DNA of 64,000 nucleotides from the NCBI RefSeq assembly GCF_020745735.1, contig NC_083409.1, forward strand, positions 20,904,098 through 20,968,097, in the 5' to 3' direction. The stretch's first letter is position 1. Each line of letters begins with the position of its first letter. Origin of the DNA: Hemiscyllium ocellatum (lineage: Eukaryota). Below the pieces are notes generated by a model. The model had not been told where the DNA came from. It worked only from the letters and a program-made list of their open reading frames with translations, and did not search any database. Both the position numbers and the translations under genes were made by a program. Shown piece by piece: positions 1 through 64,000 of this stretch.

Positions 1-39
1 TAGTCACATTAGTAACTGTACTTTTTGACAGAGATGTCA

Positions 40-745
40 AGCAGCACAGGAATAACCAGCTCAGCGTAGGTTTCTAATGGGTCCTCATGTGGAGATGGTG
101 CTGTTATGGAAATGTCACTGGATTACTAATCCAGACCAGGCTAATGCTCTGGCAGCTGCTGGAAGTTAAGAACAATTAATACAATATCGAGATCTAAAAC
201 CTGGTGTCAGGAGTAGTGGCCTTGAAGCCAAAATCTATTGTAAATACCATTTTCCTCCCCCAGTGTACTTTAAGGAAGTGAGTCGCCCGTGCTTTCCTAG
301 TCTGCCTAAAAGTGACTCCAGGTATACAGACTTGTGATACACTCTTCAATGGTCTACGAAATTCCCAAGCAAGGCACTCAATTGTATCAAACCGCTCAAA
401 TTTCTTAAAGGATAAACCGCGTTATAACACCCTGTCCCAGCCTTGTTGTTGGAAATGGGAATGCGAAACACAGTCCTGACGTCCCTGCAGAGACCTCCTT
501 TCGAACGTCTGAGAGCTTGTGACAACATTTGCAGAGCTATCCCCAGACTGCCTGGAAACATCGGGAAAGGAGGATGTCATTCAACTCATTGAGCATCTCC
601 CATTCTAGAGAGTGGAGAAAATCTCCTCATGCGATTTGCCCCGCACAATTTTCATATCACTTAACATGTTTAAGCATCGGGATATATAAAACGGGAATTG
701 CTGTAGTTGCTTTGGTCCATCAGTTTTGATCCCCCATTCAATATA
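40..745 (+). mobile_element. Ancient shark repeat: SINE-like segment followed by the decayed start of an L2/CR1-group LINE ORF2 (AP endonuclease)
   Basis: Degenerate match to the recurrent repeat ctggactagtaatccaga...gtgactccag also seen at 52850-53110 and 55910-56080. 480-560 resembles a remembered LINE ORF2 start (NIWGLVPKLGELSHRL-like). No intact ORF. Confidence 0.45.
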
Positions 746-1364
746 CAGGCAGTTCAGATAACGCATGTTTATTAAACACAACCTGTCTGCAACACAATTC
801 ATGAATTGTGCATCCTCTTTAGAAAGCGAACTCCCATTCACTGTAACGCAATTCCACCCCCGGCACCAGCTGAACAGCAAAACCCAGCCTCAGGATCCTC
901 TATCTGCAAAATGCACTCAGTGTGTTCACTAAAGCAGGAATGTAAGCTGCTCTGCAAGCCTTGAAACTGAGAATGAAACTAGGAATTATAGTCTACAATT
1001 AGAAGGACCTTTATTTCAAACCGGAATACCATGTCAGGATCGTGTGGTCAGTTGGCTCACGCGCTTTCTGGTGAAGAGTTTGGTGAAAGGTACAGTGCTG
1101 AAATAAGTGACTTTAGTGTGAAAGTGTTACATTTATAGCATTGTTTCATTACAATATATGATTTAAAGATTGTCTTCGACTATGCTCGTTGTGTGTTAGA
1201 TTAACTTAAATTTTTGGTTTTTACAGATCTTTTCTGAGGGGTGGTTTGCCCCTTCCCCAAATTTTCCCATAGGCCACATTATTAATATTGCATGATTTTC
1301 TACAACACAGTGTTCCACAGGAATACAACTACCGCGTTATTGCAGAAAAACATGGAATGATATC

Positions 1365-2170
1365 TGATCCTCTATCTTCACACCATAATCCTGCTTTCTG
1401 TCTATCCCTTTAATTTCCAGAAATCCTCATTTATATTCAGTGCCTTGGCTTCCACAGCTTTATGCGCGAGAGAATTCACTAAGTTCAGCAGTCTCTGAAT
1501 GAAGATATTTATTCTCATCTCAAAGCAGAGTGGCCTGTCTGTACCTAATGTTGGGGACTCTTGTTTTTTGACCTCCCAGTCAGAGGAATTATCATCCCTA
1601 CTTCCAATCTGTCTCACCCTGTCAGAATTTTAGATATTTCACTGAGGTCACCGCCCATTTTCCTAAACCCCATGGAATACAGGTCCAGTCGCCCCAGACT
1701 CTGTTCCCACAACAAACCTGTTTCCCAGATATCAGTCTGGTCGTACTTCACTGCCCTGTTACTGATATAAATTGGCTTTATGTCTTTAGTTCCATAAGCT
1801 CCATCTGATCATTTGGTTTTATGGTGATTTTCTGGATCTTCCTCCATGGAAACAGATACAAAGTAACTGGTTATTTTCTTCGCCATTTCCTTGTTCTCCA
1901 TAATAAACTCTCCTCTCCCGTTTACAAATTTCCATATTTGACATTGCTTTTATTTTGTTTCCTTTGAAATATGGATAGTAGATTGATGCAGTTGTTGTGT
2001 ACCTGTTTGTTAGCATATAATTTCTCTTTTGGATTTCCTTATCAGCTTCATGGCGCTCCTTTTCTGGATCAGCAATTTTTGAGGATTCTTAGGTTTCCAC
2101 AATTTCTGGAATTCTTCTGAAGGCACTTCCTATGATTAATACAATATTTAATTTGTTACGTTAACCATCA
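1365..2170 (-). mobile_element. Decayed CR1 LINE fragments
   Basis: Antisense CR1 3' and ORF2-linker phrases (gtgccttggcttccacagc, ccatttccttgttctccataataaactctcc) shared with other CR1 copies in the window. Confidence 0.55.
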
Positions 2171-2659
2171 TTAAGTCAATTGCTCACTCTGTGGTGTTTT
2201 TAAGTTCAAGAAAGAGACGTATTTTTCCGACTTTGCAGTACTTCTATAAAACTCCTGACCCGGACCAGACCTATTCAGGCACTCTGCAGGTGGATAGAGA
2301 AGAAATTAAGGGAGCCCAGGTTGGTACTTTTCCAACTTTGCTGGCCAACGGGTGAGCTCCTGGAGGACTGGAGGATAGCGAATGCTGTGCCCTTATTCAA
2401 GGAGGGCTACAAAGATAAACCTGGGAGCTATAGACCAGTAGGACTAACATCTGAAGTAGATAGCTACTTGAGAAGATTCTGAGACATAAGATATACAGGG
2501 GAAGCTCGATTATCCGATTGAGACGGACGGAGCACTATTTCATGCAAGTAATCGATCATTGGGATAATTGGTCTACTCTGGGGCTTCGAATTTTCTGTGA
2601 AGTCTGCTCCCCATTCAGGAGACAAGACAAAAGTACGCTGCGTGCAAGACCCCAGGCCA

Positions 2660-3210
2660 CGTCTGCTCCGACCCCGCCTTGTCCGCTTCTACCCTGCCCC
2701 ATCCAAGCTCCGCCCACCTCGAACCCTGTCCATTCCCACCCCGCCCCCGCCCGCCCACAACCCCGTCTACTCTCACCCCACGTCCCTGTCTACCCCCACT
2801 CAGCCCCAACCCGCCTGCTCCCACGCCCCCAGCCGCCCTCCCACATCCTCATCCCCTCCCAGCCCGTGCAACTGACTGCCCCCGCCCGCAATCCTGTCTG
2901 TTGCCACCCCAACCCTGCTCCCACCATCCCACAGCGCTGTCCAACGCTACACCCGTCAGCCCTTGCTCATTCCTTTAACCTTCAACACCAATATCGGTCC
3001 CCTAACCCCGCACGCACTACCATTCCCACCCATCAAACAAACCCCATCCACACCCGCACGCCTCTAACCCTGCACCCCCAACCCACAACCACAAACCCAC
3101 ACCCCGAACCATTCCCACACATCTTCGGACTCCCGTCCGCTCCTCCATCCATCTCTAGCCCTGTACTCCCAAACCGGCATCCCCAGCCACCTCCCACAGG
3201 GCAGCCGGAC
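2660..3210. repeat. C-rich low-complexity tract inside the MITE
   Basis: Dense CCC runs with strong C/A strand skew; produces the Pro-rich ORFs in the track. Confidence 0.85.
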
Positions 3211-3225
3211 TGTACACCAACATGA

Positions 3226-3249
3226 CTGCTGCTGCTGCTGCTGCTGCTG
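3226..3249. repeat. (CTG)8 microsatellite
   Basis: Eight CTG units read directly. Confidence 0.95.
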
Positions 3250-4484
3250 TCTTTGTGGGGTAAGTCTTTAAGTATCACACACACACACGTTTTGACCAGA
3301 TCCATTTTTGCTGTGTACAGGACAATATTGGCGCAGTTATCTGGGGAAGGGAGGTTTAGGGTAATCTCCTGTGTATAACTCCAGGGAAATTGTGGAGTGA
3401 GAGAGAGAGAAAAGGCGGGTGGCCAGTCTTTAGAAGATGGTGCCTGGACTGTCTTGGCAGCATTTTAGTGAGACAAGTTTTTTTTAAAAAATCATTGTAT
3501 CTACAAACAAAAGATGCAATCAGATTTGAAAGACAAAATGTTTCTTTCAGGATATTGAGGTCCCCTTCGGATAATTCTGTACATGCACTTGAAAGATAGG
3601 GTTTGATTAGCAGCAGTCAGCATGGTTTTGTGCATGAGAGATCATGTGATTCAAACTTGTTACAGTGCATTGATGAAGTGATGAGGAACAGTGATGTGGG
3701 CAGAATGATATACTTAGTCTATATGGATTTCAGTAAGGCCTTTGATAAGGTTACAGAAGATCAGCTACTGTGGAATGTTTGATTGCCTGGAATCCTGGGG
3801 CAGATGGTAAATTAGATACACAATTCGTTTGGTGGTAGGAAGCAGAGGGTAATCAGCAGTACCTTGATCAGTTGGAGGAGTGGACTGAGGAATAGAAAAT
3901 TCAGTTTAATACAGATCGGTGTCAGTTCTTGCATTTTAGAAAGTCGACTCAAGGTTGGAGTTTCATGGTGAATGGTTGGGTCTTAAGGAGTGTAGTAGAG
4001 CAGTGGAATTCAGGTGCACGGTGCTCTGAAAGTTGATTCACAGGTAGACAGGGCAGTGAAGAAGACTTTTGGTACACTGGCCTTCATCAGTCAGAGCACT
4101 GAGTATCGAAGTTGAGTTACGTCGCAGTTAAACAGGCCACTGGTGAGGCATTATTTGAAGGGTCATGGTCAGTTTTGTTAACTTTGCGATAGGAAGAATG
4201 TTATTAAACTGGAAAGAGTGCACAAGAAATTTACAAGGACATTGCTAAAGTCTTAATGATCTGAGTTTTAGGGAGAGGTTGGACAAGCTAAGACTTTTTA
4301 CTTTAGAGTGTATGAGACTGAGAGGGATCTTGTAGACGCTTAAAACATCACAGGAGGAATGGATAGAGTGAATGCACCCAGTCGTTTCTTCCCAAGTTTG
4401 TTCAACAATGACGGACGAGAGGGTATCAGTTTAAGGTCAGGGGACAAAAATAAAAGGGAACCTGACGAGCAATGATCTCTACAC

Positions 4485-5332
4485 GCAGTAAAAAGTGAGG
4501 TCTGCAGATGCTGGAGATCAGAGCTAAAAATGTGTTGCTGGTTAAAGCGCAGCAGGTCAGGCAGCATCCAAGGAACAGGAAATTCGACGTTTCGGGCAAA
4601 AACCCTTCATCAGGAATGAGGAAAGTGTGTCCAGCAGGCTAAGATAAAAGGTAGGGAGGAGGGACTTGGAGGAGGGGCGATGGAGATGTGATAGGTGGAA
4701 GGAGGTCAAGGTGAGGGTGGTAGGCTGGAGTGGGGTGGGGGCGGAGGGGTCAGGAAGAAAATTGCAAGTTAGGAGGGCGGTGCTGAGTTCAAGGGAATCG
4801 ACTGAGACAAGGTGGGGGGAGGGGAAATGAGGAAACTGGAGAAATCTGAGTTCATCCCTTGTGGTTGGAGGGTTCCCAGGCGGAAGATGAGGCGCTCTTC
4901 CTCCAACCGTCGTGTTGTTATGTTCCGGCGATGGAGGAGTCCAAGGACCTGCATGTCCTTGGTGGTGTGGGAGGGAGAGTTAAAGGGGTGGTTGGGTTGG
5001 TTGGTCCGGGCGTCCCAGATGTGTTCCGTGAAGCGTTCCGCAAGTAGGCGGCCTGTCTCCCCAGTATAGAGGAGGCCACATCGGGTGCAGCGCATGCAAT
5101 AGATGATGTGTGTGGACGTGCAGGTGAATTTGTGGCGGATATGGAAGGATCCCTTGGGGCCTTGGAGAGAGGTAAGGGAGGAGGTGTGGGCGCAGGTATT
5201 GCATTTCCTGTGGTTGCAGGAGAAGGTGCCGGGAGTGGAGGTTGGGTTGGTGGGGAGTGTGGACCTGACTAGGGAGTCACGAAGGGAGTGGTCTTTGCGG
5301 AATGCTGATAGGAGAGGGGAGGGATGCGGCAA
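4485..5332 (-). mobile_element. Penelope-like element: GIY-YIG endonuclease end plus 3' tail
   Basis: ORF 4769-5332 has CTSTHIIYCMRCTRCGLLYTGETGRLLAERFTEH (GIY-YIG pattern) and ERLIFRLGTLQPQGMN. The tail ends ...ctgatctccagcatctgcagac. Confidence 0.9.
4582..4617 (-). ncRNA. Minimal type-I hammerhead ribozyme in the Penelope tail
   Basis: Minus strand reads AUUC-CUGAUGA-A-GGGU-UUUU-GCCC-GAAA-C-GUC-GAAU: intact core, stem II, GUC cleavage triplet, 4-bp stem I. Confidence 0.75.
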
Positions 5333-6879
5333 GGCTGGGAGCTAGGACCTGGTGTGGGACTGGGGCTGGGAGTGGGGGCGGGGTTAGGGGCAGGGGCGGG
5401 GACGGAGATCGACGTAGGGGCGGGGTTAGACGTGGTGACGAAGCATACACGCATCTTGGTATGCATATGGAACGATCTGCCAGGGGAAGTCGTTGAGGTG
5501 GATACATTAACAACATTTAAAAGGCATTTGGACAAGTACACGGGTAGGAAAGGATTAGAAGGATACGGGGCAATGGCAGGGAAATGGGTTTGTGTGAATG
5601 GACATTTTGTTCAGAATGGACCACTTTGAGCTGAAGGACCTGTGTCCGTGCTCCACTTCTCTATGAGTCGAACAACATTGCTTGTCTCCCACTGAATGTT
5701 ATATTGTACTTTCCCAACTTACTGGAGCAAACTTGACCATCTACCCTCCAGCCGTCCATGATGCTTGACCAGAATGTTCACACATTTGATATTGTATGCG
5801 GACGCCATGCAAAATGCACCTTATTAACGTCACTATTCCTCAAAAGCTGCTTCAGAGTAAAGTTAGTAATTCATTTTTCTTCCCACACAACAACAACTCC
5901 GAAATAACCTGCTCTGTAGTTTGGCTCACAACATACACTTCAACCGACCTCATATACACTTATGGAATTTATTTTTCACAGCATGAGCAGTCACTTAGTT
6001 AACATAGTTTAGATCCACTTGAGACCATCCAATAAGACTGCAGTATTCACAATATTTGCATGTGTAATTTCCAGAGCACATGATGTCCGGACTTTCTGCT
6101 ACCGTTTTGGTTTAGATATATAAAACACCAATGTTTACTTCTCCTTGCTATTTGTAATCCCTACATAAACTGATTCTGTGAAAGCTGAGGGACATGGTTT
6201 GTGTCGTTATTAATGATAGACATGGACAAGACATTCGGGGAGGCTCACCTCGACGCTGGGATGATCTGAATAAATGTCCAACAATACAGGACAAGCATGA
6301 ATAATCTTCCTCGCTCTGCCAGGATACGTGTCACTGTATTCTGTCTGCTCCCTCACGCTCACTGTATACCTGTTATAGCACCTACCTGCGAACAAAGCTC
6401 AAGCTCTATCTCCAAATAAGGCTCAGGCACGAACACTCTCACCACTGAATTCAGCAACTTCCTTTCCTCACGTTTTCTGTCACTTATGCAATAGCCGCCT
6501 CACCAATAACACGAATAAATACAACACTGTGGACTGAATCACTCAGGACACCACACCATGTCACCCCACCTGGACGAGCACGAACAGCAGGGCCACCCAC
6601 TCCCACCCTCCCTCCCTTTCTCCCATTCCTGGAGAAACAAGCTGGAATAGGACAGAAAGGGCCAACCCAGTTGGTGGGGTGCCTGATATCTGTTCCATCT
6701 CCCCTCCCCACGCTGTGAGGGGAGGACCTTAGTATGGGCCAAAGAGGACCTGGATGCCTCGAGTGGAGATTCTGAACTATCCACGTCCCACCAACCGAGT
6801 AAGGAGCAATGTTCAGCGAAGGGTAATTCTCACTTTAAACCCTCTGGCAGTTCCAGCGTCAGCTCTCTCTCAAAAAAAA

Positions 6880-7125
6880 GATACCTCACTGCAGAGAGAT
6901 GCAGGCATAGAATTACATAGTAATATTGGTAACTACTCCAATATATTAACATGTACGAAATATACAAGAAGACAAGCATACTCACACATAAAAGCACACA
7001 AAGAGATATATAGTCACACACAATAGAAACAAACACAGATAGAAATACACAGGCTAATACAGAGACAGACGTTGGCAAACAAGTACTCATATAACAAGGT
7101 GATGGACACACACACAGACACTCGT
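6880..7125. repeat. Degenerate CA/AG-rich simple repeat
   Basis: Imperfect units such as acacatag, acaaacacagatag and tacacagg. Confidence 0.6.
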
Positions 7126-7559
7126 CTAATTAAGGCACAAATAGATCAGTTTTTGATTTATAAGGGATCAAGGATTCTAGGCAAAAGGCAGAAGCATATA
7201 AGAAATTATTGAACGGCATATCAGACTCGATGGGTAGAATGGCCGAATTCTGTTCCTTTTCTCATTCTCACGTGGTATTGTGCTATCAAGTATTACTCTC
7301 CTGAGACAGTAGCAGAGGCTGGATTTGATAAATATTTGATTGTAAAGAGACAGTGGGAATGTGGGACAGGTTTGGAGTGCGGAATGGCGTCTGTCTATTC
7401 CTAATTACTGTATCTTTTTCATCTGAAAAGAGGTGGTGATTTGATGTTGGGATAACAAAGCTTAAAATAACGTTTCCCGCAAAGAAACAGTATTGTGCTT
7501 TCTGTGGAGTCCTCCTTCAGGCTGTCAATATAGATTGTAAATAACTGATGCCATCAGAC

Positions 7560-8230
7560 TCATATATGTGGTATTCCAGCAGATACACTTTTATGATAAT
7601 GATCCATTAATCTGACTCTCCGATTTCTATGTGTTAACCAATCTTCATTCCATGCTAATACATTATCCTTCAACGCTGAGCTTCTGTCTTGTGTAAGAAC
7701 TTTTATTTTGTGATACGTTGTGGTAAATCTCTAGAAAGCCTCGTGTATACCAGATCCCCTTTATCAAATCCGCTTGTTACGTTCTCAGGGATCTCCAGAA
7801 ATACTTAGCATGAACTTAAAGGGCAAAATATAATTTCCCATTTCACACTGACTCTGCGAGAAGCTTTTCTCAATCCCCATGCTGGCCAAGTTTTCTAAAC
7901 TAAATTAGCCCCATCTGCTTTCATTTGGCCCACATGCCCCTAAATGTTTCCCATTCATATGTTTGTCCAAATGTCTTTTCAATGTTACGGCTGTACATGC
8001 ATCTGCCACTCTTCCCCTGGAAGCTCATTTCATACACTCACCAGTCTCTGTGTAAAAACGTTGCTCCTGTGTCCCTTATAAATATCCCCCCTTTCACCTT
8101 AAACCTATGCCTTCTATCTTTGAACACCCCCATCCTGTGGAAAAGACCTTGGCTATTCGCCCTATCCATGCCTCCTATGATTTTCTAATTTCTGTAATGT
8201 CACACATCAATCTCCTACACTCCATCTGAT
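7560..8230 (-). mobile_element. Decayed CR1 LINE RT and 3' end fragments
   Basis: ccccctttcaccttaaacctatgccttct and ctattcgccctatccatgcctc match antisense CR1 3' ends elsewhere (e.g. 16090-16200). Confidence 0.7.
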
Positions 8231-8899
8231 ACTAACTTCAAGATCAAGTATATAAAAATAAACATCGCAATTTTGAAACAATGGGAAAAGCGTCTGGGAA
8301 ACAACACACAGTCCAAATTTCATATTGTGATTTGCTTTTCTCCATGTTACAATGTTAAGGTAGCATGAAACATTTACTAGTGCCATAAATGGAGTCAAAC
8401 ACCTGAATTCCTTTTTCTAAATGGGTGATGATCGCTACAGTGAAAACTTGCTTCTAGCCAGATCTACATACATCCACAAAGTTAACATTCACGCTCTTGG
8501 CCTCCCTATGACGATGACGGGTTGTGTCTTCTTCAACTTGCTCTCAAGAGAAGGAAACCTTTACCCCATTCATATCTTAATTTAAACACGTTTTACATCA
8601 TCTTCTCGTTCACCACTGCTAAAATCTGTTGCCACACTCTCTTTCCCCTGTCATCCATCCCCCACCTCTGGCAAGGGATCAAAAGTCCATTTTCAAACCA
8701 TTTTCAATTCTGAATAAGCATTACACTGGACTTGAAACGCTAACTCTGTTCCTGGTCTCTGCAGATGCTGCCAGACCTGTGGAATTTCTCCAGAAATGAA
8801 TAGGAACAGCACAAATGTTCAAGTCAGAAAATAATTATGGATACTGGACATAAAAATGCAAAAATTGTTGGACAGACTGGACAGACAGATTGTTGTAGA

Positions 8900-9620
8900 A
8901 GGGGCCACTGGAAGAATTAAATCGACGATATTACAGATAAAACAGGGTTAACATGTGATGCTAAAAAAAACCCACAGCAGCAGCAGAAGCAGATTTTTAA
9001 AAAATCATTGTGTGTAACTTTATCCCCAGGATAACACCTCAGTCTACTATTACCAACAAGCCAATCCATAGTTAAGTGACGAGTGCGTGTGAACATGCCA
9101 GAGTCAGAACCAATTGTACCTAAACTTGATGATAACTCATTAAAGCTATCACACTTGATTGGTTCCACTCCAAACAGCGGAACTAGCATCTGATGGAGAG
9201 GGAGAATTGATCCCAATTCAAACAGATCAGATCTAACCTTTGCAGTACCGCCACATCCATAGAAAAATGTCAATGGAACATTAAACAACTGACTGGTGGA
9301 GAGGACTCCTGAAATATCCCCATCCAACATAACGGAACAGCCGTGTACATCTGTGTAAAAAACAAGGATGTAGTATCAACACCATCCTCAGCCAGAAGCG
9401 TGATGTTGATGATCCACCTCATCCTCACTATGTTACCCACAGAATCACAGATGCCAGTCTTTAACCGATTCGATTCGCTGCACGTGACACGAAGAAACAG
9501 CTGAACACAAGAGATACGACAAGGCAATGGACCCTGACACCATTTCTGCAATGGAACCGAAGACTTGTGCTGCACAACAAGTCTTCAGTCTGTTTCATTC
9601 CGGATCCAACTCTGACATCT
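8900..9620 (+). mobile_element. Old L2/CR1-group LINE ORF2 fragment (endonuclease-RT linker to RT start)
   Basis: Broken translation WNIKQLTGGEDS*NIPI...ILSQK..VDDP...ITDASL*PIRF..RDTKKQL...AMDPD resembles a remembered shark LINE ORF2. Confidence 0.6.
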
Positions 9621-9714
9621 CCCTGAAAATGTGGAAAATTACTCAGCCACATTTAGTCCCCTAAAAGGGGAATAATTACAATTTGTCCAATTACTACCCC
9701 CTCTGTCCCATCAC

Positions 9715-10720
9715 GATATTCAAACCAAAGGGAGTCATTTCCGACAGATCAAGCAGCACAGAAATAACCTGCTCATTGTGGTTTCTGATAGGTTCCCATG
9801 TGGAGATGGTGCAGTTGTGGAAATGTCACTGGATTGCTAATCCAGACCAGGCCAATCTTCTGACAGCTGGTGGGAGTTAAAAGCAATTAATAAAACAGCG
9901 AGTTGAAAATTCTGGTAAATAGTAGTGACCTTCAAGCCAACTTGTAAACATCAATTTCTCTCCCCAATGTATTTTGAGGAAGTGAATCTCCCGTACTTTC
10001 CTGGTCTGGCCTAAAACTGACTCCGAAATACGGGCATGTGATACACTCTTCACTGGTCTCTAAATTGGCCAAGGAAGACACTCAATAGCATCAAACTGCT
10101 CTGAGGTCTTAAAGGATAAACCCGGATAGAACACTCAGATCAGCGTCAGTATCGGAAAAGGGAAAGGGAAACACAGTCCTGTTGTCCGCGCAGAGACCTC
10201 CTTCTTAACATCTGAGATCTTCTGACAACATTGACAGAGCTTTTCCACAAACTGCACAGAAACATCGGGAAATGAGTAGGCCAATCAACACACTGAGCCT
10301 TCCCCATTCCAGTTCATGGATGAAATCTCCTCAATGCAGTTTTCCTAAGCAATATACATCTACCGCAACGTGATTAACCATCAGAAAAATATAAAATAGG
10401 AACTGCAGTAGTAGAGTGTTTTACCCCTTTCAATGCAATGACAGCTGATCCTTTATCTCCACAGCAAAAGCCTGTTCTTGCCACTCTTTTACTGTCTAGA
10501 AATTCTTGTGTATGATCAGTGCCTTGGTTTCCACAACCTGATCTGGGAGAGAATTCCCTAGGGTCACCACTCTCTGAGGGTAGATATTTATTCTCATCTC
10601 AATGCAGTGTGGCCAGTCTGCACCGAATACTGTGGCCCGTGATTTTAGACATCTCAGCCAGAGCAATTATCATCCGTACTTCCAATCTGCCTCACCCAAA
10701 TGTTAGATGTGTGTTAGGAA
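9715..10720 (+). repeat. Diverged second copy of the composite at 1-1640
   Basis: Colinear similarity with shared idiosyncratic words (gcacag.aataacc.gctca, tgtgatacactcttca.tggtct, aaaggataaacc, attatcatcc.tacttccaatctg). Confidence 0.75.
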
Positions 10721-12279
10721 TAGCTGGGTCCTAATCCCCGATCACTGTGATACATCATGAGCATTCATCTCCAATGAAAGGGTGCTTTTATTCCGGTGAT
10801 TCTGGTTCAAGATCTCCTTTTCTGAAGCTTATAGACTCTGACTTGCTTTTCCCCCCTTGTTTTCTCCCCCTCTCTTTTCTTTCTGTAACTTACTGACCTT
10901 GTAGGTTGGACAGCACTAGCAGTAACGAGAGTCCAAACATGCAGACTTTGAATGGACTCAGGGCATGGCCCTCGAGAGGTCTCAAGGGGAGCACAGTGTA
11001 TGGACCTTGAGCTGGGCCCAGTGCAGAGGAGAGTGTGTCCCTGCTTACTTTTCCCGAGCAAGCACAGGACCTGGAATTGGCGACTGCTACATCAGCACAG
11101 GCAACGTGTGTGAGGTAGGCCCAGTGGAGAAAGGTGTTGCCAGAGGATCGGGGAATTCGCTGTTGATTGGGTGGTGCGTTGGTACTGATGAAGTAGACGA
11201 TCGAAGGGCATCAGGGCAACTTCGATGAGATGGGCACAACAGTAGGAGACATGTCTTTGACATTGGAGGGTCTGGCACTGGGGGTGAAGAGGCGGTGATG
11301 GAAGAGTATTGGCCCAGCGGCAAAGATGGCACTTCAGGATCAGCAACCTCGATGTTGGTGGCCTCTGGTGTAGATGGTGATGAAGCTGATGTCCAGTGAT
11401 GGGGGCTGCAGGTGTCACCGATAGCAAGGAGTTGACTCACGACCCATGGACTTTCTTCTTGCTATATGTTTCTTTTTTTTCAATATTCAGTATTCAAATT
11501 ATTTAAAACGGTGCCAGTGTTATGCAGACATGTCTTGTATTTAACCTGTAAAATACAGTTAGCGATTAAACTCAAAATTGATTTCAAAATATTCCACTCA
11601 TTGTTTCCTGCCAGCTATGCCGTGCTAAGGCCATATCCATACGTTAGCCCCAGTTCCATAAGCTGTAATGTGCACACTAGTTTTGGGACTTAACCGAAAA
11701 CCTTCCAAAAATTCAATTACATTACATCCATTGCTTCACCATAATTGATTAACCAGCCAGTATTTCAAATATGATTCCCATTTCATAATTTTATGCTGAC
11801 GCTGTCTATGTTCATTACATTCAATCCCAATATTTTCTACAAAACCATGTATTTACTAATTTCATTTTATTTTTTTTTCACCTGACTTGGGTTTCCTAGT
11901 CGTGCTGGGAAGTTTTTTTTTGGTTTGTTGATGTTTTCTTCTGTGAGGACAGAACTGAAGTACTTGCTTCACAGTTCCGCCATTTCCCTGTCATCCATTC
12001 TTTATTCTCTGGTTTCAGATTGTAATAACCTGCTATTTTTCATTTAATTTCACAACAACATACTTTTGGAAGCTATTGCAGTTGAGTCGTATAACTTTTA
12101 TTAATACGTGTTTTCAGAACCCAGCAATTCCTGCCTTAGGCTGCATAATGACTACCCTTCCACAATCATACAATCGGAGAAGGAGATATTCTGCACCATC
12201 AGAAATACAGCACAATATACATTATTCCCACATTCCTACATACAGCCTGTAGTCGGGAATGTTATGAGAGTCTGATGCT

Positions 12280-13800
12280 GGTCCATGTACTTCTTAATGG
12301 TTGTGAGGTGACCTACGTCGACACCCATCGTAGGAAGTGCATTCCAGACCACAACACTCTCTGGGGTGAAAAACAATTGTCAAATTCTCTCTAAACCTCA
12401 AAACCTTCACTTTAAATGTCTTATGCCTTGTTCTTGGCCTTGTGACTAAAATGAACAGCTGCAGTCTGTCCACCTTGTCCATGTCCATTGTAATCTTATC
12501 CTTCTAAATTACGTCCCCTTCAGCTCTATCTTTTCCAAAGTAAACAACGTGAGTTTATCCAATCTATCTTCATCCCCGATAAGCTCCATCCCAGGAAACA
12601 TCCTGGTGAATCTCCTGTTTACCCCCTCCAGTGCAATCACATTCTTCCTGTAATGTAGCTCCCAGAACTGCACGCAGCATTCTAGCTACGGCCAAACCAA
12701 TGGGGTGGTCAGATCATATTATGTATGCCTCGATGAACAAACAAAATGCCTACAGTCCCATATGGTTTCTTAACTAGCTTATTACCCTGTCCAATCACAT
12801 TCAGAGTTGTGTGGAGAAGTACCCTTCGAAATTCGTAGTGTGCTTCTTCTTCCAAAGTGCATCATCTCATATTTATCAGGGCTATATTCCATCTGCCATT
12901 GATCTGCCCATCTGACCATTCCAACTATATCTTCCTGTAAAATAAGGCCTTCCGCCTAACTGCCAACCACCTGGCTAATTTTGTGAACAATCACAAACTT
13001 ACCTATCACATGCCCCAATTATCCCCTCGCACGACCCCTCCACATTCACATCTACATCATTTATGCATACCACAAATAATAAAATACACTGCACTGCTCC
13101 CTGTGGTACACGAAAATATACTGGTCTATCTCCACCACATTTTCTGTAATGTGGGACCACATTAGCTGTTCTCCAGTCCTCTGGAACTTCCCTTCTGGTC
13201 AGATTTGACTTAAACATTTGGTCAGACCATTACCGAGAGGTAATTGTCTGAAACATTATCCTATGATACAACTCATGTGGATTTACATCATCCCAACTTG
13301 TATCTTAGTTGAGAGCTCTTAATGCATCTTCTCGAATTCTGTACCTGCATCCTCCGTTTCCCAGGTAAAACAGATAAGAAGCGCTCATGCAATAATCCAT
13401 CAATATTCTCCAACTTCACATAGTGATTGCCCCCTTGGTTTCTAATTGGCTCAAATTGTTCCCCGTTTATTCTGTTCTACTTGCTGGTTTTTTCGAGTAT
13501 ATTGGGATTCTCTCTAACCCTCCCTGCTGCACTTCTTCAAGCACCTGATTAGTAAGTCTCCTGTGTGTGAATTTTCTAAGTTTCCCTGTGATCACCTTTC
13601 ATTCTTTGAAGCAGTGCAGAACACAAGTGTAATTTCATGCGCACTCCATGCAACCTGTGCAGAACGTCTTTACTTCTATGTTCCCGTTCCATTTAAATAA
13701 AGGCCAACTTCACGTTCATCTTTCCATTTCCAAATGTCCTTCCTGAACCGCTTTGGTTTAATATTATTTACTACTCACTGTCTGAACTCTTAAATCTGAA
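12280..13800 (-). mobile_element. Fragmented CR1 LINE ORF2
   Basis: Antisense ORFs with EVPEDWRTANVVP and RPRTRHKTFKVK (the RTRGH motif of CR1 3' ends). Confidence 0.75.
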
Positions 13801-13902
13801 TATCTAACTATATCACATCTACTGGTTTTCCATTGTCTCTGTTTACAAGAAATAGCTTCAAACAATCTGTAAAAAAAAGTCATTTAAAGGTGATTTATTT
13901 TT

Positions 13903-15815
13903 GGGGGAGATCCAAGATATTGGCGACCCTGTAGGTTTGCCCTACTCTGTCCTACACCAGAACCCAGACAAAGTGATGCATTCACCTTCTCTTTCTTACC
14001 CATTGTGGTAAAAATACTGATCCCCCGTATTGCTGTATGTCACTTGAAGTGAGTAAGGAAAATGACTAAGGGTAAAGGACCACGTGGATCGCAACTAGCA
14101 GGCACTGCCCTGCAGCAACGAAATCGCCCGCGGCCGAGGCAGCAGCCTCTGTGAAACAGCCAAGGGACTTACCATTAGAGCAGAGTACGTAATGGTTATG
14201 AAGTACGTAAAACTCCAAGAGAAGATTGATTCAGGCATGGAGGAGACCTAGATAAGGCTGGAACCGATCTCGGCCATGCTGCAGAAGCATGACTCGGAGA
14301 TCCAGAGTCTCAGACGCATATCATGGAGGTTGAGCAGCGGACTATGTCCTCTGAAACTGCAGTGGAATCCTCAGCAGGTCGGGTCCAGGCCTTGGGATGG
14401 CGGGTACTGGGCGTGGAGGAGTAGGTCGACTTAGTAAATCGAGGCCATCATCAGAATATCTGCCTGGTCGGGCTGGCGGGACGAGAAGAAGAAGGCCACC
14501 CGTCAGTGTTTGGAGCAATGACTTCGGTAGTTTTTGAAGCTGGAATTCGAGGCGGGCCGGGTGTAGGTCGAGCAGACCCAGCAGATCACAATGCGCAAGC
14601 CCTGGTGAGACCTGCACCCCGCCCCATCCTTGTGAAACTCCTGTACTATGGAGAGAAACAAATGGTTCTCCAGCCTTGAGGAAGGATCCACAGGCTCTGA
14701 TATCCAAACGATCACAAATGATATTTTTCCAGGACTTTTCTACGGCCATGATCCACAAGAGTTAGGCCTTTGATAGGGTAAAAAGGAACCTGAGGGAATT
14801 GAATATTCAATATACTCGACAATATTTCATTTCAACCACGGAGGGTCTTTGTTTAATTTTGAAACACTAGAAAACGCAAAGGATTTCCTGGACACCTTAA
14901 GAGAGATTGGCTGTTTGAAATGGCATGGACTATTATGTTCTCTTTGTTTTCTCTGTGGTTTGCCTCGTTTACGTGGTTCTGCTTTCTTTTAATATGTGGG
15001 GATCCCATTCATTCCTCTTTCTCTGTTTTCTCCTTTCTTCCTCCCCTCCCATAAACCTTTTCTTTCTATAATTTCATTTTCGTTTCTCTCTCTTCGTACG
15101 GAATGGGGGCAGTGCTCGGGGTGTGGGGGGTGGGGGTGGTGGAGGGTTGCACTTCTTTTCACCAGGACTGCCTTGGATATGCATGTGACGGGTTGAGTGC
15201 CCACTTTTAATTTTCTTGTTGTAAGACACATGTAACTTTTTAAAGTTTGTTTTGTCTGTTTTTGGCGAGCAGCTTCAGCTAGTAGGAGCTAAGGAGGATT
15301 AGTGGGTAGTATGAGCGCTGACTGTGGGGAAGGAGGGAGAATCACCTCTTATTTGTGTATATGTTGGTTCATTGTACAAGAAGTTGTTAGGAGTTTTGAG
15401 TAGGTAGTTATTGCAGTTGTATTTTCAAGTTAAGACGAACTGTTTACCACATTTTCTCCGTGCATAATAAAAGGGGTCCTTCCTCACAGGGGGATCACGG
15501 GCTGTTTCGGATGGCCATGGCTAGCAGCTCGTTTCAATGCTGCTCCTGGAACATTAAACGGGATCATTCACCAATTGATGCTTTCAGTCCTTAATAAGTA
15601 AAGGATCAATGTAGCCTTGGTGCCAGAAAAAAAGACATCTAACCAATAAGGAACATATAAAGTTACAGATGAGGGTGTTTGGCTGGGTGTTATTATCATC
15701 CTTTAATTCAAAATGTAGAGGAGTAGATTTTCTCATTCAGAAGAAACTTCTACATCAGTTGTTTGCCCACATTAAGAACGAATGTCAGCTGTTTCTGATG
15801 CATAAAGCTTTATTA
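13903..15815 (+). mobile_element. L1 LINE 5' portion: decayed ORF1 plus start of ORF2 endonuclease
   Basis: Starts gggggagatccaagat. ORF1-like MTKGKG..., DLVNRGHHQNICLVGL, RPILVKLL, IFFQDFS. ORF2-like MASSS..CSWNIK and SSFNSKCRGV. Cut by a CR1 at about 15836. Confidence 0.75.
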
Positions 15816-15835
15816 CATGGAGAGGAACATGGGTG

Positions 15836-17470
15836 AGAGTCATAGAGTCATAGAGATGTACAGCATGGAAACAGACCCTTTGGTCCAACCCATTCATGCC
15901 GACAGATATCCCAACCCAATCTCGTCCCACCTGCCAGCACGAAGACCATATCCCTGTAAATCTTTCAAATTCATATACCCATCGAAATGTCTCTTAAATG
16001 TTACAGTTTTACCAGCCTCCACCATTTCCTCTGGTAGCTCATTCCATACACGAACCACCTTTGGAAAGTTGCCTATCAGGTCTCTTTTATATCTTTCCCC
16101 TCTCACTCTAAACCTATGCCCTCTAGTTCTGGACTCTCCAACCCCATGGAAAATGTTTTGACTATTTACCCTATCCATGCCCCTCATAATTTTGTGTAAC
16201 TCTTTAAGGTCTCCACTCAGCCTCCGACGCACCAAAGAAAACAGTCCCAGCCTGTACAGCCTCTCCTTATAGCTGAAATCCTCCAACCCTGGCAACATCC
16301 TTGTAAATGTTTTCTGAACTCTTTCAGGTTTCACAACATTTTTTCCGATAGGAAGGAAACCAGAATTACTCAAAATATTCCAACAGTCGCCTAAACAATG
16401 CCCTTTACAACTGCAACATGACCTCCCAACTCATGTACTCAGTACTCTGAACAACAAAAGAAAGCATACCAAACGCTTTTTTCACTATCCTATCTATCTT
16501 CGACTCCACATTCAAGGAGCTATGAACCTGCACTCCAAGGTATCTTTGTTCAGCAACACCACGTAGGACCTTACCATTAAGTTTATAAGTCCTGCGAAGA
16601 TTTGCTTTCCCAAAATGCAGCACCTCGCATTTATCTGAATAAAACTCCATCCGACACTTCTCAGCCCATTGGCCCATCTGGTCCAGATCTGTTGTAATCT
16701 GAGGAAACCCTCTTCGCTGTCGACTACACCTACAATTTTGGTGTCATCTGCAAATTTACTAACTGTATCTCTTATGCTCGCATCCATATCATTTATGTAA
16801 ATACCAAAACGTAGAGGACCCAGCACCAATCCTTGTGGCAATCTACCAGTCACAGGCCTCCATTCTGAAAAACAACCCTCCACCACCACCCTCTGTCTTC
16901 TACCTTTGAGCCAGTTCTGTATCGAAATGGTTAGTTCCCCCTGTATTCCATGAGATCTAACCTTGCTAATCAGTCTGTCATGGGGAAACTTGTCGAACTC
17001 CTTACTGAAGTCAACATAGATCACATCCACTGCTCTGCCCTCATAAATCCATTATGTTACTTCTTCAAAAAACCCAATCAAGTTTTTGAGACATGATTTC
17101 CCACGCACAAAGCCATGTTGACTATCCCGAATCAGTCCTTGTCTTTCCAAATACATGTACATCCTGTCCTTCAGGATCCCTCCAACAACATGCCCACCAC
17201 AGAGGTCAGGCTCACCGATCTATAGATCCCTGGTTTGTCTTTACAGCCCTTCTTAAGCAGTGGCACCACGTTTGCCCCAACCTCCAGTCTTCTGGCACCT
17301 CACGTGCCACTATCGATGATACAAATACCTCAGCAAGGGGCCCAGCAATCTCTTCTCGAGCTTCCCACAGAGTTCTCGGGTACACTTGATCAGGACCTGG
17401 TGATTTATCCACCTTTAACCGTTTCAAGACATCCAGCACTTCCTCCTCTGTAATCTGGACATTTTGCAAG
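15836..17470 (-). mobile_element. CR1 LINE RT to 3' end, relatively well preserved
   Basis: ORFs with KSPGPDQVYPRTLWEAREEI, VIYVDFSKEFDKFPH, LPQGLVLGP, KFADDTK and RTRGHRFRV. The tail gagtcatagagtcatagag marks the 3' end. Confidence 0.92.
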
Positions 17471-17875
17471 ATGTGGCCTCCTCTATCTTGGGGAGACAGG
17501 CCACTTACTTGCGGAATGTTTCAGAGAACACCTCTGGGACACCCAGACCAACCAACCCAACCACCCTCCACATTCAACTCCCCCACCTTGTCTCAGTCCT
17601 ATCCCTCGAACTCAGCACCACCTTCCTAACCTGCAATCTTCTTCCTGACCTCTCTGACCCCACCCCCACTCCGGCCTATCACCCTCACCTCAAGTTCCTT
17701 CGACCTATCGTATTTCCAACGCCCCTTCCCCAAGTCCCTCCTCCCTATCTTTTATCTTATCCTGCTTGGCACACTCTCCTTATTCCTGAAGAAGTGCTCA
17801 TGCCCGAAACGTCGATTCTCCTGCTCCTTGGTTGCTGCTTGACCTGCTGCGCTTTTCCAGCAACACATTTTCAGC
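17470..17875 (+). mobile_element. Penelope-like 3' fragment with slightly degenerate hammerhead (17782-17817)
   Basis: Same family as 4485-5332. Reads CTGAAGA-A-GTGC-TCAT-GCCC-GAAA-C-GTC. Confidence 0.85.
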
Positions 17876-19429
17876 CCATACTTGCAAGGTTTTCAGCACA
17901 AGAGTTAGAAGTGAGATAGGAAACACTTCTTTACTGAGAGAGTTATTAGGATTTAGAATGCTCTTCCTGGGAGAGTTGTGAATGAAGATTCAAAAGGGAA
18001 CTGGATATATATTCGTAAGTTACAAATGCAAAGGGCCAGAGAGACCGGGTCGCAAATGGGAGAAATTTGGGAGACATTTCCGGAGCTGATGCATTTACAG
18101 TACCCCAGTACCCTCCTTCTGTCCATTAAAGTTCTGTACTCTATCATGTACAGACGCAAGTCAACATCAGTATCTGATTATTTCCTGTTGTAAATGCTGG
18201 CAAATATTTGATCATATTTGCTGCAGCATAACCATTTAAAATGCAAGTATTGCAAGGTCAGCTTGATGATGCAGACTACTTAGTACTCAGCGCATGAATA
18301 TTTCAAATCCAATGATTAAAACAAATTATTCTTTGCTTTGGCATAAAACACTTTGTAAACGTTTGACTTTTCACTCAAACGGAAATACGTTCATCGTTTT
18401 TATTCACTAACCAAATTTTGCATTAAATGCCATTCATTCTTTAAAATATGCAAGATTTCAAATTATTGTTCTCTACAATGTAATATCACAAATCATTCAT
18501 TTATGTTAACATATACATTGCATGTTGAGATATTGTCGTTTCTCAATTGTTGGTAAATAGCTGAAGCTCGTACATTTAACTGACAAATTAAACTAATTGC
18601 TACTTAACTATATCAGAACGCTATTTCGATATGATTGTTCAATCATTTTCTCAATCTGAATCTATAATTGCTCAGACACCAACCACTTTCTAAATGTTGG
18701 TGTGACAATGTATCTGTTTGAATACCGATAATGAATATGTAATTGTGATCACGTCTATAGTCAGATAGCATATTCTTTGTTCGATATAAAATAAAATGTA
18801 CATTCTTCACTTTTGAATCATGAAATGTTGACAGGAGTTTGTATATTAGTTCCATAAATCTAATATCAAGCTAATTGCTTGAAGAAAGGATGCAATTATT
18901 GCTCAGTTGAAAAATCATCCTTCTCAACTCATTAAACTCATGAAACATGGCAAATATCTGATTTTTTTTCGGATCAATAAACTCATCACCTTGCAATCAT
19001 AACCTTCGTTGAAAACAGTTTTAGAAGGATCTGAATTCAGGCAGAGTGTGACTGAAATCATAGCAGCCTGTGGCACTTCGTTAGATACTGGCCTGCACCT
19101 AAATGTATCCAGAGCATTACTACGTTGTTCAGGGCAGTCATTCAAGCATTATTTCACAGCAAATCATTTGGAATCCATATTGGGCCGGGGGGAAACTAGC
19201 CAACAGGCTATCACTGGTCTCTGTGTAAGTATAAATGCTGTCCAAATTAGGCATCAATGATTGGCTAGCAACCATGATTTACAAATTCATTTTCAGTCAG
19301 ACCCTGGCCCAGAGAGCAGATGCGTGGACATGGAGTGTCAGAAGCACAAATTGCTTACGGTGATAACATCTTGCCTACCTCCCAGACTCCATACATCTGT
19401 GACCTGGACAGTCATTGAATGGAGATGTT

Positions 19430-20520
19430 AACAAGGTGAAAGAGAAGACAGCAGATGCTGGAGGTTAGAGACGTGAAGGATCAACTGGAAAAGCACAGCA
19501 GCTCAGGAACCATCCAAAGGGGAAGGAAAATCAACGTTTTGGTCAAAACCTCTTCATCAGCAATAAGACAGGGAGCCATGATGGTGGAGAGATAAATATG
19601 AGGGGGTGAGGCTCGGTAAACGTAACTGAGAGTGCGATAGTTGGATGGAGGTGTGAGTAATGGTAATATATCGGAGGGGAGGGTGGAGTGGATAGGTGGG
19701 CAGGAATATGGACAGCTGGGCACGGTGGCTCAGTGGTTAGCACTCCTACCACACAGTGCCACGGGCCAGTTTCGATTCCAGCCTCAGGCTGTGTGGAGTT
19801 TGCACGTTCTCCCATGTGTCTGCATAGGTTTCCTCCGGGTGTTCAGGTTTTCTCCCACGTTCCAAAGATGTGCAGACCAAGTAAATTGGCCATGCTAAAT
19901 TGCCCATAGTTGTAGGTGCATTGGTCAGAGGGAAACGGTTTACTCTTCGGTGGTTTGGTATGGATTTGTTGGGCCAAAGGGCCTGCTTCCACTCTATAGG
20001 GAGTCTAAAAGAAGTACCCTTTCCCACTTTGAATAAAAAAGATGGGACAGGTCGTGAGGGCTGTGCGAAGCTGTAAGTTTGGAACTGTGATAAGGTGGGA
20101 GGAGGGGAAATGAGGAAACTGGTGAAATCCAAATTGATACCATAGGGTTGGAGGGTCCCGAGTTTGAATGCGGTGGCAAGGAAGTGGCGATGGATGAAAC
20201 CCTGGACCTGCATGTCCTCAGCAGAGTGGGAGGGGTGTTTGAAGCGAACGGCCACAGGGCAGTGGGGCTGGATGGTGCGGGTGCTCCAGAGATATTCTCT
20301 GAAGTGCTGTGCGAGTAGATGTCCTATCTGACCAACGGATAGAATACCGCATTAGGAGCAACGAACACAGCAGCTGACATGTGTGGAACTGTAGGTGAAA
20401 CCTTGATGGATGGGGAAAGATGTTTGAGGCCTTGGGCGGGGGGGAGGTGTAGGCACAGGTCTTGCAATTCCTGTGGTGGCAGGGAAAGGTGCCTGGATAG
20501 GAGGATGAATTGTTGGGCGC
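19430..20520 (-). mobile_element. Penelope-like fragment interrupted by an HE1 SINE
   Basis: FKLGTLQPYGINLDFTSFL and CHHRNCKTCAYTS. The tail has a mutated hammerhead (CTGATGA...AAAAC) at 19531-19564. Confidence 0.8.
19718..20010 (+). mobile_element. HE1-type tRNA-derived SINE
   Basis: gggcacggtggctcagtggttagcact head and tgtgtggagtttgcacgttctccc core. Confidence 0.85.
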
Positions 20521-20809
20521 CTGACGATCACTACCTACTTTTATCCTGTATTCTGCATTCAAAGTCGATTGTCCAGAATGAATCGCTTCACACTTTCCCA
20601 GGTTGAAATCCACCTGCCACTTATCAGCCCAGTTCTTCATCCTGTCAATGTCCTAGTACGAACTACAACAGCCCCACAGTAGCCACAATTCCACCAACCA
20701 TTTTTTACAACGAAAAATGTAATAACCCACCCTTCCACTCCCTCAACCAAATCATTGATAAAAAAAACGCAAACAACAGAACGGAACCCCACTTTTCACC
20801 GAGCTCCAG

Positions 20810-21118
20810 AGTGAATAGATTGGATCACTTACAGGGAGGAAGCAGGTCCTTTGGCCCAACAAGTCCACAACGAAGCACAACCCACCCAGGCCCATTCCAG
20901 TACACCTAACACTGCAGGCAATTTAGCATTTCCAAATCATTTAGCCTGCACATCTTTGGACTGTGGGAGGTAAACCGGAGCATCTAGAGGAAACCCACGC
21001 AGACACGGGGAGAACCTGTGTAAACTCCACACAGTTAGTCGCCTGAGGTGGGAATTGAGCCCAGGTTTCTGGCGCTGTGAGGCTGCAGTGCTAATCACTG
21101 TGCCACCGTGGCGGCCAC
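20810..21118 (-). mobile_element. HE1-type SINE
   Basis: Reverse complement of the same head, core and tail. Confidence 0.85.
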
Positions 21119-21119
21119 G

Positions 21120-21620
21120 TCTCATGCTTCCCATTTACCACCGCTTTGTGTCTCTATGGGTCAGCCAATTCTGTATCCAGATACAGGTTTCCCTGTATCC
21201 TATGCCTGCTTACTTTCTGAATGAACCTACCATGGGGAACGTGATCAAGCGCCTTGTTAAAATCCATGCAGACCGCATCCACTGCTCGACCTTCTTCAAT
21301 GTGTTTGATCCCATCCTCAAAGAATTCAATCAGGTTTGTGAGGCATGACTTCCTATTTCTATACAAACGATGTTTTTCCAAGTAATCATAAAGTCTGTCT
21401 CTCAGAATCCTCTCCACTAATTTGCGCAACACTGATGGATGACTGACTGGACTGTAATTCTCAGGATTAGCCCTACTCCCTTGCCTGAACAAAGGAGTAA
21501 CATTTGCCACTCTCAATCATCTCTCACTACTCCAATGGAGATTGAAGACGCAAAGATCATCGCCAAAGAGACATAAATCTCTTTCCTCTCTTCCTGTAGC
21601 AACCTAAGGTATTTCCTCAC
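21120..21620 (-). mobile_element. CR1 RT fragment
   Basis: ORF 21154-21516: ANVTPLFRQGSR, SCLTNLIEFFE, MDFNKALDHVPH. Confidence 0.85.
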
Positions 21621-21799
21621 TGGCCCAGGAGATTTATCTCTCCTCATGTTTGTATTTCAATTAGTCGGTAATTCACCTCAAGTTGTCTACACCTGTCCAA
21701 CCAACTGATTGACAACTTTCATTTTCAGGGTTATATACCATGCTGCTTCACTGAGCACGTATGTTTTGCAATATCCTCTGAATCATGGAATGAAAAATA

Positions 21800-21945
21800 T
21801 GGGAAGGCTTGAATGTGTTCCTGATGAAGAGATGAAGGCCAAATCTTTGACTCTCTTGCTCCTCAGATGTTGCCTGACGGGCTGTTCGTTTTCAGTACCA
21901 CACGTTTTGACTTTGATCTCCAGCATCTGCCGTCCTCATTTTCCC
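21800..21945 (+). mobile_element. Penelope-like 3' tail
   Basis: cctgatgaagag...tgatctccagcatctgc. Confidence 0.7.
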
Positions 21946-22299
21946 TATTACTGACGGCTGTCACACCTGCACACTGAGCAGGGAATTAATCAGCAGAAAC
22001 TCATTGTATGTTGAGAAGACTGCTCAGTAGTGGAAAATTGCATTTGATTAATGCATTTATTAAAAACTAAATTGCATTTCAACAAATATTAATTCAGTCC
22101 CAGAGTTACAGTTTTGGTTCATGAATTGGGCAGCTTGATACCGAACACTAATTGATTGGACAACTCTGTGGTACAGAGGATTCCAGATGCTATATTCCAG
22201 ATTGTATGTGCTTTACCTTCATGCTGGGAATATTATCGGACAGACAGATGTGATAAGGGAACAAGGTGACATGTGAAAATGTGACACTTATGCCATTAC

Positions 22300-23900
22300 A
22301 GAGATATGTTTGAGGGAGGTCAGGGCTGACTCCTCAATATGCTGTGGTATAAGACGTATAGGCAGGACAGGAGAGGGGTAAAAGAGGAGTTGGTGTTGCA
22401 CTATTAGTTATGGAGTCATTTACTACAGTAAGGAGGGACAATATCTTGGAATAATCTTCTAATGAGGCTTTGAGGATAGAGCTCAGGATCAAAACCATTG
22501 CAGAGGCACTGCTGGGGATATATTATAGAACTGGAGATAAAATAAAGCACAGGAGCAAATATATAACCAATTTACTGAGGTGTGTAAAAAGAATAATAGG
22601 ATTGTTACATACAGGCATTTCATTTCCAAACATTCATTCGGGCAGTGATAATTTTTCAAGAGGGGATAGATGCCTTGAAATTTATTCCAGACAGCTTCTT
22701 ATATCAACATGTAGCTGATACAACAACAGGTGGGTCAATGCTGGGCCTCACTGTGCGGAACGAAGCCAGTTAGGATATCGCAGACAGGATTGGGAGAGCA
22801 TTATACGACCAGTGACCGTGATATCATAAGTTTAAGTTTGTTAAGGAAAATATTAAAAACAAAATCTGGAAAATAAAAGGTTAATGGATTGGGGAGACCG
22901 AATTTATGAAAGAAAAGACAGGATTTGGCCAAAGTGCAGTGGTTTCTGGGTGAAACTGTAGCAGAACAGCATGTGGCGGGGGCATGGGAGATAACTTGAT
23001 CAAAATGGAATTAATGAGAGTGTCCGTCCAACATGTTACACTGAAGATGAAAATTCGGAAAACAAGCCCAGAGAACCTCGGATGTCAACAAACATTCTGA
23101 ACAAGATGAAAAACGAAGGAGAGATTAAAGTAGGTACAATGTGAGCAGGTCAATGGATGCACTAAAAGAATAAAGTAAATGGAGGGCTCAACTTAAAAAG
23201 TGAGTCGAAAAGCAGAATGGGAATTGGCATAAAACAATAATGGGTAAGATTAACATTAATCCAAAGACATTTTATCAGTTTATTAAGAGGAAGAGGATAA
23301 CTACAAAAAGGGGGAGTATGAGAGTCCAATTGGGGCAGCCTGTGCACGGAGCCGTAGAATATGTTAAACACGCGCTTCATATCGGTCTTCAGTTTGAGGA
23401 AGCCGTTCCTGGATTCAGGGAGAATGACTGTGTGGTCCTTGAACGAATTGATGTAAAGCCAAGGAAGAATTGCAAGTTTATGTATGGTATACAGTGGGCA
23501 AATACCCACATCTGAATGAGCTGCATCTTAGGCTGATGTGGAAGATGAGGGAGAAGATTACAGGTTCTGAAATTTTCATCTTTTTTGGCCTCTTGCCACA
23601 GAGTAGTGTGATAGGACACGTTAACATCTAATGTCGGCACAATTCACAAAGAGTGCTAGAAATAAGGCAACAATTGTAGTAATTCCTGAGAGCTGTTGAG
23701 GCTAGATCATTAAATATTTTGAAGACTGTGTCAGACTCATTTTTAAACAAGGGTTAGTTGTGGGTAAAAGGCATGAAAGTAGAATGTGGGATTATCAGCA
23801 TAAATATAACCGAATTGAACATGACAGCAGACTCAGTGAGCGGTTAGGCATAATGTTACTCCTACGTGTAATGTTTTTTTTTGCAATATCCCTGTATTCG
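22300..23900 (+). mobile_element. Highly decayed CR1 LINE (endonuclease to 3' end, with deletions)
   Basis: Endonuclease phrases (gccattacagagat, LLGIYYR) and INPKTFYQFIKRKR, followed by CR1 3' end remnants. Confidence 0.7.
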
Positions 23901-24269
23901 AACTTTAACCTCCCTCCCTTTGGAGTGAGACACAGATTGGAATGCAATTGACGGATGCAAGGAATTCATAAATACAGTACTAATAGACAGAAATGACCAG
24001 AAGACTGCGTCAACGCAGATTGGCTGTTGGGATGAATGTTTGCATCAGCGCAATCACCTTTACCAGGAGGAAGACCTTAGTAAGACCTGCCGTGGAGAGC
24101 AGGTTATCATGGGTTTGGTATCAATGAGTGTGTAAGCCACAAATATACATCACTGTCGTGTCTCCCTAATTTCCTGACTAAAAGTAAATGTGGTGGAGTA
24201 GTGAAATTACAGTTGGTAGGAGACTAAGTAGTATTTCATTGAATTGAGAGTCTTCAGAGAGCAGCAGCT

Positions 24270-27200
24270 CAGCAAAAAGTACAGGCAAGCTCAAATAAAG
24301 TCATTTTAATTTAGTATTACAGCAGTCGAGATGGCAGTTAGTCCAGTTCCTCCTGTGGGATGTTGGAGCTCCGGGAGATTTCCACCGTCCCTGATGACTA
24401 CATGTGTGGAAATTGCACCTGTCTACAGCTCCTGGGCGACGACGCTTGGGAGTTGGAGCTGGATATATTCAGGATCATGGGAGATGCTATGAACTTCAGA
24501 GATAAGTGCTTTAGTGTGGTGGTCTCGCCAAAGACCCGCCCCTAGCCATGTTTCTATAATGACTATAATGGCCCAGTCCCACATGAAGATGCACGCCCTG
24601 ATTTCATCAACCTTACCTGTCAGCCCTGATGCGTTTAAAAAAAAACAAAACTTAATTCAATGCCAGTCCTTTCTCCCTGTCGTGTCCCAGGCAGAGAGTC
24701 TGTTTGGAATGGGAAAGGGAGTAGGCAGAGAGTGCAGCAATCCCCTATGGTCATTCCTCTCGAAAACACGTAAACTATTTTAAATACTATTGGGGGGAAT
24801 GTCCGTTCAAGGGAATGCAGCAGTGGCCATTTTGGTGGCAATACCACTGACTCTGGGGCACAGCGGGAAAGGGTAAATATAAACAGGGTCTTCGAGATAA
24901 AGAGTCGATTGTTGGAGGAACGGATTGGAGATTTTGGGGCCTCAAACGGGAATCCAGCAAAGTGTGTTACCTCACAGGTGTCAGCGTCCAGGAAGATTCT
25001 GGGCGTCTGCAGAACGTTGTCAAGTGGGAGAGTGAGCAGCCAGAAGTCATTGGTATAAATGATACAGGTAGAAACAGGGGTAACGTCCGACAGAGTGATT
25101 ACAGAGAGCTAGGAGAAAAGTTCAAAACCAAGACTTCAAGTTGGTAATCTCCTGATTACTTCCTGTTTCATGAGGTCACGAAAGTAAGAATAGGAGGATA
25201 TGGCAGACATATGCATGACTAAAGAAATGGTGCAGGGGGTAGGGACTCAGATTTTTCGATCATTGGGGTCTTTCCTGTGACAGAGTTGAACTTTTGAAGA
25301 GGGGCATGTGGCACATACTCTGGAGGGCGGACCAATAATTTGGCGACCAGTTTTGCTGGTGTTCCAAGGGAAGGTTTAAACGAAATTGGCAGGGTGTGGG
25401 ATCCTCAAGAGCAGGAAAGCAAATGTGAGGCTGGAAGGAGATACAGTAATCAGAAACAGTAAGTGAAGAGATGGGTCAGGCTGGAATACGACAGGGAGCA
25501 AGGAATGCCAGCTGGATTTATTTCAATGCCACAGAGCTGACAGGTAAGGCCAATGAACTCAGGGCATGGATAGGTAGGCGGGATTGGGATTTGATAGCCA
25601 TTACAGAAACATGGCTAAGGGAGAGACAGGACTGGTAGCTTAATGTGCCAGGGTTTATCTGCTTTAGGCAGGACCGCGACCGTGAAAGGAGGGGAGGGGG
25701 AATTGCATTTCTGATGAAGTGAAGTATCACAGCAGTAATGAGAATTGAAATAACTGAAGGATCAAACAGCAAGGATTTATGGATGGAGCTAATAAAAAGG
25801 AAGGGGAATGGTGATGTTCTAGGGGTTGTACTATAGGTTCTCAAATAGTCAACAGGAATTAAAGTAACAAATATACTTGCAGAGAGGTAGGGCATGCAGG
25901 AGCAAAAAGATTGTCATAATTGGGGATTTTAATTTTTATAACATAAACTGGGACTACCAGAACATTACGTGGTAAGGTGGGCTCAAATCCATTAAATGTG
26001 CCAAGAAAACGTCCTCAAGCAGTATATAGAGGGGCCTATTCGTGAAGGGGCAAAATTCGACCGACCCGTTGGAAATATGATAGAACAGGTGATCGAGGTG
26101 ACAGTGGGGGAGCACTTTGGAACCAGTGACCGTAGTTCTATTTATTTTCACGTAGTTATAGAGAGCGACAAAACTGGTCCACAGCTTCAAGTTCTAAATT
26201 GAGGCAAAACCAATGTATATGGAAGTACTTAGCAGTTTGGAGGGGTTTGGCTGAATAGTTTGTTTGACGGCAAAGGGACTGCTGGCATGTGGGTGGCCTT
26301 TGAACGTGAGATACTAGAGGTTAAGGTCTATTTGTTACTGAGGGGGTGAAAGGAAAATTGGCACAAATGGGGAACCCTGAATGACAAGAGATATTTAGGC
26401 TTTGACCTAAATAGGCAGCTCAATTATATGTAGCTGAGATCAAGTGAATCCCTGGAGGTATACAAGGGATCCAGGAATTTACTGAAGAAGGAAATTAGTA
26501 GGGCAAAAAGGGGGCATGAAAGAACCTTGGCTGAGAAGATTAGAATGAATCCAAAAAGGTACTTTAAGTATATTATAGGAAAAATAATAAATAGTAAGAA
26601 AATAGGACACCTCAAAGACCAAAGTGGACATGTATGTGTGGAACCATAATAGATTGGAGAAGTCCTCAACGAATATTTCTCCTCTGTGTTTAACATGGAG
26701 AAATGATTGAATACTTAGGAACTTGACGAAGTTCGTGCTGATTTCTTAGGGATAGTCCATTTCACAGCAGATGAGGTACTGGACGTACTAGAATGCTTGA
26801 GTTTGGATAAACCTTAAGATATATCCAAGAACACAGTCAGGGGCCAGAGAAGAATTTATGGGGGACCTGGCTGATAAGTTTGATCATCATTAACCACAGT
26901 TAAGATCCAGGAAGACTGGAGTTTAGCAACTATTGTGACCTTGTTTAAGAAGGACTGACGGAAAAAGCCTTCGAACTATGAACCAGTAAGTTTAACATCT
27001 GTGGGTAGGTACGTTACTTGAGAAAGTTCTGAAGGATAAGACGTACATTAATTTCAAAAGACAATATTTGATTAGAAATATTGAGCATGGCTTTGTGTGT
27101 GGGAGATCATGCTTGACAACTTTCTTAAAGCTATTTGATGACATGACCAGGAAGGTTGACTAGGCGGTAGACGTCAAAAAGTATGGCGCTGGAAAAGCAC

Positions 27201-27420
27201 AGCAGGTCAGGAAGGAACAACAGAATCGATATTTCAGGCATACGCCCTTCATCACGAATGTCCAAAACATCTATTATCCTGTCCCTCGGATTTTGCCTAA
27301 CCTGCCATGCTTTTGCAGTGCCACACTTGTCGAATCTGATCTCCAGAATTTGCAGTTCTCACTTTCTCCTCGGGTAGTCGATTTAGTCTATATGGATTTC
27401 AGTTACACCAGGACAAAATA
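24270..27420 (+). mobile_element. CR1 LINE 5' half: ORF1 (Cys motif, SGNH-esterase-like part) plus ORF2 endonuclease to RT start, decayed
   Basis: VPDDYMCGNC..LQLL..ELELD; esterase-like segment 24890-25200; endonuclease YFNA...AITETW and GDFN; RT EDW..A.IV.LFKKD. Confidence 0.85.
27175..27370. mobile_element. Head-to-head inverted pair of Penelope-like tails inserted in CR1
   Basis: gctggaaaagcacagcaggtcagg (minus copy) mirrored by cctaacctgccatgcttttgcag (plus copy). CR1 text resumes at ggtagtcgatttagtctatatggatttc. Confidence 0.7.
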
Positions 27421-27603
27421 AGGATTTGCAGCCCCTGGAGCCTAACATACAGTTGCAGGAGGAGGCCAATCAGCCCTTCGAGATTATTAGAGAGGAGATC
27501 ATGCAGCATCAGTATCCTGTTATGCAGCAACAGAATCAGTTTATTCAGCTACTTCAGGTCAGTAACACAGGAAATGGAACAGACCACAAACTGACTGTAC
27601 TCT

Positions 27604-27915
27604 GCACGGTGGCACAGTGGTTAGCACTGTTGCCTCACAGCGCCTGAGACCCGGGTTCAATTCCCGACTCAGGCGACTGACTGTGTGGAGTTTGCACGTT
27701 CTCCCAGTGTCTGCGTGGGTTTCCTCCGGGTGCTCCGGTTTCCTCCCACAGTCCAAAGATGTGCGGGTCAGGTGAATTGGCCATGCTAAATTGCCCGTAG
27801 TGTTAGGTAAGGGGTAAATGTAGGGGTATGGGTGGGTTGCGCTTTGGCGGGTCGGTGTGGACTTGTTGGGCCGAAGGGCCTGTTTACACACTGTAAGTAA
27901 TCTAATCTAATCTAA
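27604..27915 (+). mobile_element. HE1-type SINE, young full-length copy
   Basis: Complete head, core and (AATCT)n tail; nearly identical to 31653-31960. Confidence 0.93.
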
Positions 27916-28639
27916 CCCTGGAATAACACGAGGATATTTAGCCCTCAAGCCTGCCCTTCCCTTCAGTAATGTCAGGGATGATCTGCTGGCTGCGGAAATT
28001 TCTCTTTCATGCAAATTCGTTGTAGCATTCGACTCTCCCAAAATCCATTCACAAACATTTCAGTGATGCAGCTGTCTGGGATAGAGATGCCCCAACAGTC
28101 ACTATCCTCTCAGAAAAGGAAACACACCCCACACATATAACTTGGCCTATTGACATGAACAAAAGATATGAACACAGCGTCAGAGTGACTGGTCCTGACA
28201 TTACTAAAAGATTTGACTGAGCAATGTGTCAAAGGGTTTGAACAAGATTCGTACTTAATGGGAATCAAGAGTAATCTTCCCTCTGGTTGGGTCATTCAGA
28301 ACACAATGTAGCTGTTGGACATCAATCCACTCAGTCCCTGGATTTCTCTGCGGGTGATCAGCAGGGTAGCTTCCTTGGCATGAACATTTTCAGCTGATTC
28401 ATTTCTGTCATTTGACCAGAAGTGAAGAAGTTCAGTGAAGATCACATAAAGCATTAGAACCTGGACAATATTAAAGCTCATGCTGTTAACGTGCAGGTAA
28501 CATTCGTGTGGTCGCATTGCTGGACAATGCACATTTCCACAGCATAGAAAGAGGAGGTCATTCAGGTTGGTTTCACTGGAATGTGAGAAAGCCACTCAGC
28601 TCATCGAAACAAAGCGTTCACTCTCTCTTGCTTCTTACA

Positions 28640-29260
28640 CAAGAAGAGATGTTTTTAAAAATCTGCAAATGTTGGATTTCAAAGTAGAGGAAGGAAGCTG
28701 GAACAACAAAACAAGAGAGGCAGCTTATAAAGGTGAGAAGTCAGCGCCTTGGGTAAAAGCCTTCTTCCAGACTGAGAGTGAGGGGTAGGGGAGTCTACGT
28801 TTAAAGAGGCGGGGTGGGGGAGGAGGAGGAGGCATGGTAGTGAGGTGGGTACAGGTGAACAGAGGTAGAGGGTATGACCGGGTTGGTCCATAGGAGGAAT
28901 GAATCAAGTTGGCAGTTGGCAGATGGGCTGATCAGAGGAATGGATGGGAGTAAGAGGGGCTGGGAATGTATTTGGGGGATTGGAAGGGCAGTTATTTGAG
29001 ATTGGGGAAATCAATGTTGAGTCTCTCGGGCTGTAGGCTGCCAATTTGCAGTTTGTTTCATTGTGGCAATGGAGGAAGACAAGGGTGGCAACATTGGAAA
29101 GGGCGTGGGAGGGAGAATTGAATTAGGCAGTGACTGATAGGTCATGTCAGCCCTTACAGGCCCAACTGAGATGCTCAGCAAAACATTCCCTTAGTTTACA
29201 TTTGATCTCCGTGATGCGAAGAAGACCTCACCGGGAGCACCAGATACAGTGAACTGGGTT
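28640..29260 (-). mobile_element. Penelope-like fragment (minus arm of an inverted pair)
   Basis: Reverse strand reads VHCIWCSR*GLLRITEIKCKLRECFAEH, followed by the tail. Confidence 0.75.
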
Positions 29261-29264
29261 GGAT

Positions 29265-30090
29265 CCCACCGCCTGGCACATGTTCCACAAGAATCATTCC
29301 CTTCACTAATCTTTGGTTCGTTCCACACTCTTCACCAAATCCTCCAACCCCCACTGGCACTGCCGCTGCAAACAGAAAAGGTGCATTACCCGCTTGCACA
29401 CCACCTCCCTCACATCCATCCAGCGCCCCAAACAGTCCTTCCGGTTGAAACTGAGGTTCACCTGCCTTTTTTCGAACCTAGTTTACTGCATCAGGTACTC
29501 CCAATATGGTCTTCTCTATATTAGGGAGACGAAACGTAAACTAAGGGTACATTTCTCTGCGCATCACAGCTGGGCACAAAAGGGCCGACCTGACATCCCA
29601 GTCACCATCCATTTCAATTCAACTTCTCAATCCCTTTCCAACATGACTATCGTCGGCCTCCTCTGTTGCCACTGTGAGTCAGACCGCAAATTGGAGGGAC
29701 AACACCTTATCTTCTGCCTGGGCAGCCTACTGCCTTGAGGACTCAACATTGAGTTCTCCAATTTTTGATAAACTTCCCAGCCATTCCCCTGCTTCCTTTC
29801 CAGCCGCTCCCCTCTCTTTTTTTCCTCCGAACGACCCTGCCTTCCAGCTACCAACCGGATTCATTTCTCCCATTGACCAAGCAGGTTGCATTCACTACTT
29901 ATGTCTAACAGTCTCTACCTCATCATCCCGCTGCTGTCCCCAGCCTAACCTCTCCGTCCCTCTATATCTGCAGATCCCTCTACCTCCACCCACAGTCCTG
30001 AAGATCGGTTATACCTGAAATATTGACTTCTCTATCTCCTGATGTTGCCTGATTTGCCGTGTTCTTCCAGCCTCCTGTTTGTCTATTATT
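29265..30090 (+). mobile_element. Penelope-like fragment (plus arm): GIY-YIG plus tail
   Basis: ORF 29313-29738: LVYCIRYSQYGLLYIRETKRKL and EGQHLIFCLGSLLP. Degenerate hammerhead near 29997-30025. Confidence 0.85.
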
Positions 30091-30689
30091 ACACAGGAAG
30101 ATAAGGAGTCCAGTCAGCACAATACCCTGGTAAGCAAGAAACATGGATTTCCCAATAATGACCCTCTTAACTGGGACCAGAAGGAGGACATTCAGCCCCT
30201 CCAAACTGTTATACTGCAATAGGAGGATGTCATTAATACTGCAACACGAAAAACCAATGAAGCACAGACTAGTCCATGTTGTCCGTAATGGCCCCATTGC
30301 TAATGGTACATAGGTGTTATATTAACATGGTTTGCTGATGGTAAGGAGGCACAGCGGATGGTTTGTACAAAGTCTCAGGCAGGCATGTTCCATCTCCGAG
30401 AAGACAGGCTAGTGTTCTGCATGAAGATCAAAAATTGTTGGGAATGGCCAATTCTATCAGAGTGTGACTACTGGCAGGTTTGAGAAAAATGTGATGTTCA
30501 GTGCAGGGTCTCACCGCAACTATACATCGAGATTCTGAGTTTATTCAGAACCTGGAGCTCTCTCGCAACCAATATGGGGGCTCCACAGAGATATGTAAAC
30601 TTTCATAGATTCATATAATCCTTCAGCATGGAGACAGGCCCTTCAGCCTAGCTGGTCTATGCCGAACAATATGTCCATCTATGCTAAAA

Positions 30690-31360
30690 CCATTACTTAG
30701 AGAGACACCTACAGACATCACAGAGTAAAGTAATCACACTCAGTGAGACACCGACGATCAGAACAGAACAACATACACACAGAGAGCTCGACAGCACCGA
30801 GTAACATGCTCACACTCCATGCTGCCTGTAGGTGTCTCTCTGAGCGTGAGCAGGTTACGCAGTGCTGCCAGTCAGTGTCTCTCCTCAGGCAGCTGAGGAA
30901 ATTTGGCCATCTCAATGACCTGCCATCTCAGACTGAATCAGCTGAACTGTTTTTCATTCATGATTTGAGAAGACTAAAGCCGAATCTTTAATCTCCAGCA
31001 CAAAGCTCATTCTGTATCCACCGCTAAGAGGCAAATACCTCAGAGAGACACCGACAGGCTGCACTAAGTAACACACACAGTCAGAGAGACAGGCAGCACT
31101 GTGTAAAATACGCACACTCCACGCTGCCTGTAGGTGTGTCTCTTAGTGTGTGCATAGCACTGTGTAAAATGCTCACACTCCATGCTGCCTGTAGGTGTGT
31201 CTCTGAGTGTGAGCATGTTATTCAGTGCTGTCTGGAGGTGTCTGTCTGTGTAACAAACTCACACACACACACACACACTCATACTCATACTCATACCTCA
31301 AAGAGACATGTACAAGCAGCATTAAGTAATACACTCATACTTACAGAAACGGACAGCCTG
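30690..31360. repeat. Local repeat cluster with three copies of a ~50-bp hairpin-forming unit
   Basis: (at)gctcacactc-catgctgcctgtaggtgtgtctct-gagtgtgagc(at) near 30806, 31108 and 31169, plus cagagagacacc units and a CA tract at 31259-31290. Confidence 0.8.
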
Positions 31361-31652
31361 CAGGATCTGTGATAGGCTGAACATCATTTCAGGTGCTCCC
31401 AGGCTTACAACAGAGAGTGCACAGTGCAAACCCACCAGATGTGTCTGGACCAACAGAGTGAGGAGGGAATGCCTCAGATTGTAAGTATTGAGTCTCAACA
31501 GCTTTCAGTTTCTGTTCTGTTTGCAAAATTGACAGAATTCCAGATCAAATGGATCATTTAAAAGTGATTGCTGATTGTCTGTCAGTATCACATAGAACAG
31601 ACATGTAATTGATTGACAGGCAAAGTAGCCAATTGTGACAATGACCTGGTGA

Positions 31653-31960
31653 GGGGCGGCACGGTGGCACAGTGGTTAGCACTGCTGCCTCACAGCACCA
31701 GAGACCCGGGTTCAATTCCCACCTCAGGTGACTGACTGTGTGGAGTTTGCACGTTCTCCCCGTGTCTGCGTGGGTTTTCTCCGGGTGCTCCGGTTTCCTC
31801 CCACAGTCCAAAGATGTGCGGGTCAGGTGAATTGGCCATGCTAAATTGCCCGTAGTGTTAGGTAAGGGGTAAATGTAGGGGTATGGGTGGGTTGCGGGTC
31901 GGTGTGGACTTGTTGGGCCGAAGGGCCTGTTTCCACACTGTAAGTAATCTAATCTAAAAA
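31653..31960 (+). mobile_element. HE1-type SINE, young full-length copy
   Basis: ggggcggcacggtggcacagtggttagcactg ... taagtaatctaatctaa. Confidence 0.93.
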
Positions 31961-32439
31961 AATGCAGCCAATCAGTTCAGGGCAGCAGTCCATTTCCAAT
32001 GTACACAGCGGCAGGGGCCGTGGAGGGGTTCGTTAGGGCCGACTGCCTGCCCCTCTTCGGCGGTTACATTAGAGCCCGGGAGAAGGAGCACGGTGTCCAC
32101 CAACACCCTGGAGTTGTTCAGGGAGACGTGGGCACCGCAGGGAATGGAGTGCATCATTTCCCCCTCCAACTCTATTTTGATTTAGTCCCTGCCCTCCCCT
32201 TCACACAGCATTGCCCTTTGATGTGAAGGGCACTGCTTGTCACAGGCCACTCGGGTGTTTTCCTTGTCAGGAGTTGGACCAGTGGCAGTGTGTGCCTGAA
32301 AAAGGAGAAGAAGGAGAAGAAGAAAGAAGGAGAAAGAGAAGTACAAGAAGGAGGTGGAGGAAGGAGGTGAGAGCTTTGTGTTCTGGGCCTAGCTTTGGAG
32401 CTGCAGTGGGGCCCACTCCCACTGCTGGTCTCTGGGACC

Positions 32440-33330
32440 CTGCCTGGGCCTGCCTCCACCACCGCAGCCTGGGACTCGCCTGAGGCCCCTTCCCACAACC
32501 TCCACCACTGGTGTGACCTGAGGCCTACCTCCACTGCTGCTGCCTGGGACTTGCTTGGGAGTCCCTCCACTGCTGGGACGAAGGGCCAGCCTGGGACTCG
32601 CCAGAGGCCTGCCTCAACTGCTGCCGCAGCCAGAGGCCTGCCTCCACCAGCGCTGCCTGGGACTCGCCTGAGGCCCCTTCCCACAACCTCCACCGCTGCT
32701 GCGACCTGCGGCCTACCTCCACCACTGCTGCCTGGAACTCGCCTGGGAGTCCCTCCCCAAAAGGTCTGCCTCTACTGTTGGGACCAAGGGCCAGCCTGGG
32801 ACTCGCTAGAAGCCTGCCTCGACTGCTGCTGCCTGAGGCCTACCTCCACCACCGCAGCCTGGGACTCAGCTGAGGCCCCTTCCCCACAACCTCCACCACT
32901 GCTGCGGCCTGCCTCGACCGCCGCGGCCTGGGACTTACCTGGGAGTCCCTCCCCAACCGAGGGCCAGCCTGGGACTCGACAGAGGCTGCCTCAACTGCTG
33001 TTGCCTGAGGCCTGCCTCCACCACCGCAGCGTGGGACTCGCCTGAGGCCACTCCCCACAACCTCCACCACTGCTGCGACCCGAGGCCCACCTCCATCGCT
33101 GCTGCCCAGGACTCAGTTTTGGGGCTGCCTGGGACTTGTCTTGGGGACACACCCCAACATGCCTGCCCCCAACACTGCAATTGAGGGCCTGCCGAGGACT
33201 TGCCTGAGGCCTGCATCCACCACCGCTGCCTAGGACCTGCCTCGGGTGACTGGCCTTGGGCACCTCCCCAAGGACTCCACCGCTACTACTGCCAGAGGCC
33301 CACCTCCACCGCTGCTGCCGGGGGCCGACG
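32440..33330 (+). repeat. Tandem imperfect monomers in the B1 5'UTR
   Basis: Recurring gcctgggactcgcc(t/a)gaggcc...cctccacc(a/g)ctgc units; homologous array at 40440-41130. Confidence 0.85.
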
Positions 33331-33334
33331 GAGT

Positions 33335-35469
33335 ATGGCGAGCCCGAAGGTCGCAGGGCCCAGCCGGACCTACGCCGGGGTAGCCACTGCCTTAGGCTCG
33401 GCTGCCCCAACCCCGGCCGCAACTGCATCCCCCTTCAGGCACCTGACCAAACGCCTGGGGGGTAAAGGCCTATCCCCATCCCAACATGACCATCGAGGCC
33501 TGCAGTAAGGCCATGGCTAGTGTGGTCGGCCCACTGGCCATCGTCGCTGCGGCCCGCATGTACGGGAAGGCCGTATTCTTTCTTAAAACCGAGCAGGCGG
33601 TCCACCTGGCCGTGGAGAGGGGGCTCTCTGTGGGCGGGACACATTTGCCCGTCGACCCTTTGGAGGTCACGGCCCAGAGGGTTGTAATCTCCAACGTCCC
33701 GCCCTTTATTGCCAGTGAGCTCCTTCTTCCCCACCTCAACACCTTGGGGGAGATCCGGTCAGGTGTTCAACCGCTCCTGCTCGGTCTTAAGGACCCCGCC
33801 CTCCGTCACGTATACTTCTTCTGACGCCAGGTGTTTATTTGCTTGGCCCGGGAGGAGGTCACGGAGGGCTCGTTCACTGTCCTCCACGAGGTCGCGGCAT
33901 ACTGCGCCTTCTGGATGGCGGACGGCGTGCGGTGCCACCTGTGCCGCGAGGTGGGGCATATTAGAAAAAACTGCCCCACCCCGAAGGCTGCCCAGCCCAC
34001 ACCAACGGCTGCGGTTGGTGCTGCCGCACCCACTCCCCCTCCCCCAAAGTCAACACCAAAAGCCCCAGCACCGGGGGCTAAGCCGGAGGCTCCCAATGCA
34101 TCAGCCTCTGGCAGGGAGGGGGGTGAGCGTCCGACGGGACAGAAGGCGCTCAGGAAGACGCAACGCGTCAAGCCCGCCCACGAGGAGACCACCCTATCCC
34201 CATCCCCATCCCCTTCCCGTCCCCCTTCCCCTCCATGTAGCCCACGTCCTTCCCTGCCCCGGCACGACAATGCTCCTGCGGCCGTGCCAGCGTCGCCCCT
34301 GCGCGGGAACCCTGACCCCTGAACCCCCAAACCCGTACCTTATCCCGGTCCCACTGACCCTGACCCCGACCCCAACCCCCACCTCGTTACAGGAACACCT
34401 GGGGATTCAACCCCTCCTCCGGAAACCGAGCCACGCCCCGCCCCACCCCACCCCACCCAGCCATCCCCTGGCACTAACCTCGGGGGAACCACCGCTGCTC
34501 TACTTCCTGCAGTGACCGTGTCTCTGGGCCCTGGAGAGGAAACTGGGCCCCTGCCCCGCCCGCCATCACCTGATAAACCAGGGGCGGGGCAGGAAGTGAC
34601 ACGGCTGACCCTCCCCACATTGGCCATGCCCTCTGCCTTCCCCCAGCCAAACGTATTCCGGGAAAGGCTGGGTGGAGGGACCTCGGGCCCCATGACCACC
34701 AAGGCGGGCGGGGAGGGGAAGACCCATAAATTCCCCGTCACTCTGGGGAAAAGGCGCTGGCCCTTGGGGAGGGTGCCTCCCCACTGTCCTGCACCATGGC
34801 CCGACCTGCCTAAACCCCCAGGGGCGACAGCCGGGCCTTCCACCGCCATAACTCCTCCAGCCCCTGGGGAGGATTTTAATAACAACACGGGTCATGGTGC
34901 AGATGACAGTCTTGTATTCTCTGCTGGGTCGTCGAGCGGTGGAGGCGACCAGACTGTTTTTCCGGGGGCCTTGGCCCTGGGGGAGGACCTTTTCCCCGAG
35001 GAGATGGGCGTCCCTGTGTCGGGAGAGGAGCGGGGGCCCCGAGCCTCTGCCGCCCGGCGTCCCGAACTCGGGGTGTTCCGGGAAAGGGTGCGCCGAGGAA
35101 GGTACTGAAGGTGACCCTGGGGGTGGGGTCACTGGAGGTTTGAGGCCAGTTGGCGGTGCCGGACCAGCCCCCATCCTCTCGGTGGGGGAGGGGTCGGTGA
35201 CCGAAGGCGACCTCCCGGAGGAGGGTTCTGGATTGTTGGGGACACCAGGGACGACGTGGAGTCCGTCTCCAGTGAGATTTTTGAGTCCCAGGTGCCCCCC
35301 CACCGATCTCCCCCTCATCCCCCTCGAGGAACTCTGGGAATTTGTCGAGGAAACTCGGAGTTGCCGGGATAGAGCCCAACTGGCGCTCGACCACTGGAGC
35401 TCCTTTGAAAGAGTCTACTGGTCGGCCCACACTGCGCGCCAGGTGCCCGGACTTGACGCGAGTGACTGA
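33335..35469 (+). pseudogene. Tx1 ORF1 (gag-like, CCHC zinc knuckle, Pro-rich tail), disrupted
   Basis: MASPKVAGP... ATG at 33335; +1 frameshift in the G run near 33460; TGA at 33822-33824; CHLCREVGHIRKNC knuckle; VVISNVPPFI segment typical of Tx1 ORF1. The 3' end is uncertain. Confidence 0.85.
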
Positions 35470-35603
35470 AAGCGAGTCAGGAACTTCCTGGGAGCACTCC
35501 TGGTGAGGGAGAGGGACTTCTGTGCCCCTCTCTCATCCTCCCAGTAAAAATGTACTAGTTTTTGTTAACTGTTTACTGGTGGTGGTTGCACTATACTTCC
35601 GAC

Positions 35604-38600
35604 ATGGAGACAACTATAGCCAGCCTCAACATCAACGGCAGCAGGGAGTCACAGCACAGATTCTAGACCCCCTCGGTCCTTCGGGACGGGAGGTATGCGG
35701 TATGCTTCCTGCAAGAAACCCACACTACCCCGGGAGACGAAGCTACCTGGCTCCTGGAGTGGTGAGGGAGGTTCAATATGAGTCACCTAACCCGCAGATC
35801 TGGCGGGGTGGCTATCCTGTTGGCCTCGCATTTTCAGCAGGAGATGTTGGGGTTCAGGGAGCCAGTGCCAGGCCGTTTGCTTCACCTGACGGTTCGGCTG
35901 GGGGGCGCGGTGCTTCACTTGGTGAACGTCTACGCTCCCCTGGCCGGGCCGAGGCAAGCGAGCTTATTTGAAGAAGTTTCCGCTCATCTCGCTTCCATTG
36001 ACGAGAACCAATGCCGTCCTCGGGGGAGATTTTAACTGCGTCCTCGAGGACAGGGACCTCGAAGACAGGCCCGCACGAGTTAGGCGTCGGGGAGGAGGTT
36101 GGGGGACTTGATCAAGTCCTTGGACCTTTTGGACGTCTGGCGGAATCTCCATCCTGACTCCATCACCTCACCTACGTGAGGCCTGGGGTCGGAGCGTCCA
36201 GAATCGACCGCTTGTACGTTTCACGGGCGTACGCCTCCTGTTTTCCGAAGGCCTCCATGCGGCAGGTGTCGTGCATGGACCATCACCTGGTGTGGGCGGA
36301 ACTCCTTCCGTTCGGCGCCAGGTTGGGCTCCGCGTACTGTCACTTTAACAACCTGCTGCTGGAGGACGAGCGGTTCCAGGACTCGTTTCGTCGTTTCTGG
36401 GCTGGCTGGAGAAGGAAGCAGGGAAGCTTCCCCTCCTTGAGGCTATGGTGGGATGTGGGCAAGGCTCACGTCCACGTCTTCTGTCAGGAGTACGCGAGGG
36501 GGTCGACAAAGAGGCGGAAATCCAGGATCGGGGAGTTGGAGAGGGAGATGCTCGACCTGGAGTCACGCCTCGGTCAGCCTGACGCGGACCCGGCCCTGCA
36601 CGGAGTGTATGAAGAGAAGAAGGCCGCGCTCCGGGACCTGCAGCTCGTCGGGGCTTGGGGCGCGTACGTGAGGTCGCGGCTCCAGCTCTTCCAGGACCTG
36701 GACTGCGGCTCCCCCTTCTTCTACTCGCTGGAAAAAAGGCGTGGCACCCGTCAGCAGCTCCTTGTGCTGCTGGCCGACGACGGGTCCCTCGTCTCGGATC
36801 CGGAGGGTATCAGGGCCCACGTCCGATCCTATTACACGGCCCTGTTCTCTCCGGATCCGTCCAGCGAGGATGCTCGCAGAGTTCTGTGGGAGGACCTGCC
36901 ACAGCTCAGCCCGGAGGACGCCGGAAAGCTCGACGTTCCCGTCACCTTAGAGGAGCTGACCGGCGTCCTCGACCGGCTCTCGAGGGGCAAATCCCCGGGG
37001 CTGGACGGGCTGACTGTGGAGTTCTTCAGGGTGTTCTGGGACGTCCTGGGGAGCGACTACGCACAGGTCCTGGGGGAGTGTCTAAATGCCGGAGAGCTGC
37101 CCCTTTCTTGGCGCAGGGCGGTCATCGTCCTGCTGCCAAAGAAGGGGGACCTTCGTTCTTTGAAGAACTGGCGTCCGGTCTCCCTCCTCAGCACGGACTA
37201 CAAAATCTTCGCCAGGGTGTTGTCTTCTCGCCTGGCTTCCGTGCTGGCCCACATGATTCACCCGGACCAGTCCTACACGGTCCCGGGCTGGAGGATACAC
37301 GACAACTTCCATCTGTTCCAGGACCTGATCCATTTCTGTCGACGGACTGGTCTGCCGAGCGCCTTCCTGTCTCTCGATCAGGAGAAGGCGTTCGACAGGG
37401 TCGATCACGAGTACCTGCTCGGGACTCTGGGCATTCCGGTTCGGGACGCAGTTCGTCGCCCGGATCTGACGTTTGTACGCCGCCGCAGAGTGTCTGGTTA
37501 AAGCTAACGGGTCCCTGACTGCGCCCCTTCGCTTCGGGAGAGGAGTGCGTCAGGGCTGCCCCCTGTCTGGCTAGCTGTATTCCCTGTGCATGGAGCCTTT
37601 CCTGCGCCTCTTGCGGAGGAGGTTGTCGGGGCTGGTTCTGCGCGGCACGGGCACGGGGGTGGTCCTTTCGGCCTACGCCGACGACGTGCTCCTCACTTTT
37701 ACCGACCCGGCTGACCTGGGGAGGATGCGCAAGTGCCAGGCCGTGTACTCAGCGGCGTCTTCCGCCAGGATCAACTGGGCCAAATGTTCCGGGCTACTGG
37801 TGGGTCCGTGGCGGGTGGACTCCCTGCCGGAGGAGTTTCAGGGGTTCAGCTGGAATACCACCCATCTCCTCTACCTGGGGGTCTACCTCAGCCCAACCGA
37901 GGAATCCTGGCCGGCCAACTGGCAGGAGCTGGAGGCCAAAGTCTCGGCTCGCCTAGGCCGCTGGACAAGACTGCTCCGAGTGCTATCTTACAGGAGCCGA
38001 GTGCTGGTCATAAACCAACTGGTGGCCGCCATGCTGTGGTACCGGCTGGTCACTTTGGTCCCTCCTCCTGGCTTTGTCGCTGACATCCAGAGAACGTTGG
38101 TCGACTTCGTCTGGGACAAAAAGATGCACTGAATCGCTGCGCAGGTTCTGAGTCTCCCTATTGAGGAGGGCGGTCAGTCGCTGGTGTGCGTCCGCACCCA
38201 GGTCGCGACCTTCCGCCTTCAGACCTTGCAGCAATACCTTTATGTCGAGCCTCCTCCTAGGTGGTGCGCCCTGGCGACGTATTTTTTCCGCCAGGTGCGT
38301 AACCTCAACTACGACACGCAGCTCCTGTTCGTCGATCGTGATGGTTTGGAGGTCGCCCTCAAGGTGCTGCCTGTCTTTTACCAGGACCTGATCACTGTCT
38401 GGAACATGGTCGAATCGCGTCGTGCCTACCCTCCGGCAGGAGTAGCGGCTGTCGTCAGGGAGCCGTTGCTCAGGAATCCGCACCTCCGTGCTCGCGGGTT
38501 CGAGTGGCTGTTGGAGGGGAGGGCCGTGGCGGCGAGGGTTACCAGGGTCGGGGACGTGCTGGGTGCCGGGGGCCTGGGCTGGACGTTGCTGCAAGACATA

Positions 38601-39496
38601 GCGAGCAGGGCAGCGGTAGACGTCCGGTACGTGGCCACCGGCATCCTACGCCTTAAAACGGCGGTGCTCGGACCCGACGTAGTGCACCAGTTGGAGGACG
38701 CTCAGGTGTGCGGTGAGATCCCGTCCACGCTCACCCCTGCCCGGACGGAATTTCACATTGGCCCCAAGGTCCCGTACTTCCCGCGGGAGCCTGTGCCCCA
38801 CAACCTGAGCCGCCTCCGAAATTTTAATTTTGTCCCGTTCAAGGACGTTAAAAGGCGTGCCCTATGTTGACTGCTGCTGCACACCATCCACCTCTTCTCC
38901 CTCATCCACCGCCCGGACACGCCCTGGCGTGCCCATTTGACACCGGGCGGTGGGGATCCCCAGTGGAGGGCCCTCTTCGCAGGAGTCCTCCCCCTTTCTC
39001 TCGGGGATCTTTTGTGGAGGGTGCTGCATGCAGCAGTCCCCTGCAACCGCAGATTGCGGTGTTCATGGACTCCCAGCCCAACTGCTTGTTCTGTGTTGCT
39101 GTGGAGTCCGTGGACCATGTGTATATTGGGTGTGGGCGTTTGCACTCCCTCTTTGATTTTCTGAAAAACCTTCTCCTCTGTTTTTGGTTGCACTTCAGTC
39201 CCACGCTCCTGATCTTCGGGCACCCGGTGCGGAGGAGGGAAGGCAGGTCTGAAGACCTCCTTGTGGGTCTGCTCCTGGGCCTGGCCAAACTGGCCATAAA
39301 CAGGTCCGGGCAGCGGGCCGTGGAGGGGGTCGTTAGGGCCGACTGCCTGCCCCTCTTCCGCGGTTACGTTAGGGCCTGGGTGTCCTTGGAGAAGGAGCAC
39401 GCGGTGTCCACCAACACCCTGGAGTTGTTCAGGGAGAGGTGGACGCCGCAGGGAGTGGAGTGCATCATTTCCCCCTCCAACTCTATTTTGATTTAG
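35604..39496 (+). pseudogene. Tx1 ORF2 (AP endonuclease, reverse transcriptase, C-terminal Cys/His motif), disrupted
   Basis: METTIASLNING, FLQETH, VNVYAP, GGDFNC, SRIDRLY, KSPGLDGLTVEFF, WRPVSLLSTDYKI, LDQEKAFDRVDH, GVRQGCPLSG, YADD (37674-37685), CLFC...HVYIGC. Several stops and frameshifts. Confidence 0.95.
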
Positions 39497-40270
39497 TCCC
39501 TGCCCTCCCCTTCACTGTTTGTTCACACAGCATTGCCCCTTGATGTGAAGGCCACTGCTTGTCACAGGCCACTCGGGTGTTTTCCTACTTTTCCTGGTGG
39601 TGGAAATTGAATAAAGATTTGTACACCTTGTCTCTCACTGTGTCTCACAGCTGCACACACACACCATGGGTGCTGGGGATAAAAATAATAAGCACTACCA
39701 CAGTTAGGCGGTAGTGTGGGGGTTAATAAAAAAGAAAAAAAATATATAAACAAGAGACTTTTGATGTGAAGGGCACTGCTTGTCACAGGCCACTCGGGTG
39801 TTTTCCTATTTTTTCCTGGTGGTGGAAATTAAATAAAGATTTGTGCACTTTGTGTCTCTCACTGTGTCTCACACCTGCACACACACACCATGGGTGCTGG
39901 GGATAAAATAAGCACGACTGCAGTTAGGTCGTAGTGTGGGGGTAATAAAGGGGGAAAAAAATAATAAAAAAAACAAACAAAAAAATTCCAATGTACATAG
40001 CGGCAGGGGCTGTGGAGGGGTTCGTTAGGGCCGACTGCCTGCCCCTCTTCAGTGGTTACATTAGAGCCCGGGAGAAGGAGCACGGTGTCCACCAACACCC
40101 TGGAGTTGTTCAGGGAGACGTGGGCACCGCAGGGAATGGAGTGCATCATTTCCCCCTCCAACGCTCTTTTGATTTAGTCCCTGCCCTCCCCTTCACTGTT
40201 TGATCACACAGCATTGCCCTTTGATGTGAAGGGCACTGCTTGTCACAGGCCACTCGGGTGTTTTCCTGGT

Positions 40271-42283
40271 CAGGAGTTGGACCAGTGGCAGTGTGTGCCT
40301 GTGGAAGAAGAGAAAGAAGAAAGAAGAAAGAAGACGAAGAAGAAGAAGGTGGAGACAGGAGGTGAGAGCTTGGAGTCTCGGGCCTAGTTTTGGAGCTGCA
40401 GCCTGGGCATCACCCAGGTCAAGTCAGTGTTGCAGCTGACCTGGGGCCCACTCCCACTGCTGGTCTCTGGGATCCCGCCTGGGCCTGCCTCCACCACCGC
40501 AGCCTGGGAATCGCCTGAGGCCACTTTCCACAACTTCCACCACTGCTGTGACCTGTGGCCCACCTCCACCGCCGCTGCCTGGTACTCGCCTGGGAGTCCC
40601 TCCCCAACAGGTCTGCCTCCACTGCTGGGACAAAGGGCCAGCCTGGGATTCGCCAGAGGCCTTCCTCAACTGCTGCTGCTGCCAGAGGCCTGCCTCCACC
40701 ACCACTGCCTGGGACTTGCCTGGGAGTCCCTCCCCAACTGAGGGCCTGCCTGGGACTCGCCAGAGGCCTGCCTCAACTGCTGCTGTCACCTGAGGCTTGC
40801 CCCCACCACTGCAGCCTGGGACTCGTCTGAGGCCACTCCCCACAGCCTCCACCACTGCTGCGACCCGAGGCCCACCTCCACCGCTGCTGCCCAGGACTTA
40901 ATTTTGGGGCTGCCTGGGACTTGTCTTGGGGACCCTCCCCAACAGGCCTGCCCCTACCGGTGACCAAGGGCCTACCTGGGACTCGCCCGAAGCCTACCTC
41001 TGCCTCTGCCACTGCCGTTGCCTGAGGCCGGTTTCCACCGTCGCTGCCTGGGACTCTCCTCGGGTGACTGGCGTTGGGCACAACCCCAGGACTTCCGCCA
41101 CTACTACAGCCAAAGGCCCACCTCCAGCAGCAGAATATGGCGAGCCCGAAGGTCGCAGGGCCCAGCCACACCTACACCAGGGTAGCCACTGCCTTAGGCT
41201 TGGCTGTCCCAACCCCGGCCGCAACCGCATCCCCCTTCAGGCACCTGACCAAAACCTGGGGGTAAAGGCCTATCCCCATCCCAACATGACTCCTTCCGAC
41301 GCCAGGTGTTTATTTGCCTGGCCCGGGAGGAGGTCATGGAGGGCTCGTTCACTGTCCTCCACGAGGTCGCGGCATACTGCGCCTTCAAGGACGTTAAAAG
41401 GCGTGCCCTGTATAGACTGCTGCTGCACACCGTCCACCTCTTCTCTCTCATCCACAGTCCAGACACGCCTTGGCGTGCCCATTTGCCACCGAGCGGTGGG
41501 GATCCCCAGTGGAGGGCCCTCTTCGCAGGAGTTCTCCCCCTTTCTCTCGGGGATCTGGGGTGGAGGGTGGTGTACGCAGCGGTCCCTGCAACCGCAGATT
41601 GCGGTGGTTCACGGACTCCCAGCCCAACTGCTTGTTCTGTGGTGCTGTGGAGTCCGTGGACCATGTGTATATTGGGTGTGGGCGTTTGCACTCCCTCTTT
41701 GATTTTCTGAAAAACCTTCTCCTCTGTTTTTGGTTGCACTTCAGTCCCACGCTCCTGATCTTCGGGCACCCGGTGCGGAGGAGGGAGGGCAGGTCTGAAG
41801 ACCTCCTCGTGGGTCTGCTCCTGGGCCTGGCCAAGCTGGCCATAAAAAGGTCCAGGCAGTGGGCCGTGGAGGGGGTCGTTAGGGCCGACTGCCTGCCCCT
41901 CTTCCGCGGTTGCGTTAGAGCCCGGGTGTCCTTGGAGAAGGAGCACGCGGTGTCCACCAACACCCTGGAGTTGTGCAGGGAGAGGTGGGTGCCACAGGGA
42001 GTGGAGTGCATCATTTCCCCCTCCAACGCTATTTTGATTTAGTCCTTGCCCTCCCCTTCACTGTTTTGATCGCACAGCATTGCCCCTTTGATGTGAAGGG
42101 CACTGCTTGTCACAGGCCACTCGGGTGTTTCCTTTCTTCCTGGTGGTGGAAATTAAATAAAGATTTGTGCACTTTGTGTCTCTCACTGTGTCTCACACCT
42201 GCACACACACACCATGGGTGCTGGGGAAAATAAGCACTACCGCAGTTAGGCGGTAGTGTGGGGGAAAAGGGGGAAAAAAAAAG
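40271..42283 (+). mobile_element. Internally deleted Tx1-like element B2 (about 2.0 kb)
   Basis: Same 5' start caggagttggacc and ORF1 ATG at 41137. Lacks the equivalents of B1 33491-33815 and 33912-38840. Keeps the ORF2 end and 3'UTR. Confidence 0.92.
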
Positions 42284-43087
42284 AACAGGAGTGTAGCATT
42301 GCCCTCTGATGTGAAGGGCACTGCTTGTCACTAAAAAAAAATCCAATGTACACAGCAGCAGGGGCCGTGGAGGGGTTCGTTAGGGCCGACTGCCTGCCCC
42401 TCTTCGGCGGTTACATTAGAGCCCGGGAGAAGGAGCACGGTGTCCACCAACACCCTGGAGTTGTTCAGGGAGACGTGGGCGCCGCAGGGAATGGAGTGCA
42501 TCATTTCCCCCTCCAACGTTATTTTGATTTAGTCCCTGCCCTCCCCTTCACTGTTTGATCACACAGCATTGCCTTTTGATGTGAAGGGCACTGCTTGTCA
42601 CAGGCCACTCGGGTGTTTTCATATTTTTCCTGGTGGTGGAAATTGAATAAAGATTTCTGCACTTTGTGTCTCTCACTGCGTCTCACACTTGCACACACAC
42701 ACCATGGCTGCTGTGGAAAATATAAACACTACTGCAGTTAGAAAAAAAAACAAAAAAAAAAGAAAAAAATCCAATGTACACAGCCCTCCCCTTCGCTGTT
42801 TGATCATGTAGCATTGACCTTGAAAAAGGATACTGCTTGTCACTGGCCACATGGGTGTTTCCTTTCTTTCTGGTGGTGGAAATTGAATAAAGATTTATAT
42901 ACTTTGTGTCTTTCACTGTGTCCCACACCTGCATACACACAACATGGGAGCTGGGGAAAATATAAGCAGTACTACAGATAGGTGATAGTGGCGGTGCTAT
43001 AAAATAAAAGAAAAGGAGTGTCAGATATCCTCTCAATTAAAAAAAAAATCCAAAGTACACAAAGACAGCGACTGAATCCTCTTCATC

Positions 43088-43093
43088 TTTATT
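43088..43093 (-). promoter_or_regulatory. Probable polyadenylation signal of the Ig constant gene
   Basis: AATAAA on the minus strand about 320 nt after the C-exon stop, followed by a GT-rich stretch (GTCGCTGTCTTTGTGT). Confidence 0.65.
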
Positions 43094-43414
43094 ACCTTGA
43101 CCAGATTGACGTTGACAGAAAACAGTCAGCAATTAACAGCACAGACAGAGGAAGGTGCACAAATCACAGCCACAATGGAGCTTGAGGCAAAACACTTGTG
43201 GGGATTTTCTCAATAACATGAGAATCCTGTCCCTTTAAACAGTGACAAAACCTTAAAATGGAACTGGTCGCTGAGTAGGAAGGAGATCTGGTTTACTGAA
43301 GCAGAGACTTATGAGGTTCACATTGTTTTGTACAGCTGACAGTCTTCAGCAACTGCCACCTCAGCCCTGTTCTGTTTTTAAGTTGTGTCGCCTCCGTAGA
43401 CCGTCTCAAGCACT

Positions 43415-43736
43415 CTACACACATTCTGATCTCCTGATGCTCTTGCTGAGGGGAGAGGGGCGATCACCTGGGTGAGGGCAAAGGAGAAGCGAGCGTTGGA
43501 CTCCCAGTCAGCCCCAGAGAGGGTCAGCAGGCTGCTGACACTGTAGGTGCTGTCCGAAGCTCGCAGGTAGTTGCTGGTCTGAACCCCGTCCGAAATGACT
43601 GCACCGTCCTTCTTCCACTGCACCTCCAGCTCATCGGGATAGAAGTGATTGGCAAGACACACCAGGGTGGCAGTGCCCTTGGCATTGACCTGCTGCGGAG
43701 AGGGGGTCAGGAAGGTCAGCTAAGAGTTCTCATAGC
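43415..43736 (-). pseudogene. IGKC: Immunoglobulin light-chain constant exon, shark NS4/type III (kappa)-like, pseudogene
   Basis: Acceptor tttctcttgtctttcag, then YENS*LTFLTPSPQQVNAKGTATLVCLANHFYPDELEVQWKKDG...STYSVSSLLTLSGADWESNARFSFALTQV; a shifted frame gives PLSKSIRRSECV*. TAG at 43720-43722, Cys to Phe in FSC, and a frameshift near 43460. The kappa call rests on my recall of shark NS4 sequence. Confidence 0.88.
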
Positions 43737-43959
43737 CTGAAAGACAAGAGAAACTATTTTAATCCCTGCCATTCGTAGGGGTTTAAACTCTTCGAACATT
43801 AATTGACAAAACCATCCATTTAAACATTTGTAGTCAATACCTAACAAGCCCGACAAAAGAACAGACATTGTTCAAATTACTTCTTGGGATGTGAGTGTCA
43901 CTGGCAGGGCCAGCATTTATTACCCATCCCGAACTGCCTCTGATGGTGATACAGCAGAG

Positions 43960-46900
43960 AGAGAAGGGAGAGTTCTAGACTATCGTTTATGGAATGAATG
44001 TGGGCAGCTGGAAGGGCTATCAATGGGGGAGCATTTCAGTGACAGTGAGATTGAGAGTAGGGATGGAAATGGAGAACCATGGAGTCTGTGTAAAAGTTTT
44101 CAGTTGGGAATGAACCATTTTACTAAATTGTGCAGAGATTTGGTAAAGTTGGACTGGAAACAACGACTGGACGGGAAATCAGTGTCAGGGCAGTTGGTTC
44201 CCTCGAAGGATGAGACAGAGATCGTTCAGAAACTGTTCCTACAAAGAGTAAGGGTGGGACTCTCAAATCTAGACTCTCAGCCTGGGATGTCAAAAGGCAG
44301 CCAGAGTAGAGCAGACCAAACAGGGAAGGTAATGTTGGTTATCTGGAATTGAAATCTGCAGAAAGCTGAGAGGATAGAAAATGCAGGAGTGAAATTGAAC
44401 AAGATCTGCAGAAAGCAAAGAGCTGACAAAATGAAATGGAATAATCGAATTTTCAGTACAGAAGGAGGCTATTCAACCCATCATGTCTGTGCTGTCTCCA
44501 GAAAGAGCTAGCCAGGTTGTCCCACTCTCCAGTCCGATTTCTGTTGTCCTCTAACTTAATCAATTTTAATAATACATATTGGAACCTCCGATAGATACCC
44601 CCTCAACCATTGTGTCAGGCAGCATGTTCTAAATCCTAACAACTCTTCTAGTAAAAACATTCCTCCCCATCTCACTCATGGCTGTCTTTCTGACAATCTT
44701 GAAATTGTTACCCATAGTTACCAACTCATGGAAACGGAATATCCTATTTAACCCTGTCAAAAATTGTTCAAAACAGTGAACAGCTCTATAAGAACACCTC
44801 TTAATCTTCTCTGCTCAGAGGCGAATAAGCCCAATCTTTCTTAGCTTTCCTTGTATCTAAAATCACTCATTCTTGGTATCATTCCGATCAAACTCCTTCG
44901 AACTCTCTCCAGGGTTTTGATATTGTTCTTTAAATAAGGTGCTCAGAACTGAACACAATCCTCCAAGTCGTGTCTGATCAGTGATTTATAGAGGTATAGT
45001 ATCACTTCCTTGCTTTTATACTCTGCGTTGTACTTTAAAAACCCAAGGATCCTGTAAGCTTACAACTAAAAAATATAATAAGGGGTTAGAAGATGAAATA
45101 CGAGGGTAAGCCAGCTGGTAATATAAAAGAAGACGACAAGACTGTTTTTTTTGTCGAAATATAAAAGCTAAGAGGAAGGCATGACTGGATGTTCGACTGC
45201 TGGAAAATGAGGCTGGAGAAGTACTAATGGGGAACAAAGAAATGGCAGAGGATCTGAATAGTGACTTTACATTAGTCTTCATGTTGGAAAACACCAGTAG
45301 TATACCAGAACTTAAATAGATACAGGGGCAGAGATGAGAGTACTGGTTATGACTCAGGAGAAGGTGCTGAGGAAGCTGAAAGTTCTGAGATGGATAAATC
45401 AACCGGACTGGACGGACAACATCCCAGAATTTGAAGGAGATAGCTGAGCAGATTGTGAAGGGATTGAAGGTGATCTTTCAGGAATCACTGGAGTCAGGGA
45501 GAGTCCAAGAGGACTGTAAAATGGCTAATGAAACTCCCCTGTTTAGGAAAGGAGGGAGGCAGAAGATGCGAAATTATAGGCTGGTAAATCTGACATCAGT
45601 CGTTAGTAAGATTGTAGACTTCAGTTTAAGAATGAGATTGCAGGGGAGTTGAAAGTGTATGGTCAAGTCGGGCTATGTCAGCATGGCTTCATGAAGGGTA
45701 GGCCTGGCAAATCTGTTCGAATTCTTTGTGGAAGGAATGAACAAATTAAATAGAGGAGAGCTAATGAATGTGATCAATTTGGATTTATAGACAGCCTTAG
45801 ACAATGTGCCGCACAGGAGGCTACTAAAGAAGAGAATAGCCCGTAGTGTTAGGGATAAGGTCCAGCATTGGATAGAAGACTGGCCGCCTGGCAGAAGGAA
45901 GAGAGTGGGACAAAGGGATCATTTTCAGGATGGCAACCAGTGATTAGTGTGGCTCTGCAAAGGTCCATGCTGGGACTAATGCTATTTGCCAAAAATGAAT
46001 GATTCATTAATGATCTGGACAAAGGATCTGAGGACATTGTTGTTCAATCTGCAGGTAACCCAAAGGTAAATGGAGGGACAGGTCGTGTTGAGGAAGTGGA
46101 GAAGTTGAAGAAGGAGTTGATCAGGCTCAGAGAGTGGACAAAGAAGTGGCAGATGGAATAGAGTGTGGGAAAGTGTGAGCTTTTTTTAAATGGGGAAAGC
46201 ATTCAGAAATCTGAACCACAAAGGGACTGAGGAGTCATAATCAGGATTCTCTGAACGTTACCCTGTTGGCACTTCGGAACGCAAATGCAATGTCATCATT
46301 CATTTCAAGAAGGCTAGAACATGTGGCACGGTGGCTCAGTGTTCAGCTCACGGTGGCTCACAGCACCAAGGAGCCGGGTTCAATTCCTGTCTCAGGCAAC
46401 TGTCTGTGTGGAGTTTGCACATTCTACGCATGGCTGCGTGGGTTTCCTCCGGTTGCTCTGGTTTCCTCCCACAGTCCAAAGATGTGCAGGTTCGGTGAAT
46501 TGGCCATACTAAATTCCTGTAGTGTTAGGTGCATTAGTCAGGATTAAACATAGGGGAATGGGTCTGGGTGGGTTGCTCTTCAGAGTGTTGGAGTTATTTT
46601 GTTGGTCTGAAGGGCTTGTTTCCATACTGTAGGGAATCTAATCACAAGAAAAGAAATGTACTGCTGAAGCCGTTTAAGGCTCTGGTCAGAACGCATTTCA
46701 TGTATGGTGAGCAGTTTTGGGCCCTGGATATAAGAAAGAATGTGCAGGCATTGGAGAGTGTACAGAAGAGTTTTACAAGAATTATGAGGGGATGAAAGAT
46801 TTACCAAATGAGGAACAGTTGAGGACTCGATGGAGTTTAGAAGGATGAAGGGAATTTTACTGAAACCTACAGAATACTGAGAGACCTGTCTCGAGAGGAT

Positions 46901-47090
46901 GAGGAGAAGATGTTTCCAACCGGGGAAGAGACCAGGACATGACGGCACAGCCTCAGAGTGAAGGGAAAACCCTTTTGAACAGAGATAAGGAGGAATTCCG
47001 TCCGCAATAGGGATGTGAATCTGTGGAAATCACTGCTGCAGAAGGCTATGGAGGCCATGTCATTGAGTGTACTTCACAAAGAGGTAGTTA
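43960..47090. mobile_element. Mosaic of decayed CR1 fragments (plus 43960-44400, minus 44440-45010, plus 45020-47090)
   Basis: EDCKMANETPLFRKGGR and NYRLVNLTSVV on plus; CR1 3' end on both strands. Confidence 0.75.
46324..46642 (+). mobile_element. HE1-type SINE inserted in CR1
   Basis: ggcacggtggctcagtg head, core and agggaatctaatc tail. Confidence 0.85.
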
Positions 47091-47094
47091 GGAT

Positions 47095-48990
47095 CTGAAT
47101 GCTTTCCACTATGCGAGCAGGACGTGTTGTCAGTGACAGCAGTTGGAGCTCTGTGTTTCGGAGCTTGAGCAGCAGCTGGTGTCAGTGCGGAGCGTCTGTG
47201 AGGCTGAGAGCTCCGTGGAGAGCACATTTCTAGATGTGGTCACTCTGCAGCTTCAGAGTGTGCAGGGAGACAGACAATGGTGGAGCAGCAGATAGTCCAA
47301 CAGGACAAGTTAGCTAGTACAGGAATACGCTGGGTGCATCTCACTTTCCAAATAGGATTCAGTTTAGAATCCTAATGAGAATGATGGTTCATCTGGGGAG
47401 TGGAACCAGAGCCAAGTCCATGACACCAAGGCGGGAGGCATCTGTATGGGGGGGGGGGGGGTGGATCAGGAAGACTGAAAGAGCGATAGTGAGAGGAGAT
47501 ACGAGTTTAAGTGCAATTGATAGGTATTTCTGCAGATGCAGATGGGAATGTAGAATTGTGTGTTGTCTCTCTGGCTCCAGGGTCAATGATAACACTGAGG
47601 GGGAGGGGGAACGTGCAGCAGTGGTGGTCCACATCGGTCCAAGTGACAGAGGGAGAAAAGGGATGTGGTCCTGCAGTCAGAATTTAGGGAGATCAGGAGG
47701 GACTCAGCAGCAGAAACTAAAATGTAGGAATCTCCGGATTACTCCCAGTGCCCTATGCAAGTGAGAAGAGGAACAAAAGGTTAACACAGGTGAATGTGAG
47801 GCTGGACAGAGGATCCAGGAGGGAGAGCTTCAGATTCTTGGGACATTGGGAGTGGGTCTGGGTGAGATGGGACCTGGACAAACCAGACAGTGCTGCTCCT
47901 GAACGGAGCTGGGACTGAGTTCGTTTGTGGTGATTTACTAGTGCTGTTGGAGAGAGTTTAAGCTAACTTGGCTGGGCTGTGGGAGCCAGGGGGGAATATT
48001 CGAGAGAAACACCAAGGTCCACAGAATCCTCAGTGCAGTCAATAAGTCACCACCCAGTGAGAAGGATGTGGAGGAATTCAAATGCAAGGAATTTACAGAG
48101 ACCTGAAAGTGTGATGGAGTCATAATAATGTGGTGGGAGGGTGGGATTTAATTTCTGACTATAGACTGGGGTAGTAGCAGTATAACGGGCACCTGTGTTC
48201 AGGTGAAGTTTCAGGTGGCATCGTGGCCAGTGAAGAAGGCTGCCTAAGTGTACAATGGAATCTTGACCAACTGGGCCAGTAGGCTGAGGAATAGCAGATG
48301 GAGTTTAATTCAGATAAACGTGAGTGCTGTGTTTCGGTAGGACACAGGAGATGGGCAAGATCTTAAACAATTATTTCAGGTCAGTATTTATTGTGGAGAA
48401 TGAATTGAAAGCTCAAAAAAAGGAGATGTTTTGAAAAGAGTCCACAATAGAAATGAAGAGATGCTAAAGGTCTTCAGACATATAAAGGTAGATAAATCCT
48501 GAAGACCTGATTAGGTGTATCCCAGAACATTGCGGGAAATGAAAGAAGAGTTTGTTGACCCCCTTGCTGAGATATTTTCATCATGAACAGCCATGGGTAA
48601 GGTGCTGGAGAAACAGAGAGGTTGACTAGTGTTATGCCATTATTTCAGAACATCTGCAAGGAAAAGCCAGGGAACTATAGACCAAACAGCCTGAAGTCAG
48701 TGCTGGGTAAGATGTTGGAGTGGATTCTGAGTGACAGGATTTATATCCATTTGGATAATCAGTGTGCTTTTGTACATGGAAAATTATGTCTCTCTAGTTT
48801 GATTGAGGAGGTTCAAAGATTGAGGAAGGCAGAACAGTAGGCATTGTCTATATGGACTTCAGTAAAGTGTTTGACAAGGTTCCACATGATAGACTAATTT
48901 GTAAGATTAGACCACATGGGATCCAGGGGGAGATAGCCATTTGAGTAAAATATTGGCTTGAAGATAGGAAACTGAGAGTGGTAGTATCGG
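47095..48990 (+). mobile_element. CR1 fragments: ORF1 (SGNH-esterase-like) and ORF2 RT
   Basis: ORF 47375-47764: IVRGD...DRYFC...RIVCCLSGSRV...VVVHIG. RT phrases YRPNSLKSV and YMDFSKVFDKVPH. Confidence 0.8.
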
Positions 48991-48994
48991 GTTG

Positions 48995-51900
48995 CTTTTC
49001 AGACTGGATAGAAAGATAGGTAGAACAGCAGAGCGCAGGACAACCCGTCGACCCTCGATGTTGCACCAACCTATGAAACAATCTAAGCTCATCCTCTACA
49101 CTATCCCATCATCATCCATGTACATATCCAAGGGTTGTTTAAATCTGCCTAATGTGGTTGAGTTAACTGCATTGGCAGGCAGGACATTCCATGCTCTTAC
49201 TACTGTCTGAGTAAAGAATTTGATTCTGACATTTGCTTTAAATCTATCATCCCTCAATTCGTAATTATGCCCTCTCGTACAAGTTGACATCACCATCTGA
49301 AGAAAAAGACTTCACTGTCTACTCTATCTTATCATCTGATCATCTTGTATGCCTGTATCAAATCCCCTCTTAGCCTTCTTCTTTCCAATGAGAACAGACC
49401 CAAGTCTCTCAACCTTTCCTCATAAGACGTTAACTCCAGACCAGGCAACATCCTGGTAAATCTCCTCTGCACCTTTTCCAATGCTTCCACATCCTTCCTG
49501 TAATGAGGTGACCAGAACTGTACACAGTATTCCAAGTGCGGCTGCACTAATGCTTTGTATATTTGTAGCATGGCATTCTAGCTCCGGAACTCAATCCCTC
49601 TACCAATAAAACTAAACACACACTCTGGCTTCTTAATAGCACTATCAACCTGGGTGGCAACTTTCAGGGATCTATGTCAATAGACTTCAAGATTCCTCGA
49701 TACATCCACACTATCAAGAATCTTTCCATTGACCCAGTACTCTGCCTTCTTGTTATCCTTCCGAAAATGAATCACCTCACATTTTGCTGCACTGAACTCC
49801 ATTTGCCACCTCTCAGCCCAATTTGGCAGTTTATCCAAGACCCCCAGCAACATGCAACATTCTTCCACAATGTCCACCACTCCACCGACTTTAGTGTCAT
49901 CTGCAAACTTATTAAACCATCTACCTGTGTCTGTGTCCAAGTCATTTATAAAGATGACAAAAAGCAGTAGCCCCAAAACAGATCCTTGTGGCACACCACT
50001 CGTAATCGGACTCCAGGTTGAATATTTTCCATCAACCACCACTCGCTGCCTTTTTTCAGAAAGCCAGTTTCTAATCCAAACTGCTAAATCACCCTTAATC
50101 CCAAGCCTCTGCATTTTCTCCAACGGCCCACCATGTCGAACCTTATCAAAAGCATTACTGAAGTCCAGGTGCACCACGTCAACTGCTCTAACCTTGTTTG
50201 ATCACCTTCTCAAAAACCTCAATGAGGTTTCTGACATGACCTGCACTTGGCAAAACCATGTTGAATATCTGAAATCAAATTGTTGCTTGCTAGATGATAA
50301 TAAATCCTATCTCTTATAATATTTTCCAAAACTTTTCCTTCAACAGGTGTTAGGCCCTCTGGTCTGTAATTACTGGGGTAAGCTCTGCTGCCCTTCTTGA
50401 ACAGGGGCACGACATTTGTAATCCTCCATCCTCTGGTACTAAACCGTAGACAATGATGATTCAACGATCAAAGCCAAAGGCTCCACCATCTCCTCCCTAG
50501 CTTGCCAGCGAATTCTCAGATAAATCCCATCTGGCCCAGGGGACTTGTTTACTTTCACTCCATCTAGAATAGGTAACACCTCTTCCCTACTCACTTTGAT
50601 CATTTCTAGTCTAATATTTGGCATCACTTTCTTCTCCTCTCCAATACTCTCCTTTCCCTGAGTGATAAACAATGAGAAATATTCATTTAAAACCTCTCTG
50701 ACCTCCACAGGATCCATACACAACTTCTCACTTCTGTCTTTGACTGGTCCTATTCCTACCCTAGTCATCCTTTTATTCTTCACATACCTGTCAAAAGCTT
50801 TAGGATTCCTCTTTATTCTACCTGCTAAAGACTGCTTATGTCTTCACTGTGCTTTTCTTAACTCTCTCTTTAAATCCTTCCTAGCTAATCTGCTAATCTC
50901 CATCACCTCACCCGAACATTCTTGTCTCATTGTCACAAAAGTTTCTGTCTTCTGCTTAACAAGAGATGCAATTTCTATAGTAAATCACAGTTCCCTTACC
51001 TTATCACTTCGTCCCTGCCTGACAGGGACATACCTATCAAGGAGACGCGATATCTGTTCCTGAAGCCAGCTCCACACTTTGATTGGCCCCATCCCCTGCA
51101 TTTTTCTCCTCCATTCTCTACAACCTAAATCTTGACTAATCACTTTATTGTTTCCCTTGCTCCATCAATAACTCTTGCCCTATGGTATGTATCTATCCAT
51201 TTCCATCGCTAAACTAAGTGTAACTGAATTATGGTCACTCTCTCCAAAGTGCTCACCTACAACTAAATCAAACACTTGACCTGGTTCATTGCCAAGTACA
51301 CGTCCAGTGTGGCCTCCCCTCTTGTCAGCCCTTCAACATACTGTGTCAGGAAACCCTCCTGCACACTCGAGACAAATATGATCCATCCGATGTACTAGGG
51401 TTCTAGCATTTCCAGTCAATGTTGGGGAAGTTAAAGTCGCCTATAATGACCTTCCCGCCCTGTTCCTTTCACTCCTAGCCAGAATCATATTGTCAATCCT
51501 CTCCTTCCCCTCCCTGGAACTCTGCGGAAGTCTATAAAAAAAACTCCCAGCAGTGTGACATCTTCTGTGCCTGTTTCTAACCTCAGACCATACTACCTCA
51601 GTAGACGAGACATCGTCAAAAGTTCTTTCAGCCACCGTTATACTACCCTTGAGTAACAAAGCCACATCTCCCCCTCTTTTACTATTTGCCTGTTCTTACT
51701 GAAAGATCTAAACCCTGGAACTTGCAATATTCCTGACCCTGTTCTATCCATGTCTCCGAAATGGCCACAACATCGAAGTCCCAGGTACCTATCCAATGTG
51801 CAAGCTCACCTAACTTATGTCGGATGCCTCTGACGTTGAAATAGGCACACTTCAAACCAGCTTGCTCTCTGGCAGTGCATTCCTGTAATCGTGAAATCCT

Positions 51901-52130
51901 GTCCATTTCCTCCCTACTCTCATCCTCCTGTGCTCTGGAACGCCACTTCAGGTTCCCATCCCCCTGCTGTGCTACTTTAAACCCACCCAAATAGCACCAG
52001 CAAATTCATCAGCCAGGATATTTGTACCCTTCTGGTTCAAGTGACAACCGTCCTGTTTGTAGAGGTCCCACCTTCCTCAGAATGGGCCCCAATTATCAAA
52101 GTACCTGAAACTCTCCCTCCTGCACCATCA
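48995..52130 (-). mobile_element. Long CR1 ORF2 copy (endonuclease to 3' end), decayed
   Basis: YFNVRGI..AISETW, NKSPGPDGIY, LDFSNAFDKVRH, GVPQGSVLG, KFADDTK, TRGHNYEL. The tail gatagaaagatag is at about 49005. Confidence 0.92.
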
Positions 52131-52619
52131 CTGCAGTCACGTGTTCAACTGATGGCTCTCCCTATTCCTTGCCTCACTATCATCTGGCCAGGTCAACAAA
52201 CCAGAGAAAACAACTGTGTTTGGTTTAGCTATCAGTTTCCACCCTTGCTCCCTGAAATCCTGCCTTACATTCCTGTTACCTCTTTCCACCTATGCTGTTT
52301 TTACCTACAGATGCATGAGTTGGGGTTGGGCACCCTCTCCCTTCAGGAACCCAAAGACCTCAAAGACACGATCCGAGATATCACAGACCCTGGTACTTGG
52401 GAGGCAAAATATCAAACTTGAGTCACGTTCTCAGTGAAGATCTATGAATAGCTGTGTGCCACAAGACTTGGTGCTTTGTCCACTGATTTTCATCATTTAA
52501 GATGATTTGGATGTGAACATAGGAGTAATGGTAAGTTGGTAAATGGTGGGACTGTGGAAAGTGAAGAAGATGATCTCAGGGTACAGCGGGACTTTGATCA
52601 CATACGGCAATGGGCAGAG

Positions 52620-52850
52620 GAGTGGCCAAAGTTTGGGAGAAGATTTGTAGCTCGCGTGCTCATTCTTGTGGTTCTGTTCGGCGAGCTGGGAGTTTTTGTG
52701 GCAAACGTTTCGTCCCCATTCTAGGTGACATCCTCAGTGCTTGGGAGCCTCCTGTGAAGCGCTTCTGTCATGTTTCCTTCGGCATTTATAGTGGCTTGTC
52801 TCTGTCGCTTCCAGTTGTCAGTTGCTGTCCGCTGTAGTGGCCGGTATATC
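52620..52850 (-). mobile_element. 3' end of a second Penelope-like family
   Basis: Distinct tail carrying a hammerhead core; interrupts CR1 sequence. Confidence 0.6.
52701..52740 (-). ncRNA. Minimal hammerhead ribozyme (second family)
   Basis: Minus strand: GCA-CUGAGGA-U-GUCACC-UAGAAU-GGGGAC-GAAA-C-GUU-UGC, with a 3-bp stem I and a stem II containing one mismatch. Confidence 0.7.
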
Positions 52851-53110
52851 TCCCCCAGTGACAAGTGCTGGAATTTGAATACAAATCACAAAGCAAGCCT
52901 CATTAATGGTGACCACGGTAATGATCCTGATTGCTGCCCAGCCTCAGCCTTACCTAGTCTGGACTTCATGTGACTCCAGCCCCACAGCAACCTGGTTAAA
53001 TCTTAGGTGCCTTCTGAGAGGCCACAGCAAGACCAGCAGTTCAAGGACAATTTGTCTTGGGTAACAAATGCTGATCTATGCCAGTGACACACACCTCCCA
53101 GAAAACAGAA
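52850..53110 (+). mobile_element. Old shark SINE-like repeat
   Basis: ctggaatttgaa...gtgactccagcccacagcaa...aaatgctg...gccagtgacac. Related pieces at 43870-43940 (-), 54280-54340 (-), 55140-55230 (-), 55910-56080 and 62050-62150. Confidence 0.6.
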
Positions 53111-53329
53111 TGCAACAGAGATTGGTGTCAGCCAAAATTGTCAGATCAGACTCCCAATGAGATGGGGAGATGGTTAAAAATGAATTCAGCTCATTACGGA
53201 ACAGGTCCCCACTTGTTAACACATTGTCACTGATAAAATAAGCGAGACAAAACAGAAAAAGAAAGATGAGAACACTCGAACGCGGGAATATCAGTGAAAA
53301 TTCAGGCAACTGAAGGAAGATATGAAGAA

Positions 53330-54245
53330 CTGCAAAGGAAGACAAAAAGGAAGCAAGACTTATAAAAATGTGATGGATAAAGAGACCTGCAAGGGGTCAC
53401 AAGAATAACACAAATGTTTTACACGAAAATTAGAAAATCAAGGGGGCTCCAGTGCAATGCCACCCCTTTAAAAACAAACTGGGACTTCCATAAATGAGAC
53501 TAAGGGAATGGCCGATATGTACAAGAATAAGTTGTGTCAGCCTTCACGTCAAGGAATGGGATAATGCAGCTTCCGCTCCAGGGAGGTTAATACTGAATTG
53601 AAGACTGGAATTCGTGAAACTTGATACATGCCAGAAAACAGCATTGGAAAGCGAGCAGCTCGAAAGGCTGACAGATCTCCCGGACCTCAGGGGTTTTAAG
53701 GAAGGGGGAGGAGGGAAAAGTTTCTGAAGCTTTTCCCTTCAGCTTCCAGAGCAGCAACCATCCCTTTAGTTTGGAAAATGTCTTGCTGTAACTGCACGGG
53801 TTCAAGAAAAATGAGAGAGGGAACTGAGGACATTATATAATGATCAATCCAACATCTCTTTTGAGGGTTTCATTGCAATCTATCATTAACAGCCGATACA
53901 ATGAACATGTGGAGAATTGGAAATAGCCGACATACATTTGTGATGGGTAGGTTCTGACTAACGAACCAAATGCATAAACTAAAATAGTCGATAAGGCAAA
54001 ATGTTTCATCAACTTTCAGAAGTTTTTGATAATTTTCCACAATACAGTCTCCTGACCAAAAGTAAAACCCATTGGATTGAAGATGAATATTTGACTTGGT
54101 TGGGAGGCTGATTTAGTGACAGACAACATAGAAAGAAAGTGATGAGTGGTCTTCTACAAGGATTCTGTGCTGAGGCCTTACCTACTTACTGTATGTATTA
54201 ATGAGAATCATAGTTCCACATTGTCACAAAGACTGATGGAATAGT
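53330..54245 (+). mobile_element. Heavily decayed CR1 ORF2 fragment
   Basis: Residual SPGPQG, ANVTARFKK-like and QGSVLRP-like phrases. Confidence 0.55.
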
Positions 54246-54344
54246 AAGCAGTGCAGATGCTCTTTTTGTTTAAAACTCACTCTGAGGACATGCGTGTTGC
54301 TGTCTGGGCCAGCATTTATTACACGTTCTGTATTGCCCTTGTGA

Positions 54345-54677
54345 ATCGTGGAATCATCATAGAGTGTACAAGCAGGTCATTCAGCCCATCAAATCCACAT
54401 CAACCCACCGAACAGCATCCCATCTGGACTGACACTATTCCTGTACTGTAGCATTTCCTATGGCCAACCCACCTTGACAACACATCCCTCGAAACTATGC
54501 GCAATTTGGCATGGCTAATCCACTAACCAACACATCTATGGACTGTGTGGAAGAAATCCACACAGACATGGGGAAAATGTGCAAATTCCACACAGACAGT
54601 TGTCTCAGGGTGAAATTGAACCCAGGTCCCAAGTGCTGTGAGGAAGCAGAACTAACCACTGAGCCACGGTCCTGCCC
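54345..54677 (-). mobile_element. Diverged HE1-type SINE
   Basis: Antisense core (aaattccacacagacagt) and head (aactaaccactgagccacggt). Confidence 0.75.
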
Positions 54678-55229
54678 TTTGCAAGGTGGTGGTGAGCTGC
54701 CTCCTTGAACCACTGCAGTCCATGTGCTGAAGATAAATCCACAATGCCCTTAGGGAGGGAATTTCAGGATTTCCATCCAGCGACACTGGAGGGACAGTAA
54801 TATATTTTCAAATCAAGATTCTATGCGCATTGGAGGGGAACTTGTTTTTAGTAGTGTTCTGTGCCCTTCTAATGGAAATGATCGTGGGTTTGGAAGGTGC
54901 TGTGTCGAGAGACTTGGTGTGAATTCCTGCAGTGCATCTTGTAGATGGTGCACACGGCTGTTATTGAGCATCAGTGGTGGAGTGAGTGTATGTTTATCGA
55001 TGTGGTGTCAATCAAGCAGGCTGTTTTGTACTGGAAGATATCAAGCTTCTTGATTGTTTTTGGAGCTGCATCCATCCAGGCAAGTGCGGAGTAACCCATC
55101 ACAGTCCTATCCAGAACTTAACTGATCTTTTCTTAATTCATTTACTGGATTGGGCATCACTTGCTATGTCAGCATTTATTGCCCAGAATCAAGTGGGGTG
55201 GCACAGCACTGGGACAAAAATTTAATTCC

Positions 55230-55430
55230 ACCCTTGAGTAACTGACTGTGTGGAGTTTGCACGTTCTCCCTGGACGTGCCTGGATTCCCTCAGGGTGATC
55301 TGATTTCCTCCCACAGTCCACAGACGTGCGGGTTTGGAGGAATGGCCATGGGAAATGCAAGGCTACAGGGGAGTTGGTCTGGGAGAGGCGGTTTGGGCCG
55401 AATGGCCTGTTTCCACATTGTAGCGATTCC
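55230..55430 (+). mobile_element. 5'-truncated HE1-type SINE
   Basis: gactgtgtggagtttgcacgttctccc ... gggccgaatggcctgtttccac. Confidence 0.75.
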
Positions 55431-55607
55431 AAGAATTTCTTCACTCAGAGGGCTTTGAATCTTTGCGATACTCATCGATATTTAGGCGTTTGAATACATT
55501 CAAGATAGCGATAATACACATGTTGGGAGGAAATGAGTAAATGTTATCATCACTAAATTCTTAATCCAAAGAACCAAGTAATGTTCTGGGGAAGATCGGA
55601 TCACTGT

Positions 55608-55910
55608 GGGGCAGCACGGTGGTACAGTGGTAAGCTCTGCTGCCTCATAGCACCAGAATCCTAGGTTCGATTTTAGCCTCGGGTGACTGCCTTTTATGGA
55701 GTTTGCACATTCTCCCTGCGTCTGCATGGGTTTCCTCCGGGTGCCCCGGTCTCCTCCCACCATCCAAAGATGTGCAGGTTAGGTGACGTTAAATTGTCCA
55801 GAGTCAGGGGTGAATATGGGGAATGAGTCTGGGTGGGTTACTCTTCGGAGCGTCGGTGTGGACTTGTTGGACCTAAGGGCCTGTTTCCATACTATAGGGA
55901 ATCTAATCTA
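55608..55910 (+). mobile_element. HE1-type SINE
   Basis: ggggcagcacggtggtacagtgg head and gggaatctaatcta tail. Confidence 0.85.
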
Positions 55911-56079
55911 AATCCTGGCAGTGTATGGAGTGAAATTTTAAACTCAAAAAGACTCCGGAGTTAAGAGTCTAACGACAACCAGTGTTAGGGCAGAGCCCTG
56001 TTGGGCCCACTAATGTCCATCAGATTGCTGTCCTTGCCCATACCACTGACATATGACTCCAGACCCACAGCAACATAGA

Positions 56080-56340
56080 ATCATAAAATCCCTACTGTGT
56101 GGAAGAAGGCCATTCAGCCCATCAAGTACAAGTAGCATCTCACCCAGAACCAGCCCCCTCTCCTAACCCTACACAACCATGGCCAATCCAACTAACCTGC
56201 ACAACTCTGGACTGAGAGAGGAAACTGAGGCACCAAAAGGAAACCCATTCAGACACAGAGAGAATATACAAATTCAACACAGATAGTTGCCTGAAGGTGG
56301 AATCAAACCCAGGTAGTGGCGCCACACAGTGCCACCCATT
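56080..56340 (-). mobile_element. Diverged HE1-type SINE
   Basis: Antisense core and head remnants. Confidence 0.65.
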
Positions 56341-58184
56341 CCTCAGCTCTGATCGAAACGTATAATCCCTTATTCCCAGGCTGGGACTCTGCTCTAGAAT
56401 CCCCAGGTAGGGGCTCATCCTTCCAAAATCTACCCTGTCAGGGCCCTGGAAAATTTGAAATATTTCAGTGAAATTTCAGCTCATCTTTCTGAATTCCAGG
56501 GAATCCTGACCCAGTCCCCTCTCTCATTCATTAGACAATCCCTCAGCCCGTCACATGAACTTTTACAGGGTTTGATCATCTCAGTAAGAGTTTCAAGGAG
56601 GGAAGGAGAAAAAAAAGACTCTTTCTGCTTTTAATCGATGCTGAAAACTGAAAAAGCAGGAAAATATTGTCACTAAGTATTGCTCACATACTCTTACTTT
56701 TCATCAAAGTGCTGGGTGAATCTTCTTATGGATTTCAGGCGGTCACTGCTGGTGTCCTTATATTCTTTATTCTTGCCTTGTCTCTTGTTCATGTCATTTA
56801 AGAGAATGGAGTCAACTGAGAAGGGAATGAACAGCAGAGTTTGTTTTCTCTGTTGATTAAATTCACCTTGCTTGCTCCTCTGAGCATCTGAAAAAAGGGC
56901 GAGCCTCAGAAAGATTATGTTTTCTAATAAACCTGTTGAACTATAATCTGGTGTCGGATGATTTTTGACCATGTCCTCTGATCACATTCAGGTTATTCCC
57001 ACGGGGTCTGCATGTTCTTACTTCTCCAGTACACGAGGTGGTGATCTTGACAATGGATTTCACAATGGTTTCCATCAGAGGGGACCCACAAATCAGGTAC
57101 AGCGATCAGAGATCACAGGCTCCTCAGTCCCAGACCCAAGCACAACGGGCCCCCTGGCATCCCAGGTACCAGTTGTTGCTTCTCAGACCCTGTACATAAT
57201 GCAAATGGTGCCACTGATTCTTCTGATTTTTCCCAACCTCACCAGGTCTCCACAATCAATGAGATTCGTTAAATGCAGCCTTTGACAAATAAGGACCCTG
57301 ATTGATGGGAAACCAACTGAAACGGGTAAATAATACAGTATTGAGGAGTTGCAGACATAGATTGCCAAGTGGAAAATTTATGCTGTGCCTCTTACAGAGA
57401 TTGGGCGGGAGTGGGGATTCCTGGATATCAGGTGTTCAGTAAACATAGGAAAGAGGGAAAACTGTGTGAAGTGGTAGCATTGTTTTGGGTCCATACAGAA
57501 CTGACCATCCTTACGTCCTGAGATATGATGGAAATGAAGGGTGAACTGTGCCGGGCTTTAACTCACTGTTACCGGAGTAAAACAGTGGCTATCCATTTCA
57601 CAAGAGAGTAAATGGAACTAACAAACCAGATGCATGTGAAACACCCACCAGTCCCTGAGAGAGGGGGACAAGAACAGGGGAATTCTCAGACAGAAAAGAT
57701 GCTAAAAAATGGTATCACCCCGAGAGTGAAGGGTGGTGTGGAGTCAATGACAGCGACACCATCCAGAGAGTGAGGAAAGTAACATTGACACATTTAAAAC
57801 AAGCGAGAGTTCAAGCAGACACCCACTCCGTCACACATTGTTGAAGATGCACTTTCCTCATCAAAACACGTTTGCAAGATCTTCATAACACGTCAGGGGA
57901 GAGAAATATTGTAAAATGTATGATCACGAGATAGGATCCATTTAAAAGTTGGACCATAATGTTAAATGTTCTGAGCCGTAAACAGCACTGGATATTGACG
58001 TCATTATCTTATCTAACAATATTAAAACATCAGTCAAACATTTTCCTGCAGACAGTGCATTTAAAATATCAAGATACTTTCTCCATCGTTGGTTTGATCA
58101 GTGACGTAGCAAGGAAGCAGCAGCTGCCCCATGAACTCCAACAAAAGAATGAGAACAGGCTCTTCATACGGAACTGGTGCCCGA

Positions 58185-59260
58185 GAATTCAATTCAACAG
58201 CAGGGACCAAAGAACAAGGAACAATACAGCACAGGAACAGACCCTTCAGCCCTGCAAGCCTGTGCTGATACATTTTGCCCTTCCATACTGAAACTGTCTT
58301 CACCTAAAGGATTCATATTCCTCTATTCCCTTCCTGTTCCTGCATGAGTGCAGGCATATCTTGAATACTTTTATTGTGTCTGCTTCCACCCCCTCCTCTG
58401 GCAGTGTGTTCCAGGTACTCAACTCCCTTTGTGTGAAATACTTGCCTCGCACATCTCTTTTAAATTCCCCCGCCCCTTGAACCTCTGTTCCCCAATGATT
58501 GACTCCTCAACCCTGGGCATAAAAAGCCTCATATTCTCCACTCTACATATCCCATTCACAACTTTATATGACAGGCCTCATTTTTCTGCATTCCAGTGAA
58601 AACAAATCCAGTCTATCCAACCTTCCTTCAGGACTACTATCCGCCATACATTTTCTGCACCATCGTCATAACATCCACATCCTTCTGGTAGTGTGGTGAC
58701 CAGAACTACATGCAATATTCCAAGTGTGGCCTAACTAATGTTCGATAAAGATGCAGCACAACTTGTCTATCCTTTTACCCAATGCCCCTTCCAATAAAGG
58801 CAAGCATGCCATAATCCTTTTTTACTGCCTTACCTCCCGGTGCTGCCATCTTCAGTGATCTGTCAACATACGCACCCAGATCCCTCTGCATATCAATACT
58901 TTAAAGGATTCTGCCATTCACTATATAATTCCCACCTTTCAAAATGCATCACCTCACATTTGTCTGTATTAAACGACATCTGCCATTTTTCTGTCCATGC
59001 ATCCAACTGATATAATATCCTGCTGTATCCTCTGACAATTCTTCTCATTATCTGCAACTCAACCAATCTTTGTGTCAACCGTAAACTTACTCATTAGACC
59101 AGCTACGCTTTGCTCCAAATCATTTATGGAGATCAAGAACAGCAGAGTTCCCACCACTGATCCCCTTGGAACATCAGTCGTCACAGCCCTCCATCGCTAC
59201 CCTTTGTCTCCTGTGACTAAGCCAGTTCTGTGCCCAATGCTGGGAACATTTTAGACAAGA
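58185..59260 (-). mobile_element. CR1 RT to 3' end fragment
   Basis: WQMSFNTDKCEVMHF and DVPRGSVVG on the reverse strand; tail gaacaaagaacaaagaac-like near 58205-58235. Confidence 0.85.
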
Positions 59261-59794
59261 CACCTTGTTGCCAGCTCGTTACTGCAACTCGATCCAGTTC
59301 ATTCAGAAAGAGGAAAAGGACAATGTGCAGATTGTTGAACAGGCCCCTACACTTGGGCCAGAGGCAGTAGCCCAAGCTCCAACGCACTGGCCTCACTTCA
59401 TACTAACCTTCACACAGTGCGGGGTCATGAACTCTGGGCATCAATTCAACTGGGACTAGGACGGAGATAGGGAACAGGGACAATGTTGAAGAGTCAATAA
59501 GAACGAAAGAAAGATGGAGAGAGTGTGTTGGAAAGTGTTTAATGGAGGAAAGATACTTCGTGATACCCAATACTGACAATGCCTACGTGTATCACGGAAT
59601 GAGAAAAAGCACAATCTGAAGACAATCTAAAGTCACATCAATGTATTTCTTTTTGATATATCATAGCATGAGAGCATTTTCATTGTGGTATCCTGATTCG
59701 AGAGCTGTACTCTCTAAGATTGAGCTGGTTGGATCCTCGAAGAGCCCCAGTTATTTGTACTGCTCAGTAATGTGGGGGATACAAATGGTGGACT

Positions 59795-59890
59795 GAGGTA
59801 CACCTGATGAAGGAGCAGCGCTTCGGAAACTTGCGATTTCAAATGAACCTGTTGAGCTAGAGCCTGGTGTTGTGTGCCTTCTGACTTTGT
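59795..59890 (+). mobile_element. Short Penelope-like tail with degenerate hammerhead
   Basis: CTGATGA at 59804-59810 with stem GGAGC/GCTTC, then aaatgaacctgttg...cctggtgttgtgtg. A related remnant lies at about 56890-56970. Confidence 0.55.
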
Positions 59891-61499
59891 ATTGTGCGGG
59901 CACGGTGAAACAGCTGCCTTCCAGTAATTATAGAGTACTTGCAATGCAGCTGCGGATTACGGGTAACGACTCCTTCCATTACCCGAGAACAAACCCGCAG
60001 TCTTTCCAGTGGATTCAAGTGGGAATGACCTGTCATTTGCTTCCCAGATATTACATGGTTCACCATCATCATCTCCAGGACAATTCGGGAAGAGCAACAA
60101 ATAACCGACAGGTCAACGCCCACCACATCCCAGGAGAAATCAAAATCAATGGCATCCAATTCAAATGAACCATGTGGTGAGGCTTGAATTCATCTCTTTG
60201 AAAGACTAGAGCCTCGCCCAGAAACAGAGCCTTGAAATTGGTGAACCTGGTTTGTCAGACTGAAGGATGGAGTGTCCTTCCAATTAACAGTGGGATCAGC
60301 AAAAATATGTATCCGCAAATATCTAACAAACAGCCATCAAAGCGTGCCACCAAAGTGCAAAGATCGGTATTTGAAGCTCCACGTCTCCATCTCTATCCTT
60401 GCTTGTTGTTCTTCCCTAATTGTCCTGCAGAGGGCGGTGGTGAACCATGAGTTTCTCGAAGAGGATCTGATAGAGGGACAAGGTCATATCCTCGGCCTGA
60501 GTACCACTGCCTGATCTTCTGTGCTTTTCCAGCGACACACTCTTCGACCCCGCGTAAACTATCCCTCAGGAAAATGAGCTGTGGCACAAGTGGAAACGTT
60601 GGAGTGTTGGATAGGCACCGGCAGCCTGGTCAGCCTACAGAGCGGCAGAAACAGATTTGATGAGGAGCTGATATCCTTCTGAAGTGAGATGCAGACTCAT
60701 GCTTTCAGAGCCACACAGTTTACATTGTTACTGACGTTGGCTCCATGGGCAATGCTACTGTATCATCATCAAAATGGTCATCGGATTGAAAGCCACCTCA
60801 GAAATGAGAGCACAGAATCCAGGCTGAGAATGTGGTGCACTGCTGAAAGTTACACAGTCTCTGGCTCCATCATTTGAGGATCTACCACGACCACACCCCG
60901 ACCACCCCCACCCCCATCACAGGGAGCTCGACAAGATCCCATTCTGAAAGATTCCCTCAGGTAGCCTGCTCACTATTCAACTAGTGCCAACAAAACAGAT
61001 GTTTCGTCATTCATTTACTGTCTGTGGGACCTCACCATCTTGCACGTGAACATGTCTGCTTTCTGCTCACAGCCTTGAATATTCTGAGATGATGAAAAGA
61101 AAACTGCATCAACAAGAGTTCTTTCCTCATTATCACGTGAAAGGGGAGCAATTAGCAAGGGAAAATGCACACTGAGCGCAAACACTGAAGCTTCGGCTGA
61201 AAGGCTTTTCGCATCATGATAACCTGCTCCTTTGGCATTTCCTTCCAATGTCCGAGCTGGTTATCAGGCTGGGATGGAGGCTGACAGATCATATGTAATC
61301 GTTCAGGAAAGGTACACAAGGGCACAGTCCAGGCTTTCTGCAAACATTGAAGAGCTTGGAGATTCTCTGTGGCAGTTTCTCGTGCACATCCTCCATGGAA
61401 TTATCACAGACTTTACTGAAATGAAATGAACTCAGAGAGGAGAAGGGAATGGGAAGAATTAACCAGACAGGCGTGAGTATCAAGAGAGATGGGAGTGTG

Positions 61500-61990
61500 T
61501 GGAAGATTCAGTGCCAATAAAATGCCCAACTGGGTTTCACAAAGAAACTCAAATCGTTACTAGGATACAACGGGGAGAACCCTCACTGACATAAACAGGC
61601 TGAGTGTCAGAGACCCTGAGACTCTGGTGCCTGACTCCCTATGAGGCATTACAGTCAAGGACTGTTCATGTGTCAATAAAGGGAGACTTGGTGCCATAGG
61701 GTTGCGTAATGATTAATGACCGGAGGGGTACAGATTAAAGACAAATGGCAGAATTTTCAGAGGGAACATAAGGACACACATTTTCACCCAGAGGATGGTG
61801 ACAGTCTGGGACTCACTGCCTGTAAGCGTGGTTGAGGCAGAAGCTCTCCCATAATATTGAAGTATTTTGATGTGCAGCTGTGATGGCAAGGCAGACAGGA
61901 CTAGGGGCCAAGTGCTGGAACATGGAATTAGAATAGTGAGGTAGTTGTTTGACTGGCTTAGGCTCAATGGGCCGAAGAGCCTTGATCTTG
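61500..61990 (+). mobile_element. CR1 3' fragment
   Basis: ttttcacccagaggatggtgacagtctgggactcactgcctg is a typical CR1 3' coding end. Confidence 0.7.
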
Positions 61991-62659
61991 TAGACGTGTT
62001 GTAGATGTCTGAATCTGCCAGAACTCCAGCAATGCGGCTGACCCTTACCTGCCATTTGAATGGCCGAGTAAGCCACTCAGTTTCAGGGCGGTTAGGGATA
62101 GGGAACAAATGCTGGTCTTACCAGTGACACCCACATCCCAGGAAAGAATAAACAGCCTCAATAGTAACACCATCACCTGAACTTGCAGGTTTCAAGCCCC
62201 ACTCCAGAGACTGGAGCACTATCCTGAGGCTGGCAAAGGCAAAGTTGCCATCTGCTGGATGATCGGTTAAACATTGCCTTCACAGGGCAATGTGAATGTA
62301 AGGGCTTTCCGATCATCTCAGACAAATCCCCGCCCCCCACCCCCATGTGCTGACCAATACTTCTCTTATAACCAATGGCATTAAGACAGATATAGAAACA
62401 AAATACTACAAATCTCAAATAGAAGTGCGATGCTGGAGAAGTGCGAGAAAGGCAACAGGTGCAGACTCTGTGGGGAGAGGAGGAGCTAACTTTTTGGGTT
62501 TCAGTGATGTTTGAACAAAAAGGCAGCAACATTTTATTTTATTCAATTTTAAGTTGTTTTATATTATTTTATTTAAATTTTGTTGATCAAATTTTAGCCT
62601 GCTTGATTGGCATCACTTCCACACACATTTATTCCCACCACACCAATACTCATTGACAT

Positions 62660-63200
62660 CTGTGTGTACTATTTTCAAGATGCACTGCAACACTGCAATA
62701 AATTAATCAAAAATTCTGAGACAATACTTTCTAAAACCGTGATTACTTGAATCAAGATGGACAAGGGCAGCAGATACAATGGGAACATCACCTCAGCGAG
62801 TTCTCTCTAAGCTATTCACCTGTTTGACTTGGAAATATCATCACTGGGTCAGAATTCTGGGATTCCCTTCCTAAAAACATTGTGGGTCTACATACAGTAC
62901 CATTTTGTCCAGGACAATTAAAGATGGACAGTAAAAAGACTAGTAAATGTAATAGTAGGTGTGATTTAGGGCCAGAAAGTGAGACTGTGATGTTTCAGCA
63001 ATTCCTGGACATTGGTGTGATCACATCTCAAATACTGTATTGTGTGTAGATTTGGCCTCCTTATTGAAGGAAGGATATCAATGCAATAGAGGTGGTTCAA
63101 AGGGGTTTTACCCGATTGATCGCTGGAATGAGGAGGCTGTGTGATGAGGAAAGATTGGAAAGGCTGGCCTTGTTCTCACTGCGGTTTAGAATAGTGAGGG
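62660..63200 (+). mobile_element. LINE 3' fragments (L2-like 62660-62940, CR1 62950-63200)
   Basis: caagggcagcagatacaatgggaacatcacc; gtagatttggcctccttattgaaggaaggatatcaatgc. Confidence 0.55.
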
Positions 63201-64000
63201 GGTTTCCTGTCCAACAGTATTCTCCAACTCCCTGACTGCCTCCCTCATGGGACATACCCTCCTGCCTCTTACTACATGTGGAATTGAACTGTGCAGTCCT
63301 GAGGCCTATAACTTCCTTCTGGCACTCCCTGATATATCACTGGTTTTTCAATTCAGCCTTCATTCCAAATTCCCTGAGTGGGAGTTCCTGTATTTTTATA
63401 CATTCACTGCAGATATATTTACCCTGAACCATTTCAATGCAATAAAGAAATGTTCTCATTTTCAAATGAAAAATATCCATTCCTTCATTAGAGCAGTAAT
63501 TGTCTTCAGTCTCTTTTGAAGTTTCAATACTTTCTATTTATTAACCTTCCCTACTGGACAAGTCCTGAAGCAGTTTATTTATACAGCCCCTCAAATTAAA
63601 CAAATCCCAGATTCCTATTTTCTTGTTTATCATTTTGTTTAATTCAAACCAAATGCATGTGCAGGCTCACAGCAGCTGAAGTGACAGTTCCAAATCAGTT
63701 TGAAAAAGCAAAGGTTGACTCCTTCCCCCAGTTCACCGAACTCCCACACTGACCAAACTTCCCTGCATTCCCCTCTGCGCTGACTGCACTCAGTGCTAGC
63801 TGCAGTATATAGGCTGCCCTCTATTTATATTGTTTCTGATTTATATCACTCCATTCTGTTGTGCTGTTGTTCAGGATCTGTGTTAAACTCACTCATTTCC
63901 CAATCGAAAGCTTCCTTCTTTCAGCCTGAGAGACATTTTACATTTGCAACCAGGAAATATTACTTCAAAGCTGCAATCTGTTCTCAGGATTGATGGGCTC

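What the first reader, a model, noticed from the sequence alone, without database searches (positions are those of the whole stretch)
31995..43061. Repeated insertion of a Tx1-clade retrotransposon at one 13-bp site just past the Ig light-chain poly(A) signal
Seen: TCCAA(T/A)GTACA(C/T)A occurs at 31995, 39987, 42342, 42770 and 43049. The last four directly follow an A-rich tail, and the first four are directly followed by a 5'-truncated Tx1 3' end. There are two different truncation points (ORF2 end for A1-A3, 3'UTR for D at 42783), and the rightmost copy D is the most diverged. Joining the outer flanks gives a site 27-40 nt downstream of the C-gene AATAAA. Known: Tx1-clade families (Tx1L/Tx2L, Keno, Dewa, Kibi, Koshi) target multicopy sequences, and shark Ig light-chain genes are multicopy clusters. 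Inference: the motif is a target-site duplication reused by successive insertions, possibly from a Tx1 family specific for Ig light-chain cluster 3' flanks. I know of no such described family, but I cannot search to confirm.
Basis: partly seen in the sequence, partly recalled or inferred. Interest (0 to 1): 0.82.

Follow-up and report, generated by a model that had tools for sequence, protein, structure and literature searches.

The report
Tx1 LINE stack behind antibody gene
A shark Tx1-type jumping gene has landed several times at one 13-base spot just behind an antibody light-chain gene. This is an off-target hit by an abundant family whose usual landing site lies in a common LTR repeat, a known Tx1 habit and not an antibody-gene-specific element.

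Summary
TCCAAWGTACAYA occurs five times on the + strand (0.3 expected) and separates four units of one LINE family, antisense to an Ig light-chain-type C exon.

It is a true target-site duplication. 28 of 30 paralogous Ig C 3' flanks are empty sites with one motif copy. Only this window and one 97%-identical paralog are filled.

The element is Tx1-clade: 55% identity to Xenopus Tx1 ORF2, against 21-23% to L1 ORF2p.

The proposed Ig-specific family is refuted. The family had at least 2,000 first-look matches, with unrelated flanks. Its main target is the TATA region of a ~230-bp LTR-like repeat. Earlier reports of this scan found that target on other DNA of this genome.

New here: the Ig site, other non-LTR sites and the LTR share CCAATCAG 19-20 nt upstream of the duplication. 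That would explain site re-use, because the motif survives each insertion.

A1-A3 share a private 5' junction and a private 9-nt deletion but have unrelated 3' tails.

Stacks that sandwich a duplication are published for Tx1-mobilised elements (PMC4494074).

Verdict: a new member of a known kind. The distal-motif lead is testable.

The parts
31968..31975 (+). CCAATCAG box, 19 nt upstream of the first duplication copy. It is the proposed distal targeting determinant and stays intact after every insertion.
   Evidence: the same motif sits at the same distance in independent loci (L008, L020; CCAATCAC in L002; all LTR-type sites). One search adds further non-LTR sites.
31995..32007 (+). Duplication copy 1 (TCCAATGTACACA), the copy nearest to CCAATCAG
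   Evidence: Empty paralogous sites have a single copy, TCCAAAGCACACA.
32008..39986 (+). Unit A1, a near-full-length degraded Tx1-clade LINE. Head 32008-32270 repeats the ORF2-end/3'UTR start. 5'UTR with 75-nt tandem repeats from 32271. CCHC remnant 33831-34322. APE remnant 35673-36176. RT 36197-37889. Second copy of the repeated region 39318-39590. 3'UTR to 39722. Tail plus LTR-type linker ATAAACAAGAGACT 39746-39759. Second 3'UTR fragment 39760-39942. Tail 39943-39986.
39987..39999 (+). Duplication copy 2 (TCCAATGTACATA)
40000..42341 (+). Unit A2. Same head and 5'UTR as A1, then an internal deletion that joins about 41386 to the ORF2 end. 3'UTR, tail, linker GAACAGGAGTGT 42283-42294, a 38-nt fragment of another unit 42295-42332, and A9.
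42342..42354 (+). Duplication copy 3 (TCCAATGTACACA)
42355..42769 (+). Unit A3. The head region continues straight into the 3'UTR, which is cut short at ...CTGCAGTTAG, followed by an A-rich tail. Its counterpart in the paralog is P2.
42770..42782 (+). Duplication copy 4 (TCCAATGTACACA)
42783..43048 (+). Unit D, the oldest unit, containing only the 3'UTR. Its tail carries the linker AAAAGGAGTGT 43011-43021, 17 nt resembling the LTR's right flank 43022-43038, and A10.
   Evidence: Its counterpart in the paralog is P3.
43049..43061 (+). Duplication copy 5 (TCCAAAGTACACA). It keeps the A at position 6 that the empty sites have.
43089..43094 (-). AATAAA poly(A) signal of the Ig light-chain-type gene
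   Evidence: Read directly. It is conserved in 30 paralogs.
43378..43662 (-). Open part of the Ig constant-domain exon (C1-set)
   Evidence: PF07654, E 5e-14; the best solved relatives are antibody light-chain constant domains.

Best explanation
An abundant Tx1-clade LINE inserts by target-primed reverse transcription at a fixed distance, 19-20 nt, downstream of a CCAATCAG box. Each insertion makes a 13-15-bp duplication. The family's usual target is the TATA region of a ~230-bp LTR-like repeat. The spot behind this Ig light-chain gene is an accidental look-alike, with the same box and spacing and a similar local context. The box lies outside both the duplication and the insert. The duplication copy next to it therefore remains a valid target, and later RNAs enter there. 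The stack grew on the box-proximal (left) side, so D is the oldest unit. Every unit is bracketed by the same 13-mer. At least four RNAs entered in this window (D, A3, A2, A1) and a fifth (P1) in the paralog. Their source copies sat in the LTR, since their tails carry the LTR's duplication as 3' transduced sequence. D and A3 were in place before the Ig cluster duplicated. New units inherited the resident unit's 5' junction and adjacent ~260 nt. This happened either by homology-guided attachment of the new cDNA to the resident copy or by later gene conversion. Shown here: the duplication, the empty sites, the clade, the abundance, the LTR target, the motif association and the private junction. 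Inferred: the direction of growth and the way 5' ends are inherited. It is also inferred that CCAATCAG is read by the element or by a bound host factor.
For: The duplication is real: one search shows 28 of 30 paralogous sites with one motif copy and the joined flanks. The clade is Tx1: one search gives 55% identity to Tx1 ORF2 P14381 over 399 residues, against 21-23% to L1 ORF2p. One search supports this, and maps APE and RT. The family is not Ig-specific. The LTR target is seen. Ten or eleven arrays in a sample of 30 loci, chosen only by 3'UTR similarity, sit at CCAATCAG-N19-ATAAACAGGAGTGT inside one ~230-bp repeat. Among about 11 non-LTR sites, CCAATCAG is exact at 19-20 nt in 3 (Ig, L008, L020). 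It is CCAATCAC in L002 and CCAGTCAT in L005. The chance of an exact 8-mer at a fixed place is 1.5e-5 per site. One search finds further non-LTR sites on C14, C19, C60 and C189, with 0 hits for the reversed control. The units came from separate RNAs: the tails of A1, A2, A3, D and P1 differ in linker, in transduced fragment and in its start point. A1 and A2 are only 88-89% identical in the 5'UTR. Growth was on the left: the rightmost duplication copy keeps A at position 6 like the empty sites, while the other four share T. D is the most diverged unit. Stacking is general for the family. Full-length copies lie 7.1-8.6 kb apart at six other loci. Arrays whose units share a 5' start but differ in tails occur in L003, L013, L014, L018 and L025. 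Kojima 2015 (PMC4494074) describes Tx1 families that target LTR retrotransposons, and tandem insertions sandwiching a duplication that arose by sequential insertion.
Against: CCAATCAG-N19 is not sufficient. 13 sampled Ig paralogs carry it exactly and are empty. The inverted CCAATCAG of the LTR shows no insertion in L004. Four of about 11 non-LTR sites (L010, L011, L021, L024) show no such motif. One search required the motif, so it cannot give frequencies. The duplication's left edge is uncertain by 1-2 nt where the tail is A-rich. The junction TSD|GC-GGCAG and a 9-nt deletion are shared by A1, A2, A3, P1 and P2 and occur nowhere else in the genome. Plain independent insertion does not predict this. 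The head regions of A1, A2 and A3 are 97-98% identical. A DNA-level process is therefore also involved.
Confidence: 0.7

Rival explanations
1. There were only one or two retrotransposition events (D and one full-length copy). The rest of the array arose at the DNA level, by unequal exchange or slippage between the 13-bp repeats and between the repeated head and ORF2-end blocks. Deletions then followed.
For: A1, A2 and A3 share a private 5' junction and a private 9-nt deletion. Their head blocks are 97-98% identical and cluster together with P1 and P2. A3 and P1 look like products of recombination between the head and the ORF2-end repeat.
Against: The 3' ends cannot be derived from one another. 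A2's transduced fragment starts 9 nt upstream of A1's. The linkers differ (ATAAACAAGAGACT, GAACAGGAGTGT, none). P1 differs again. A1 and A2 are no closer in the 5'UTR (88-89%) than unrelated genomic full-length copies are to A2 (86-88%). A 13-bp repeat is a poor substrate for duplicating an 8-kb unit. The same pattern of shared 5' start with different tails recurs in unrelated arrays.
Confidence: 0.15
2. One complex event built the array. During a single target-primed reverse transcription the enzyme jumped repeatedly between RNA templates and the target overhang, laying down several units and several duplication copies at once.
For: End-to-end chimeras are common in this family. Tails are followed directly by 5' ends of other RNAs, namely RPS15A mRNA in L019 and a SINE fragment in L024.
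Against: D is much more diverged than A1-A3. The A-to-T change in the duplication separates D's outer copy from all the others. The paralog has a different set of left-hand units but the same A3 and D, so the units were added at different times. The L019 retrocopy has its own tail and its own duplication, so it is a separate insertion.
Confidence: 0.08
3. One reading: a Tx1 family specialised for the 3' flank of Ig light-chain clusters, recognising the 13-mer itself.
For: The insertions lie at a conserved position in a multicopy gene family, and Tx1 relatives do target multicopy sequences (PMC4494074).
Against: Flanks of about 60 genomic 3' ends lack the 13-mer. 28 of 30 paralogous sites are empty. 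The junction exists only in this lineage. The family's dominant target is an LTR-like repeat.
Confidence: 0.02

Closest known systems
Crocodilian Tx1 families Tx1-8_Crp and Tx1-4_AMi, and Tx1-Mar with its SINEU partners (Kojima 2015, PMC4494074)
   Same: These are Tx1-clade LINEs preferentially inserted into particular transposons, including LTR retrotransposons. Tandem insertions 'sandwiching a TSD' are explained there by sequential insertion, and other RNAs are mobilised into the same site. The nearest proteins to this element are from turtles.
   Different: The paper as read here names no distal CCAAT-type determinant. This element carries a head copied from its own ORF2 end, not an snRNA-derived head. 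The shark family and its Ig off-target site are not in that paper.
Xenopus Tx1L inserted in the Tx1D transposon (the prototype; Christensen et al. 2000, as cited in PMC4494074)
   Same: 55% ORF2 identity. It is a site-specific LINE that lives inside another repeated element and forms composites.
   Different: The target is a different sequence in a different kind of element: piggyBac-type Tx1D there, an LTR-like promoter here. From my own knowledge, Tx1L specificity is attributed to its endonuclease acting at the nick site. Here an 8-bp motif about 20 bp from the nick is implicated.
R2 elements, and Dictyostelium TRE5-A / yeast Ty3 (recalled from memory, as analogies only)
   Same: Target choice is set by DNA contacts or host factors at a distance from the cleavage site, so the site can be re-used or is defined by a promoter complex.
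   Different: These have different clades and enzymes (a restriction-like endonuclease in R2, an integrase in Ty3) and different targets (rDNA, Pol III genes). No membership is claimed.
Earlier reports of this scan on the same genome (s1-146972, s1-146970, s1-146932, s1-146971)
   Same: They describe the same family behaviour: stacks of poly(A) retroposons and host mRNA copies at one spot in the TATA region of a short LTR.
   Different: Those are LTR sites. This window is a non-LTR, gene-adjacent off-target that shares only the CCAATCAG box, the spacing and the local nick context with the LTR.

Membership tests
Tx1 clade of non-LTR retrotransposons | Reverse transcriptase closest to Tx1-type ORF2 rather than to L1 or other clades | tested here: met
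   the top Swiss-Prot match is P14381, Transposon TX1 149 kDa protein, at 55% identity over 399 residues. L1 ORF2p entries reach 21-23%, and R1 and jockey 14-18%; the best solved relative is L1 ORF2p (E 3e-33), far ahead of R2.
Tx1 clade of non-LTR retrotransposons | APE-type endonuclease N-terminal to the RT | tested here: inconclusive
   35673-36176 aligns with the N-terminal part of homologues that carry PF03372; only a sub-threshold Exo_endo_phos remnant is found (E 0.019). The copy is frameshifted.
Tx1 clade of non-LTR retrotransposons | Placement inside Tx1 in a formal RT phylogeny with curated references (RTclass1/Repbase) | not tested
   No curated Tx1 reference set is available in these tools.
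Target-specific Tx1 families | Insertions concentrated at one sequence of a repeated target, in one orientation, with a duplication of constant length | tested here: met
   10-11 of about 21 array boundaries lie at the same position of one ~230-bp repeat. All are in the same orientation, with 13-15-bp duplications.
   the flanks are unrelated; the junction occurs only in this lineage.
   28 of 30 are empty.
Target-site duplication | A single copy at an uninterrupted empty site whose flanks match both outer flanks of the insertion | tested here: met
   ...gcagCCAATCAG-N19-TCCAAAGCACACA-GAGACAG...TTTATT in the paralogs. Both flanks match the window at 31960-31994 and 43062 onward.
NF-Y (CCAAT-box factor) tethered integration | Physical dependence of insertion on a bound host factor | not testable with these tools
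   Only the sequence association is shown. That CCAATCAG is the optimal NF-Y site is recalled from memory.

The most novel reading that the evidence does not exclude
The element reads a CCAAT box about 20 bp away from its nick site. It does so either with a DNA-binding part of its own proteins or by docking on promoter-bound NF-Y. On this reading it homes to promoters and places itself, and any RNA it copies, between the CCAAT/TATA elements and the transcription start. The Ig flank and the other non-LTR sites would be natural 'mutants' that define the minimal target.
Probability: 0.4. Interest if true: 0.7.

Novelty: new member of a known kind. Interest (0 to 1): 0.42.

Why it matters
For Ig biology this is ordinary. 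One lineage of light-chain clusters carries an 11-kb antisense retroelement stack just past its poly(A) site, and no element is dedicated to Ig genes.

For transposon biology, the off-target site adds something the LTR copies cannot. The LTR copies are all alike, so they cannot show which bases matter. The Ig site, L008, L020 and L002 share with the LTR only a CCAATCAG box at a fixed distance and a short nick context. That turns 'how do Tx1-type LINEs choose their sites' into a directly testable hypothesis. It also explains why their sites regenerate.

The shared 5' junctions combined with unrelated tails point to homology-guided completion of insertion, a poorly understood step of LINE integration.

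Tried and rejected
- Pfam on the long open pieces found RT but no endonuclease. Shorter pieces and tblastn with homologues were needed.
- I first read the recurrent 'ACAGGAGTGT' after the tails as an element-encoded 3' end or as the 5' end of the element. I rejected this when the same sequence appeared as the uninterrupted LTR site, with LTR flanks on both sides.
- I considered that GGCAG... is the canonical 5' end of full-length RNA, so that the A1-A3 junctions could be independent. I rejected this. Canonical heads start about 15 nt further 5'. The junction and the 9-nt deletion are unique to this lineage.
- One search used too narrow a gap (30-38) and found only the Ig loci. One search repeated it with 28-52.
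I made no attempt to fetch them another way, so a genome-wide flank table was not possible.
- One search failed because the machine was busy and was repeated.
- source names of the homologues were uninformative ('unnamed protein product'). The clade came instead.
- the structure model is of modest quality (pLDDT 66). I used it only to reach the Swiss-Prot sequence comparison.
- I considered P1 of the paralog as the counterpart of A1. I rejected this because the tails and the fragment start points differ too much for clusters that are about 97% identical.
Full report
**1. The observation.**
The pattern TCCAAWGTACAYA occurs at 31995, 39987, 42342, 42770 and 43049 on the + strand. Chance expects 0.30 matches. 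Reading the sequence confirms the rest of the description. Each of the last four copies follows an A-rich tail, and each of the first four is followed by sequence of one repeat family.

The Ig part also holds:
- A C1-set constant-domain exon lies on the minus strand at about 43378-43662.
- Its best solved relatives are antibody light-chain constant domains.
- Its AATAAA is at 43094-43089, so the rightmost motif copy lies 28-40 nt downstream of it.
- The retroelements are antisense to the Ig gene.

**2. The motif is a real target-site duplication.**
I searched the whole genome with the C-gene 3' flank. This gave 365 first-look candidates, and 30 loci were fetched.
- In 28 of the 30, the flank continues uninterrupted through a single motif copy, TCCAAAGCACACA.
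- In the 20 of these that carry the CCAATCAG-type left flank, it runs on into sequence homologous to the window's left flank at 31960-31994.
- Only the window and one paralog at C9:5.77 Mb are filled. That paralog's flank is 97% identical to the window's, against 92-94% for the others.
- The element junction TCCAATGTACAYA-RC-RGCAG exists only in these two loci, apart from two one-mismatch matches: one on an unplaced contig (C1069) and one on C16 that is probably chance.

**3. What the element is.**
- The 441-residue open piece at 36176-37501 carries an RVT_1 domain.
- Its best solved relative is human L1 ORF2p (E 3e-33), far ahead of R2.
- A model built on an alignment of homologues matches Swiss-Prot P14381, the Xenopus Tx1 149-kDa ORF2 protein, at 55% identity over 399 residues. 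L1 ORF2p entries reach 21-23%.
- tblastn with homologues that carry both Exo_endo_phos and RVT_1 maps an endonuclease remnant to 35673-36176 and the RT to 36197-37889, across frameshifts.
- A borderline CCHC knuckle lies at 33831-34322.

The Tx1 assignment is therefore well supported, although no formal phylogeny with curated references was possible.

**4. Anatomy of the four units.**
- **A1 (32008-39986)** is a near-full-length, decayed copy. Its first 263 nt repeat the ORF2-end/3'UTR-start region. They are joined to a 5'UTR that holds 75-nt tandem repeats. This head-to-5'UTR junction is a family feature. At least 25 copies on other chromosomes match A2's first 460 nt from the same point onward. 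Canonical heads begin about 15 nt further 5', at CCATAAACAGGTCCAGGCAG.
- **A2 (40000-42341)** has the same head and 5'UTR, with an internal deletion.
- **A3 (42355-42769)** joins the head directly to the 3'UTR.
- **D (42783-43048)** is 3'UTR only.

**5. The family is abundant and not Ig-specific.**
The 3'UTR alone gives 1,994 first-look candidates. About 60 tails in 30 loci have flanks unrelated to the 13-mer. Those loci were chosen only by 3'UTR similarity.

Most tails end in a variant of ATAAACAGGAGTGT. Mapping the arrays showed that this is the duplication of the family's main target, a dispersed repeat of about 230 bp. The repeat:
- starts TGTAGTGATTG...;
- holds two inverted CCAAT boxes and a TATA-like box (gATATAAAcagg);
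- has an AATAAA about 75 nt further on.

These features are LTR-like. Ten or eleven of about 21 visible array boundaries lie at exactly this position, always in the same orientation. After I had seen this, the scan's notebook showed that earlier reports on other pieces of this genome describe the same LTR-TATA landing site. They call the repeat Gypsy-type, which I did not test.

**6. The new lead: a distal CCAATCAG.**
In the LTR, the duplication starts 19 nt after CCAATCAG. The same is true elsewhere:
- at the Ig site (CCAATCAG at 31968-31975, then 19 nt, then the 13-mer);
- at two unrelated sites, L008 (duplication ATAAATGTTGTCTT) and L020 (AACACTCTTTTGTT, spacing 19-20);
- with one mismatch (CCAATCAC) at L002;
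- with two mismatches at L005.

An exact 8-mer at a fixed place has a chance of 1.5e-5 per site. Three exact hits among about 11 non-LTR sites is therefore far beyond chance.

A pattern search that required the box 28-52 nt upstream of a full-length head found further non-LTR sites on C14, C19, C60 and C189. The reversed control gave no hits. That search cannot give frequencies.

The box is not sufficient:
- 13 sampled Ig paralogs have it at the right distance and are empty.
- Four non-LTR sites lack it.
- The filled Ig lineage differs from the empty ones in the 19-nt spacer, so a local nick context must also count.

No paper in the searchable library links CCAAT with Tx1 targeting.

**7. Why the 13-mer is re-used.**
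The box lies outside both the duplication and the insert. After an insertion, the duplication copy next to the box is still at the right distance, so the next RNA enters there and copies the 13-mer again. This predicts growth on the box-proximal side. Three observations fit:
- The rightmost copy (43049) keeps A at position 6, as the empty sites do. The four copies to its left share T. The paralog shows the same pattern.
- D, the rightmost unit, is the most diverged. Its 3'UTR has a median identity of 84% to a panel of genomic copies, against 90-93% for the others.
- The paralog shares D and A3 but has a different left-hand unit, P1.

**8. Separate RNAs, shared 5' ends.**
The tails show that the units came from different RNAs, and that the source copies sat in the LTR:
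- A1 carries the linker ATAAACAAGAGACT plus a 183-nt piece of a following unit.
- A2 carries GAACAGGAGTGT plus a 38-nt piece that starts 9 nt further 5', then A9.
- D carries AAAAGGAGTGT plus 17 nt resembling the LTR's right flank, then A10.
- A3 carries none, and P1 differs again.

These read as 3' transduction. The transcript was cleaved a few tens of nt past an AATAAA in the tail.

Yet A1, A2, A3, P1 and P2 share features that plain independent insertion does not predict:
- They have one junction (the 13-mer, two filler bases, then GGCAG) and one 9-nt deletion. Both occur nowhere else in 4 Gb.
- Their head blocks cluster together.
- The head blocks of A1, A2 and A3 are 97-98% identical, while the adjoining 5'UTR of A1 and A2 is only 88-89% identical.

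The same combination, identical 5' starts with different tails, recurs in unrelated arrays L003, L013, L014, L018 and L025. My preferred reading, which is inferred, is that the 3' end of each new cDNA pairs with the homologous resident unit just downstream. It is completed on that unit and so inherits the resident's junction and the 13-mer. Repeated gene conversion is the alternative.

**9. Comparison with what is known.**
Kojima 2015 (PMC4494074) describes the following:
- Tx1 families with target preference for transposons, including LTR retrotransposons;
- tandem insertions 'sandwiching a TSD' that arise by sequential insertion;
- mobilisation of other RNAs into the same sites.

This window shows the same behaviour. 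An RPS15A processed retrocopy with its own tail and duplication sits at the LTR site in L019.

The finding is thus a new member of a known kind, and the scan had already met the family on other DNA of this genome. Two things go beyond the known picture and remain to be proven. One is the distal CCAATCAG determinant, which is an optimal NF-Y-type box as far as I recall. The other is the homology-guided inheritance of 5' junctions.

**10. Verdict.**
Duplication re-use by a Tx1 element holds. An Ig-specific family does not.
- Interest is moderate.

Noticed in passing
window 31652-31960: A tRNA-type shark SINE copy sits 8 nt upstream of the CCAATCAG box. It is absent from the filled paralog, so it was inserted after the cluster duplication.
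   Followed up: partly
L019:1724-2190: An RPS15A processed retrocopy sits at the LTR landing site. It has a 5' TOP start, a coding region with a frameshift, its own poly(A) tail and its own copy of the LTR duplication. A LINE unit is stacked on its left.
   Followed up: yes
G000 C49:2992698-3007356, C18:26169213-26176799, C1:48233977-48242333, C55:60314175-60322355, C4:103154814-103163784, C18:47793272-47802282: Full-length heads recur 7.1-8.6 kb apart, which suggests head-to-tail arrays of whole elements at several loci. The sequences could not be fetched.
   Followed up: no
window 32421-33255 and 40456-41073: The element's 5'UTR contains 14 copies of a GC-rich unit of about 75 nt (family D2). 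Their function is unknown.
   Followed up: no
L033, L039, L040, L049, L051-L054 versus L034-L038, L041-L048, L050, L055-L060: The Ig C 3' flanks fall into classes. Eight sampled copies lack the CCAAT-rich block entirely. Five carry it with an inverted segment, reading ACAATCAG. The window lineage has its own 19-nt spacer.
   Followed up: partly
one search hit list: The nearest named proteins to this shark RT come from sea turtles and other turtles (50-55% identity). Teleost hits reach only 38-43%.
   Followed up: no
L024, about 100 nt after the match at 1501-1681: A 44-nt 5' fragment of the shark SINE follows an LTR-type linker and is itself followed by an A-run. It is another short foreign piece in a stack.
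   Followed up: no
L004, L013, L014, L018, L025 (LTR left halves): The LTR-like repeat carries two CCAAT boxes as a near-perfect inverted repeat (CCCTGATTGG ... gttaac ... CCAATCAGGG). Only the box facing the TATA side is used.
   Followed up: partly
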